NCBI GenBank assembly: GCA_042408215.1
Contig: JAYFMW010000006.1
Location: 608,001-672,000 of the forward strand
Length of the DNA: 64,000 bases
Direction: 5' to 3'
Source of the DNA: Microcoleus sp.
GTDB taxonomy: Bacteria > Cyanobacteriota > Cyanobacteriia > Cyanobacteriales > Microcoleaceae
The position numbers and the translations under genes are program-made. Below, piece after piece: positions 1 to 64,000 of this stretch. Positions within the stretch are counted from its first letter, which is position 1. Every line of letters starts with the position of its first letter. Under the pieces are notes generated by a model, which made no database searches, was not told the origin of the DNA, and saw nothing but the letters and a program-made list of their open reading frames with translations.

Positions 1-881
1 GTAGAAACCAGCCGGGAAGTTTTGTAAATTTGGCGCGAGTCAATATTGGTCAGCGGTTCCTCAGAGTCCGCAGGCCGGCCCAAGAACGGGTTAAAATATT
101 GGCGTCGCACGTACAGGGCCATCACTAACTCTTCGAGAGCCGCATTGCCCGCTCGTTCGCCAATGCCGTTAATCGTGCATTCTAACTGTCTGGCGCCATT
201 TTTTACAGCTTCCAAAAAGTTAGCAACCGCCAGTCCTAAATCATTGTGACCGTGAACTGAAATAATTGCGCGATCGATATTCGGCACATTTTCCTTAATT
301 CCCCGAATCAAAGCCCCAAACTCGCTCGGAGTAGTGTAGCCGACTGTATCGGGAATATTAACAGTAGTCGCCCCTGCGGCGATCGCCCGTTCCAGAACCT
401 GATACAAAAACTCCGGCTCCGAACGACAAGCATCTTCCGGGGAAAATTCCACATCTTCGACAAAAGACTTAGCATAAGCCACCATTTCCGGCACTATTTC
501 CAGCACCTCAGCCCTGGTCTTTTTCAGCTTATATTCCAAGTGAATATCAGATGTCGCCAGAAACGTATGAATTCGCGAATTTACGGCTGGTTTGAGAGCC
601 TCGGCTGCTGTTTTGATATCTGGCTTTCTCGCCCTTGCTAGACCGCAAATTGTCGGCCCATCTTCCGTGCCAACAGTCCGAGCTATTTTTTGGACAGCCT
701 CAAAATCTCCCCTGCTGGTGAAAGGGAAACCTGCTTCTATTATGTCTACACCCAATCTGGCTAACTGACGAGCGATCGTCAGTTTTTCGTCCATATTTAG
801 AGATGCGCCCGGAGATTGTTCTCCGTCCCGCAGAGTCGTATCAAAAATCACAATCCGGTCTTGACTTGGTTGAGTTTTCAT
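1..881 (-). CDS. leuA: 2-isopropylmalate synthase (5' part; continues past the left edge)
   Basis: Manual translation from ATG at 881: [25 protein letters not shown]...[42 protein letters not shown], the DRE-TIM LeuA motifs. Missing from the ORF track because it is truncated. Confidence 0.95.
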
Positions 882-965
882 AGCGCTCAAAAAGTGTTCT
901 CCTGACTCACAGTGTTTTTCATTTTTAGGCTTCGGCTAGTACAGATCAGGGTTCATGACAAGGTA

Positions 966-1094
966 TATAGCCTTTCTCAGTAACATGAGGTACGCATAGG
1001 GCATAGGGCATAGGGCATAGGGCATAGGGCATAGGGCATAGGGCATAGGGCATAGGGCCGAAAAGCATACCTCACTTTCTTGAGAACCGCTATA
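966..1094. mobile_element. MITE-like element: imperfect TIRs TATAGC..TTCTCA..GAGGTA / TACCTC..TGAGAA..GCTATA enclosing (GGCATAG)n
   Basis: Inverted termini are visible, and a related inverted copy lies at 14168-14275. Confidence 0.7.
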
Positions 1095-1102
1095 TAGAAA
1101 TT

Positions 1103-1151
1103 TATTACCAATTACCAATTACCAATTACCAATTACCAATTACCAATTACC
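1103..1151. repeat. Heptamer tandem repeat (ATTACCA)n, STRR-type
   Basis: About 7 direct copies. Confidence 0.9.
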
Positions 1152-1158
1152 GTTGGGC

Positions 1159-1680
1159 CTAATAATCCATCTTCTCGATATGTTCCCGAATTTCATTTAA
1201 GTCTATATACCTATCGGTAGCATTTCGGAGTTCTCTCGCAATCATTCCTTCAGTTGATACCACAGTAATATGAGTATTTTTCGAGCGCAGTAGCTCTATA
1301 GCTCGCTCAAAATCCCCATCCCCGCTAAACAGCACCACCTGGTCGTACTGATCCACCGTATTAAACATATCAACCACAATCTCTATGTCTAAATTAGCCT
1401 TTTGAGAGTACCTACCCGAAGCATCGTCGTAATATTCCTTAAGAATCTTAGTGCGCACCGTGTAACCCAGACTAATCAAAGCATCCCGAAATCCCCTTTG
1501 ATCTTGCGGGTCTTTAAGACCCGTATACCAGAAAGCATTAATCAAGATGACATTCGGCTGCGAAGTTTTGAAATATTCGAGCACCCTGCGAGGATCAAAA
1601 AACCAACCATTTTTTTGTTGAGCGTAGAACATATTGTTCCCGTCCACAAAAATAGAAAGGCGGTTCATTAAGTTTGTCAT
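1159..1680 (-). CDS. labA: LabA / NYN-domain protein (circadian output)
   Basis: IFVDGNNMFYAQQKNGWFFDPRRVL, KANLDIEIVVDM and SGDGDF motifs. Confidence 0.85.
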   Translation of the reverse strand: MTNLMNRLSIFVDGNNMFYAQQKNGWFFDPRRVLEYFKTSQPNVILINAFWYTGLKDPQDQRGFRDALISLGYTVRTKILKEYYDDASGRYSQKANLDIEIVVDMFNTVDQYDQVVLFSGDGDFERAIELLRSKNTHITVVSTEGMIARELRNATDRYIDLNEIREHIEKMDY

Positions 1681-2018
1681 AGAAACTTAGACCTAATATT
1701 TGTAGAAAGAATTTAATCTAAATATCACATTTTAGCAACATGGAGCTAACTGAGGCAATAGATTAAACTTCAGGAAACTCCATCTCCCCAGTATTTCATA
1801 TTTTCGGCTCTACCGCCAGAGGGTCATTGGAAAGCTGCTTTTCCTCGATCGATTCCCCTCCCCCTCTAAACCAGACCCCCAGTAACTAAGGGGGCGACTG
1901 CGGTGTCAAGGTTAATGGGGCTACCAGCGACGCTGTACCGCCCTACCGCCCAGGCGGCATACGATCGGGCATTTGCATTACCTTTTCCCTCCCTCATTTA
2001 ATAGCAGCCTTTCTGGGC

Positions 2019-2669
2019 TTAAGCTTTTTTGCTTTCCAGGGCCCAGCGGGCTAACTCTGTCCGGTTGTGCAGACCAGTCTTACCCAGCATATTGCTGACA
2101 TGACTCTCTATAGTCCGCTGGCTGACATTCATCACGTCTGCGATTTGGCGGTTGGCCAGACCCTGCGCTAGTAACTGTACCACCTTTAACTCAGTTGGAG
2201 TCAATTCGACATTACGCTTCGCCTTAATTTTGGGGCCGCTCTCAATACTGTGATTTTGGTGGCGAATCAAGCGGGATGCTGCTTTCAGAGAAGATTCTAC
2301 TTGAGCTACCAGTTCTTCGGGTTCAAAAGGCTTGACTATATAAACGTCAGCCCCCGTGCTCAAGCCTTTTACTCGGTCATGACTTTGACCTTTAGCAGAC
2401 AAGAAAAGAACCGGAATCCAGTTAGTAAGCGGGTCTTCTCTGATGTGTTTGACTAAAGTATAGCCGTCCATTTCCGGCATCATCACATCGCAGATAATCA
2501 GGTCTGGCACTTCTTCTTCTAGTTTTTCGAGAGCGTGTCTGCCGTTTTCTGCTGTGATGACGTTGTAACCCCGAAACTCTAAGTAATCCTTGACTAGCAG
2601 GATCAAGTTGGGGTCGTCGTCAACCAGCATCAGCCGTTTTTGATCTCCTGAATTATTGTCTTTTGTCAT
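2019..2669 (-). CDS. NarL/LuxR-family response regulator (Ycf29-like)
   Basis: Receiver domain (LVDDD, CDVMMP, KPF) plus LuxR HTH (LTPTELKVV...SQRTIESHVSN). ATG at 2669 chosen as start. Confidence 0.9.
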   Translation of the reverse strand: MTKDNNSGDQKRLMLVDDDPNLILLVKDYLEFRGYNVITAENGRHALEKLEEEVPDLIICDVMMPEMDGYTLVKHIREDPLTNWIPVLFLSAKGQSHDRVKGLSTGADVYIVKPFEPEELVAQVESSLKAASRLIRHQNHSIESGPKIKAKRNVELTPTELKVVQLLAQGLANRQIADVMNVSQRTIESHVSNMLGKTGLHNRTELARWALESKKA

Positions 2670-2711
2670 GTTTATTCCCGCTAGAGTGTCCCGCACGCTT
2701 CCTTGTTTTCA

Positions 2712-3990
2712 CTGCTTCGTAAAACTTACCCAAACTTAACTAAAGCCATCTTTAGCCAAAATTCAGAACTCACTTCCTGCGCTGTTGGGTGGTCGGCCAT
2801 CCCAAGATAAGCAGGCTATCCCCCAATAGCCTTGGGTTCCCAATTTAAAATATTCAAACTGGCATTTAAATCGCGGTCTATCAACACGCCGCCAGCCGGA
2901 CAATTATAAATCCTTTCGGCTAAAGGCAGATCTTTTTTATGCCCGCAATTGGCACAAATCTTAGAACTGGGAAACCATCGATCTATCAGCACTAAGCTCG
3001 CTCCATACATTTTGCACTTGTACTCTAGCTGTCGCCTGAATTCGTAAAAACCTAAGTCGGATATTGCCAGAGCTAACTTGTGATTTGCCAGCAAGCCTCT
3101 AACATTCAAGTCTTCAATCTTAATTAGCTTGAAAGTTTTAGCCAAATAAGTTGTCAACTTGTGAAGGAAGTCTTTACGAATGCAGGCTATCGTCCGCGCG
3201 AGCCTGCCGATCTTGTTGTAAGTTTTGCGCTGGTTGTTTGAGCCTTTTATTTGCCTTGACGCCTTTCCCTGCAACCGCGCAAGCTTGGTTTTCGCTTGCT
3301 TTAGGGGTTTTGGCGCATCAAATACTTGACTGTTTGATAGGGTGACAAAAGATTTAACACCTACGTCAATTCCTACAGAACCTTCAGGTTGTTGCACTGG
3401 CAAACGTTGGGCATCAACACAAAAAGAAACAAACCAGCGATTTCCTTCTTTTGAAATGGTCAAAGTTTGAGATGCAAACCCATGCGGCAGTGGCTCGTGA
3501 AGCCGAAAAGTCCCCAAAGTAGGAATCTTGATGCTGTTGCCAGATTTTAGTAGAACTTTTCCATTAGAAGAATCAACCGTGAATGATTGCCCGTCTCGGC
3601 GGCTGGCAAATTTTGGATGGGCGGCTTTTCCCAAGCGATACCGACTGAACGCTTCTTTCAAGTCAATCAAAGCGTTTTGGTAAACTCGACTGGACAACTG
3701 GTTCATCCAAGCGCATTCAGGTTGTTTCTTGACGTGATTGGTAAGAACTTTCTTGACTTCGTTGATGACCTTTGAGTCTGAAAACTCACCTGCACCGTAC
3801 ATTTGGACTCGCAAGCTCAAACCCATGTTAAATACTACACGCCGAAATCCTGCGTGTTTTGCCATCAAGGTCGCTTCCCTATTATTCAATTTGAGCGCTC
3901 GCTTGACGGCAAACATGGTTAAACCTCCTCTCGGTAATTAACTGTGGACAAGTTTAGTAAACTATTTGGCACTTAAGTCCAACTCCCTGG
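2712..3990 (-). mobile_element. tnpA-less IS607-like element carrying tnpB (left boundary approximate)
   Basis: On the minus strand tnpB is followed by GGGGGATAGCCTGC...GCAGGAAGTG...AAGTTTGGGTAAGTTTTACGAAGCAG, which resembles cyanobacterial IS607 right ends. No transposase ORF upstream. Confidence 0.6.
2816..3916 (-). CDS. tnpB: RNA-guided endonuclease TnpB (IS607/IS605 group)
   Basis: RuvC motifs GIDVG, IEDLNV and DRDLNA; FPSSKICANCG Zn-finger, second pair CPAG. Confidence 0.93.
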   Translation of the reverse strand: MFAVKRALKLNNREATLMAKHAGFRRVVFNMGLSLRVQMYGAGEFSDSKVINEVKKVLTNHVKKQPECAWMNQLSSRVYQNALIDLKEAFSRYRLGKAAHPKFASRRDGQSFTVDSSNGKVLLKSGNSIKIPTLGTFRLHEPLPHGFASQTLTISKEGNRWFVSFCVDAQRLPVQQPEGSVGIDVGVKSFVTLSNSQVFDAPKPLKQAKTKLARLQGKASRQIKGSNNQRKTYNKIGRLARTIACIRKDFLHKLTTYLAKTFKLIKIEDLNVRGLLANHKLALAISDLGFYEFRRQLEYKCKMYGASLVLIDRWFPSSKICANCGHKKDLPLAERIYNCPAGGVLIDRDLNASLNILNWEPKAIGG

Positions 3991-4280
3991 TAGAGCCAAA
4001 GTTATATTTAATCTCGATCGGTGTAATTACAGCCCCGGTTTTCAATGCTACTTCTGAATATAGAGAGATTTAAGCAGACTCCATACTTACGTGTTTAACT
4101 TTTTCTAGTGTAGTTTAGCAAACTGCCTAGTGGCTACCACTGAGAAACTTTTTCGGCAAATGTCACGCTCCTTTGAGCTGTAACAGGTGCGATCGACCCG
4201 ATACTGAAAGGTCTCACCTTCTCACCCTTAAATTTAACACTTTACTTTTAACGCTGTACCGATCGCAGCCAGCGCTACAG

Positions 4281-4757
4281 TTAAATGTTTGACTCAGCCA
4301 GAGGTGGCTGTGGCAAAGGATGAGTCAAGAAAGCATATTCTTCAACTACCTTTGAGTTTAAGAGATGTTCCTGAATAATTCTCTCGATGACGGCGGGCGT
4401 AACGTCGCGGTACCAAACTCCGTCTGGATAGACTACCATAATCGGGCCTTGAGTACAAACTCGCAGGCAATTGGCTTTGGTGCGAAAGACGCAGCTTGGC
4501 CGATCGACACTCGGCTTGTCCAACCCCAATTCTTGCAAGCGTTTTTTTAAGTAGTTCCATGCTTCCAGACTGGCTGCTCGATCGCAGCACTTGGGCAGGG
4601 TTTGGTCAGCACAGATAAAAATATGCCGCTCGATTTGAGCTAGTCCCAGGCTGTCAACGCACACCCTCAAGCCTTGAGAGCAAGATTCATCCTGATTTTC
4701 TGACATCTGATTCATTGGTCGCACGTAATTATTTGGCAAATAAAAATTTATCACCAC
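4281..4757 (-). CDS. Thioredoxin-like (2Fe-2S) ferredoxin; true start probably downstream
   Basis: HIFIC...CC...[22 protein letters not shown]. Confidence 0.88.
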
Positions 4758-4797
4758 TCTCCCGCTTTCCCACTGGGCTGCTTACTATCCGTGAACT

Positions 4798-4813
4798 GTT
4801 CGGGAACCCGTAC
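4798..4813 (+). promoter_or_regulatory. K-box upstream of groESL
   Basis: GTTCGG-GAAC-CCGTAC matches the cyanobacterial K-box GTTCGG-NNAN-CCNNAC. Confidence 0.85.
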
Positions 4814-4851
4814 AGACACGCAAGTTGCGATCGCCCCTGACTAAAGCTAAA

Positions 4852-4878
4852 TTAGCACTCAGGAGTCGAGAGTGCTAA
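4852..4878 (+). promoter_or_regulatory. CIRCE element (HrcA operator)
   Basis: Perfect TTAGCACTC-N9-GAGTGCTAA. Confidence 0.97.
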
Positions 4879-4963
4879 TATGTCAGTGTAAGTATTCAGT
4901 CGTTGCTTTCATAGCGACCTCTGACCACTGAATGACGACAATCTGTAATTTGGAGATTTATTT

Positions 4964-5275
4964 ATGGCAGCAGTATCACTGAGTGTTTCTACCGTTAAAC
5001 CGTTAGGCGAGCGCGTGTTCGTGAAAGTAAGCGCTAGCGAAGAAAAAACCGCCGGCGGCATCCTTCTGCCTGACACAGCCAAAGAAAAGCCCCAAGTAGG
5101 GGAAGTCGCGGCAGTAGGCCCCGGCAAACGCAATGACGACGGTCAGCGCGTGGAAATGGAAGTCAAAGTCGGCGACAAAGTTCTCTACTCGAAGTATGCC
5201 GGCACCGACATCAAACTCGGCACCGACGAATACGTCTTGCTAGCCGAAAAAGACATTCTGGCGATCGTTAACTAA
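4964..5275 (+). CDS. groES: Co-chaperonin GroES
   Basis: [10 protein letters not shown]...[17 protein letters not shown]. Confidence 0.98.
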
Positions 5276-5346
5276 TTAATCCTTAGTCATTAGTCATTAG
5301 TCATCAGTCATTAGTTCGATCGCGAACAACGCAAAAAAACTAATGA

Positions 5347-7047
<1,701 letters not shown>

Positions 7048-7067
7048 TCGATAGTCGATCGTTTGAT

Positions 7068-7092
7068 GGGGCGGGCTTTAGGGCCTGCCCTG
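7068..7092 (+). terminator. Probable terminator hairpin after groEL
   Basis: GGGCGGGC-TTTAGG-GCCTGCCC stem-loop followed by AT-rich sequence. Confidence 0.5.
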
Positions 7093-7257
7093 TTAAATTG
7101 ATAACGGTTTTTAGCATAGGCATAACTTTAACTCTGAAGCGAAATTAACTAAACGCACAATCCATAAGGGCCCCGTGCCTCTGTAATCAAAACGCGAGCG
7201 AGGTTATATACCCAAAAGCCTAACCCTGCGTGACCGTTGCTAAACAGAGGAGTTAAA

Positions 7258-7704
7258 ATGCCCCAAAAAACCGTTTCCCTATCTAAAAAATGTATTCTGG
7301 ATACCGATCACGTTTCACTCATTCTCCAGAATAGTCCTCAAGTTATCACCAACGCAGCAAAACATGAGATTTCCGTCACTATTGTCACGGTTCAAGAACT
7401 CTTCAATGGCTGGGTTGGCAGGATTAACCATCCGTCCCAGGTGGATAACTTACCTGGACTCTATTATAAACTTTGGACAACTGTAAAATTTCTCCAAACT
7501 ATTGAGGTACTGAACTTTACACCGGAAGCTGATACTTGTCTCAAGAAACTGTTAAAGGATCACCCGCCCCTGCGGAAAAAGCCCCTGCAAAAAGATATGC
7601 GGATTGCAGCCATTGCCTTATCCGTCGGTGCTACGGTGATCACTGGCAACAAACGAGACTTTGGGCAAGTTCCCGGACTCTCGATCGAAGATTGGACGCT
7701 GTAG
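7258..7704 (+). CDS. PIN-domain (VapC-type) toxin
   Basis: ILDTDHVS, QE, DMRIAAIAL and TGNKRDF motifs. Confidence 0.88.
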   Translation: MPQKTVSLSKKCILDTDHVSLILQNSPQVITNAAKHEISVTIVTVQELFNGWVGRINHPSQVDNLPGLYYKLWTTVKFLQTIEVLNFTPEADTCLKKLLKDHPPLRKKPLQKDMRIAAIALSVGATVITGNKRDFGQVPGLSIEDWTL

Positions 7705-7891
7705 TGCGTTGGGGAACCCCGCCGAAGGCATTGCTGCTTTTCCGTATGGTGCGTTGGGGGATAAAACCCAACATTCATCCATCGGGATTTAGTGTGACTT
7801 TGGGTTCATAGCGATCGCCCCTTGCCTGAAATGGTGAGGGATTTTTTTCTGCGATACAATCAAGACAGCACTTAAAAAGCGTGATTTAAAC

Positions 7892-8251
7892 ATGGTAACA
7901 AGCTTAAATGTATTGCAATCCCAACCATCTAGCCAATGGAAAGTGACACTCCTGTTAGAAACTCTCTCATCAGGACAGGTTTCTGCTTCTGTTTTCGAGT
8001 TTCCGCACTGTCGAGTTGAAGCAGCAACTCGGGAAGAAGCCATTACCCAACTTCAAACCACATTGCTAGAAAGACTTAAGCATATTGAAGCTATTTCCTG
8101 GGAAGTACCGATTCAGGCTTCAGAACCCACCTGGATGCAATTTGCGGGTGTGTTTAAAGACGATCCAGATTTTCAGGAAATTATGGACGAGATTCGTGCA
8201 GAACGTACCTCTGACGATGACTCTGAAATCGATCCCTCATACTACCTGTAG
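7892..8251 (+). CDS. HicB-like putative antitoxin
   Basis: EFPHCRVEAATREEAI (HicB-like) and a WMQFAGVFKDDPDF C-terminus typical of cyanobacterial PIN partners. Confidence 0.6.
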   Translation: MVTSLNVLQSQPSSQWKVTLLLETLSSGQVSASVFEFPHCRVEAATREEAITQLQTTLLERLKHIEAISWEVPIQASEPTWMQFAGVFKDDPDFQEIMDEIRAERTSDDDSEIDPSYYL

Positions 8252-8278
8252 AGGTGATTTATAGGATAGTAAGCTAGC

Positions 8279-8653
8279 ATGAATCTATCATTTAAAGATT
8301 TCAGGTTTATTATAGAAGCCATTGAAAATCAAATCAATGCTTATCAAGAACGTTTGCAAGTAATTGAAGATATAGATGAGGATGAGGCTGCCGATCTAGG
8401 GAACGATATTAAATTTTTAGAGCTTCTACTCGCAGACATGAAGAAAAGTTTAGAGCATAATACTTCAGTCAAGCCTTTAAGTTCTGATGATGTTTTTTCG
8501 CCCGCTCGAAATGATAATTCTTCCGAATATGCAAAAGAATTATCATTTCAAGAATTAATGAAATTAACGCTTAATTTGTCACTTAGCGAGCGATTATTTT
8601 TAGTAGAGTCGATTACCTCATCTGTGCGCCACGAAGTCACTATTAGCCAATAA
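8279..8653 (+). CDS. Hypothetical protein
   Basis: 124-aa ORF, co-oriented with neighbours, with protein-like composition. Confidence 0.6.
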   Translation: MNLSFKDFRFIIEAIENQINAYQERLQVIEDIDEDEAADLGNDIKFLELLLADMKKSLEHNTSVKPLSSDDVFSPARNDNSSEYAKELSFQELMKLTLNLSLSERLFLVESITSSVRHEVTISQ

Positions 8654-8739
8654 TCAGCCAATTACAGGAGCTTCAGAAATTTGTGGTGATGATATACTGA
8701 GAATGATTGATTAATCCTAAGTGAGCAGAGGTCAGGCCA

Positions 8740-8961
8740 ATGTCAGCCACCATCACAATTAGCCCCAGCGAAATTCGGCAGATATTTCAGCCGCGCACAT
8801 CCAGCGCTTCAAGGTTTTGGGAACTGGCTCAAAAAGCAAACAATTTAGCTGTAATAATTGAAGCTCGTTGGGAGCAGATTCCCCCTGAGACTAGAGAATT
8901 ACTCAAAATTTTTGCCTATGCCTTAGAGGTAGAAACCGGGTTTCTGCGTGAATGTGGGTGA
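8740..8961 (+). pseudogene. Hypothetical protein, probably truncated by a REP-like palindrome
   Basis: The last codons (VETGFLRECG) come from the AGAAACCGGGTTTC repeat at 8931-8994. Confidence 0.45.
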
Positions 8962-9122
8962 TGATACATAAATTATCGCAGAAACCCGGTTTCTGAGATT
9001 GATTTTACTTTGATTATTTGCTCGTTATGTCCCGACAACCCCGTCGGAAACATAGACAGGGCATGGCTTCGTGGTTTTGGGCTTTGTTATAAATCTTTAT
9101 GAAATCCTGAAACGCTTAGATG

Positions 9123-10616
9123 TTACGCTTTACAAGTTTCGACGCGAGAGAAGAGAATACCCACTCTTTTTAAGGTATCAGCATCATTCCCTACCTTTCG
9201 TTGTAAAAACTCTCCTCCATTAAATTTTATATACCAACCCCATTGTGCCCACAAAACCAAAGCAGGGAGGTGAGCTTCTGGTACTTTCTCTGAAAAAGTG
9301 AGGTTGTTGTAGTACAGCCATTCGTTATTTTTTCTCCAGCCTACCCGATCGCAAAAATTTTTCCATATTTCCTCATCATAGCTACTGGTTCCCCCCAAAC
9401 TTTGATAGATGCGCTTCTGCACGCTAAAGCCGAAGCGCCCATTGCTGTATTTTACCCAAAGTTGGTCTATGGTTCGTAAGTCCTCGCAGGGAAATTTTTC
9501 AATATGTTCTAGATTCAGCCATTCTTTTTTCTCCATACCCGCCACCTTACACATCACTCTCGTCGTTTCCTGATCCGCTTCTTGCCATTTTTTAGCAGCC
9601 AATAAATTCCGCAAGTTTATATAATCCATCCCCACGGCTGAAACCACCCGCGTAGTCTCAGGATGTGTTGGTTTCGGCTTAGGTATTGGTGCGGATATTG
9701 ATGCTAGCAATTGATCGATTCGATCGAGATCGGGATCGGGGATTTCCCTTCGACTTCGCTCAGGGGACGGCGTTGGTTTCGGCTCAGGGGGTGCTAATGC
9801 TGTCAATACTTGTTCTGCTGTCCACCTTTGTGATCGCTTTTTCTGCAAGCATCTCCTGACTATTTCTGTGAAGGGTTCTGGTATTTTTGACCAGTCTATT
9901 TCTGGCTCTTCTTCCATAATCTTTTTCATTAACTGCGCTTCTGTATCTGCGGTAAATGGCGCGGTTCCTGTCAGGATTTCTGCTGTCATAATTCCCAAAG
10001 ACCATATATCCCAACCTGTTGCGACTACTCCGTCGTAGGCTTCCGGGGGAACGTATAAGGTTGTACCTCTTCTATCGCTGGTTCTACCTGAGTTTTTGAC
10101 GCTGATTTCTCTGAGCAATCCGAAGTCTGATACTTTCCATGTATTGACTACATATAGCAAGTTTGCTGGTTTGATGTCTCGGTGTACTTTTCGGGGATTT
10201 GATTGATGTAGGTAGTTTAATGCTGCTGCTGTTGATTTGACTATTTCTATCGCTTCGGCTGGGGAGATTTTCCCGGTTTTTCGTTGTTTTTCTAAGTTGG
10301 TTGTCGCGATTTCCATGACGATGAATAAATACTCGTCTTCTTTGACTTCGCCGAAGCCTGATGTGTAGCTACGGATGATGTTTTCGTGGTGAATATTTAC
10401 TGCTGCTGTTAGTTCTGTTAGTTGTTTTTCGGCTTTGGTTTCATCTTCTTCTGGGGCGATTAGTTTGATTGCTACTTCCCTGATGAATTTGTTTTTGATT
10501 ACTTCATCTGCTTTGTATACGGCTCCGTATCCTCCACATCCTAGGTATTCTTGGAGGTAGTATTGATTGTTGATTGTTTCGCCTTGTAGTTTTCTCCAAT
10601 GTCTTTCTGGGTACAT
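9123..10616 (-). CDS. Ser/Thr protein kinase with C-terminal GUN4 domain
   Basis: GCGGYGAVY, VAIK, HRDIKPAN and DFG; GUN4 motifs WQEADQET and LRTIDQLWVKYSNGRFGFSVQ. ATG at 10616. Confidence 0.93.
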   Translation of the reverse strand: MYPERHWRKLQGETINNQYYLQEYLGCGGYGAVYKADEVIKNKFIREVAIKLIAPEEDETKAEKQLTELTAAVNIHHENIIRSYTSGFGEVKEDEYLFIVMEIATTNLEKQRKTGKISPAEAIEIVKSTAAALNYLHQSNPRKVHRDIKPANLLYVVNTWKVSDFGLLREISVKNSGRTSDRRGTTLYVPPEAYDGVVATGWDIWSLGIMTAEILTGTAPFTADTEAQLMKKIMEEEPEIDWSKIPEPFTEIVRRCLQKKRSQRWTAEQVLTALAPPEPKPTPSPERSRREIPDPDLDRIDQLLASISAPIPKPKPTHPETTRVVSAVGMDYINLRNLLAAKKWQEADQETTRVMCKVAGMEKKEWLNLEHIEKFPCEDLRTIDQLWVKYSNGRFGFSVQKRIYQSLGGTSSYDEEIWKNFCDRVGWRKNNEWLYYNNLTFSEKVPEAHLPALVLWAQWGWYIKFNGGEFLQRKVGNDADTLKRVGILFSRVETCKA

Positions 10617-10620
10617 GATT

Positions 10621-10806
10621 TTACAAATTACAATAATTAGGCTTATTTTCAATTATTATACAATCAATCTCTGGTTGCTTCCCAGTTTCTTTGTCTTCTT
10701 TGGGATTTTGGGCGCGGTAGGTGACTCCGAATCCGCCGCCACCGAGGATGGCTTCGATGATGTATTTGTTGTTGTGGAGTTGTTGTCCGGGGGGCCAGTG
10801 TCTCAT
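10621..10806 (-). pseudogene. Orphan Ser/Thr kinase N-terminal fragment
   Basis: MRHWPPGQQLHNNKYIIEAILGGGGFGVTYRA, after which kinase homology is lost. Confidence 0.65.
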
Positions 10807-10885
10807 GGCGGGTATGTGGGGATGGAGAGGATGGTTTTGATTATAGCTGAGATGGGGGAATTTTGGTTGAGGCTTTGGGTGAAGC

Positions 10886-11204
10886 TGAGAAACCGGGTTT
10901 TTTCGGAGTTTTTGGGTGGTGATTGGGTATTGTCGCAAAAACCCGGTTTCTGGAGTCTTTGGGTGAGGCTGAGAAACCGGGTTTTTTCGGGGTTTTTGGG
11001 TTGTAGTTAGGTATTGTCGCAAAAACCCGGTTTCTTGAGGCCTTTGGGTGAGGTTGAGAAACCGGGTTTTTTCGGAGTTTTTGGGTTGTAGTTAGGTATT
11101 GTCGCAAAAACCCGGTTTCTGGAGTCTTTGCGTGGGTTCAGAAACCGGGTTTTTTCGGAGTTTTTGGGTGGTGATTGGGTATTGTCGCAAAAACCCGGTT
11201 TCTG
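10886..11204. repeat. Cluster of REP-like palindromic units (GAAACCGGGTTTT...AAAACCCGGTTTCT), about 85-bp period, 4 units
   Basis: Direct inspection. Confidence 0.9.
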
Positions 11205-11344
11205 GAGGCCTTTAGCAGTGCTATGTCCGTACAAAGCCCGATCGCCCCCTGTGCGTGTAAAATTGACTAAAGTCTAAATATTTTCAGCAGCCCGATCGCA
11301 AATCAATCCTTAACACATCACTCTCAACAACCACCACAATCATC

Positions 11345-12005
11345 ATGAAACTTTACCATACTCCGATTTCCTTCAACTCCCGCCGCGTGTGGATCGCCCT
11401 CATCGAAAAAAACCTCGACTTTGAATTAGTAGAAATTCACTTGGACGGCGATCACTTAGAGCCTGAATTTGTCGCAATGAATCCTTTTCATCGTATCCCT
11501 GTTTTGGTCGATGATGACTTCACCGTCGTCGAGTCTCTGGCAATTCTTGACTATCTAGAAGCCAAGTATCCCGAACCGGCAATGCTCCCGAAAGATGCGA
11601 AAGATTTGGCAGTTGTGAAAATGGTAGAATTGGTGACTGTTAACGAACTTGCGCCGACACTTTACCCCCTCATCAGTGAAGTAATGGGTTGGGGAATTCC
11701 TGAACCTCAAGCAATCGCAAAGGCTAAGGAAAAAGTCGATACTGTGCTGGCATTCTTTGAAGGTTTGTTGGACGATCGCCCTTTTTTCGCTAGTAACACT
11801 TTGACATTGGCCGACTGCGTTGCTGGAACTGTTGTACCCTTGCTGTCCTGGGTTGGTGTTCCCTTAGATCCGCTATCCTAAAATTCAAGCTTGGTGCGAT
11901 CGCCTAATATCGCGTCCCTCATTCCAGCAAACCCAATTCACCGAGGCAGACTTGGCGGCTTTCGCATCAAGGAGACAAACATTTCTGGCACAATCTCAAG
12001 CCTGA
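11345..12005 (+). pseudogene. Glutathione S-transferase with a frameshift near 11870 (pseudogene or sequencing error)
   Basis: GST motifs NPFHRIPVL and ES. The C-terminus RYPKIQAWCDRLISRPSFQQT continues in another frame to TGA at 12005. Confidence 0.85.
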
Positions 12006-12019
12006 TTAGCTCTGATGAC

Positions 12020-12448
12020 ATGAACAAATCAATTGTCAAGCGATCGCTCTTTTTCCTAGCTGTTTTAACCTGCATCCAAATTCCTATTGTAGCACTTTCG
12101 CAGCCTGCAACTCGCTCTGGCTATGAAACAATTAACCCTAAACAGTTCGTTGCCGATCGCAAAATTACAGTCTCCAACCCCAAAGATATCGCATCCAAAC
12201 TCTTTAGCAGCGACCGAGAATCTGAAGGCAGAAAAAGCGATGGAATTTCGGTTGAATATCCAACGCGAGAAACAGCAGTAATTGTGCAGACTATCATCGG
12301 TTTAGCTGACGATTCTGTTGCTGGAATGCGACACCGGATTGAGCTTGTATTCAGGCAAAATAAGTGGGAAATTGTCTGGATAGGCCGACAATCCCGATGT
12401 CAACCAGGCCGCGGACATCAAAATTGGGCAAGCGGGCGCTGTCAGTAG
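12020..12448 (+). CDS. Secreted hypothetical protein
   Basis: Signal peptide MNKSIVKRSLFFLAVLTCIQ; ADDSV...RCQPGRGHQ.W C-terminus. Confidence 0.75.
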   Translation: MNKSIVKRSLFFLAVLTCIQIPIVALSQPATRSGYETINPKQFVADRKITVSNPKDIASKLFSSDRESEGRKSDGISVEYPTRETAVIVQTIIGLADDSVAGMRHRIELVFRQNKWEIVWIGRQSRCQPGRGHQNWASGRCQ

Positions 12449-12512
12449 CAAAGTCATATCGTGTTTTGTAGGGGCGGGTTTCACCAGCAAACTTTGAAAC
12501 AAAAGCGTTGTA

Positions 12513-14105
12513 GTGACATACTCCCACATCAAATCTGAGTACAGATTATGATGTGGGCTTCTTAACAGCCCGATGAAGGGTATGTAAGATTTCCTTGATG
12601 GTACTGTTATCCATAGTTCCTACTATAGAAAGATTCCCACTAGGGCGTTTTATACTGGGGAAAATGTCCAACCCCAGTCTTTTTAGGTTAATCGCAGCAT
12701 TAAGATCGCGATCTACCATCAAAGAATTTTGCTCGTCCCAATACTCTCGAATATTGCAGTCGGTGAAAACCATTTCATTCCGATAACACAGAAGCATTGA
12801 GGTGTAAGCAGGTTTTTGTGAAACGACGACTGCCCCAGTTTTTTCTACTATGTAGCTCAGCGTCGTAAAAAATTGCCCAAAAGCTGCATCCAGCCAGGAT
12901 TTATTCAATCCAGATTTAGCGGATTGCCCATTGGGTAAATATTTCCCATCCTCATCTTGTTTAACCTTGTTTCTTTTAGTTAAACCTTTGAGGTTTAAGT
13001 CTTCATGGAAGAAGAACTTAGCTCCCGTTCTGACTAATTTGTGAGCTGTTTTATAATGAAAGTCTTGGCGACAACGCGCAATCTTTTGATGCTGTCTCGC
13101 CTCTTTTTTTGCCAACTTTCGTCGGGCTTTAGACCTTCTTTTTCGTTGATTCCGCTTCAGGGAAATGCGGTCTAATTTAGCTTGATTCTTTCGGAGTGGC
13201 TTGAGGGAAGGTAATTTCTCACCCTCAGATGTCGCTAGATAAACATTTTCGTGTAACACTGCATCTAAACCGATTGAATTCTCCCAAGTGGGAGCAATTT
13301 TATCCGGTGTCAATTCAGGCACAGAAGTGTCTTCAAGTATTAATTGGAGGAACCAACCGTCGGCTTTCCTAGTGACACTCACTTGTTTAATGTTTAAACC
13401 ATCGGGGATGGCACGGTGCATCCGCACCTGGATAAACCCTAGTTTTGGCAATCGAATGTAAATCCAATTCTTGCGAATTAATTTAATCCAATCGTCCCTA
13501 GCCGTTGCCAAAGTCATTGTTCGGTAGTCGGCTTCAGTTTTGAATCGGGGTCTACCCGATCGCGCACCTTTGCTGTCACCGACAATAAACCTCTCAAAAG
13601 CTCGATCGACTCGTTTGGAAACGTCTTGCATAATCGTTGAATCGACTTGCTTAAAGTCTAATAACTCACCACTATGAAAGACTTTAACCAAATCTTTTTT
13701 TAGAATGGGTAACTGTTGTTTTTGGCAGTAGTAGTTAGGCTTTTCTCTGGGAGCCGCAATACTGGTTTTCAAGGGACAAGCATTGATAGCAGTACGGTTC
13801 ATTTCCCACCAATCAAAACGATCTCCCAATTGGCGATTGTACCAATAACGGCAAATTCTGAGCCATTGGTTGAGAGCTAGCTTTTGATTAGTGTCGGGAT
13901 AGAACTTGTACTGATATGTCGCCTTCATTGAATTGCCGTTTTTTGTTAGTATTATTTTACCAGGATTTGTTGGTCTCGTCATCCATCCGCCCACTCCTCA
14001 AAGCTATGCTTTGAGATTGTGAACAGATGGAATCCTCACCTCACACGCCTTTCATCCCACACTAACCGAGGCGGTATAGTGTGGGGATTCCCGTCTGTCT
14101 AGCTA
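12513..14105 (-). mobile_element. tnpA-less IS200/IS605 element
   Basis: Right-end hairpin CCCACATCATAATCTGTACTCAGATTTGATGTGGG...GTCAC at 12513-12560. Related left-end hairpin CCCACACTA...TAGTGTGGG at about 14057-14086. Confidence 0.8.
12546..13928 (-). CDS. tnpB: RNA-guided endonuclease TnpB (long cyanobacterial IS605 type)
   Basis: MKATYQYKFYPD start; RuvC motifs IGLDA, FHEDLNL and DRDLNAAINL; NGQSAKSGLNKSWLDAAFGQF. Confidence 0.92.
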   Translation of the reverse strand: MKATYQYKFYPDTNQKLALNQWLRICRYWYNRQLGDRFDWWEMNRTAINACPLKTSIAAPREKPNYYCQKQQLPILKKDLVKVFHSGELLDFKQVDSTIMQDVSKRVDRAFERFIVGDSKGARSGRPRFKTEADYRTMTLATARDDWIKLIRKNWIYIRLPKLGFIQVRMHRAIPDGLNIKQVSVTRKADGWFLQLILEDTSVPELTPDKIAPTWENSIGLDAVLHENVYLATSEGEKLPSLKPLRKNQAKLDRISLKRNQRKRRSKARRKLAKKEARQHQKIARCRQDFHYKTAHKLVRTGAKFFFHEDLNLKGLTKRNKVKQDEDGKYLPNGQSAKSGLNKSWLDAAFGQFFTTLSYIVEKTGAVVVSQKPAYTSMLLCYRNEMVFTDCNIREYWDEQNSLMVDRDLNAAINLKRLGLDIFPSIKRPSGNLSIVGTMDNSTIKEILHTLHRAVKKPTS

Positions 14106-14167
14106 AAACAATAGAATAGCTATATCCCCGACTTCTATGTTATATCCGCTAAGTCGGGGATATAACA

Positions 14168-14275
14168 TATAGCGGTTCTCAAAAAAGTGAGGTATGCCCA
14201 CGGAACCCTATGCCCTATGCCCCATGCCCCATGCCCTATGCCCAGTCGTACCTCATCTTTCTGAGAAAGGCTATA
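14168..14275. mobile_element. Second, inverted copy of the heptamer-filled MITE-like element
   Basis: TATAGCGGTTCTCA...GAGGTA-(CCTATGC)n-TACCTCA...TGAGAAAGGCTATA. Confidence 0.7.
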
Positions 14276-14286
14276 GAACTCCTATC

Positions 14287-15192
14287 TTATTTGCACATAA
14301 TCAAATTCCCAGCAGATATAAACCCCGGTACTGGTTCTGAAATCTCAACCCAATTGCGGGCTTCTCCATTCTTATCTTTCACTAACTGGAAATTTGGCAC
14401 AAGCGTTACTTTACCGTTAGCTGGTACGCCGCCTTTAACCGCAGCAGTCTTTGAAGGCTCCGCGCGGATAGCTAGACCCTTGGGCGCCACGCGAGGTTCT
14501 ACTTGGCGGCACAGGCTTACAGGGCCTGGTGCGGGTGCGGGTGCGGGTGCGGGTGCGGGTGCGGGTGCGGGTGCGGGTGCGGGTGCGGGTGCGGGCGCTG
14601 GTGCGGGTGCGGGTGTTGGTGCGGGTGCGGGTGCGGGTGTTGGTGCGGGTGCGGGTGCGGGTGCGGGACTCGGTGCAGGAGTTGGTGCGGGTGCGGGTGC
14701 GGGTGTTGGTGCGGGTGCGGGTGCGGGTGCGGGACTCGGTGCAGGAGTTGGACTTGTGCTTGCTGTGGTGCACGAACCTAAATTAGTCTCGCTGTTGGGA
14801 TATCCGCTAGCCACATATCCTTTGACGGGAGTGGCGATTTGAATCCAGAGACGGCCGTCGGGGCCCTTGACGGAAGTGGCACCTTGAGATAGCGTGACTT
14901 GACTCTTAGACAGGACACCGCCAACACGAGGGGATTTGGGATCTGGGCTCTGGCGGACTGTCAAACCCTCCTTGGGAGTGACTTGGCGGCAAAGGTTGTC
15001 GGCTTGGGCTATTTGAAAGGTGGCGCTATCTCCCAATGAAATTTTTTCAGCATCCTGATTGAGATTGGATGTGGATTCGGCGGTAACAGCAATTGCATTA
15101 GTCTGCAAACTCCCGGCTACGATCGCGATCGCGCCCAGTAAAGCAGCGGGTTTGTTCCAGCAATTCAAGTTTTTCATACGTTCACTCCTCAT
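14287..15192 (-). CDS. Secreted protein with two SH3b-like repeats joined by a Pro-Ala linker
   Basis: Signal peptide; duplicated LCRQV..PKxGLxxR...GGV....VTL...W.xI..PV.G domain; (PA)n linker. Confidence 0.8.
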   Translation of the reverse strand: MRSERMKNLNCWNKPAALLGAIAIVAGSLQTNAIAVTAESTSNLNQDAEKISLGDSATFQIAQADNLCRQVTPKEGLTVRQSPDPKSPRVGGVLSKSQVTLSQGATSVKGPDGRLWIQIATPVKGYVASGYPNSETNLGSCTTASTSPTPAPSPAPAPAPAPTPAPAPAPTPAPSPAPAPAPAPTPAPAPAPTPAPAPAPAPAPAPAPAPAPAPAPAPAPAPGPVSLCRQVEPRVAPKGLAIRAEPSKTAAVKGGVPANGKVTLVPNFQLVKDKNGEARNWVEISEPVPGFISAGNLIMCK

Positions 15193-15475
15193 GTAACCAA
15201 AACAATTATCTTAATTGCAGGTCAATATAGCAAAAAAATTGATTGGTCTTCCAGAATCATCCTGCGATCGGGCGATTTTAGATTTGAGATTTGAGATTTT
15301 AGATGATGGAATTGCTCCCAGGTATGAATCTGGGGGCTTTGTACCTTGGATGCTTGCGGTCAAGATTTAAAGCCGCCCCAGCCATACCCTCCGGGCCCAA
15401 GGAGGAGCAACGGCCTTAGATCCCCGACTTCTTCAAGAAGTCGGGGATCTGAGAGTTCTGTTTTTTCACGCCGCT

Positions 15476-16480
15476 TTAAAATTGCCGCAAAAAGCGCAAA
15501 TCGCTAGCATAAACCCGACGAATATCATCAATTTCATGTAGTACCATTGCGAAGCGCTCAACCCCAAAACCCGCCGCAAAACCAGTATATTTTTCGGGGT
15601 CTAAACCAACTCCTTTCAGAACGTTAGGATCGACCGTACCGCATCCCAAAACTTCTAGCCATTTACCATTCCACTGCAAATCAACTTCCGCAGAAGGTTC
15701 TGTAAACGGAAAGTAACTCGTGCGAAAACGAATCGGCAAATCTTGCCCGAACATTTGCCGCAAAAACTCTTTAATTGTGCCTTTCAAGTCAGTAAAAGTC
15801 AGCCCTTCATCTATGGCCAAAAGTTCAATTTGGTGGAAGACTGCGGCGTGGGTAGCATCGACGGTATCGCGGCGGTAAACGCGGCCGGGAGAGACAATCC
15901 GAATCGGCGGTTTGTGCTGTTCCATGTAGCGAATTTGCACTGAGGATGTTTGAGTTCGCAGCAGGTTTCCGCCTGGGAGGTAAAAGGTATCTTGCATATC
16001 CCGCGCTGGGTGGTCTGGCGGGGTGTTCAATGCCTCAAAATTGTAATAGTCTGTTTCCATTTCCGGGCCGTTGGCGACGGTGTAGCCGAGGCCGACAAAG
16101 ATATCCAAAGCGCGGTCTATGACGCTGTTTAAGGGGTGTATGCGGCCTTGGGGGCGAAAAATGCCCGGCATGGTGACATCGAGGGTTTCTGAGGCTAATT
16201 TGGCTTGGATTTGGGCGGTTTGGAGGGCGGTACGTTTGTCTTCTAAGTCGGTTTGTAGGGCTTCTTTGACGGTGTTGGCGATCGCACCTAGTTTCGGCCG
16301 CTGATCTGGCGGCAGTTTGCCCATCATGCCTAAAATTTGAGATAGTTGACCTTTTTTGCCGAGGTAATTGACGCGCAACTGTTCGAGTTGTTCGAGGGTA
16401 TTGGTGGTGGCGATCGCACTTTTGGCTTCTTGGCCCAGGGTTTCTAGTTGGGTTTCAATGTCGCTTAGCTGGACAGTCAT
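15476..16480 (-). CDS. pheS: Phenylalanine--tRNA ligase alpha subunit
   Basis: [18 protein letters not shown] and [13 protein letters not shown]. Confidence 0.98.
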
Positions 16481-16704
16481 TTTGATTTTAGATTTTAGAT
16501 TTTAGATTTTAGATTGATGGCTGTTTGAGCCAAGCTGAGTTTAGCGCAATTTGGGAGCGATCGGCTTGTTGATTTGAGATTTGAGATTTGAGATTTGAGA
16601 TTGAAGGCTGTGTAATAGGTAATTCGTAATAGGTAATTGGAGGTGAGAGCGATCGCCAGACTTGAATTTAGTTTACTATTGCGATCAGGCCTACAAAACT
16701 TTTC

Positions 16705-17511
16705 ATGAAACTTCTAATTAGCAACGACGACGGCATCTTTGCACAAGGCATCCGCAGCCTCGCCAACGCTCTCGCCGCCGCCGGCCACGAAGTGAGCGTA
16801 GTTTGTCCCGACAGAGAACGCTCGGCCACGGGCCACGGGCTGACACTCCACCAACCCATCCGCGCCGAAATTGTCGAATCTATTTTTGACCCAGCAGTCA
16901 CAGCTTGGGCTTGTTCCGGTACTCCCGCTGACTGCGTGAAACTAGCTCTGTGGGCTTTACTTGACAAACCGCCAGATTTTGTGCTTTCTGGCATTAATCA
17001 CGGCCCCAATTTAGGAACGGATATCCTCTGTTCAGGGACTGTTTCGGCGGCAATGGAAGGTATGATGGAAGGCATTCCCAGCATTGCTTTCAGCCTTGCG
17101 AGCTATACTTCGCAGGAATTTGGGCCGGCGGTGGATTTCGCTGTCTCTTTGCTCTCACAGTTGGAAAAAGTGCCAATGGCAAAACCGATGCTGTTGAATG
17201 TGAATATACCGGCGGTTAAACAAGCAGAAATTACCGGAGTGGCGATCGCCCGTCAAGGTATTCGCCGCTATTTCGATATATTTCAAAAGCGCACCGATCC
17301 GCGCGGCAAAACTTATTATTGGCTGGCTGGGGAATTGTTAGAAGATGTGGAAGAAACCCCAGAGCCCGCCGTACCCCATGATCTTCCTACGGACGTACAA
17401 GCTATTCGCGACAACAGGATTACCGTTACTCCTCTTCAATACAATCTCACCTGTGGTGCCGACTTGCACCGCTTACAGGATTGGCAATTTAAAGGTTTTG
17501 CAATGGATTAA
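16705..17511 (+). CDS. surE: 5'/3'-nucleotidase SurE
   Basis: [22 protein letters not shown] and [10 protein letters not shown]. Confidence 0.97.
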
Positions 17512-17765
17512 TATCCGATCCGGCGGATCAGAGGAGTAAAATAGGAATTAAGGCAATGTGCCGCTCAATCGGATATCCCCCCCTAGCCCCCCTTAGTAAG
17601 GGGAGTAGGGGAGTAGGGGGTGTGGGACAAGAGCATCCTTTCGTCCCCCGACTATCAGGGGGATTTGGGGGTATCGGAATCTGAGAAAGAAAGTTTCAAA
17701 ACACGCTCTAGGCGTTAGCGCAGGCTCTCAATTGGTTGTTGGTTTTTTACCCAAGAAAAACAGTT

Positions 17766-18164
17766 ATGAACGCTCCCACCTATCACACTCATTCTGTCAC
17801 TTGCCCGATTTGCCACCGTTCCAGCATCGTCGGCCCAGTGGGGATGGTTAGCGGACTATTCACTTGTCCCCACTGTCATTCCCATATGGTAATTAGCTGG
17901 AGTGGCCATTTTGTGCGCGATCCTTTTACTCTAAAACAATTAACGGTGGGGAAGATGCTCAGGCGCGAGAGCAGGCCTCTAGCTCGCATTCAGCGCGACT
18001 TGGGGATTGGGAAGCATTTCCCGTTGGTGGCTCTTTTGGGGAGTGCTGTATTTTTGGGATTTGCGATCGTCGCGACAGAGCAATCGTTACCGCGACAGCA
18101 GTCGTTTCAAGGATTTTTAGAATGGGTGAGTGGGAGTGGGAATTCTCAGGATGTCTCTCGTTAA
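17766..18164 (+). CDS. Hypothetical Zn-ribbon membrane protein
   Basis: CPIC...CPHC plus one hydrophobic helix. Confidence 0.75.
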   Translation: MNAPTYHTHSVTCPICHRSSIVGPVGMVSGLFTCPHCHSHMVISWSGHFVRDPFTLKQLTVGKMLRRESRPLARIQRDLGIGKHFPLVALLGSAVFLGFAIVATEQSLPRQQSFQGFLEWVSGSGNSQDVSR

Positions 18165-18293
18165 CATTTCGCTACATTAATTTTGACACTGACTGGGTTT
18201 AAATTTCTCTTCCTTTAGGTATAGTTGACAATTTTGGATTTGGGATTTTAAGCTTTTTAGGGCGGGCTTTCCGGCCAACCCCACAAGAAACTT

Positions 18294-18458
18294 AATGTAT
18301 TGTGGAACAGGCCGGAAAGCCTGTTGCCGAGATGGTCCCAATTAAAAGTATCAGACTGAATGTATTGTGGAACTGGCCGGAAAGCCTGTTGCCAAGATTG
18401 TCCCCATTAAAAGTATCAGACTGAATGTATTGTGGAACAGGCCGGAAAGCCCGTTGCT
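18294..18458. repeat. About 65-bp tandem repeat containing the hairpin AACAGGCCGGAAAGCCTGTT (3 copies)
   Basis: Direct inspection. Confidence 0.85.
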
Positions 18459-18487
18459 AACAGTGGTGCAAGATATTTTGATCTTAA

Positions 18488-19711
18488 TTACTTCTGAAAA
18501 TCACCAATTCTTCTAACAGCTTCTGCCAAAATTTCCGGCGATTCAACTAAGGCAAATCGAACATAGCCTTCTCCTGATTTCCCGAAGCCGGCACCGGGGG
18601 AAGCTGCAACTCCTGTACTTTCTACTAACTGAGTGCAAAATTTCACAGAATCTAAAGCCCAAGGTTCCGGGAGTTTCGCCCAAACGTACATTGTAGCGGG
18701 GGGGATTGGCACTTCCCAGCCAATGTTTTGCAGGGCATGGACGAAGGTATCTCGCCGTTTTCGGAAGGTTTCTACACTGGTTTTAACGGTGTCTTGAGGG
18801 CCTGTTAAAGCTGCGATCGCTCCCTTCAAAATACCAAGGTATTGGTTGAAATCCACGGCGGCTTTTACTTGTCGCAGTGCTTCAATGATTTCGGAATTGC
18901 CGATCGCATATCCGACTCGAAAACCTCCCATATTGTACGATTTGGAGAGTGTAAAAAACTCGATCGACAGGCTTTTCTCGCGATCGGCCTGAAAAATTGA
19001 CGGCGCCATCAATTTTCGATATTCCTCCTCGTTCCCGGAGGGCGGGCCTGGGGGCACCGCCCCTAGGTCATCGTCAAACACCAAATCCACGTAAGGGAAA
19101 TCGTGCACTAAAACCAGCCCATGTTCCCGACAAAAGGCCACGGCTTTCTCAAAAAAAGCCACAGGTGCGATCGCAGTTGTTGGATTATGAGGATAGCTCA
19201 AAACCATCATCTTCGCATGAGCCAAAACAGGTTTCGGAATATCATCAAATACTGGTAAAAACTGATTTTCTGCTAACAGCGGCATCGGATAAATTTGCCC
19301 CCCAGCCAAATAAACACCGCCCGCGTGGGAAGGATAACCCGGATCGAGCAATAAAGCAAAATCTCCGGGGTTGAGTACAGCTAAAGGCAAATGCGCCGTG
19401 CCTTCTTGGGAACCAATTAAAGGCAGCACTTCTGTTTCTGGATTGACTGAAATACCAAATTTTTGTTCGTACCAAATAGCTGCTGCTTCCCGAAAAGATT
19501 TTGTCCCGTTAAACAGCAAATAGCCGTGAGTTTTGGAGTCGGACAAAGAATTCGCGATCGCATCTGTAATATGAGCCGCCGCCGGCAAATCTGAAGAACC
19601 CAGAGACAAGTCAATGACGTTTTTTCCGGCTGCTTTAGCTAGAGTTTTAGCCCGATCCATATCGGCAAATACATTGAATTCCAGGGGTTTTAATCGTTTG
19701 GCAAATTGCAT
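18488..19711 (-). CDS. Class I/II PLP aminotransferase (LL-diaminopimelate aminotransferase-like)
   Basis: YPHNPT, HDFPY and SKSYNMGGFRVG. Confidence 0.9.
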   Translation of the reverse strand: MQFAKRLKPLEFNVFADMDRAKTLAKAAGKNVIDLSLGSSDLPAAAHITDAIANSLSDSKTHGYLLFNGTKSFREAAAIWYEQKFGISVNPETEVLPLIGSQEGTAHLPLAVLNPGDFALLLDPGYPSHAGGVYLAGGQIYPMPLLAENQFLPVFDDIPKPVLAHAKMMVLSYPHNPTTAIAPVAFFEKAVAFCREHGLVLVHDFPYVDLVFDDDLGAVPPGPPSGNEEEYRKLMAPSIFQADREKSLSIEFFTLSKSYNMGGFRVGYAIGNSEIIEALRQVKAAVDFNQYLGILKGAIAALTGPQDTVKTSVETFRKRRDTFVHALQNIGWEVPIPPATMYVWAKLPEPWALDSVKFCTQLVESTGVAASPGAGFGKSGEGYVRFALVESPEILAEAVRRIGDFQK

Positions 19712-19929
19712 ATTTTTTGTAAGTTTTTGGGAGTGTTAATCTTTTTTTGGGAGGCTTGACTGAGGATTGTTTATTTTTGGGATTTTTGAAAGATTTTTTA
19801 ACCACAGAGGGCGCAGAGGGCGCAGAGAAAGAGAGGAATATTGAGGAGAGAATAGAGATGTTTAAAGAATATTTGCGATTGCTATAGTTGTGATTTGGGA
19901 GTTGGAAACTCCCGAATCATTTCAAAATT

Positions 19930-20253
19930 TTATAAGTGAGCGTCTAACAAACCGATCAAGGTTTGTTTGGTAATTGCTCCCTCGTGGGAAAGCACTACTT
20001 CGGCATTTTTAAACAGTCTAAGAGCTGGCACTCCTTCTACTTTATACTGTTTGACAGTAGTGGGATTGGGGTCAATTTCCATTTTAACTACTTTGAGGCC
20101 ACTATAGTTGGCCGCTACCCAGTCTACTGAAGGTGCGATCAGCTTACAAGGCCCGCACCAACCAGCCCAAAAATAAGCCAGCACTGGTTGCTCTGCTTTC
20201 AAGACTTCTGTTTCAAATTTTTCGTCGTTAATGACAATTACACTGTTGCTCAT
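19930..20253 (-). CDS. Thioredoxin
   Basis: WCGPC active site. Confidence 0.95.
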   Translation of the reverse strand: MSNSVIVINDEKFETEVLKAEQPVLAYFWAGWCGPCKLIAPSVDWVAANYSGLKVVKMEIDPNPTTVKQYKVEGVPALRLFKNAEVVLSHEGAITKQTLIGLLDAHL

Positions 20254-20396
20254 GGTTTGAGAATTATTTTTCCTATTTATTTTTACAGCAGCCGCTCTGT
20301 AAAATTTACACGAACTTACAAGACGGATTCAGAAGACTGTTATTAATTCTAAAACATTCTGTCAACTATTGAGTGCAAACTGAGGAATAAAGACTG

Positions 20397-21162
20397 ATGG
20401 CTAATTCTGTTTGGCGTGTAATTCCACTGCTGTCAGCGTCTGGGGCGGTGCAGATGGCGATCGACCAATGGCTGCTGGAACAGCATCTGGCTGGCCAAAT
20501 TCCGCCAACTCTGCGATTTTATACTTGGGCACCGGCGGCGATTTCTTTGGGCTATCACCAGCGCAGATACCCGGATTTTTGGCAGCATCTCTCTTTTGGG
20601 GGAATTCCTGTGGAGTTGGTGCGGCGTCCCAGCGGCGGGCGCGCGGTGCTCCACCAGGGGGATTTAACTTATGCGGTGGTGGTGTCGGGATTTGCGGGGA
20701 GTCGTCTCAAAGCTTATCAGAATATCTGCGAGTTTTTGATTGAGGGTTGGCGGGAAATGGGTTTGGATTTGCACTACGGGGATGCGGGAAGGGGTTATAT
20801 TCACAATCCGAATTGTTTTGGTACGGCGACGGGTGCAGATTTAGTTACACTTGATGGCTGTAAGTTCATTGGGAGCGCGCAATTACGCAGGGGTGATGCT
20901 ATTTTGCAGCACGGTTCTATGCGTTTACAGCCTGATTTTGATTTGTTTTCTCAAGTTTTTGGTGAGCAGTTAATTCCTGTGAGTTTACCTCTATCTGAAG
21001 GGGGAAATGATTTGATTGAAACTGTAATTGATGTTTTGAGTGGCGGCGGCTTGTCGCTGTTTTGAAATTGATTTGAAAGTGCAGCCGCTGTCGGAAGAGG
21101 AATGGCTGGAAATTCTGGAATTAACCAGTAATCCGACAGGGGTTTCAACTCCTGTCTCATAG
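20397..21162 (+). CDS. Lipoate-protein ligase A family; apparent frameshift near 21039
   Basis: RRPSGGRAVLH, KFIGSAQ and QHGS motifs. The C-terminus AAACRCFEIDLKVQPLSEEEWLEIL lies in another frame, ending at 21162. Confidence 0.85.
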
Positions 21163-21315
21163 CTAAATTCCTCTTAAGAGGACTAAAGATTTTACCGCTT
21201 AAAAGTTATACAACCAGGACTCAGAAAAAAAAATAATTGCTGCTATTGGTAGGGCGATCATGGCGCACCCTACCAATAGAGTTTATGCGTAAGTCCCTGA
21301 CAACATTAGTCAAGT

Positions 21316-21419
21316 TATAGCAATCCTTGCAGGAGTCGTAAAGTTTTTTACCCCACCCCAACCCTCCCCTTATTAAGGGGAGGGAGTAAGAAATTCACAA
21401 ATGATTTAGGATTGCTATA
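21316..21419. mobile_element. MITE-like element, TATAGCAATCCT...AGGATTGCTATA
   Basis: Perfect 12-bp TIR with an internal CCCTCCCCTTATTAAGGGGAGGG hairpin. Confidence 0.7.
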
Positions 21420-21470
21420 GTATTTGAGTCGTCTTACCCATTACCCATTACCCATTACCCATGCCCAATT

Positions 21471-22664
21471 CTAATCTTGTGCGGTTTTGGCGATCGCACT
21501 TAATTGCAATCCCTGGGGATAGCTGTTTTCTTCTTTGCTGCGCTTGATGTCGGCTTCGGAAATTGTGGGTTTGAGGTGTTTTGCCAAAACTTTAACCACG
21601 TCGCCCCGATCGATCGTACCCACTACTGAACCTATGGGCGAGAGGACGATTATTCTGGGCAATTGACCCGATTCCATAGTGTTGATTACTTCAGCCAGGG
21701 ATGCTTTTTCTGAGACTGTGCTGGTTTTTTCCAGCGGTTTCACAATGTTTTGCAGAGTCTGAATTTGCCACTGACTGCGTTCTGTGAAGCGGATATCGTC
21801 GATCGACACTAAGCCCAAATCTCGCCCGTTGGCCGCGGCCACGTAAAATGGAAAGGGATTGACTTCTAACAAATATCGATCGGCAAATTCTCGCAAGGTA
21901 GAATCTGCATTTACCACTCGAAATTCGCGGCTCATGGCATCAGACGCTGTGGTTTTGAGCAAGGCTTCTTGTAGGGAAGTCAATCGACTATAAGCAGTGG
22001 CATTGCGAATGGCAAACCAGCCGATTAGTGCAATCCACAAACCGCCGTACTCGCCCGCCAATAAGCATAAAGCTAATCCAAAAGCAATGGCTAACCAACC
22101 TAAAACTTGTCCGGTTTTTGCCGCCCAGCGAACACCGGCAAATCGAGATCCAGTTATTTTCCAAATAGCTGCTTTTAAAACCTGTCCTCCGTCCAAAGGT
22201 AGACCGGGAATTAAGTTAAATAATCCCAAAACTAGATTGATTTCTGCTACCCTTTCTGCTACAATTCCTAGCAAATTGGTCCGAGGCAGAACTTGAGAGC
22301 CTAAACCGAGGATTAAAAATATCCCGAAGCTGACGAGAGGGCCGGCGATGGCTACTTGAAAAGCTTGACCGGGAGTTTTTGATTCCGATTCGATCGATGC
22401 AACTCCACCAAATAAGAATAGGGTAATAGAATTGACTTTAATGCCTTGCGACATTGCCACTAAGCTGTGTCCCAATTCGTGCAGCAGTACGGAACCAAAC
22501 AGCAGCAAAGCTATTGCCAATCCCGCACTCCACGAGAGCGCAGGCCCCCACTCGCCGTAACTGCTAGCATATGCGCGGGTTGCTAGGGCTAAAATTACAA
22601 ACCACGAGTAATCTATCAGTAGTGGGATGCCAAATAAAGAGCCGATTCGCCAACCTGTCTGCAT
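21471..22664 (-). CDS. Site-2 (M50) metalloprotease with CBS domains
   Basis: HELGH and NLIPGLPLDGG; CBS-like C-terminus. Confidence 0.93.
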   Translation of the reverse strand: MQTGWRIGSLFGIPLLIDYSWFVILALATRAYASSYGEWGPALSWSAGLAIALLLFGSVLLHELGHSLVAMSQGIKVNSITLFLFGGVASIESESKTPGQAFQVAIAGPLVSFGIFLILGLGSQVLPRTNLLGIVAERVAEINLVLGLFNLIPGLPLDGGQVLKAAIWKITGSRFAGVRWAAKTGQVLGWLAIAFGLALCLLAGEYGGLWIALIGWFAIRNATAYSRLTSLQEALLKTTASDAMSREFRVVNADSTLREFADRYLLEVNPFPFYVAAANGRDLGLVSIDDIRFTERSQWQIQTLQNIVKPLEKTSTVSEKASLAEVINTMESGQLPRIIVLSPIGSVVGTIDRGDVVKVLAKHLKPTISEADIKRSKEENSYPQGLQLSAIAKTAQD

Positions 22665-22745
22665 GAAGTTTTCCTGGAAAAGGAGAATAAGGAAGAGTTT
22701 CTATTATATCTTCCCTTCCCCTTCTCCTTCCGCTTCTCCTTATTT

Positions 22746-23030
22746 TTACAGAACTCCGGCGTTTCCTAAGCCTAAGATTACTCCAGCCCCCAGCAAGTGA
22801 CCGAGGCTGGTTGTTGCCAGCAATTCCGGTATGCCGAAGCCTTTGAACATTCCAGGCATTACAAGGGGTAAAGCTGGGCCTTTGCCTCGGTTTTGCTTGG
22901 AGATGCCGTAGTAGCCGATCGCGATCGCCAGTAAGTTGCACAAAATCATTGTTAGTGCTACCATAGGTGACCACTCTGGCGTTGAGGGAGTGGTTGATTG
23001 TACTGCTAATAGTAATGAAGAGTAAATCAC
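22746..23030 (-). CDS. psaK: Photosystem I subunit PsaK
   Basis: WS...MILCNLLAI...GP.LP...FGIPELLATTSLGHLLGAGVILGL. Confidence 0.93.
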   Translation of the reverse strand: MIYSSLLLAVQSTTPSTPEWSPMVALTMILCNLLAIAIGYYGISKQNRGKGPALPLVMPGMFKGFGIPELLATTSLGHLLGAGVILGLGNAGVL

Positions 23031-23134
23031 GTTGTTATTCTCCTGTTTTGACAGATCAATTGAGTTTCAAAATTATAAGAAGCATTTCGCCTTAAACTAC
23101 AATTTGTTTTAATAGTTAACAATTCATTTATATT

Positions 23135-23812
23135 TTGACACAAAGTGGGAACGGAGGAGTCGGAGTGCGGGTGAAAATTTGTGGCATCACTAAAGTAGAG
23201 CAAGGAATTGCGATCGCCCGTTTGGGAGCCCAGAGTTTGGGGTTTATTTGCGTGCCGGCTTCGCCCCGCTATGTCAGCCCAGAAACGATTCGGCTAATTG
23301 TTGAGCAGTTGCCCGAAAATGTCGATCGCATTGGTGTTTTTGCTAATAGCACAATCGAAAATATCTGTCAAGTAGTGGCAGAGTCAAATTTAACAGGCGT
23401 GCAGTTGCACGGAGATGAAACAGCGGAATATTGCGATCGACTGCGGGAGTTTTTGCCGAAAATTGAAACGATCAAAGCCCTGAGAGTCAAGACTTCTGAA
23501 ACTTTAGACACTGCGGCTGTTTACGCTACTCATGTCGATACTTTACTGCTGGATGCTTATCATCCCGAACAACTCGGCGGTACTGGCAAAACCCTCGATT
23601 GGCAGATGTTAGCAGAGTTTCGACCAAGCTGTCCTTGGTTGCTGGCTGGCGGTTTGAGACCTGATAATGTGTTAAGTGCGATCGCCAGTTTGTCAGACAA
23701 TAATTTTAGCGGTGTTGACCTTTCTAGCGGTGTAGAAATAGCCCCCGGAGATAAAGATTTAACAAAGGTTGCGAAGTTGTTTGAGCAACTAAAAACATCC
23801 AATAAAGGATGA
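23135..23812 (+). CDS. trpF: Phosphoribosylanthranilate isomerase (start may be GTG at 23165)
   Basis: VKICGIT, VQLHGDE, GGTGK, LAGGL and DLSSGVE. Confidence 0.96.
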
Positions 23813-24039
23813 CAAAAAACGCCCAACAACAAATAACAAATAACTAATGACTAATTACTTAGCCAGGAATTGTATGTGTCATTCTGATGACACATACAGC
23901 AGATTGCAGGTTTATGAAGTACACCCGCCTATCGATCAATCCCCCTAGGGACAAGGTATTGCCTTGTCCCTACTGCACTTAATAAACCTGGGATACGCTG
24001 TAGGCTTTGTGTAATACCAGTTTTTTATGAGGCTGCATA

Positions 24040-24490
24040 GAATCTGATCCCCCCTAACCCCCCTTAATAAGGGGAGTAGGGGAGTAGGGGGTGTGGAACA
24101 AGATTCTGATCCCCCCTAACCCCCCTTAATAAGGGGGGAACAAGATTCTGATCCCCCCTAACCCCCCTTAATAAGGGGGGAACAAGATTCTGATCCCCCC
24201 TAACCCCCCTTAATAAGGGGGGAACAAGATTCTGATCCCCCCTAACCCCCCTTAATAAGGGGGGAACAAGATTCTGATCCCCCCTAACCCCCCTTAATAA
24301 GGGGGGAATAAGATTCTGATCCCCCCTAACCCCCCTTAATAAGGGGGGAACAAGATTCTGATCCCCCCTAACCCCCCTTAATAAGGGGGGAATAAGATTC
24401 TGATCCCCCCTAACCCCCCTTAATAAGGGGGGAACAAGATTCTGATCCCCCCTAACCCCCCTTAATAAGGGGGGAATAAGATTCTGATCA
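24040..24490. repeat. 42-bp tandem repeat CAAGATTCTGATCCCCCCTAACCCCCCTTAATAAGGGGGGAA (about 10 copies, LTRR-like)
   Basis: Direct inspection; no unique spacers. Confidence 0.95.
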
Positions 24491-24615
24491 AAGTCACCCT
24501 TATTAAGGGGGATGCGAGGGGGATCGAGATATATGCAACGACCCATTAAATTGCTATAAGTCCTAAATAACAAATAACTAATAACTCATAACTCATAACT
24601 CATAACTAATCACAA

Positions 24616-25152
24616 ATGACTAATTACTTAGCATTACTTACAAGGCGAGTCAGTATCGCTTTTTCAACTATTCCCGATTTCACTGATTGGCTGGTTGCAG
24701 CTATGCTGGTGGTGGTTTACACTGCGATCGCACTGACCGTTGGTTTTTGGTCGGGATTTCTGAAAATAGACGTGCAAACCTCTTGGCGTACAATTGTTGG
24801 CGTGCTAATTGGTTGTTTGTTAACTCCCGGCATTACCGAGGAAATCTGTTTCCGCGTTTTAATGCTACCGCACAAGGAGGAAAATGCTTCCGGGTTAATG
24901 CTGTGGTTTTGCGGAGGCGCGAGTTTGGCGCTGTTTATAGTTTATCACCCGCTGAACGGGCTGACTTTCTATCCCGTTGGTCGATCGACCTTTCTGAATC
25001 CAGTGTTTTTGCTACTGGCGGCGGTTTTGGGGGCTGCGTGTAGCATTGCATACCTGGAAAGCGGTTCGATGTGGCCCGCTGTGGCGATTCACTGGCTGGC
25101 TGTGACAGTCTGGCTGCTGCTATTGGGCGGTTATCGGAGGCTTTATGGTTAA
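24616..25152 (+). CDS. CPBP (Abi/CAAX) family intramembrane protease
   Basis: EEICFR, FIVYH and AIHW motifs. Confidence 0.88.
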   Translation: MTNYLALLTRRVSIAFSTIPDFTDWLVAAMLVVVYTAIALTVGFWSGFLKIDVQTSWRTIVGVLIGCLLTPGITEEICFRVLMLPHKEENASGLMLWFCGGASLALFIVYHPLNGLTFYPVGRSTFLNPVFLLLAAVLGAACSIAYLESGSMWPAVAIHWLAVTVWLLLLGGYRRLYG

Positions 25153-25176
25153 ATGTAAAAGTCAAGTATAACTATT

Positions 25177-26484
25177 TTGTCGCGAGGGATATCAGTTGTG
25201 GCTATCATAGGAGCGATCGTAGGTTTTTTAGCAGGTATAGCAGTTGCTTACTGGTTGGTGGAAAAGCGGCTAAATCAGCAAAAGCAACAGCAGTTAGAAC
25301 AAAGTCGCAAAATGGCTGAGCAAATAGAAATGGCTCACCTGTCTCGGATGCAAGAAACTGTCGAATCTTTGCAAGGAGAACGGGAAAAACAGCTCAGAAA
25401 AGTTACGGCCGAACACGAAAAATCACTCAGGCAAGTTACTGCCGAACATGAACAACTTCTCAGACAAGTTGCAGCCGAACATGAACAACTTCTCAGACAA
25501 GTTGCAGCCGAACGTGACAACAACCTCAGACAAGTTAATTCTGAATTAGCTGAATTAGAGCAAAATCAGAATTCTCAGTTGCAGGAAACTCTGCAATCCT
25601 TACAACAAGAACACGAAGATCATTTACTCAGACTTGCTGACGAATTGCATCAGAATTATCAAGCTCAGATGGAGCAAAATATGCAAGCTTTGCAAGATCA
25701 ACACGAAATTCGTTTGCGGCAAACCGCTGAGGAATATGAGAACCGCGAGATAGAGATGCAGTTAACTGTGGAGTCTTTGCAAGACGAATACGAAAGTCAG
25801 TTGAGAGCAGCTCATGAGCAGTTACAAGCTCACCAAGCTCAAATGCAAGCCACCATCGAGTCTTTGCAAGAGCAATACGAAATCAAGTTAAAAGAAAAAG
25901 AAATTTCGCAGCCACAGTCAAGTCAGCTAACAAATCAGCTAAATCCAACAGAATTTGGAGAACCGTTTAATGAAACTGAATTTCTGCCAACACAGTCAAT
26001 TCAACTAAATCAAACAGAATTTGAAGAACAGTTTAATGAAACTGAATTTCTGCCAACACAGTCAATTCAACTAAATCAAACAGAAGTTGGAGAACAGCAT
26101 CAAATAGCACGACAAGCACCAAGCTATTCGGTGGCGCAGTTGATGGGATGCGTTCAAAGTCGGGATCATGAAGTCCGCAAGTCAGCAGCGTTTGCTTTGG
26201 GTAGAATGGCGGCGGCTAATGCTCTCAGATCCGACAGTCAGCGAGTAGTAGAAACCTTGGGAAAATTAGCTCAAGATTACGCTCCTGAAGTTCGTCAGAC
26301 TGCTGTGGAAGCGCTAGGAATGATTAAGTCGGAAAAAGTAATTCCACTGTTGCAAAAAGCTTTGCGAGATACAGACGGTGCTGTGGCTAAATCTGCCAGT
26401 TCGGCTCTGAATAAGTTTAAATTTTATCCGCGCACTCCGGCGGCCAAACCGAAAAATGTTGATGTGAAAAAACCAAAGCGTTAA
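25177..26484 (+). CDS. Membrane-anchored coiled-coil protein with C-terminal HEAT repeats
   Basis: N-terminal TM helix, Q/E-rich coil, and HEAT motifs VRKSAAFALG and VRQTAVEALG. Confidence 0.85.
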   Translation: MSRGISVVAIIGAIVGFLAGIAVAYWLVEKRLNQQKQQQLEQSRKMAEQIEMAHLSRMQETVESLQGEREKQLRKVTAEHEKSLRQVTAEHEQLLRQVAAEHEQLLRQVAAERDNNLRQVNSELAELEQNQNSQLQETLQSLQQEHEDHLLRLADELHQNYQAQMEQNMQALQDQHEIRLRQTAEEYENREIEMQLTVESLQDEYESQLRAAHEQLQAHQAQMQATIESLQEQYEIKLKEKEISQPQSSQLTNQLNPTEFGEPFNETEFLPTQSIQLNQTEFEEQFNETEFLPTQSIQLNQTEVGEQHQIARQAPSYSVAQLMGCVQSRDHEVRKSAAFALGRMAAANALRSDSQRVVETLGKLAQDYAPEVRQTAVEALGMIKSEKVIPLLQKALRDTDGAVAKSASSALNKFKFYPRTPAAKPKNVDVKKPKR

Positions 26485-26564
26485 GCCGTTAAGTAGGTCA
26501 GATTAAGCTCTCGGTTCCCAGGCTCTACCTGGGAACCAGTTAATGACTAATCACCAAGACTAAT

Positions 26565-28217
26565 TCAAAATCGCTGTTTTGTGCCGAGTACAAATTTGAT
26601 GTCGCCGCCATCGCTAACACCCATATCTAAGCGAATTAATCCAAAACGCGATCGCACGCGCACACCCACACCCGCAGCAGCCCCAGTTCCAGGCTTGTCT
26701 CTCACCGAAGCCGGTTTTCCTAACACGCTGTCTCCCGTTCCCAAATCCGACGCAAAATCGACAAATATTACCCCGCCCACATCTCTACCGACAGGAAACC
26801 GATACTCGCCGGAAGCTAGGAAATAACTCCGGCCGCTGCCAATGTCGCCACTGTCGTAACCCCGCACGGAATTGCGCCCACCGAGGCGAAAAGCTTCTGT
26901 TGGTGGCAAATCCCCAATTACCGTCCCTGCTTGCAAGTTAAAAGCCAACATTTCTGGCAAGGTTTCAGAATCACCACCGCCGAGCAAATTGATTGGTATA
27001 TATTGTATATAATTTCCTAAAAGTTTGTTACTCACAATGTTACCCCGTCCCAGAGGTATTGATTGTTCGGTGCTGAGGCTGAAAATCGATCCTCTGACAG
27101 GGTTGAAGGGATTGTCTCGCCGATCGAGCGTTGCACCAAAAGAAACAGTGTATAACTCATCAACGCCAGAACCGCTGAATGTGAGAGGATTTCCCAGTTC
27201 GTCTCGGCGGGCGATCTTCAAATTGCGATCGCGCGTGCTGATATTTGTATAATTTATTCCCAAAGTCCCTCGCCAATCGCCCAAAGGCCTCGTAAATGCG
27301 AGATTTCCCCCCATCCGAATTTCCCGAACTCGATCGCCGTTGGGCAAATTGAGATCTTTGTTGAAAATGTCGGAAGTTGTGCGATCGCGAAAAGCTCTCA
27401 CACTGTATCCCAAACCATCGGTGGCGGCAACGTAAGGGCTGACAAACTGGACATTGTACTCGAAACCTCGGAGGCTGGGCACAAGTTCCACCGACACCCG
27501 CTGGGGGTCCGTGCCCAAAGTTCGATCGGTATAAGACAGAGGAATCGCAACGCCAACGTCATCACTCAGGCTCACACTCACGCCAAAAGATCGAGCCGAT
27601 TGCTCTTGGATGTTGTATATAACATTAATATCCGTGCCAACTTCTTCAGTAGAAACCGTCACTTTCTCAAACAATCCCAATTGCTGCAACTGCTGCAAAT
27701 CCGATCGCACTACATCCTGACTATAATTATCCCCCGCCTTGAGTTTCAGCTCACCACGGATAAAATCTTCCGAAATTCTGCCCTCAATTGGATTCCCTTT
27801 TTTGTCAACAGCTTCGCCTCTTCCGCTGACAAACCGAATTTTTACATCTGCAACATAAACACCGCCTGCATCTCTAGCTTGAGAAACTTGTGCAGTACCC
27901 TCTAGCTGTCGGGCGTTGCGGTTGACTGATTCCGGGGTTTCGCCCACAGCAATTGAGTCTTCGGGAGTTTTTAACAGAAAGGCAAAATCTTTATTTTGGC
28001 TGGACTTAACTTTCACAGAGGGCGATCGAACTTCCACAGAAACAGGATTTTCCTCAGATGTCGGCAAATCAAGAGCAGTTTCTCTTAAATTGACCACTTT
28101 CGGTGCATCTCCCTCTCCCAACTCCACCTCAGTTGCAGCCCTTGCCGCTAATTCGCCCCCAGCCCATGTCGCCAGAGTCAAAATTGCAATAGTAGAAATA
28201 TTTTTGACAATACGCAT
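26565..28217 (-). CDS. BamA/TamA (Omp85) family outer membrane protein
   Basis: POTRA-like segment, LGGRNSVRGY, terminal Phe. Confidence 0.9.
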   Translation of the reverse strand: MRIVKNISTIAILTLATWAGGELAARAATEVELGEGDAPKVVNLRETALDLPTSEENPVSVEVRSPSVKVKSSQNKDFAFLLKTPEDSIAVGETPESVNRNARQLEGTAQVSQARDAGGVYVADVKIRFVSGRGEAVDKKGNPIEGRISEDFIRGELKLKAGDNYSQDVVRSDLQQLQQLGLFEKVTVSTEEVGTDINVIYNIQEQSARSFGVSVSLSDDVGVAIPLSYTDRTLGTDPQRVSVELVPSLRGFEYNVQFVSPYVAATDGLGYSVRAFRDRTTSDIFNKDLNLPNGDRVREIRMGGNLAFTRPLGDWRGTLGINYTNISTRDRNLKIARRDELGNPLTFSGSGVDELYTVSFGATLDRRDNPFNPVRGSIFSLSTEQSIPLGRGNIVSNKLLGNYIQYIPINLLGGGDSETLPEMLAFNLQAGTVIGDLPPTEAFRLGGRNSVRGYDSGDIGSGRSYFLASGEYRFPVGRDVGGVIFVDFASDLGTGDSVLGKPASVRDKPGTGAAAGVGVRVRSRFGLIRLDMGVSDGGDIKFVLGTKQRF

Positions 28218-28253
28218 AAAAATCTATTTTTAACAGGACTTACCTGGCTATTG

Positions 28254-28760
28254 TCTGTCATGAGTCAAGCATAACGAAGCATCTCTGTCATGAGTCAAGC
28301 ATAACGAAGCATCTCTGTCATGAGTCAAGCATAACGAAACATCTCTGTCATGAGTCAAGCATTCTGTCATGAGTCAAGCGTAACGAAGCCTCTCTGTCAT
28401 GAGTCAAGCATTCTGTCATGAGTCAAGCGTAACGAAGCCTCTCTGTCATGAGTCAAGCATTCTGTCATGAGTCAAGCGTAACGAAGCCTCTCTGTCATGA
28501 GTCAAGCATTCTGTCATGAGTCAAGCGTAACGAAGCATCTCTGTCATGAGTCAAGCGTAATGAAGCATCTCTGTCATGAGTCAAGCATAATGAAGCATCT
28601 CTGTCATGAGTCAAGCATTCTGTCATGAGTCAAGCGTAACGAAGCATCTCTGTGCATCTCTGTCATGAGTCAAGCGTAATGAAGCATCTCTGTGCATCTC
28701 TGTCATGAGTCAAGCGTAATGAAGCATCTCTGTCATGAGTCAAGCGTAACGAAGCATCTG
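28254..28760. repeat. Compound tandem repeat of 30-bp (TCTGTCATGAGTCAAGCRTAAYGAAGCATC) and 19-bp units
   Basis: TGTCATGAGTCAAGC recurs about 18 times. Confidence 0.93.
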
Positions 28761-28851
28761 TTAGCGGTTAACATACTTACCGAAAACCGACCACCAAGCC
28801 TATTCCTGAAAAGAAACCCGGTATTTTTGGGAAGACCGGGTTTCTGCAATT

Positions 28852-29258
28852 TTGACACTCTCCGGGCTCAAGCCACGGAGATTCTTAAGACTTGAGTCTT
28901 AAAGGCGCTGTCAAATCACCTCTACACGCTCAAAACAACTACTGGTACGAGAAGTATTGCAATTGCGCTTACTTTTGTTTTTAGATTGCTTTCTGAGTCC
29001 ACCAATAATCCAGTTAGGTACGATCAACAATTCACTATTACGTGTTTGGACAGGCTCGGCATTGCCGAGTAGCGATCCAACCCAGGAGTCTCACCTTATG
29101 AAATCGTTTCAACACGTAGATGGTTGTTCTTACTTGCCTTGTTAAATTCTCAGCTATTTAGCACAAGATATTTGATATTGCAACAAAGTTTTACAATTAA
29201 AGCCGTCCTATAAGGACGGGGCTTCAACCCTGCGCTTCGCTCCGCCCATTTTTGGGGT
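28852..29258 (-). mobile_element. ORF-less IS200/IS605 derivative (PATE-like) with both end hairpins
   Basis: Minus strand: left end GGGTTGAAGCCCCGTCCTTATAGGACGGCTT, right end GAATCTCCGTGGCTTGAGCCCGGAGAGTGTCAA. Confidence 0.75.
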
Positions 29259-29302
29259 GAAATTGGGGAAAATTCGATCGCTGCGGGCGATCGTCAATTT
29301 AA

Positions 29303-29503
29303 TTAAAGAGCTTGTCGAGATACCCGTTTCTCAAAATGAGCCTGCGTCTGCTGCAACAGTTGTTCGCGACTATCCTTAGCCTGCGTAATCGTAGGGAGCA
29401 AGTTGCGAGCCTGTAAAGTCATGTGAAGCTGTAGGTGAGCTACATACTCACTGACATCTTCACGCAGTGAACAAGCCGGGTATCGTTTTAAGTTGGAGTT
29501 CAA
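29303..29503 (-). CDS. Small hypothetical protein
   Basis: 66 aa with GGAG upstream; YVAHLQLHMTLQARNL resembles a conserved cyanobacterial small protein. Confidence 0.65.
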   Translation of the reverse strand: MNSNLKRYPACSLREDVSEYVAHLQLHMTLQARNLLPTITQAKDSREQLLQQTQAHFEKRVSRQAL

Positions 29504-29598
29504 ACTGTTCTCCTGATTTGAGTGTGCAGTATTTTAAATAATTATAGACAGTATCACGCTACCTTTCAAATTCTGAACTCCGTAATGAAGTTTAACCT

Positions 29599-30489
29599 TT
29601 GGACGGCAACACTGTAACAATTGTTTATAAAAATTCATCCAGGAGGCGATCGCCAATGCAGTCTAGAGCAATTATGCACAAGCACACATTAAGTACATTT
29701 GTCAACAGCAGCAGCCAAAAAGCCACTTACCTCGACATCGGGAGCGGGCAACCCTTATTAATGCTGCACGGTTTCTTCGGAGAAAAGACTTGCTGGCTCC
29801 CATTAATTGAGTTATTGCAATCTCAGTTTCGCTGCATCAGTTTAGATATGTTGGGTTTTGGAGAATCTAGCAAACCAGAAATATGCTACGATGTGGCCTT
29901 AGAAGTTGCCTTTGTGCGACAAGTTGTAGAACAACTCAATATCGATCCCTGCTGCATGATCGGACATTCTTTTGGCGGTTGGGTAGCTTCTGCCTATGCC
30001 CTCAAATACACAAATTCCGTCAGCAGTTTAGTATTAGCAGCACCTGCGGGAATTCGAGACGACAGTTTTTGCGGTCAATACGATGCTTTGCGGCCACTGC
30101 TGTGGAAAACGTCGATCGTTGATTTGGCATTGCAATTAGCAAAACCCTTTGCTAATTTAGCCGGAAAAAGTAACGAATTGCAGCAGATTTCCGGTTGGCG
30201 GCGAGAATTAATGTCTCAACCAGTCGCCCGGTCATTTTTAATGAGTCGGATGCGCCCGGAAGACGCCATTGATACCGTTGAAAAAGACCTTCACAAATTG
30301 CAAATTCCCACATTAGTAATCACAGGAGATAGCGACGAAACAATTCCTCTCTGGCACTGTCAAACCTATGCCAATCAAATACCAAAAGCACAGTTAGCAA
30401 TTATTCCAAATGCGACTCACGGATTGCCCCAAACTCAAGCTGAAATGATGGCAAATCTGATTTGCCAATTTTTGGGGCAATTCACCTAG
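29599..30489 (+). CDS. Alpha/beta hydrolase (start probably 29656 or 29674)
   Basis: LHGF, DMLGFGES, GHSFGG, with Asp and His. Confidence 0.9.
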   Translation: MDGNTVTIVYKNSSRRRSPMQSRAIMHKHTLSTFVNSSSQKATYLDIGSGQPLLMLHGFFGEKTCWLPLIELLQSQFRCISLDMLGFGESSKPEICYDVALEVAFVRQVVEQLNIDPCCMIGHSFGGWVASAYALKYTNSVSSLVLAAPAGIRDDSFCGQYDALRPLLWKTSIVDLALQLAKPFANLAGKSNELQQISGWRRELMSQPVARSFLMSRMRPEDAIDTVEKDLHKLQIPTLVITGDSDETIPLWHCQTYANQIPKAQLAIIPNATHGLPQTQAEMMANLICQFLGQFT

Positions 30490-30596
30490 ACTTCCTCTAA
30501 CCATAGATTGTAATACTGACTCAAAAAATGTTACAAATTATACTACTTAATCGCTGCATAGCGACTATAATTTTGACAGTATAGTGAACAACATTT

Positions 30597-32081
30597 TTGA
30601 TGATGACAATATCTTCTGCGAGCAGGAGTTACAGACATTCAGTTGAGTCGGAGGTATTACCTATAGTGGCATTCAAAAACTACTTCAATCTTGAAGAAAT
30701 TATGACAGCTCGAAAAATTAGCGCGGCTCTAATTAACGTCAGTGGCCGACAGCGAATGCTTTCCCAAAAAACCGCATTTTTTTGCTTGAGGTTAGTTGGC
30801 TCAAGACAAGGGGCAGAAAGAGAACAACTGCGGGCAGATTTGAGGTCGGCGATCGCTCTTATGGAAAAATCCCACAGCGCCTTAATCAATACTGACAGCA
30901 GCATCAACTTATTAACTCCCCCTTCAGCGACTGTCAAAGCAATGTATTTTGAAGCGCCGCTTTATTTAGACAAACAAGTGCGGGAATATATCGATCGCAT
31001 TAAAGCCTTAGTGCAAGTTCCAGATGCCGAACTCAGAGCAGACAATCCCCACCTGCTGTATATTATAGAGGCGGCTGACGGCGACTTGCTAAAAGCTTTC
31101 GATGCCGTGGTTAGTCAATATCAACAGGAGAGCGAAACTGAACAATTTGAAGTGAATCTCAGACAAGTTGAACTTTATCAAGAAAGTTGCACTGCTACGG
31201 CTGCATCCATAGCTAAAGCATCTGAACTCGATCGCACACTTGGCGAACTAAAAGAAACTCAAGCTCAACTCCTCCACAGCGAAAAAATGTCTTCTCTGGG
31301 AGAACTAATGGCTAGTATCGTCCACGAAATCAATAACCCAGTCAGTTTTATTTACGGCAACTTGAGCCATGTCGAAGTTTATACTCAAGATTTGCTGCAC
31401 CTGCTGCGTCTCTATCAAGAAAAATATCCCAATCCCTGTCGCGAAATTAAAGATCAGATCGAAGAAATGGAGCTTGATTTTTTAGTTGAAGACTTGCCGA
31501 AAGTGATGTCTTCCATGCAAATGGGTTCCGATCGAATTCGCGAAATTGTCAAATCAATGCAAAATTTTTCGCGAACAGATAACAGTAACATGACGCTGTG
31601 CGATTTGCATGATAGCATTGACAGCACGGTGTTAATTTTGCGAAACCGTCTCAATGCTCAAAAAACTCGCCGTGATATTCAAGTAGTTAAAGATTACGGA
31701 AACTTGCCTACTGTAGAGTGTTATGCCGGACAACTAAATCAAGTATTCATGAATCTGATTAGCAACGCGATCGATGCTTTAGAAGAAGCAGCAGAAAATC
31801 AGCCCGATGCTTCGCTGAAGATTTCGATCCGCACTGAGGTAGCTGAGTTCGATCGAGTGAGAGTGCGGATTGCTGACACTGGATCGGGAATCAACGCACA
31901 GGTAAAAGAACGAATGTTCGAGCAGTTTTTCACAACCAAGAAAATCGGTAAAGGTACCGGTTTAGGATTGTCTATTGTCTACAAAATTTTAGTAGAAAAC
32001 CACCGAGGAATGCTCAGGTGCGAGTCAGAACCAGGAACAGGAACCGAGTTTATCATTGAATTGCCAGTGCAACAAACTTAA
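30597..32081 (+). CDS. Histidine kinase with PilJ/NarX-like N-terminal domain (start probably 30702)
   Basis: INVSGRQRMLSQK; HEINNP; N, G1, F and G2 boxes. Confidence 0.9.
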   Translation: MMMTISSASRSYRHSVESEVLPIVAFKNYFNLEEIMTARKISAALINVSGRQRMLSQKTAFFCLRLVGSRQGAEREQLRADLRSAIALMEKSHSALINTDSSINLLTPPSATVKAMYFEAPLYLDKQVREYIDRIKALVQVPDAELRADNPHLLYIIEAADGDLLKAFDAVVSQYQQESETEQFEVNLRQVELYQESCTATAASIAKASELDRTLGELKETQAQLLHSEKMSSLGELMASIVHEINNPVSFIYGNLSHVEVYTQDLLHLLRLYQEKYPNPCREIKDQIEEMELDFLVEDLPKVMSSMQMGSDRIREIVKSMQNFSRTDNSNMTLCDLHDSIDSTVLILRNRLNAQKTRRDIQVVKDYGNLPTVECYAGQLNQVFMNLISNAIDALEEAAENQPDASLKISIRTEVAEFDRVRVRIADTGSGINAQVKERMFEQFFTTKKIGKGTGLGLSIVYKILVENHRGMLRCESEPGTGTEFIIELPVQQT

Positions 32082-32115
32082 ACAGTTGATCAACCTTAAA
32101 ATTTACCTGATTTAT

Positions 32116-32282
32116 TGTGGCACTGGCGTCCCGCCTGTGGTTCCGTGGCACTGGCGTCCCGCCTGTGGTTCCGTGGCACTGGCGTCCCGCCTGTGGTTCC
32201 GTGGCACTGGCGTCCCGCCTGTGGTTCCGTGGCACTGGCGTCCCGCCTGTGGTTCCGTGGCACTGGCGTCCCGCCTGTGGTT
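32116..32282. repeat. 28-bp tandem repeat GTGGCACTGGCGTCCCGCCTGTGGTTCC (6 copies)
   Basis: Perfect copies without spacers. Confidence 0.95.
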
Positions 32283-32308
32283 ACGAAGCGGTTAAAATCT
32301 ACAGATAC

Positions 32309-32662
32309 CTACTCCAATTCTAACTTCAAAGTTGGCAACAGCTTTTCTAAATTCTTGAGAGATTTCTGTTGCCAAGGAACATCATTTGAACCCACTACCA
32401 AGAGTTGAATCGTTTTCTTTTTCCGCACGGCAATTACAAACTTAGACAACATACTGATACCAGAACTATTAAGAAATTCCAATTTTTTTAAGTTCAAAGT
32501 AATCGTGGATGGTTCTGGATTGGCGACCTCATCTAACAATTGGACTATGGGTGCATAATCTGCTGGTCCACCCAAGCTGAGTTCGCCTTGAAAATAGACA
32601 GTCACCGATTCTCGATCGTATTGAATAATGTAGTCTTGACCTTTAATTTCTTGAATATCCAT
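32309..32662 (-). CDS. STAS-like Slr1659-family regulator
   Basis: LEFLNSSGISMLSKFV and PWQQKSLKNL. Confidence 0.8.
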   Translation of the reverse strand: MDIQEIKGQDYIIQYDRESVTVYFQGELSLGGPADYAPIVQLLDEVANPEPSTITLNLKKLEFLNSSGISMLSKFVIAVRKKKTIQLLVVGSNDVPWQQKSLKNLEKLLPTLKLELE

Positions 32663-32726
32663 TGTTTTGTGGTTACCTGAGTGAATTGCGATCGCCTAAA
32701 AAGAGTAAATATTGAAATGCTACAAA

Positions 32727-33398
32727 CTAAACAATAATTTGAGCTACAGTCGTCACCAGGATAGTATCAAGACTGTCTGGGATTGTCTCAAATCTCCAAC
32801 CTATCTTGGCTGAATAGTCATTAATCATCGTCAGCAATCCCAATCCCGATGTTTCACTGTCTGTTTCAGCATTTTTTTCAAGCTGCTGTAAATAGAGTTC
32901 AGTAGGGTCGTCGGAAGAGAGTAGCTCTTTAATGAATTCATGCAATTTATTGGCTGTTTCTGACTTGGCATAGTTGGTAGCAAAAATTACTACTATTACG
33001 TCAATATCCTCAATAAAGTGTATACCAAACCTGACCTTATAACTGGAAGTATCATCAGTAAATTTTATCGCATTTTCTAACAGTTCGTTGGCGACGTAAC
33101 TCACGGCTCCCTTGCTTTGTTTAATCCGTTTCTCGCTGCTAGCATCCTCCTCGTCTACCGGTAGAAAGCTAGACAAATAATCGGCCACAAAATGAGCTGA
33201 AAGCCTGTTGTTGCGCCATCGTTGCTTGATCGGGCGAGAACTGGGCGTAAATGTAAGCTCTAGGGAGTCGTGTTCCGGTGGAAATTGGTCGATGAATTCT
33301 CCAAAGATTTGTGTCACAGTTTGTAAGCTTCCAGATGTCATTATTTTTCTACCTTTAATTGATCTTTGAATGTCACTTCTGAGTAAATTTCCAGACAC
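32727..33398 (-). CDS. Slr1658-family HATPase-like (anti-sigma kinase-like) regulator
   Basis: WRNNRLSAHFVADY, ELLENAIKF and SGLGLLTMINDY. Confidence 0.8.
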   Translation of the reverse strand: MSGNLLRSDIQRSIKGRKIMTSGSLQTVTQIFGEFIDQFPPEHDSLELTFTPSSRPIKQRWRNNRLSAHFVADYLSSFLPVDEEDASSEKRIKQSKGAVSYVANELLENAIKFTDDTSSYKVRFGIHFIEDIDVIVVIFATNYAKSETANKLHEFIKELLSSDDPTELYLQQLEKNAETDSETSGLGLLTMINDYSAKIGWRFETIPDSLDTILVTTVAQIIV

Positions 33399-34608
33399 CC
33401 TTCCAGTTAGCCGGAATACTATTTTCTAACAGCGATTGGATGCGTTCTAGATAAAGTTTGCTGGGTTTGTCAGCGGGATTAATCGCCACAATCTGTTCAA
33501 AACAAACTTGGGCATTAGCAAAATTTCCCTGACAATATTGTTCCAGCCCCTCCTCAAAAATAGGCAAAGTTTGAATTTTGAGCGATCGCACAGGTTCTAC
33601 TTCAACATCTAACACCTCACAAACAGTAATGGCTTCTTGTCTACCTTTGACAATTGCCCGATCCAAAAAGCGAATATGATACTTTTCGGGTTGACTCAAA
33701 CGTTGTACCACATCTTCAGAAATTAATAAAGATACGCCGTAATACTTCGTTAAACTTTCCAGACGAGCCGTGAGATTGACATGATCCGAGATCGCATCGG
33801 CTTGCATCCGATTCGCGTCTCCAATAATCCCCACCATCGTATCACCCACATGGATACCAATGCCAATATTCACCGGTATCTCCCCATTTATTATACGGCT
33901 TTGATTGTATTTGTGCAACTGTTCAAACTTCACAATTGCTGCCTGAATAGCATCATCAACGCCCTCGGGAAAAACTGCCATCACTCCATCTCCCATATAC
34001 TTGACAATAAAACCGTTGTGATTGCGAATTTCGGGACTAATTTGCTGTAAATAGGTATTGATGAAGTCAAAGTTTTCTTGAGGAGTCATTTGCTCCGCCA
34101 TCGTGGTGAACGAACGTATATCGGAAAACATGATGGCCATCTCTTTGCTCACATGATCTCCAAGCTGGAAATCAACAATGCTATGCTTACCGAGAAATTG
34201 GAGATATTCATCGGGAACAAAACGTCCGTAAGCCTGCAAAAGTTTCTCTAATTCCTGTGCCCGCGCTTTCACCGTTTGCACCATATGGGAGAATACCTGT
34301 GCGAGTTCTCCCAGTGCATCGCTGCGCGCTGCCACATCTGACAATATCTGAGGTTCAAAGCAGTTGTTTTTCACAGCAATAGCTGCATCTATCACCTTTT
34401 TTACCTGCTCGATGTAAGTCTGCATCTCTCGATTGTTCTTACGGATCTGGTTTTCCAGATCCGTGGAGTGTTCCGTGATAATTTCTACTAAAGTTTCATA
34501 GCTGTTTTTTTCATCTTCGACTTCCTCAAGTTTTTGGATCAAATCCTGTATCTGTGTCTGGAGTTCTTCTGGAGATGTAGATGGTGCTAAATTGATTTGG
34601 GTTTTCAT
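33373..34608 (-). CDS. Class III adenylate/guanylate cyclase
   Basis: FSDIRSFT, KYMGDG, GIGIH and VNLTARLE; N-terminal coiled coil. Confidence 0.93.
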   Translation of the reverse strand: MKTQINLAPSTSPEELQTQIQDLIQKLEEVEDEKNSYETLVEIITEHSTDLENQIRKNNREMQTYIEQVKKVIDAAIAVKNNCFEPQILSDVAARSDALGELAQVFSHMVQTVKARAQELEKLLQAYGRFVPDEYLQFLGKHSIVDFQLGDHVSKEMAIMFSDIRSFTTMAEQMTPQENFDFINTYLQQISPEIRNHNGFIVKYMGDGVMAVFPEGVDDAIQAAIVKFEQLHKYNQSRIINGEIPVNIGIGIHVGDTMVGIIGDANRMQADAISDHVNLTARLESLTKYYGVSLLISEDVVQRLSQPEKYHIRFLDRAIVKGRQEAITVCEVLDVEVEPVRSLKIQTLPIFEEGLEQYCQGNFANAQVCFEQIVAINPADKPSKLYLERIQSLLENSIPANWKGVWKFTQK

Positions 34609-34764
34609 AATTTATACTTCCGAATCTGGGAGCGCCAAATTGTTTCAATCGCTCGCTGTAAATTATTAGAACTTACAGGAGCAGAGCTAGAAATCCGGTT
34701 GCTGCTTCGATGCTTCGCCGCCCAATATAAGAGCGAGAGTAGAAACCGGGTTTATGACCGTCAA

Positions 34765-36909
34765 TCATAAATCATGCACAATAGTTCCCTGTTGCTTCAA
34801 TACTAGCAAAGTAATGTCATCAAATACCTTTTGTTCTCCAATAAATTCTCGCAAATCATCGATGGCGGCTTGCTTGATTTGTTCGGCGCTCAAATGCCAG
34901 TTTAGAGAAACCACTTCACAGAGTCTTTCCAGACCGTAGAATTGTTTGTGGATATTTCTCGCTTCGGGGATGCCGTCAGTATACAGCACCACCCCGTCCC
35001 CCGGCTCTAAGTCTACTAAAACATGGCTGATAAAATCTGAAATATCCTCATCTAAGCCGATGGGAAATCCTAAATCCATCATATCAATGCGTTCAATTTG
35101 ACCGCCTTTTCGGACTAGGATAGTTTCCTCATGTTGACCGCTAATACTAACTTTACGGTCTGCGTAATTGAGGATAGCTAGCGTCAGGTTTTTGTCCGAG
35201 TTCATGCGCTGGATATTTTTATAAATAGTGCGGTTGAGCGTATCTAAAAAGCGCACCGGATCGGATTCTTGCATTTCATGAAGAGTGCGGACAGCCGCTT
35301 GAGTCATCACCATCAAAATGCCGCTTTCTAGTCCGTGTCCGGTGACATCGCCGATGCCAATAGTTACCACACCGTCGGTATGGAGGATATCGTAATAATC
35401 GCCGCCCACTTCATCGGCTGGTTCCATGAATCCGGCCATGTCTAAATCTGCAATTTCCTCCAGTTCTTGGCCTTTGGGCAAAATCAATTGCTGCATTTGT
35501 TTGAGGATATCTAGTTCGGAACTCATCCGAAGATTTTCCGCTCTCAGTCGGTTATTCAGAGCGGCAATTTGTTGAGTGGCTGTAGCGAGTTCGGAGGTGC
35601 GTTCTTTGACTTTATCTTCCAGAGTTTCAAAGGATTCTTGCAGTTGTCTTGCCATGCTATTAAAGGATTTTGCTAAAATTTCAATTTCAAAAATCCGACT
35701 GGAATCAACCTTCTGATTGAGAGTTCCACCTGCTAGATATTCTGAAGCTTGAGCAATTTGGTTCAGGGGACGAGTAATCCAGCTAGCCGTGAGAAAACCC
35801 ACTCCAACAGAGACAACTAGAGCCACAATACACAGCAAAATAGTGTTGCGAGTGTTAGCATAAATTTGCGTCATAAAGTCGGCTTTAGGAACTACTACTA
35901 TAATCAGCCAGTTGAGACCGTACTTGTCAGTTAGCGGAGAAACTTGGATAAATTGTCGTTGACCGTTCAGCTTAAAGTCAAGTTGAACAGTGTGATTAAT
36001 GTCTTCCAAACGGTTGAAGCGATCGAACAGATAAAGCACACTTTGACGCATCATCTGGTTGCTGCTGTCCTGTGCTTTTATCCGCTTGCTATCTTTACCT
36101 TTTCCCACCGAAAGAGGCATATTTTTAACGGAACTGGCTATTAATTCACCCTGTGGCTCAATGATAAATACTTGACCGGAATTACCCACGCTTAAAGTTT
36201 GCAGGAAATTGTGAATTTGATCTAGACCCATCTGGCAAGTCAGCACGCCAATTAGTTTCCCGTCCGCATCATAATAGGGTAGACTCGCATTAATTTGCAG
36301 CGTACCGTAGCCAAAATTAATATAAACGTCACTCCAAGCTGCCTGTTTCTTCTCAACAACAACTCTGTAAAAAGGGCGCGTGCGAACATCATAATTGGGC
36401 GTGGTATTGTCAATTTTTGTCGGGTTTCCATCACCGTCAAGGTTGTAGAAGATCAAGTCGCCACCTCCGGGAATCAGTTGCTGAGCAAGCTGAGGTTGTT
36501 CAAGTCCAACCAGCCGATTTACCCAACCCACACGCAGGTACTGACCTTTTTCGTTGGCAATTCCCGCGTGACCGATCGCCTTAAATCGCAGAACTTGTTT
36601 CCATAAATAGGGTCGAGCTTGCTCCAAATCGTCAAAGTTCAACACCCCCAAAGGTAAAACATCCTGATTGATCTGATTCACCAGTGGCGGAGCTTCCAGA
36701 TAGGTTTGGACAAGTTCGTAAACTCTAGCACTCACTTCGGAGCGCAACTGACTAACAATATCGTTGACAATCTGCTCTCCGTTTCTGTAAGAGAGATAGC
36801 CAATGCAGCCAACAGCCGCCACAATTTGCAGCACAAAGGGAACCACCAAGACATTGCGGAGACGGAATTTGCCCGACCTGGAGGCGATCGCGCGTTTTTG
36901 AGAAACCAT
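34765..36909 (-). CDS. Cache-HAMP-SpoIIE (PP2C) membrane phosphatase
   Basis: Two TM helices, HAMP, EVGGDYYD, GDVTGHG, YTDG and DDIT. Confidence 0.93.
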   Translation of the reverse strand: MVSQKRAIASRSGKFRLRNVLVVPFVLQIVAAVGCIGYLSYRNGEQIVNDIVSQLRSEVSARVYELVQTYLEAPPLVNQINQDVLPLGVLNFDDLEQARPYLWKQVLRFKAIGHAGIANEKGQYLRVGWVNRLVGLEQPQLAQQLIPGGGDLIFYNLDGDGNPTKIDNTTPNYDVRTRPFYRVVVEKKQAAWSDVYINFGYGTLQINASLPYYDADGKLIGVLTCQMGLDQIHNFLQTLSVGNSGQVFIIEPQGELIASSVKNMPLSVGKGKDSKRIKAQDSSNQMMRQSVLYLFDRFNRLEDINHTVQLDFKLNGQRQFIQVSPLTDKYGLNWLIIVVVPKADFMTQIYANTRNTILLCIVALVVSVGVGFLTASWITRPLNQIAQASEYLAGGTLNQKVDSSRIFEIEILAKSFNSMARQLQESFETLEDKVKERTSELATATQQIAALNNRLRAENLRMSSELDILKQMQQLILPKGQELEEIADLDMAGFMEPADEVGGDYYDILHTDGVVTIGIGDVTGHGLESGILMVMTQAAVRTLHEMQESDPVRFLDTLNRTIYKNIQRMNSDKNLTLAILNYADRKVSISGQHEETILVRKGGQIERIDMMDLGFPIGLDEDISDFISHVLVDLEPGDGVVLYTDGIPEARNIHKQFYGLERLCEVVSLNWHLSAEQIKQAAIDDLREFIGEQKVFDDITLLVLKQQGTIVHDL

Positions 36910-37090
36910 TCTTCACAACACTCCTAGATAAAAACTGCGATCGCGATTTACTCAGAACAGTTTTCGATGTGTTAATAGCGACGGACAATGTTATGATTAT
37001 ATCAAAAACTCAACAAACATCAAAAAATCTGCGTTCATCAGCGCTCATCTGCCTGCATCAGCAGGTAAAAATTAAAAAATCTTAAAAAAA

Positions 37091-37450
37091 ATGCAAATTA
37101 CCCAATCCCTCCACGCCGCCCTACTCATCTCCCACCTGGAAAAATCTCAACACTTTTACAGCACCGTATTAGGACTGCAAAAAATCGATCGAGAATTAAA
37201 TTTTCCCGGAATCTGGTATCAAATCGGCAACTTCCAGCTCCACCTAATTCTAGCTACCAAAATCATCCCAAATACCGTAGATTCTGAAAAATTAGGACGC
37301 CACCAACATCTAGCATTTTCCGTTGCTAACTTAGAGGCAGCAAAAGAGCAATTAATCGCTCACAATTGCCCGGTACAAATGAGCGCGTCAGGTCGATCGG
37401 CATTATTTACCCAAGACCCAGACGGAAACATCATCGAACTCAGCCAGTAA
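37091..37450 (+). CDS. VOC/glyoxalase family protein
   Basis: HAAL, HLAF and DPDGNIIEL. Confidence 0.9.
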   Translation: MQITQSLHAALLISHLEKSQHFYSTVLGLQKIDRELNFPGIWYQIGNFQLHLILATKIIPNTVDSEKLGRHQHLAFSVANLEAAKEQLIAHNCPVQMSASGRSALFTQDPDGNIIELSQ

Positions 37451-37453
37451 CAG

Positions 37454-38734
37454 ATGAAAATCATCGCCTACTCTTACACCGAACCTCTGCTAGAAACAGC
37501 ACCCGCACCGGAATTTTGGGGTCAAGAAGTCGATCGCACCTATCAAGACTTAGGAGGGCGACAGCAACTGCAACAACTCCTAAAAGACTGCCAAACAGAA
37601 CCAGTCAAATACCTGTTAATTCAGCGCTTTGAAGAACTAGGCGACACAGTTCAGCAAGTGTGCGCCCGCCTAGAACAACTGGAAAACCTCGGCATCCAAC
37701 TAATTGTCACAGACGAAAAACAAACAGAAAACAGAGCCAACTTGCTCAAACTCCTAGCAGAAATCCAGCGCAGCCAACACAGCCGCAGCATTCGCAAAGG
37801 ACACGCCCGCAACCGAATCAAATCGCGAATTCCACCGGGTAAGGCTCCCTACGGCTATCGGCGCAGCAAAGACCGTTATGCGATCGATAAAAGCACCGCC
37901 CCCACCGTCAAAGACTTTTTTGAACACTTTTTAATCTACGGTTCCTTGCGAGGTTCCGTGCGCTATTTAGCCAAAAAATACAACAAAAAAATCTCTGTCA
38001 GTACGGGCCGCCGCTGGCTGACAAATCCCGCCTACCGAGGCGATTTGGAATATCTAAACGGTCAAGTAATTTCTAATACCCACGTCCCGATTATTTCCAG
38101 AGAAGAAGCAGCCCAAATAGACAGGTTGCTGCGCCGCAATCGCCGCCTTTCTCCCCGCAGCGCCAGCGCCCCGCGTTCCCTGGCTGGTTTAGCGATTTGT
38201 GCGGAATGTCGATCGCCCATGACAGTAGCAAAAGTTACCTCCTACCGCAAAGACCGAGAATACCTTTATTTGCGGCCAATTAACTGTTCCCGCCAGCCTA
38301 AATGCAGTGGCCTTTCCTACGATGAAGTATTGCAATTAACCATCGCAGGAATTTGTCAGAATTTACCGGATGCTGTTGCGGGGTTGCAAATGCCGGATAT
38401 GAAGGGAATTAAAGTAGGAATTCTCAGGGCGATCGCATTTAAAGAACAAATCATAAGTCAACTAGCAGCCCTGATAGAAAATGGCATTTTAGATACTGAA
38501 ACTGCCGAATTGAGAGCCTACAAAATCCGCACCGAAATGGCAGATTTGCTTTGCAAATTGGCGCAACTACCGCCAGTGAATTTGCGAGAAACTGCTCAAA
38601 CTGTTTCTCTTCCCCAATTTTGGCTCGACTTGTCAGAATCGGAACGGAGGTTTTATTTTCGAGAATTTATCGATCGCATTGAGATAGTACGGGAAAATAA
38701 AAGTTGGAGTCTGCAAATTATTTTCATTTTTTAA
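37454..38734 (+). CDS. Large serine recombinase-family protein with degenerate catalytic N-terminus
   Basis: GKAPYGY, LTNPAYRG, HVPIIS and a Zn-ribbon (LAGLAICAEC). The N-terminus has YSYTE instead of YxRxS. Confidence 0.8.
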   Translation: MKIIAYSYTEPLLETAPAPEFWGQEVDRTYQDLGGRQQLQQLLKDCQTEPVKYLLIQRFEELGDTVQQVCARLEQLENLGIQLIVTDEKQTENRANLLKLLAEIQRSQHSRSIRKGHARNRIKSRIPPGKAPYGYRRSKDRYAIDKSTAPTVKDFFEHFLIYGSLRGSVRYLAKKYNKKISVSTGRRWLTNPAYRGDLEYLNGQVISNTHVPIISREEAAQIDRLLRRNRRLSPRSASAPRSLAGLAICAECRSPMTVAKVTSYRKDREYLYLRPINCSRQPKCSGLSYDEVLQLTIAGICQNLPDAVAGLQMPDMKGIKVGILRAIAFKEQIISQLAALIENGILDTETAELRAYKIRTEMADLLCKLAQLPPVNLRETAQTVSLPQFWLDLSESERRFYFREFIDRIEIVRENKSWSLQIIFIF

Positions 38735-38852
38735 TTGGATTTTTTTTTGAACCGCAGAGGCCGCAGAGAGCGCAGAGGAAGAGAGGAAGAGAGCAAGAGG
38801 GATATTCTTATAGGTAGAATCTGGAAATATCTTTCTTGCTCTTTTTGTGGAT

Positions 38853-42119
<3,267 letters not shown>

Positions 42120-42283
42120 TTCGCATACCTTATGAGATTTTTTGCTGTTGGGTAGTAGATGCAACAATGAGATTTTTTTTTTGAACCACAGAGAACACAG
42201 AGAACACAGAGTCGGAGAAGAGAAGAGAGGGTTTTTTCGTAAAGGTTCTGGAAGTATTCCTGTTTGACTAAGGTGAGTTACAG

Positions 42284-42492
42284 CAGTGTCAACTTAAGCC
42301 TAAAACCATTGATAAATATCGCTTTTAGCTAAGTCTCGATCCCCCTAAATCCCCCTTAAAAAGGGGGACTTGAAGACGTTTCCGGTTCCCCCCTTCTTAA
42401 GGGGGAGTAGGGGGCAAGAATGCGGGGGGATCTGGCGTTAATAGTCAAACAGCAGTCTGTGATTGGGTTTGACGTTAAGTTGACACCAATGG
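42284..42492. mobile_element. MITE-like element with GTGTCAACTTAA TIRs
   Basis: An inverted homologous copy lies at 46371-46578. Confidence 0.75.
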
Positions 42493-42565
42493 AGCTACAG
42501 CGCACCCTACCTTTAGATTTTTGGTGTAATTGATGCACTCTTAAAAACTGCAACATTAACCGCAT

Positions 42566-45500
42566 TTAGAGCGTTATTTGAGTGAAATCGCTAGCGGTGA
42601 GAGTATTAGTAATACCGTTCAACTTAGCCAACAATTGACCAGTGCCAGTCACACTAATCAAAGTTTGATTGTTGCTCGAAGTGATGCTGAGTTGATTGAA
42701 ACTCAAACCGGGATTCAACCCAATTAAATCCTCGCCCTTGCGGAAGTCAGTAATCGTATCAGTGCCCAGACTTTGATTTAGGAAAAACACGTCATTTCCC
42801 GAACCGCCGGTCAAAGTATCGTCCCCAACATCGCCGCTGAGGAAATCGTTGCCAGCATTTCCCAAGAGGATATCGTTGCCTTTACCGCCGTAAAGCGTAT
42901 CGTTGCCGGTGTAACCCTCAAGCAGATCGTTTTCATTGCCGCCGTAAAGCAAATCGTTGCCGTCGCCGCCGCCGAGACTGTCGTCGCCTTTGCCACCGTA
43001 AAGCGTGTCATTTCCAGCTTTACCAAAAATTAGGTCGGCATCCTCATTTCCAAACACAATGTCATTGCCATTTCCAGCATTAATTGTGTCATTGCCTAAG
43101 TTGCCTAAAATGTAGTCGTCGCCGTCTTCGCCCAGCAAGATATCGTCATCTTTGCCTCCGAAAATGCGATCGTTCCCAACACCGCCGGCAACAGTATCTT
43201 TGCCAATATCTCCTCTCAAAAAGTCGTCGCCGTCTCCGCCAACAACGGTGTCGTTATCTTTGCCGCCGTAGACGGTATTGTTGCCGGCACCGCCTTGAAG
43301 GAAATCAGTCCCGTCATTCCCGAAGATGGAATCATTATCGGCACCGCCGTCGATGTTGTCGTTGCCGCCCATACCGTAGAGAGTGTCATTCCCAGCAAGT
43401 CCGTTAATTGACTCATTTTGACCACCACCCATGATGAAGTCGGCAGTGTTAGCGCCGTTAATAGTTTGTTGGGGGGGATTGGGAGTAATGCTACTGAGGT
43501 CGAGTGTCGGAGCATTTAGGGGTTCGATGACGCTATTATCTGTGGCTGGTGTGGGTGTAGGTGTGGGTGTAGGTGTGGGTGTAGGTGTGGGTGTAGGCGC
43601 GGGTGTAGGTGTGGGTGTAGGCGCGGGTGTAGGTGTGGGTGTAGGTGTGGGTGTAGGCGCGGGTGTAGGCGCGGGTGTAGGTGTGGGTGTAGGCGCGGGT
43701 GTAGGCGCGGGTGTAGGCGCGGGTGTAGGCGCGGGTGTAGGCGCGGGTGTAGGCGCGGGTGTTGGTGTTGGAATTGGCGCGGGTGTTGGTGTTGGAATTG
43801 GCGCGGGTGTGGGCGTAGGCGTGGGTGTCGGTGTGGGTGTAGGTGTGGGTGTCGGAGTAGTGCTAAATTCAAAGGAACCACTGTCAACGATCGCCCCTGG
43901 AATCGTATCACCATCTTGAGGGCGAGCTACACCACGCTGATCTTTAGCTGGTGCGCCCGCAGCAATTCCTTTGTCAATGGCTGGACTTCCTGTTAGCAAG
44001 GGCCTGACAAAGGCGCCGTTGATATTTTGCAAAGGGCCTAGTAAGGGATCGGCGATCGTAATACTTGCGGTCGCATTATAATCGTTGAAGTTATTGGTTT
44101 TTTTGACAGGCCACTGAAAATTGCCACCTTGGTCAGTTAATTCGCTGCTGGTGTGTTGCTGAATCCCCCAATTATTTGTTCCATTAGCGGCTGTATTGTT
44201 GGCAAAAATCGTGTTTTTGACAGTGACAGAATTTCCCGCAGCAGCAGAGATACCTCCACCAACCCAATAGGCAAAATTATCAGCAATAGTTGTGTTAACA
44301 ATTGTTGTGGGGGCATAAAGAGCCATTGCACCGCCGACATTGCCATAAAAATCGCTAGTTCCAGTAACTTGATTGCCAGAAAAGGTGCTATTGGCGATCG
44401 TAGTAGGCGCATCCACGATCCACACTGCGCCACCTTGACCGGGGGCTTTGTTGTTAGCAAAGGTGGTGTTGGAGATAGTAAATCCCTTGTTAGCGCCGTT
44501 GTTCATTTGCACCAAGCCGCCTCCAACTCCGTCGTTACCCCCCGGTAGCGACAGAATTTCGTTGTCAGAGAAAGTGCTGTCTGCAACTGTTACGCTGTCT
44601 TGGGTGCCGGTATAGAGGTAAGCGGCTCCGCCTTCGCCTCGCCCTTTGTTGTTTTGAAATACGCTGCCGCTGATGTTAATTGTGCCAGAAGCTTCGCTCG
44701 GATTGCTGGCTCGATCGGTATAAAGTGCGCCGCCAAAACCCCTTAAGAAATCATTGGGCTGGCCTGTGGCGAACACGGCTGCGGTGGTGTCGTTGCCGAT
44801 GAATCGCGAGTTTTGAATGGTTAACTTGCCTTGAAGGCTGTTAATTGCTCCGCCGTTAATTCCTTTGTTGTTGGTGAAGTCACTGTTGGTGACTGTAAAA
44901 TTTTTGGAACTCAAAAAGCCGATCGCACCTGCACCGCGTTCATCGTTGGCTGCGGTGGCTACGTTACCGTTGAATTTACTGTTGGTAACAGTTAGAGTAT
45001 TGTTGAAATTGCCAAAAATTGCACCGCCACCTTTGTCGGCGACGTTGTTGTTGAACTGAACATTTTCTACTGTGAGGTTTACTTCGTCCGTTGTGCCGAT
45101 CGCCCCACCTCGATCGGTTGTTTTGCCGTTAGTAATAATCAGGTTTTTGACGGCAAAATTGGTAGAGGTATCAACATTAGCATTGACAAAAAACGCGCGG
45201 GATGCGTTGTTGCCGCTGATGGTTAAACCCGTTGCGGCCGCGCCGTCAATGGTGATGTTTTTGCCGGTGGGAATGTCTAGTTGACCGCTGGTGAGGGTGA
45301 TGGTTTGGCTGGCTAAACCGGGAGCAAAGGTGATGGTATCGCCGGCGGCGGCGGAGGCGATCGCCGCTCTTAAAGAACCAGCCCCGCTATCGTTATTATT
45401 GGCGACGACGATCGTAGCTAAATTCCCTTGGTAATTTGCCATCACATCGGCGCTCATCGCTAAGGGCGATTCAATTTCGCCCTTGGCAAATTCTAAATTC

Positions 45501-45973
45501 CAGTCGCCGCCACGGCCAGTTAAGTTGGTGGATGCTGCCACATCTGCCCCGGTTAATTCAGCAATGCGATCGACAAAATTAGCGCCTGTCCCCGATGCTA
45601 CATCGCAGCCGTAAAGCATAATATCTGCTTTTTCCGACAGTCCATTATGCCACTTTTCCAACTGGCTTTTGTATTGTTCTATGTTATCTGAACTCAGAGA
45701 AGTGTTGCCGAGTTCTAGATTCCCTGAATTCCCGTGAGAAATGATGTGAACAGAATCGATCGCCCCGTTGGTAGAGGCATATTTTTCAATTTCTGAGGTG
45801 ATTTGTTCGATGCCGTTTTTTTGGCGATCCAGTACGATTACCTGCTGGCCTGGTAGCACTCCTGCCACAATGGACTCGTAGTCTTCCACCCCAGAGTCAA
45901 TGAAGACTAAGGAACGCGGGGGGAGTTTTTCAAGTAAAGATTGTGAGTTAACTTGAGCGAACGTAGCAGTCAT
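42566..45973 (-). CDS. Paralogous DUF4347 / beta-helix / Pro-Thr-Ala linker / RTX protein
   Basis: Same architecture as the neighbouring gene, with a near-identical RTX C-terminus. Confidence 0.9.
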
Positions 45974-46370
45974 ATTTGATCCTCCATCAATGGCTTTATT
46001 GGTAGATACAGCCTAGGAGTAATCTCATCAGCCTTATTTGATTACATCTTAACACTTATTTCTGCGATTTGCAATAGATATTAAGGAAAATTTAAATTTA
46101 TTTTGTTCCTGATTTCTCTGGAATATCTAGTAGCGACTTAGAACATTATTTGCCAACACTGGTTATATAAACAACAAAATTTAGCGCGAATAATCACATA
46201 AATTTCGCATCGATCTACTGAATAATCCAATCTTTTTGAAAAAAGAATAGCGCTCTATTCATTGAGGATTGCTATCTAGATTTTCAACAATTAGAGCCGC
46301 TTTGAATCTATGTCCTAAGCTGTCCCGCCGTTCTATCTTCATCTTTAACGGAGGTGGACAAATCCTTTCC

Positions 46371-46578
46371 CATTGGTGTCAACTTAACGTTAAACCCAGT
46401 CAGAGACTGCTGTTTGACTATTAAGGCCAGATCCCCCCTAGCCCCCCTTAAGAAGGGGGGGACAGGAGTCTTCTCAAAGTCACCCCCTACTCCCCTTCTT
46501 AAGGGGGATTTAGGGGGATCTAGACTTGGCGTAAAACCCAGATTTCTCAAGGGTCTCAGGCTTAAGTTGACACTAATG
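46371..46578. mobile_element. MITE-like element CATTGGTGTCAACTTAA...TTAAGTTGACACTAATG
   Basis: 17-bp near-perfect TIR; internal CCCCCTTAAGAAGGGGG hairpins. Confidence 0.8.
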
Positions 46579-47269
46579 ATCCTTTCCGTTCCCCTCTCTC
46601 CCCTTCTCTCCCCTTCTCCCCGGAATGCGATCGCAGGCAATTTATCTGCGTCACAGCTTAGAGCTTGTAGACAGCAACATACAGATGCCAAGCTTGTTTT
46701 TAGGCATCTACTAAAAATCCAAACTGTATGATTAATTGCACAGAGCGAGAAAATTTTTGCTACCGGCAACTATGCCCTTAGCGTTGGGGAATGCTTTTCT
46801 GATAATATTCAACGAACAATTCACAGATCCTGGCTCCAAGAGAGTGCTGAGTGGTAGATGCACCCTCTGGAGTGAGATTGTCTGGTAGGAACTGATGAAG
46901 CTGGATGTTACCCCTCTTGGTTTCACCCATTCTCGTTCAACCCTTCTATCAGTTTCACATATTTTTCTCACCGTTACATCCGCGATCGCACGGATTTTAT
47001 ATTCTCCGTAATTTCACCCAACTACCAGCGGGCCCGTAATTACCGATCGAGCCGCTCGATCGCCAGTATAGGTGACAATTGGTCGATCGGCCACCATGCT
47101 GCATCAGTCAATCAATTTGAGATTAAAGAATTGAAGAAAGCCACCCCCTCCTGAGTCTGCCCCGGAATGAATCCAGGGGCTTGTACCCTGGATGCTTTCA
47201 GTCAAGATTTTATAGAAGATGGCGGTTTCTTCCCTGAAGGGCGAATATTAATAAACTTGTTCACGTTAT

Positions 47270-47786
47270 CTAATTTAGCTTGAGCGTTTTTTGCCACCAA
47301 CTGCTGTACAAATTAACAGTCGATCGCAGCATCGCATCTTTCGACAACCTATTAATAATATTGATGGTGTCAGCATTAGCAACAATTGCGATCGCAGTTC
47401 CGAGCAAAATAGCAACACCTCTCGAATTTCCATTGTAAACGCCCGAAGCCCGCTGCATAGAGCGGTCAAACCATGTTTCAATTTATCGCTGAAACTGCTG
47501 CAACTGTTTCTGAGTATCACCGCCCTCTTTTTCGGCGCGCTGTGCTAAAATATAAAGGCTATTTTTCAGAGATTCTGGCATACTATCAACTGTTTCTTGA
47601 ATTTGTTTGTAAATCGGACTGTCCTCTTTCTCCTCCAGAATTTCTGTTACAGTCTCCTGAGTATTCCTGACTTGGCCCGCCACGGCAAAACAGTAGCAAT
47701 CAATTCCTGAATTTCGGAAGCTAGTAAGCTTAAACTCAGGTAGATAAAAACTAAGCCGATGATAATATGATGACGGGTAAATTCAT
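47270..47786 (-). pseudogene. Degraded membrane protein gene
   Basis: Pieces IIGLVFIYLSLSLLASEIQELIATVLPWRA and PESLKNSLYILAQRA...QFQR*IETWFDRSMQRASGVY are broken by frameshifts and an in-frame stop. Confidence 0.7.
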
Positions 47787-47918
47787 AAAAAATCTCTGGT
47801 CGTAAATAACACTTGTCTAAGTTTACCGGAAATTTGGGACGCTAATATAGCAACCTTTTCGGCAGTTAGGAGGTTTTCAAGTGCTGAAGCCATTGATTTT
47901 ATTGCATTTTCACATTGA

Positions 47919-47979
47919 CTTCTTCCTTCTTCCTTCTTCCTTCTTCCTTCTTCCTTCTTCCTTCTTCCTTCTTCCTTCT
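47919..47979. repeat. (TTCCTTC)n heptamer repeat
   Basis: Direct inspection. Confidence 0.9.
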
Positions 47980-47999
47980 GCGATAACTATCTTAAACTT

Positions 48000-49661
48000 A
48001 TGTCAGAAATCTTTCCACCGAGCACCGGAAAATACACAAGTCGCCTCAATGACAACTCGACAGATAAACTGTGGATGTTGGCTTGGATGTTCGCTGCTTT
48101 ACTAATCTTCGGGCTGAATCTCGGCGGCGTGGCTTTGCGGGATTGGGATGAAGCTATTGTGGCCCAGGTGAGTCGCGAAATCTGGCGCGGTAACTTAAAT
48201 TGGCTGTATCCAACCATCGACGGAGTGCCTTATTTGAACAAGCCACCCCTGGTACACTGGCTGATCGGGCTGTGTTTTGCCGTCGGCGGTGTCAGCGAAT
48301 GGACAGCCCGGTTGATGCCCGCCTTCCTCACAGCCACTTCAGTGCCCCTGCTTTACGCCATTGGCAGGGAGTTGTTTCCCAGACGCTCGATCGCCATTTT
48401 TTCGACTTTGGTCTATCTGACGCTGTTACCGGTGGTGCGGAATGGACGTTTGGCGATGTTGGATGGGGCGGTTTTGTGTTTTTTGCTGGCGGCGATGTGG
48501 TGTTTGTTGCGATCGCGCCGTGATTTGCGCTACGCCTTGGGCGCCGGTATTGGCTTCGGACTCATTTGCTTGACTAAGGGCGTGATGTTGGGGCTGCTAC
48601 TGGGGGCGATCGGCTTTTTGTTCCTAGTTTGGGATACCCCGCGACTCCTCACTTCTGGGTATCTTTGGGGCGGATTGGCGATCGGAACTGTCCCAGTAGC
48701 AGGTTGGTATTTTGCCCAATGGGTGCACTATGGTCAAGATTTCATCAACACCAATTTAGTCAACCAATCATTCCGGCGCATTTTGGAAACTGTTGAGCGT
48801 CACAAAGCCCCACCCTGGTATTATGTTTTAGAAATTTTCAAATCAGCTTGGCCTTGGCAATTATTTTGGCTGCAAGGACTGCGTTTGACATGGGAAAATC
48901 GCAATTTTCCTGGACCGAAATTAGTTTTAGTTTGGAGTGGAGTTTATCTGCTGGCTATTTCGGTGATGAATACTAAATTGCCTTGGTATATCTTACCAAT
49001 TTATCCAGCTTTTGCCCTAGCTGTTGGCAGTTATCTCGCCGAAGTTTGGGAGCAAATGTGGCTACCAGAAGAACGGGAAAAAGAGGAAGCAGAGGAACAT
49101 TTTGATGCTGTATCTTGTTTACCTCATCCGGCGATTTTGGGAGTGCTGGCTATAGTTGCTGTTGTCGGCTGCATTTACTTCAGCGGCTTAGTGCAAATTG
49201 GGAAACAAATTGCGCCGATGGAGCGAGATTTGCAGTTAATGCTGATGTTTGTAGCGTTGACAATGACAATATCGGCTGTGTTGCTGCATCGAAAAGACCG
49301 ACAGTTTCTATTAGTTTTAATTTGGGGAACTTACGTTACGCTGTTGGTATTTGTCGCATCAGATAACTGGGTTTGGGAATTGGCGGAGGATTATCCAGTT
49401 AAGCCGATCGCCGAAATAGTCCGCCAAGGAACCCCGGCTGGTCAACAAGTGTTTACTTCTCACCGCTTACCGCGTCCATCGCTGAATTTTTACAGCGAAC
49501 ACCAAGTTATTGTGGCTGACGGGCCAACACTAAAAGAAAAATGGCAAACTCTCCCTCAACCTTATTTTCTGTTGGAGAAACCAGTGCTCAAACATCTAGG
49601 TTTGCAGAATGCTGAGATTGTGAAAACAGTTGATGATTGGGTTTTGGTAACTCGAAAATAA
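48000..49661 (+). CDS. ArnT/PMT-family (GT-C) glycosyltransferase
   Basis: DWDE, NKPPL, LTKG and KLPWYILPIYP; many TM helices. Confidence 0.9.
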   Translation: MSEIFPPSTGKYTSRLNDNSTDKLWMLAWMFAALLIFGLNLGGVALRDWDEAIVAQVSREIWRGNLNWLYPTIDGVPYLNKPPLVHWLIGLCFAVGGVSEWTARLMPAFLTATSVPLLYAIGRELFPRRSIAIFSTLVYLTLLPVVRNGRLAMLDGAVLCFLLAAMWCLLRSRRDLRYALGAGIGFGLICLTKGVMLGLLLGAIGFLFLVWDTPRLLTSGYLWGGLAIGTVPVAGWYFAQWVHYGQDFINTNLVNQSFRRILETVERHKAPPWYYVLEIFKSAWPWQLFWLQGLRLTWENRNFPGPKLVLVWSGVYLLAISVMNTKLPWYILPIYPAFALAVGSYLAEVWEQMWLPEEREKEEAEEHFDAVSCLPHPAILGVLAIVAVVGCIYFSGLVQIGKQIAPMERDLQLMLMFVALTMTISAVLLHRKDRQFLLVLIWGTYVTLLVFVASDNWVWELAEDYPVKPIAEIVRQGTPAGQQVFTSHRLPRPSLNFYSEHQVIVADGPTLKEKWQTLPQPYFLLEKPVLKHLGLQNAEIVKTVDDWVLVTRK

Positions 49662-49664
49662 GTT

Positions 49665-50087
49665 GAGTAGTCAGAAACCGGGTTTTTTCCACAAGACTCA
49701 TTACAGACCGAAAACTGCGAAAAACCCGGTTTCTTTGGTTTACGAGTAATCAGAAACCGGGTTTTTTCCACAAGACTCATTACAGCACCCAAAACTGCGA
49801 AAAACCCGGTTTCTTTGGTTTACGAGTAATCAGAAACCGGGTTTTTTCCACAAGACTCATTACAGACCGAAAACTGCGAAAAACCCGGTTTCTTTGGTTT
49901 ACGAGTAATCAGAAACCGGGTTTTTTCCACAAGACTCATTACAGACCGAAAACTGCGAAAAACCCGGTTTCTTTGGTTTACGAGTAGTCAGAAACCGGGT
50001 TTTTTCCACAAGACTCATTACAGACCGAAAACTGCGAAAAACCCGGTTTCTTTGGTTTACGAGTAGTCAGAAACCGGGTTTTTACCA
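49665..50087. repeat. About 79-bp REP-like tandem repeat, 5 full copies plus a partial one abutting the CRISPR array
   Basis: AGAAACCGGGTTTT...AAAACCCGGTTTCT units with near-identical linkers. Confidence 0.93.
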
Positions 50088-53000
50088 CATTCAATTAGTT
50101 TCCCCAACGAGTGGGGAGTACACAGACGATCGAGAAATATCTAGACGAAGCACAATTTAAGTTTCCATTCAATTAGTTTCCCCAACGAGTGGGGAGTTAA
50201 GACTTACACTGACAAAGATGCTAGTCATTTAATGTTTCCATTCAATTAGTTTCCCCAACGAGTGGGGAGTTTCGATCGCGCTGAGCCATAGTCATCGCCA
50301 ACCGCAGTCCAGTTTCCATTCAATTAGTTTCCCCAACGAGTGGGGAGCAAAGATATGATTCGCTATTTAGTCAGCGATAGGCGGTTTCCATTCAATTAGT
50401 TTCCCCAACGAGTGGGGAGCGACAGAACAAATAAGAGTTCCCAATTTGCACAACAGAAAAGTTTCCATTCAATTAGTTTCCCCAACGAGTGGGGAGCAAG
50501 CACATAACAGCCAAGGTAGCGCCCATAGGGTTGTTTCCATTCAATTAGTTTCCCCAACGAGTGGGGAGCGTCACAAGAGCTCAAGGTTATGACAACCTCG
50601 ACCTAGTTTCCATTCAATTAGTTTCCCCAACGAGTGGGGAGTTGTGGTATGTAGAGGCGGTAGCTGGACGTACTCGCAATCAATAGTTTCCATTCAATTA
50701 GTTTCCCCAACGAGTGGGGAGTAGTTATCTACGGAGGTGTGGAATGGCACCCTCGTTTCCATTCAATTAGTTTCCCCAACGAGTGGGGAGATATCGTTGG
50801 AAAATCTGGAAGAACCACCAGAACCAGACGGCGACGAACTAGACGTTTCCATTCAATTAGTTTCCCCAACGAGTGGGGAGCGAATTGCAGCCAGAAATGC
50901 AACTTGGCCCAACTGCAGGCAATGGAGTTTCCATTCAATTAGTTTCCCCAACGAGTGGGGAGTTCTGTAACGGTGAAGAAGACTTATACGTAAAGGCTAC
51001 AAGAAGGGTTTCCATTCAATTAGTTTCCCCAACGAGTGGGGAGGGGCGGTATGTATTGTCAGGCCTAGGCTTCCTTACTGACCTTGGTTTCCATTCAATT
51101 AGTTTCCCCAACGAGTGGGGAGCTTCCGCAAAACCCAATTTCGATTAAACACCCTAATTAGCTCGTTTCCATTCAATTAGTTTCCCCAACGAGTGGGGAG
51201 AGCACATCAGCAACCCCCGTAACTTGGTATAGCAACAACTACTGGGTTTCCATTCAATTAGTTTCCCCAACGAGTGGGGAGTCAACATACGCAACGAGCA
51301 GGGTGCCAAGCAAACCTATGTCTGTTTCCATTCAATTAGTTTCCCCAACGAGTGGGGAGACGGCCGTAAGATACGCTGATTTGTTGCTTCAAAAAATTAC
51401 AGAAGTTTCCATTCAATTAGTTTCCCCAACGAGTGGGGAGTTTTAATCCTCCCGTTCTTGTATCCCGATTCAGGATGTTTCCATTCAATTAGTTTCCCCA
51501 ACGAGTGGGGAGCAAGAATGCGACGGACGCTGGTGGGCATGGCTAGACGGTGGCATGTTTCCATTCAATTAGTTTCCCCAACGAGTGGGGAGCGCTGTCT
51601 ATCGTGTACAAAAGCGTGTAAAGTATCTAGTTTCCATTCAATTAGTTTCCCCAACGAGTGGGGAGGAATGAAGGACCTGATGGTAAGAAGAAGGATGGTA
51701 CTGTTTCCATTCAATTAGTTTCCCCAACGAGTGGGGAGTTGAGGTCAGTATCCACCCCATTCAGAGGGGCGGTACGTTTCCATTCAATTAGTTTCCCCAA
51801 CGAGTGGGGAGCCCATAGCTTAGTGAAGGCCGGCCCCAGCGAAGGTAAGTTTCCATTCAATTAGTTTCCCCAACGAGTGGGGAGGGGTGGGTACCTCGCT
51901 CAAGCCCATGGGTGCTACGGTTTCCATTCAATTAGTTTCCCCAACGAGTGGGGAGGTTGGGTACATGTAAGACACCACACAAACCCATGGTGAGCAAGTT
52001 TCCATTCAATTAGTTTCCCCAACGAGTGGGGAGCCTTCTTCGAGTCCTTCACTATCGCCCTACAAAATAAGGGTGTTTCCATTCAATTAGTTTCCCCAAC
52101 GAGTGGGGAGGAGTCTACCAATACCTTCTATAGAAGCACCATACACAGTGGTTTCCATTCAATTAGTTTCCCCAACGAGTGGGGAGATGGTTATCTTCTG
52201 AGGTTGGACAACAAGTAGAGGCAATGGGTTTCCATTCAATTAGTTTCCCCAACGAGTGGGGAGTGCCCGTAAGTCCGTGTCTCGCCGTACTCAATCCATT
52301 GTTTCCATTCAATTAGTTTCCCCAACGAGTGGGGAGCGCGTCAATACCAGTAAATGTATGGTATACACCCCTTATGTTTCCATTCAATTAGTTTCCCCAA
52401 CGAGTGGGGAGCACTCAGCTATATAGCGCTGTCTTCAAAGCAGCAGGCTTAGGTTTCCATTCAATTAGTTTCCCCAACGAGTGGGGAGAAGGAGTACCGC
52501 ATCTATGGCCCTGGGGAAGAGATGGTAGGTTTCCATTCAATTAGTTTCCCCAACGAGTGGGGAGCCAATAATCAAACTATCAGCACCACCATGAACGGTT
52601 TCCATTCAATTAGTTTCCCCAACGAGTGGGGAGCCAACCCTGATGCTCAGTGCAGCAACCACTTTCCGTTTCCATTCAATTAGTTTCCCCAACGAGTGGG
52701 GAGCTTGGATCAGATATCCGTGCTCCTCGCCGAGGAAGTAAAGTTTCCATTCAATTAGTTTCCCCAACGAGTGGGGAGTGTACAAATCGAAGATAGTGAC
52801 AACAAGGAAGGTTTCCATTCAATTAGTTTCCCCAACGAGTGGGGAGGTATTAAGACTGCGTTAATGGGGGAAAAGATTGTCGCAATTAGTTTCCATTCAA
52901 TTAGTTTCCCCAACGAGTGGGGAGGGAATGAATTAAAAGCGCTAACCGCACCCGTAGAGCCAGAGCGTTTCCATTCAATTAGTTTCCCCAACGAGTGGGG

Positions 53001-54762
53001 AGTATAGGAAAGCTAATAAATGGTCCCTATGCAGTAGTACGTTTCCATTCAATTAGTTTCCCCAACGAGTGGGGAGAAGATGACGGCAAGGCGTGGTCAC
53101 ACAGCACATACGCGTTTCCATTCAATTAGTTTCCCCAACGAGTGGGGAGAAGGCAAACCCCCACACCTCTAGCAAAGACAAGGGGTCTAGTTTCCATTCA
53201 ATTAGTTTCCCCAACGAGTGGGGAGGGCGGCTGCATTGCATGGATTCAATAACGTGGCCTTTGTCATCGAGGTTTCCATTCAATTAGTTTCCCCAACGAG
53301 TGGGGAGAGAATACCGAAATAACGACCGACATCCTGATACTAAAATTTCCATTCAATTAGTTTCCCCAACGAGTGGGGAGCCTTGTTAGTTAATGGCGCC
53401 ATTGAAGGTACCCAAGTGTATTTCCATTCAATTAGTTTCCCCAACGAGTGGGGAGGGTAACATTACCCGATGTAAGGGTATTAGTGGGAGATCCATCTAC
53501 TGTGCCAAATTTCCATTCAATTAGTTTCCCCAACGAGTGGGGAGTAAGAAGGTAATCAACAACAACCTAATCCCTGCTGCTATTGCAAAATTTCCATTCA
53601 ATTAGTTTCCCCAACGAGTGGGGAGTCTATCAACCCTTCATTCATTGAGACAGTCTCCCTAATTTCCATTCAATTAGTTTCCCCAACGAGTGGGGAGATC
53701 AAAGTAATCAATCATCATGGCTAACATATTCAATTTCCATTCAATTAGTTTCCCCAACGAGTGGGGAGTTGGCTGCTTCATCTGCCACTAACTCCGCAGC
53801 TAAAGCAGCATTTCCATTCAATTAGTTTCCCCAACGAGTGGGGAGGTAATCAATGGGGTAACGGTGCACGCTATCTGTGCTGCTAAATTTCCATTCAATT
53901 AGTTTCCCCAACGAGTGGGGAGTGACCTATGCAGACCTAACTAAGGTGGACCACACTGAAATTTCCATTCAATTAGTTTCCCCAACGAGTGGGGAGTGTC
54001 TCCAAGGCACGCCGTTGTACTCAAGTCTCTGCCGTTAATTTCCATTCAATTAGTTTCCCCAACGAGTGGGGAGTCTACACCCTCCTCGATACCAGTGCGG
54101 TGGGATATAAGGAATGCGATTTCCATTCAATTAGTTTCCCCAACGAGTGGGGAGGTCCATCGCTAACTTCCTGACCCCCGTAATGAAAGAGGGAGAATTT
54201 CCATTCAATTAGTTTCCCCAACGAGTGGGGAGGATAACATCGTAGATAAAGCCGCCCGTAAGGCTGAAGCTAAATTTCCATTCAATTAGTTTCCCCAACG
54301 AGTGGGGAGGATAATACCCCTGTACCAGTATCACAGTGGCTCTGTGGTAATTTCCATTCAATTAGTTTCCCCAACGAGTGGGGAGAGCAAGAAGAACGAC
54401 ACATGTCAAAGCTCCAAGAGGAAATTTCCATTCAATTAGTTTCCCCAACGAGTGGGGAGTTAACTTGACAGCTCGTTAATCGCTGAGGAGTTTTTCGCAT
54501 TTCCATTCAATTAGTTTCCCCAACGAGTGGGGAGTCTTGTTTTTTGTTTGTGTCCGAGGTGTTACCCTCATACAAATTTCCATTCAATTAGTTTCCCCAA
54601 CGAGTGGGGAGCACAATTGGGTGAGAATATCTCGTACACTCCCGAATTTCCATTCAATTAGTTTCCCCAACGAGTGGGGAGCCTAGGGTGGTGCCATAAC
54701 GATCTACACGGCAACAACATAGTCATATTTCCATTCAATTAGTTTCCCCAACGAGTGGGGAG
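50088..54762 (-). CRISPR. CRISPR array, 62 repeats / 61 spacers (manual count); 36-bp repeat CTCCCCACTCGTTGGGGAAACTAATTGAATGGAAA(C/T)
   Basis: Repeats are separated by unique spacers of about 32-54 bp. Orientation is inferred from the GAAAC 3' end, the leader beside cas2, and the truncated trailer repeat at 50088. Confidence 0.99.
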
Positions 54763-54949
54763 TCCTCTACATTAAACCTCATACAGCGCAAGATGTCTAG
54801 AGGCCATTTGCGAGGACTCCCAAAAATCTCTGTACAAACACCCTCCCAACCAATGTTACTAATGCCTGAAACCCTTACAGGGCAGTATATCGAAGGCTCC
54901 GACGAACTTCCGCCATCACAGCCATTTCTTCCAGCCCTCGCGAGTGATA
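54763..54949 (-). promoter_or_regulatory. CRISPR leader
   Basis: Non-coding gap between the cas2 stop and the first repeat. Confidence 0.75.
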
Positions 54950-55231
54950 TTAGATAATCACCGACCCCGGCAACTCCGTGACAGGCGGGCCCACCCCCCA
55001 AGTCTGAACATTGCCCAAAGTATGCCCCGACACAGGATAGAACCTAATACTGTCCTCATCTAAATTGATTAACTTTCGGAGTCGCCGCTGGAGTTCTGCA
55101 AACTTCGCAGTTGGCAGCACACACTCAAAGGTAGAATATTGCACCCACTTGCCGTAACCTTTGAGTAAGTCATGCACCTTTTGTCTGCGCTTGTCAACCG
55201 GAATATCGTAGACAACGATATAAAGCAGCAT
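54950..55231 (-). CDS. cas2: CRISPR-associated Cas2
   Basis: VVYDI, VQYSTFEC and DSIRFY. Confidence 0.97.
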   Translation of the reverse strand: MLLYIVVYDIPVDKRRQKVHDLLKGYGKWVQYSTFECVLPTAKFAELQRRLRKLINLDEDSIRFYPVSGHTLGNVQTWGVGPPVTELPGSVII

Positions 55232-55234
55232 ACT

Positions 55235-56227
55235 TTATCGAATTTGATAAGGTTGATAAAGCTCAAGAGGATTGTATACAAACTGCTTGAAAGCTTTCAC
55301 CTGCTGGTTAAGCAAATCCCATTTAGGTTGAGTGTCCCCGGAATTATTAGTAAAACCCTCTTCCATCCGTCGCAGAAAAGCTGTCAAAAATTTCTGTCGC
55401 CCAGAATCATTGAGAAAACAGCCACTATTTCGGAAAACAAAATCTTGGTCAGCTTTCATCATGCCGTTATTGACAAGATAAAAAACCAAACTATCAATAA
55501 TCGGTGCCCGAAATTCCTCAATCAAATCCGAAGCCAAAGCCGCATGGCGTTCCGTTCCCTGATGCAAACAAGCCGAATAAGGATCGAGCCCTTGCAACTC
55601 AATCAAACTCAACAAATGATTCCAGAGAACTTGATAGCCAAAACTGAGCATAGAATTAACCGGATTACCCGGAGGGCGGCGCGACCTACCCACAAACACA
55701 AAATCAGGATTGCTCAAACACTCTTCAAAAGCCGAAAAATACTGAGCCGCCCCCGCACCTTCCATCCCCATCAACTTCTCAATAGTTTCAGCCTCCCCAG
55801 CTTTTTTGATTAAATGTTCCAAACAGTTAATTGCAAAAGCAATGACATCAGAAGCTTGTCGGCGCTGCTGTCGCATGAGGATCACCCTGCTGTTTTTCAG
55901 CTTAGCCTGCACAATGCGTCTGGCTACTTGCAAACGTTCAGCAAAACACAACTGTTGCTGATAGCGAGAGAGTTGTCTGTAGCCCCGTTCGATAGGAAGA
56001 ATCCGCCCGTAACAGTAACCCATGCGGGAAAGATAAGCAATGGGAATATTCCGCCACAGACAAGTTCTAATTGCTTGAGTTGTGACTTGAGACTTACCAA
56101 AAATCAGCAGTTGTTCAAGCAAAGGAAGCTGTATTTCACCCAGCACAGATTCGCCTTTTTTGATAACCAACATTTCTTGGTGCAAGGAAACGTAACAACC
56201 AGGTTGAGAAACATAAACGGTACGCAT
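55235..56227 (-). CDS. cas1: CRISPR-associated Cas1 (no RT fusion)
   Basis: GMEGAGAAQYF, NSMLSFGY and LASDLIEEFR. Confidence 0.97.
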   Translation of the reverse strand: MRTVYVSQPGCYVSLHQEMLVIKKGESVLGEIQLPLLEQLLIFGKSQVTTQAIRTCLWRNIPIAYLSRMGYCYGRILPIERGYRQLSRYQQQLCFAERLQVARRIVQAKLKNSRVILMRQQRRQASDVIAFAINCLEHLIKKAGEAETIEKLMGMEGAGAAQYFSAFEECLSNPDFVFVGRSRRPPGNPVNSMLSFGYQVLWNHLLSLIELQGLDPYSACLHQGTERHAALASDLIEEFRAPIIDSLVFYLVNNGMMKADQDFVFRNSGCFLNDSGRQKFLTAFLRRMEEGFTNNSGDTQPKWDLLNQQVKAFKQFVYNPLELYQPYQIR

Positions 56228-56246
56228 AAGCAATTATTGGGTAATC

Positions 56247-56472
56247 AGAAACCGGGTTTTTCCGAAATACTTCGTCACACCACCTAAAAACCCATAAAAA
56301 CCCGGTTTCTTAGATTTTCGGGTAGCCAGAAACCGGGTTTTTGCGACAATACTCGTTACCGACGCAAAAACCCCGAAAAACCCGGTTTCTTAGACTTTGG
56401 AGTAGCCAGAAACCGGGTTTTTGCGAAAATACTCGTTACCGACGCAAAAACCCGGAAAAACCCGGTTTCTTA
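56247..56472. repeat. REP-like palindromic cluster (3 units)
   Basis: Same GAAACCGGGTTTT family as at 10.9 kb and 49.7 kb. Confidence 0.9.
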
Positions 56473-56568
56473 GATTGTTGTGTGGGGGCGGGTTTATGTA
56501 GATGGTTGGTGGGTTTCAAATGTTATTGGTGAAACCCGCCCCTACAGCATTTGGATGGAGATATAAAA

Positions 56569-56853
56569 TTATTTCCGTTCTAAATTTTGCGAATCCCGTG
56601 GGAGAATTTGCGACGATTCCGGGGTATAATCTAAGGAATTTGGGATTTCTTTGGTGCGAGAAGGTTGGAGGTAGCGAACGATTTGGTCGGCGATGGTGGA
56701 TGCAAAAAAAGTGGCTAATGTGACTAGGAATGTGTTAGAAATTACCGCTGCTAATCCCAGGGGTGCGATGAGGAGAATGATGAGAGTGATGGTGCCGTTG
56801 ACGGCGGCTAGGGAGAAGTTGCGGATTGTGGAGGCGCGAGATGTGATGTACAT
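56569..56853 (-). CDS. csx18: CRISPR-associated membrane protein Csx18
   Basis: VNGTITLIILLIAPLGLAAVI; two TM helices; position next to cas1. Confidence 0.8.
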   Translation of the reverse strand: MYITSRASTIRNFSLAAVNGTITLIILLIAPLGLAAVISNTFLVTLATFFASTIADQIVRYLQPSRTKEIPNSLDYTPESSQILPRDSQNLERK

Positions 56854-56999
56854 AGTTGTGTTATTTTGTGTTGAATATGGATGGTAAAGTTTGGTTGTAA
56901 ATGGTGGTTGAAGGTAAAAATTTTAGTTAAGTTTGTGAGGCGGCCGGGGGTTGAAAACCCCGGCGGATGGGTGAATCTGTTGCAGATAGATAGTCGGTT

Positions 57000-58496
57000 T
57001 TATTTTTGCAGTTCGTAACGGGCGATCGCGTTCACCAATTCATCATGTACTTTCGCCATCAAACTAGCTGATTTTAACGAAACAAAGTTTTGCTTTGAAA
57101 CGAAATTTAAACAGCCCAAAACTCGCGATTCCCACTTTTCTTTACTATCTGTATTCCAAGCTTGGAATACATCTTTTCCCTCCAAACCATGCAAAGAATG
57201 AAAAGTCAAATTTCTTTCACCTATGGTATCGCCAGCAACTATTTGAATGTGAGGGTTTTGATTCCATTTATCTCGGTCAGATGCTTCAAGTAAAGTAAAT
57301 AGTGCTTTACCAAATAAGCCCACATTATTGTAATCGCGATTTTTATTTGCATTAAACCAATACCGTAAATTCTGAGGCAAATTTACATCATGGATATATG
57401 CTGTACTTGGTTGCTTGGCATTAGAGTATTTAATTTGTGGCTTATACTTGTATAATGCCCATTCTTTAATCAATCCTTCCACAGCCCGAAAACTGTGAAA
57501 TAGTGCCTCAACAGTGTTGTCTTGTTTTAAACGAATCACGCCTAAATAAGCAGCCTCATAACCCATCCACCACCACTCATTCAAACGCTCTTCTGCAACT
57601 TCTCCCCTAGCCTTACCAAAATCTTCAAACTTAGCAAAATTCCACTGTACCGCCATTCCTAACAAATCGCGAATTTCCACCAATAACGGATCTACAGAAT
57701 CTTTCCAGTAAGGTTTTAAAATGAGTTCAACTCCCTGGTAGTCATAGCGCTTTAATAACGCTTTCGCCTCTTGGACTAGCATCCCCTGCAAATAAGTAGA
57801 GCTTTCTATAAAATCACCCTTCTCTGCTAACTTTTCTTCATACTCATTGCTCACCAAAAACTTGACTTTATTACCAAACTTTGCTAAGCAATCAAATTGA
57901 ACAGCCGAAGAAATAGCTGGAGTTCCCGCCTGATGGCTAACATAGACATTTGCACTTTTATCAAACTCTAAACTAGACAAAGCTTGCTGAACCAGAAACA
58001 GTGCTTTATTCCAATTATCTAATCCCTCATTTTGGGATTTTGGTTTCAATTCTAAGTAATCAATTGATTTAACTTTAGGAAATTTTCTCTCAAAATATTT
58101 CTCAAATATCGGCTGAAGAGTGCAAGTATCCTGCCAATAGGGACTTTTTTCTATCCTCCTGTCTTGCTCATCAAAAACTGCTTCCTGATTAGTCAAAATC
58201 ACGATGATTCTGTCAGGATTTGTTCTGCCTTGTTCTAGCAGCTTGGCAGAAAAAGCATCCAACAGCGGAAAGTGCAAATCCTCATAATATTCATCTGTCA
58301 ACTGCGTTCCATAAACCATCCCCATCGCTCTCGCTGGTACGATAAAAGGTTCGCTATCATCAGTATTAGGCGGTTTTGTAGGTGCAAAACGGCGATCGTA
58401 TAATTGACTTCTCACCTTTCTAAACAAAGTCCCCCAATTGTCATCAGTTTTGAGCTTGACATCGCTGTTACCAGTAGTCACAATCCAGATATTCAT
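57000..58496 (-). CDS. Putative CARF-like + HEPN type III accessory ribonuclease
   Basis: N-terminal IVTTGNSD strand-loop and VYVSHQAGTPAIS (CARF-like); C-terminal RNLTFH fits RxxxxH; immediately after cmr6. Confidence 0.6.
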   Translation of the reverse strand: MNIWIVTTGNSDVKLKTDDNWGTLFRKVRSQLYDRRFAPTKPPNTDDSEPFIVPARAMGMVYGTQLTDEYYEDLHFPLLDAFSAKLLEQGRTNPDRIIVILTNQEAVFDEQDRRIEKSPYWQDTCTLQPIFEKYFERKFPKVKSIDYLELKPKSQNEGLDNWNKALFLVQQALSSLEFDKSANVYVSHQAGTPAISSAVQFDCLAKFGNKVKFLVSNEYEEKLAEKGDFIESSTYLQGMLVQEAKALLKRYDYQGVELILKPYWKDSVDPLLVEIRDLLGMAVQWNFAKFEDFGKARGEVAEERLNEWWWMGYEAAYLGVIRLKQDNTVEALFHSFRAVEGLIKEWALYKYKPQIKYSNAKQPSTAYIHDVNLPQNLRYWFNANKNRDYNNVGLFGKALFTLLEASDRDKWNQNPHIQIVAGDTIGERNLTFHSLHGLEGKDVFQAWNTDSKEKWESRVLGCLNFVSKQNFVSLKSASLMAKVHDELVNAIARYELQK

Positions 58497-58498
58497 AA

Positions 58499-60250
58499 TT
58501 ATTCCTCAGTTGGCCAAAGTTTGATAAAGTCGCTCTGATTCTGTAAAAACTCAAGAAAATTCTGAGTTGTGTCCGAGTCATCAGGAAAAATCGTCAAAAG
58601 TTCTACATACTCTTGCCTTTTTTGTTTCAATTCTCCGGTTCTAAGTTTGAGATAGCGGGGATACATCCGATGCCAAATGCGACCAATATTATTGAGTTTT
58701 CCAGTCAAATCAGTTTGCTTAATAAACTGATTTTTTGAGTAGTGACCGTGAAACCAATTAATTGCTTCGCTGCTATTCTTATCCTCAGCAATTCTTCCCC
58801 AGACTTCCACTTTTTCTGGATGCCAGACTTCGCGCCAAGTAGTAGCATGATGACTCAGTTCTACATGATTAACTGTTAACCATTCTATTGCTCTCTGCTG
58901 ACCCTCTGCCAAAAATTTAGCAATATTTCTGAGGTCATCACTAGCAGCCGTGACGTACAAATCCTTTGAACTTTCATTAAACTTCCAGTGACAGCCGATC
59001 GCGGGTTTGTCATTTCTGTTAAAATACTCTGGGAAAAACAGGCTGTGATCGACTCGCCGCCACGATTTGCCAAAACCGCCGAGTAAGAGAGAAAATTTAA
59101 TTAAGTAAGTGACAAACTTTTTTAACTCCTTCTGGGGATAGGTATTATTCAGGCATAGCAAATCTAACTTGCCAGCTTGCAAGTCGTAGGTTGGCATCAC
59201 TACAACTTTGTTGCCGTTAGGCTTATATCTGTGTTCGCCAAAATCGAGTTCCTCAGCGGTAAAATTAATCCCCAACTGCCCGATAATTGCCCCTGTATCA
59301 TCGCGTCTTTCACCAATTCCTCCCCAAAGTTTCTTCGTTAACAGTTGCGCTGTATTAACATCCGTGACCCCAGCCAACAACCGTAAAGTATGACCCCGCA
59401 GGGCAGCTTTAAACATATTTGGTCGAAATTCTGGGGTTCTATTCAGCAGTTGGGACGTTAACCCGCAGCCGCTCAAATTGACAGAAAGTAAGATGCGATC
59501 GGCACTTTTTACCTCTGCCATGCGGCCGTAGCCTGCACTTACCCTAGAACCAATTCCGTGCCCTAAAGCTTGTTCCCAAATTTGCCAAATCTCCTCCCAT
59601 TCTTGTTTTCCAAGCTGCTTGTTGCTGGAAATGCCAAATTGTAATTGACACTGATAAAGCGAAATTTGCACGTTAGCACTGGTGACAGCATTTTCCATCA
59701 CTTGGCGTTTTTGTTGCGAGTGAACGACATCGACTAAACGCTCTTTTTCTGCCCAAGACATATCAGCAGGAAAGCCGCCGTGAAAGCGCAAAATTCCGGG
59801 TCTTGCACTACGCTGTCCGTCCTCTACAACCTCTCCTCCGCAGTATTCTTCTCGCTTTTGAGGAGGACACGATCGCCAGAAAGCGCCTTTCATGCTAGAA
59901 CCCGGATAAAATGGCAAACCTTTCGCACCAATTACGGGTCGAATTACGTCTTCATCTTGTCCGCTATTTGTAACCAAACGCCAGCTAATTGTGTATTGTT
60001 TTGTTTCCACTCCCCGGCCGAATTCAGGCATTTTCACGGGTGATTTAGTTCGGCCTCGCTGCCAGAGGGGAACGCTTTCATCATTGCTTTCGGGGACGGG
60101 AGGACAGGATTTTAACCACTGTTTCACCCAATCAGAAGCCGGGCCAGCATCGCCTGCATACTGAATTTTTCCTCTTCCAGCTAACTGTGCTTGAAACATC
60201 AAAGGAACGCGATCGCTATCACTCATCTTCTTCACCTCCATTATTGCCAT
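58499..60250 (-). CDS. cmr6: Cmr6-Cmr1 fusion RAMP
   Basis: Two RAMP halves: PGSSMKG...GIGSRVSAGYG and RPNMFKAALRG...GGFGKSWRR. Confidence 0.8.
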   Translation of the reverse strand: MAIMEVKKMSDSDRVPLMFQAQLAGRGKIQYAGDAGPASDWVKQWLKSCPPVPESNDESVPLWQRGRTKSPVKMPEFGRGVETKQYTISWRLVTNSGQDEDVIRPVIGAKGLPFYPGSSMKGAFWRSCPPQKREEYCGGEVVEDGQRSARPGILRFHGGFPADMSWAEKERLVDVVHSQQKRQVMENAVTSANVQISLYQCQLQFGISSNKQLGKQEWEEIWQIWEQALGHGIGSRVSAGYGRMAEVKSADRILLSVNLSGCGLTSQLLNRTPEFRPNMFKAALRGHTLRLLAGVTDVNTAQLLTKKLWGGIGERRDDTGAIIGQLGINFTAEELDFGEHRYKPNGNKVVVMPTYDLQAGKLDLLCLNNTYPQKELKKFVTYLIKFSLLLGGFGKSWRRVDHSLFFPEYFNRNDKPAIGCHWKFNESSKDLYVTAASDDLRNIAKFLAEGQQRAIEWLTVNHVELSHHATTWREVWHPEKVEVWGRIAEDKNSSEAINWFHGHYSKNQFIKQTDLTGKLNNIGRIWHRMYPRYLKLRTGELKQKRQEYVELLTIFPDDSDTTQNFLEFLQNQSDFIKLWPTEE

Positions 60251-60647
60251 TATTCTTAGTAGGTTTATAACGCTGAGTCCACCAAACCATACTGTCGCAA
60301 AGTTGAGTTAGCACAGCTATAGCTACTTTGCGCTGTTCTACGGGAAAATCCCACAATTTATTTGCCATGATTTTAATGGCTGCTGTATCGTCAGGACTAA
60401 CATTATCGTTGGGAATTTTAACGCCAGCATTTGCCATAATTTTAACTAACGCCTTCCAAGTATCCCGCCAATAATCAGCTTGATCTTTGTCCTTGACTAA
60501 CCGAAACTGTTCTCCCCAAAATCGCTCTAAACCATAAGCAACCGAAACACGCATTTTGTATGCTTGATTAGGAGCATCTTTTTTGTCGCGGTATTTGATA
60601 ACTAAATCGTGAGCCTCTTGGTCTAATTTGTAAGATTCCCAAGCCAT
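60219..60647 (-). CDS. cmr5: Cmr5 / small subunit
   Basis: 142-aa helical protein between cmr4 and cmr6; assigned mainly by position. Confidence 0.7.
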   Translation of the reverse strand: MAWESYKLDQEAHDLVIKYRDKKDAPNQAYKMRVSVAYGLERFWGEQFRLVKDKDQADYWRDTWKALVKIMANAGVKIPNDNVSPDDTAAIKIMANKLWDFPVEQRKVAIAVLTQLCDSMVWWTQRYKPTKNNGNNGGEEDE

Positions 60648-60650
60648 AAA

Positions 60651-61484
60651 TTATACCTCCTTTAAGGTTAGATAGCAGTGACCGAAACCTATTGATTCTA
60701 AACCGCCGAGATAAATGTCTGCACCACTAGCAGCACCAAAAGGTTGCCATGTCTCTTGGTTGTCTTTGAGGGCGATCGGAAATACTAAAATTGTGCCTTC
60801 TGGCAAAGCTTCAGTATTAAAAAAAGCTCCTTTTTTCGCCTTTTTTTCCTCTTTGTCTAAGGCTACTCGACTCTGGCGATATAAAGCCATATCGTGAATC
60901 ATGGCAATTTCATCATCAGCAACAACAACGGCTGGCAATTCCTCTCCTAAAGGAAACCAAACAGACAAATCCTGAGTTTTCTCAACTGTCAAAAAGCCAA
61001 AGTTAAAAAATAGCTTTGGTTTGCCATTTATGTCGAGAGCTTTTAAGGTTTGAGAACCTGTATAATTAGCGGGAATTTTTGCAGTATTGAGTAACTTACC
61101 ATCCTTTAGCTTGACAGAATCTCCAGCAATTCGCTGATAGCGTTTGAGCAAACGAGGACAAGTTACCCAGACAATTGGTTGACCGGGACAAAACACTGGC
61201 AACCATAGCAGCGAAGCATATTCAAACTTAACTACAGACTCCGTGGTACTGTCTGGTTTTCCTAATTCTGCTTCCTGACCGTACCATTTATTGGCTTCAG
61301 TTTCTCCCAGACTGCGGCGGATTTCCGATCGCAATCTCCCGCGAATCGAACTGCCGGGAATAATGCCAGTTTGGGTAAACTGGTCGCGGAAAATTAAGTT
61401 TAAGTTTCCGCTTTCTTCACCAGCCGTTGCTCCCACATGAACAGGAGCAAGGGTTTCAATAATACCGTAAGCTTTTTTGTACAT
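60651..61484 (-). CDS. cmr4: Cmr4 RAMP backbone
   Basis: PVHVG, IPGSSIRG and LGGLESIGFG. Confidence 0.9.
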   Translation of the reverse strand: MYKKAYGIIETLAPVHVGATAGEESGNLNLIFRDQFTQTGIIPGSSIRGRLRSEIRRSLGETEANKWYGQEAELGKPDSTTESVVKFEYASLLWLPVFCPGQPIVWVTCPRLLKRYQRIAGDSVKLKDGKLLNTAKIPANYTGSQTLKALDINGKPKLFFNFGFLTVEKTQDLSVWFPLGEELPAVVVADDEIAMIHDMALYRQSRVALDKEEKKAKKGAFFNTEALPEGTILVFPIALKDNQETWQPFGAASGADIYLGGLESIGFGHCYLTLKEV

Positions 61485-62479
61485 TATTCAACTCCTTGAA
61501 TTTCAATGGGTAAACACAAACCGCATCCAACTTGTTTCAGGCTAAAACCTTCTTTGGGAAACCAATCTTCAGGGAATTCCCACCAAGTTTTATCTAAAGG
61601 TTCTCTGAGAAGATAGACAGTTCCAGGCGAAACTGCATAGCGTCCCCGTCCCATTTGTCCTTTCGCGCGGTAGCGATAGGAAATGGGTTTATCTGTGAGC
61701 ATTTCCGGTCGTTTTTTCGAGAAATCTTCATTTTTGGGATAGCGGAATGAAAATTTTTTAGATCCCCAAATTCCCGGCGTAATTAAAGCAAAAGAACGCT
61801 GAATTGGTTGGCGTAAAAGTTTGGCGATCGGGCTGTTATCATCCAGTGGAAGACTCTTTATTTCAACCAAATGATTTTCGCCACCAAAGCGATACCAACC
61901 ATCTGCTAAAGGATGAGTTGAGAGATAAACCAGACAACATTCATCATCCATCTGCACGGAATTTTCCAGAAACAAACCATCTTCTGCTAAAGTGCAGCGT
62001 TCGTCATCTTTTGTTTTGGGATGCAAGATAGGGACGTATGTCCAAGGAGTATCAGCTGCATCGCCATTTTTCTTAATGGCAGCAGTCTTATTTCCCCAAG
62101 AATTAACGGTTTGCCAGCGATAATCTGGGTCTACATCATCAGATTCCCGATGCCACTTTCCTGTTTGTCTTTTCCATTCATCCACTCCTTTTTGAGAAAT
62201 AATTTTGTGCCAAGGAATGGGGACGTAAAAGTATTCAGGATCGTCTGATTTTGCCCAAAATGGACCAGCGACAAATAGGTTATATCTGAGTTCTTCTTGA
62301 GAAGTATAAGACCTAACTTTGTTGGCGCTGAAAAATAGACCGGAGAGAGTAGCGGCTTCTGGAGGGAATTTTGCCCCAGAACGTCCGACCAGATTTTCTG
62401 GCGATAAAAATCCGCCTGAACTGCCGTACATAAATCCTAAAGGACTTATAGTGATGAGATATTTGAACATAGCTGCCAT
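61484..62479 (-). CDS. cmr3: Cmr3 (Cas5-group RAMP)
   Basis: FPPEAATLSG, RFGGE, LITPG and YAVSPGTVY. Confidence 0.85.
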   Translation of the reverse strand: MAAMFKYLITISPLGFMYGSSGGFLSPENLVGRSGAKFPPEAATLSGLFFSANKVRSYTSQEELRYNLFVAGPFWAKSDDPEYFYVPIPWHKIISQKGVDEWKRQTGKWHRESDDVDPDYRWQTVNSWGNKTAAIKKNGDAADTPWTYVPILHPKTKDDERCTLAEDGLFLENSVQMDDECCLVYLSTHPLADGWYRFGGENHLVEIKSLPLDDNSPIAKLLRQPIQRSFALITPGIWGSKKFSFRYPKNEDFSKKRPEMLTDKPISYRYRAKGQMGRGRYAVSPGTVYLLREPLDKTWWEFPEDWFPKEGFSLKQVGCGLCLPIEIQGVE

Positions 62480-64000
62480 CCCACATTTATTAGGTCACTA
62501 ATCCAGTAAATAAGTTCATTAGTTGGTTCATTTGGAAAATCTCCAACGATATGCTTGCAGTTTTGTTCCAAATGCTCTCTGTCATTAAAGTAAAGTTGAA
62601 AAATAGTTAAAGCCAATCGGTCATCTGGCCTTTTTTCCTTGGGATTAAAGCTGATAGCATGACGATTTTTAAGATGAGCTAAATCGTTGTAAACATGAGT
62701 CCAATTAGGGAAAAGTTTTTTATCTTTCCCTTCTGATTCCCATTTACTATAGGTTTTACCATCGCGATCGCGATACCTCTTCAAAATATCTAGATAATCC
62801 CAAGGGCAAGTCCACTGCACAAATTGACCGCTGTTAAAGACTACTCGAATTGTGACTCTATTTCGCCCCAAACTTTTCGCCCGTTTTTCCGCTTCTCGAC
62901 AGTGTTGAAGAATATCTCGCTGCGGTACACTGTGACCAGCCCAAACAAAACCTACACTTAAATTAATATCCTGTCCGTGCTTTTTCCATTCATCGGACAA
63001 TTTCATTAACCATTCTAATGCCTCTATAGGTTCCGGCGGCTTTTCGGGCTTGGTACTGTAAATTACGCCGAGGAAATCGTCACCGCCTGCATAAACAACT
63101 CGCCCTAGGTCTTTGGGGAAATTCTTGATAAATTTACCGCCCCAATTCCGCATGGCTTCGCTGAAGTTTTTTAAACCTTCATCTCCTTTTTCTTTAGCAA
63201 TTTCCTGAAGTTTTTTGCCAACTTTATCACCATCTCCCATAAACCAGCCAGTCCAGTGTTCTGGTTCACGAATAATGTCGCTAAATGCTGATTCAAGCGG
63301 AGATATCCCAATGTTTCTGGCAATATCTTCGTCACGAGTTACCAATCGCTTAACTAACTCAGGAATGCTCAATCTTTCATTAGGTGCGAGAAATTTTCCT
63401 TCGGGTTTGCCATCTGGGGGAAGATTCTCTAAAACACAGGAGAGACGCTGATAGAAATCCTTAAGTTCAGCTTTTTCTGGATCGGATAGTTGCCGCCCTG
63501 GATTTGAATGTTCCAAACCTAAACCCGGCCAGGCGATCGCATCGGTGCCGGTCAAACTCGAACTGTCGCCAATCCAATTAATCGCCGTCCAATCGCGACG
63601 CAATTTGCGAGTCTCTAAATTCTTCATCGCACACTCTATGCAATCTCCGTGCCCCCAAAATATTTCCCAAGTGTACAAACCCCATCGCATCCACTCTTGC
63701 TGCCAAAAGTATTGCTCTTTAGGAGGTACTTCTCGTTCTATCCAAACTCGACATTCATTTAATATTTCTTGCCATGATTTCTGAAGGGTGTTCGTCACAT
63801 CATTCCTGGAAAATTCCCCTTCCCCTTTCAGAAGTATCCGATTGGGCATTCCTTTCTGGATGTTGGGGGAACCGGGAGAAATGACATTGAAACCTGATTT
63901 TTCGGCTTGCTTGACTAGCTTGTAACTCAGATAAGACAGAATTAGTGAAGCCCCAAATAAATCTCTGAGTTTACGAGATTTTTCAATAAAACCCTGGACG
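62446..64000 (-). CDS. cas10: Cas10/Cmr2 (5' end beyond the window)
   Basis: The frame stays open to the edge (VQGFIEKSRKLRDLFGASLILSYL...MPNR). Palm motifs MGDGD and YAGGDD. Confidence 0.95.
   Translation of the reverse strand, partial: VQGFIEKSRKLRDLFGASLILSYLSYKLVKQAEKSGFNVISPGSPNIQKGMPNRILLKGEGEFSRNDVTNTLQKSWQEILNECRVWIEREVPPKEQYFWQQEWMRWGLYTWEIFWGHGDCIECAMKNLETRKLRRDWTAINWIGDSSSLTGTDAIAWPGLGLEHSNPGRQLSDPEKAELKDFYQRLSCVLENLPPDGKPEGKFLAPNERLSIPELVKRLVTRDEDIARNIGISPLESAFSDIIREPEHWTGWFMGDGDKVGKKLQEIAKEKGDEGLKNFSEAMRNWGGKFIKNFPKDLGRVVYAGGDDFLGVIYSTKPEKPPEPIEALEWLMKLSDEWKKHGQDINLSVGFVWAGHSVPQRDILQHCREAEKRAKSLGRNRVTIRVVFNSGQFVQWTCPWDYLDILKRYRDRDGKTYSKWESEGKDKKLFPNWTHVYNDLAHLKNRHAISFNPKEKRPDDRLALTIFQLYFNDREHLEQNCKHIVGDFPNEPTNELIYWISDLINVGWQLCSNISSL

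Follow-up and report, generated by a model that had tools for sequence, protein, structure and literature searches.

The minus strand of a Microcoleus-like cyanobacterium carries a complete and maintained type III-B variant CRISPR-Cas system, in which cas10, cmr3, cmr4, cmr5, a fused cmr6/cmr1, csx1, cas1, cas2, and a 62-repeat array follow one another. Judged from its sequence, the effector complex is without both intrinsic type III nucleases, the HD DNase domain and the RNA-cleaving Asp of Cmr4. The complex is probably an RNA sensor that would have lost target cleavage and whose sole enzymatic output would be cyclic oligoadenylate (cOA) signalling to Csx1.

Organization and conservation of the locus

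The window, that is, the whole stretch of 64,000 nucleotides that was analysed, ends within cas10, and all features located below lie on its minus strand. The type III-B subunit set of Cas10, Cmr3, Cmr4, Cmr5, and Cmr6 is present, and Cmr1 probably exists solely as the second of the fusion's two RAMP halves. Cmr3 (61484..62479, 331 aa; PADLOC Cmr3 PDLC01640, E 4.5e-12), the small subunit Cmr5 (60219..60647, 142 aa; PADLOC Cmr5 PDLC01476, 212 bits), and the fused two-RAMP Cmr6/Cmr1-type subunit (58499..60250, 583 aa; PADLOC Cmr6 PDLC01212, 702 bits over the whole protein) were assigned by PADLOC, and the NCBIfam and Pfam models of each were silent or below the cut-off. The adaptation genes cas1 (55235..56233; TIGR00287, 237 bits; PF01867, 298 bits) and cas2 (54950..55231; TIGR01573, 56.9 bits; PF09827, 83.9 bits) are followed by the CRISPR array (50085..54762), in which 62 repeat matches were found versus 0 expected. 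A degenerate repeat at the 50085 end indicates a leader adjoining cas2 and a minus-strand reading direction for the array. A divergent WYL regulator lies upstream of the locus, as does a second array, and the two arrays on its flanks hold 62 and 28 repeats.

The system looks maintained, with flanking arrays, intact open reading frames in all nine genes, and 454 related stretches in species-representative genomes. The operon order is kept in 80 loci from many cyanobacterial genera, with cmr3 between cas10 and cmr4 in all 80. The csx1 gene lies directly downstream of the fused cmr6/cmr1 in 67 of these loci, and the other 13 are mostly contigs that end early. In metatranscriptomes, contigs of relatives that are 90-99% alike span cas10-cmr3-cmr4-cmr5 and the edge between cas2 and the array. 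One study, through four RNA-library runs, supplied these contigs. DNA carry-over is possible, and the uncovered parts carry no meaning; the contigs are a weak hint of operon expression.

No Cas6 model of NCBIfam, Pfam, or PADLOC matched any operon protein, and a tblastn search with the Cas6 from the type III-A locus of the same genome found it in none of the 80 related loci. The Pfam Cas6_C model had no match anywhere in the genome, yet PADLOC names a Cas6 in that III-A locus. The array repeat RNA is predicted to fold into a stem-loop (nt 2-18) with a single-stranded tail (nt 19-36; -9.4 kcal/mol). In the proposed mechanism, crRNAs would mature independently of Cas6, with the RNase E of the host as the probable processing enzyme, as is the case in Synechocystis III-Bv.

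The Cmr4 active-site loop and the Cas10 subunit

In canonical type III-B complexes, the Cmr4 Asp cuts the bound target RNA every 6 nucleotides. The Cmr4 gene (60651..61484, 277 aa) encodes the backbone Cas7 subunit and contains HVGATAGEESGNLNLIFRDQFT, with GATAGEESGNLNLIFRD as the active-site loop. Its assignment is supported by NCBIfam TIGR02580 (94.9 bits, cut-off 87) and by an AlphaFold model (pLDDT 78) whose top fold matches are all solved Cmr4 chains, the active-site loop (residues 19-29) and the thumb (residues 203-224) being modelled at pLDDT below 50. By phmmer, Asn29 aligned to Asp26 of Pyrococcus furiosus Cmr4 (4rdp, 4w8w) and also to the Asp of 9arw ('GNVDLpIQRE' versus 'GNLNL.IFRD'). 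When 20 family Cmr4 sequences were aligned with 60 Asp-bearing Cmr4s by hhalign (probability 99.9), Asn29 fell on the invariant Asp, the next Pro was deleted, and the loop was two residues longer than the canonical one. The catalytic Asp is hence absent, as the preliminary description had proposed, and the alignments suggest that cleavage may be lost with it. An ungapped alignment places Leu28 rather than Asn29 at the Asp column, which is non-acidic in both cases.

The substitution lies in an otherwise well-preserved protein. Among the 12 invariant columns of the 60 Asp-bearing sequences, 10 are retained in the Asn29 family, the replaced ones being the Asp (Asn29) and one Pro (Gly40). The loop is the most conserved part of Cmr4, with 15 of the 17 positions between residues 18 and 34 at least 90% conserved versus about 38% of all positions. 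Across all 80 loci and the 120 nearest homologues in the database, the motif GEE[ST]GNLNL shows little or no variation, with overall identity down to 66%. The retention of the Asn loop in all 80 related loci indicates that Asn29 characterizes the family as a whole and reflects neither chance nor a local defect.

The functional consequence can be approached through the P. furiosus Cmr4 D26N mutant, in which target cleavage is reported to be abolished, with binding, DNase activity, and cOA synthesis retained (PMC4762429, PMC7192623). From homology with this one archaeal mutant, the Microcoleus Cmr4 would likewise have lost cleavage, and the earlier proposal that the complex may bind target RNA without cutting it gains a precedent.

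The window holds cas10/cmr2 only in part (62446..64000), with an open stretch of 517 aa to the window edge, as had been counted before. The full gene, retrieved from the assembly (L001:947-2533, minus strand), reaches window-equivalent position 64032 and encodes 528 aa from an ATG, or at most 538 aa if an upstream GTG is used. The frame is closed by a stop codon before this GTG, which means that the gene has no HD domain. In the 68 relatives that could be tested, no more than 40 open codons lie upstream of cas10 (68/68). Whereas the preliminary description had a short Cas10 whose HD domain might still lie beyond the window, the retrieved 5' end bears out the short form without HD. No domain precedes Cmr2_N/Palm1 in the protein: the Pfam Cmr2_N match starts at residue 5 and Cas10-Cmr2_palm2 spans residues 263-394, both above cut-off, and PADLOC Cas10b PDLC02051 matches end to end on its 479-position profile (726 bits). 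The structural model (pLDDT 85) has its best fold matches among Cmr2 structures (probability 1.00), including HD-deleted Cmr2, and the best match in both fold and sequence is the 612-aa HD-less DtCmr Cas10 (9arw).

The cyclase motifs of Cas10 are intact. GGDD (VYAGGDDFLG, residues 316-319), which the preliminary description had also read as retained, and DGD (residues 267-269) are invariant at all seven residues (G316, G317, D318, D319, D267, G268, D269) in a family alignment of 28 Cas10 sequences. In the related loci, GGDD is present in 71 of 73 and DGD in 69 of 73. The usual Zn-finger had been described as replaced by DSSSLTG. Its loss is supported in part, with no conserved CxxC pairs among the 28 aligned sequences, in which G[DE]SSSLTG varies little or not at all. 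The placement of DSSSLTG at the knuckle lies outside the aligned regions: alignments with solved structures, by phmmer and by profile, reach the N-terminus and Palm2 only and not the zinc-knuckle region.

Csx1 signalling and alternative readings

The csx1 gene (57000..58496, 498 aa) encodes a CARF-HEPN accessory RNase that is predicted to be a cOA-activated effector. PADLOC PDLC01795 (CARF1--CARF_HEPN) matches residues 1-495 with 527 bits and PDLC01508 with 368 bits, while no Pfam or NCBIfam match was found. Its Rx4H motif is RNLTFH (residues 428-433), and its Atlas neighbours bear Csm6_HEPN or the TIGR02710 family. In the proposed mechanism, crRNAs would direct the complex to complementary invader transcripts, and target binding may switch on the intact Cas10 cyclase (DGD and GGDD) to form cOA. 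Binding of cOA to the CARF domain of the adjacent Csx1 would in turn activate its HEPN RNase, conferring immunity through growth arrest or abortive infection. Signalling may be prolonged because the target is held and not cut, and would persist until the RNA or the messenger is eliminated. Csx1 itself and RNases of the host, either of which could clear the target RNA, are candidates for this step, along with a ring nuclease and dissociation.

The earlier expectation that defence would depend on accessory effectors fits the csx1 gene in the operon and in its relatives, but the accompanying claim that cOA synthesis has no off-switch was too strong as worded. The genome contains a second, paralogous copy of the III-B module, which carries Csx3-AAA, a ring-nuclease candidate. 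A tblastn search with this Csx3-AAA found it in 0 of 80 related loci, a search that would miss divergent ring nucleases, and a ring nuclease is thus not a regular neighbour. The P. furiosus D26N strain is reported to be unobtainable unless the HD domain and Csx1 are also removed (PMC7192623), which suggests that an uncut target together with a live Csx1 may be toxic, and hence that some unseen control must exist in the Microcoleus system.

Several features speak against a complex that only signals. The strong conservation of the Asn29 loop is as expected of a working site, and Glu23 or Glu24 in the lengthened loop could in principle reach the scissile phosphate. Cmr4 may accordingly still cut through a relocated residue, with Glu23/Glu24 in catalysis or Asn27/Asn29 positioning a metal or water, which would leave the off-switch intact and make the system an ordinary HD-less III-B whose active site has been re-wired. 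The near-invariance of GEE[ST]GNLNL despite 66% identity is in its favour, as are the two extra loop residues and missing Pro, by which the geometry differs from the canonical one, and the Glu found at the Asp column in 2 of 101 representatives, an acidic variant that is evidently tolerated. However, P. furiosus Cmr4 already has a Glu at the Glu24 position (GTELGVVD), and its D26N form is reported to be dead (PMC4762429). Glu23 aligns to the Gln common among canonical Cmr4s, so neither Glu counts as an acidic residue newly gained. Three Asp-less families also have no acidic loop position in common, and the recurrent replacement is Asn (14 of 101 representatives, 7 of 75 metagenome relatives), which fits a site whose shape was kept while its chemistry was lost. 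On balance, relocated catalysis is considered unlikely, albeit the most serious of the alternatives.

The second alternative moves the cut from Cmr4 to the fused Cmr6/Cmr1 cap subunit, which would cleave the target at one site and act as a slower, single-cut off-switch. The fusion has a matching stretch in its first RAMP domain (NSGQD[EDAV][DG].IRP...PG[SA]SMKG), where the nearly invariant Asp99 of the GQD...IRP segment is at least 90% conserved among 23 aligned sequences and stands five residues ahead of an Arg, like the Asp of Cmr4. The spacing to PGSS is two residues longer than in Cmr4, however, and anchoring the alignment there makes the variable D/G101 the equivalent residue. By BLASTP, the fusion is collinear with the Cmr1-Cmr6 fusion of Synechocystis pSYSA through both glycine-rich loops, a weak match (20% identity, E 0.001), and Pro or Ser occupies these positions in the pSYSA protein. 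The fusion has no significant match to solved chains, either as a single sequence or as a 23-sequence profile. We know of no report of a catalytic Cmr6 or Cmr1, and cutting by the cap subunit appears improbable.

Least probable of all is that the module is a remnant, in decay or without a defence role, or a regulator only, in which Asn is simply a disabling mutation: the genome also has a canonical type III-A system, with the Asp of Csm3 (GLDKAVVRD), Cas6, and its own Csx1, that may make the module redundant, and the fused cmr6 has an internal stop in two relatives (L032 and L060), but against this stand the nine intact genes, both arrays with the adjacent cas1-cas2 pair, the order conserved in 80 loci with an invariant Cmr4 loop, the paralogous copy, and the interference with plasmids reported for the related Synechocystis III-Bv (PMC6546367).

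Asp-less Cmr4 lineages and known type III systems

In a quick, provisional tree, from which the fragmentary rows P0135 and P0137 were excluded, the Asn29 family grouped with the pSYSA-type III-Bv Cmr4 and a third family (SH-aLRT 99), and the Asp is missing from all 17 rows of this group. The respective loops are EESGNLNL, TQEGNLLG, and SSSRGNNNP. The tree and the pSYSA system, which is reported to be active, indicate that loss of the Asp is ancient and does not preclude function. A second, independent Asn lineage ('INLP') was found in metagenome loci, and the Asn-for-Asp state has arisen more than once; where the flank suffices, these loci have an HD-less Cas10 and SAVED-domain effectors (2/2). 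A tie between HD loss and Asn was considered and rejected, given that HD is likewise missing from 24 of 24 Asp-bearing relatives in the metagenome set. As these relatives show, and as does pSYSA with its Asp-less Cmr4 and HD-bearing Cas10, the two losses are not mechanistically coupled. Literature searches found no description of an Asp-less Cmr4 for III-B or III-Bv, with Behler et al. 2018 and the Makarova 2025 supplementary tables outside their scope.

In the textbook view, Cas10 is turned off on a timer set by Cas7, which cleaves the target RNA. A natural and widespread family without the cleaving residue and without HD, yet with a live Csx1, suggests that type III immunity could run on signalling alone. 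The chances are about even that a large and ancient cyanobacterial III-B clade (the Asn29 family, III-Bv, and the third family) consists of natural RNase-dead sensors that clamp uncut transcripts, with a purely signalling HD-less branch and at least two independent origins of the design. If this is true, the complex of the HD-less branch would have no nuclease of its own, immunity would be second-messenger signalling alone, and termination would be outsourced to Csx1, host RNases (e.g., the RNase E/J of crRNA maturation), or ring nucleases. It raises the question of how the alarm ends before it kills all cells in which a transcript is detected, and such complexes would be ready-made, non-destructive, amplifying RNA sensors.

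The closest known system is the III-Bv of Synechocystis sp. PCC 6803 (CRISPR3 on pSYSA), which is reported to be active in interference, including against plasmids (PMC12464536, PMC6546367). Its genes run in the same order, cas10-cmr3-cmr4-cmr5-like-fused cmr6/cmr1, its locus has no cas6 either, and its repeat has a like layout, a 5' stem-loop followed by a single-stranded tail, which matches that of the Microcoleus array as far as the source describes it (PMC12464536). Its Cmr4 is likewise without the catalytic Asp (QEGNLLGIARE), and pSYSA CRISPR3 has a Csx3-AAA gene (PMC9676260), as does the paralogous Microcoleus module. In contrast, the two Cmr4 proteins are only 28% identical, csx1 lies inside the Microcoleus operon only, and the PADLOC profiles differ between the two sets. 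The pSYSA Cas10, at 979 aa, also begins with some 220 aa that bear an HD motif (LLHDPA), whereas the 528-aa Microcoleus Cas10 aligns from pSYSA residue 220 onward and has no counterpart of these residues. On these sequence comparisons, the Microcoleus system is best placed as a sister family of III-Bv, not a member, and the proposed mode of action predicts that the Synechocystis III-Bv complex leaves its RNA target uncut.

Other type III systems share single traits with the Microcoleus system. VmeCmr of Vibrio metoecus, reported as an HD-less type III-B acting through signalling with NucC (PMC8682760), likewise has no HD, a kept cyclase, and a cOA-activated effector, but it keeps the Cmr4 Asp and uses NucC, whereas the Microcoleus system is without the Asp and uses Csx1. 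The P. furiosus D26N complex has the same residue at the aligned position, yet this archaeal complex was made by engineering and its Cmr2 bears HD, while the Microcoleus state occurs in nature, is widespread, and is inherited together with Csx1. The subtypes III-G and III-H have been described as having a Cas7 without conserved catalytic aspartates, an apparently active HD nuclease, predicted DNA cleavage, and no adaptation modules (Makarova et al. 2025, PMC12669027). The Microcoleus system is their opposite, with no HD, an intact cyclase, cas1-cas2, and large arrays.

Locus organization and the Cmr4 active site

The type III-B module of the window (G000:C6:608001-672000) forms a series of nine minus-strand features, starting with cas10 (62446 to past the window edge) and continuing with cmr3 (61484–62479), cmr4 (60651–61484), cmr5 (60219–60647), a Cmr6/Cmr1-type two-RAMP fusion of 583 aa (58499–60250), csx1, encoding a CARF-HEPN protein of 498 aa (57000–58496), cas1 (55235–56233), cas2 (54950–55231), and a CRISPR array of 62 repeats (50085–54762). 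The degenerate repeat lies at the 50085 end, so the leader is next to cas2, and the array and the genes are read from the same strand. Several ORFs of 61–78 aa within the array (52606–54174), with the recurring peptide HSISFPNEWG/PHSLGKLIEWK, are repeat translations and were rejected as genes. Just beyond the window, a divergent WYL/CARF-type regulator is encoded (positions 2785–3963 of L001, the stretch carrying the cas10 5' end). Upstream of this regulator lies another array, built of 28 identical copies of the repeat found in the first (G000:C6:674137-676267, window-equivalent about 66137–68267), so the cas operon stands between two arrays. A third, degenerate array of five repeats is found on another contig (G000:C20:287433-287777). 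The genes flanking the CRISPR locus are unrelated to it and encode RTX-repeat proteins, a glycosyltransferase, and a hybrid histidine kinase. Two large neighbouring paralogues of 1104 and 1135 aa (38853–45973) combine N-terminal DUF4347 with C-terminal RTX calcium-binding repeats.

The Cmr4 protein (HVGATAGEESGNLNLIFRD) was read correctly in the preliminary description, and its claim that an Asn replaces the catalytic Asp was confirmed in two ways. In phmmer searches against solved structures, Asn29 was paired with Asp26 of P. furiosus Cmr4 and, in the DtCmr structure 9arw, with the Asp of 'GNVDLPIQRE'. By hhalign, an alignment of 20 family sequences (56–88% identical to the window Cmr4) was joined at a probability of 99.9 to one of 60 representative Cmr4s with the catalytic Asp, placing N29 on the invariant Asp. 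Relative to the canonical loop, the family loop has two additional residues before N29 and lacks the Pro after the Asp column. Ten of the 12 invariant columns of canonical Cmr4 are kept in the family; the two altered are the Asp (Asn29) and one Pro (Gly40). The AlphaFold model (pLDDT 78) best matched solved Cmr4 chains, with the active-site loop placed without confidence.

Cas10 and the spread of the trait among relatives

The preliminary description had left room for an HD domain upstream of the window edge, but the cas10 5' end recovered from the assembly encodes none. The ORF measures 528 aa from an ATG that agrees with the start of all relatives; an upstream GTG, itself preceded by a stop codon, would extend it to no more than 538 aa. 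Pfam Cmr2_N starts at residue 5, the 479-position PADLOC Cas10b profile matches end to end (726 bits), and the BLASTP alignment with the 979-aa Cas10 of pSYSA, the Synechocystis 6803 plasmid carrying CRISPR3, begins at pSYSA residue 220, right after the HD-motif region. Together, these results identify a Cas10 without HD. The GGDD reported as intact was indeed found at residues 316–319 and is invariant, as is DGD (267–269), among 28 family sequences; the Cas10 model (pLDDT 85) matched Cmr2 structures. The same alignment contains no CxxC pairs conserved across the family and a conserved G[DE]SSSLTG, a pattern consistent with a zinc site that was lost, if this loop is indeed the counterpart of the zinc knuckle.

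Scanning a single genome from each species returned 454 stretches that encode relatives, of which the best 80 were examined. Asn29 is kept in all 80, loop variants changing neighbouring positions only. Cmr3 was found in 80, Cmr5 in 79, and Cas10 and the fusion in 73 each of these best 80 loci; cas10-cmr3-cmr4-cmr5-cmr6/1 is collinear wherever the contig permits, and a Csx1 homologue comes next in 67. In all 68 loci whose Cas10 match starts no later than query residue 4, the upstream frame is open for only 0–40 codons, so no HD domain is present in any of them. Their Cas10 lengths range from 412 to 636 aa, almost all at least 511 aa, and the 412-aa protein of locus L076 is probably shortened. 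Of the 73 loci with Cas10, 71 retain GGDD and 69 retain DGD. Asn29 and an HD-less Cas10 are a trait of the family. Leptolyngbya boryana also has this operon, on pLBX.

Conservation of Csx1 is much stronger in the CARF half (residues 1–248) than in the HEPN half. For roughly half of the relatives, tblastn matched the CARF half of Csx1 only; by profile, these too are CARF-HEPN proteins with an RNxxxH motif. Among those of the loci L005–L020 in which Cas10, Cmr3, Cmr4, and Cmr5 are 83–95% identical to those of the window, two classes of fusion occur, one 88–91% identical to the window fusion (L009, L011, L013, L016, L020) and one only about 50% identical (L005–L008, L010, L012). Judged from these identities, the split looks like swapping between two allelic forms of a single subunit. 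The middle part of the fusion is skipped by RNA-library contigs. The single internal stop codon in the cmr6/1 frame of loci L032 and L060 may mark a pseudogene or a sequencing error.

Asp-less Cmr4s and type III modules beyond the family locus

Two further type III modules are present in the genome. A paralogous module of the same family (L085, G000:C30:148000-167000) carries Cas10b (605 aa), Cmr3, Cmr4 with the loop GEETGNLNL, Cmr5, and a fused Cmr6 of 573 aa; Csx3-AAA and HTH-WYL genes lie upstream, and no csx1 follows the module. A cytosine methyltransferase is encoded near it. A canonical type III-A locus (L086, G000:C20:520000-539000) encodes Cas10a (774 aa), Csm2–5, its own Cas6, and its own CARF-HEPN Csx1, and its Csm3 retains the catalytic Asp (GLDKAVVRD). 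Cross-talk through cyclic oligoadenylate (cOA) among these systems is possible.

In a set of 101 Cmr4s, made up of representatives of at least 230 aa (one per 50% cluster) together with the query and the pSYSA protein, the residue at the Asp column is D in 77, N in 14, E in two, and R in one, with a gap in seven. In a quick maximum-likelihood tree, built after removal of two fragments, a branch with an SH-aLRT of 99 unites the window family, a small 'RGNNNP' family, and a pSYSA-like family, and all 17 rows of this group lack the Asp. The 'INLP' Asn group stands apart, among Asp-bearing sequences. Of 75 classifiable metagenome loci related to the 'INLP' group, 66 have D, seven N, and two K. Both Asn loci with enough flank combine an HD-less Cas10 with nearby SAVED-domain proteins, but Cas10 is likewise HD-less in 24 of 24 Asp-bearing relatives of the same set, and a coupling of HD loss, which is frequent in this part of III-B, to Asn was therefore rejected. 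Independent Cmr4 lineages with Asn (INLP) or Lys (IKLP) at the catalytic column are represented by metagenome loci L090, L093, L099, and L108. L090 encodes a SAVED-PD-DExK effector and a Cas10 with GGDE, and L093 a SIR2-like protein and a SAVED protein of 1412 aa.

A putative RNA-guided sensor and its relation to subtype III-Bv

The Cmr4 Asp cleaves the bound target every 6 nt, D26N ends target cleavage while binding, DNase activity, and cOA synthesis are unaffected, and degradation of the target shuts off the cyclase (PMC4762429, PMC7192623, PMC9676260). By sequence, the complex of the window has retained its cyclase and RNA-binding scaffold, and both nucleases are gone. This combination favours a model in which the crRNA-guided complex would sense RNA and have as its sole output cOA from the Cas10 cyclase, with the adjacent Csx1 HEPN RNase as the predicted reader; it is the best-supported reading. 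A possible point of evidence against it is the nearly invariant Asp of NSGQD...IRP, a motif in the first RAMP domain of the fused cap subunit (residues 95–105; window 59950–59980). This Asp sits five residues ahead of the Arg, the spacing seen in catalytic Cas7 loops.

Alternatively, the Cmr4 active site may have been relocated within the lengthened loop, which contains Glu23 and Glu24 and which, around Asn29, is more conserved than any other part of Cmr4. However, the position aligned with Glu24 is already Glu in P. furiosus Cmr4, yet D26N is inactive there; Glu23 stands opposite the usual Gln of canonical Cmr4s, and no acidic position is common to the three Asp-less families. Decay of the module is unlikely, because its genes are intact, its arrays large, a paralogous copy is present, and the module is conserved over many genera.

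If the complex is an RNA-guided sensor, its signal might end through trimming of the exposed target by Csx1 or host RNases, through the candidate Csx3-AAA ring nuclease encoded elsewhere in the genome, or through dissociation of the target. Since a P. furiosus D26N strain was unobtainable unless HD and Csx1 were removed (PMC7192623), the analogy suggests that some control over signalling must exist here. The repeat RNA folds into a stem-loop (nucleotides 2–18) followed by a single-stranded tail, the layout described in PMC12464536 for the RNase E-processed CRISPR3 repeat. This likeness and the lack of cas6 in the window's CRISPR locus make crRNA maturation independent of Cas6 likely.

A literature search, covering main texts, found no report of III-B or III-Bv Cmr4s without the catalytic Asp and no description of an HD-less, Asp-less, Csx1-linked family. 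Synechocystis 6803 CRISPR3 is the type example of III-Bv; its Cmr4, 28% identical to the window Cmr4, reads QEGNLLGIARE and likewise has no Asp. The pSYSA system combines this Asp-less Cmr4 with an HD-bearing Cas10, the converse of the HD-less, Asp-bearing metagenome relatives.
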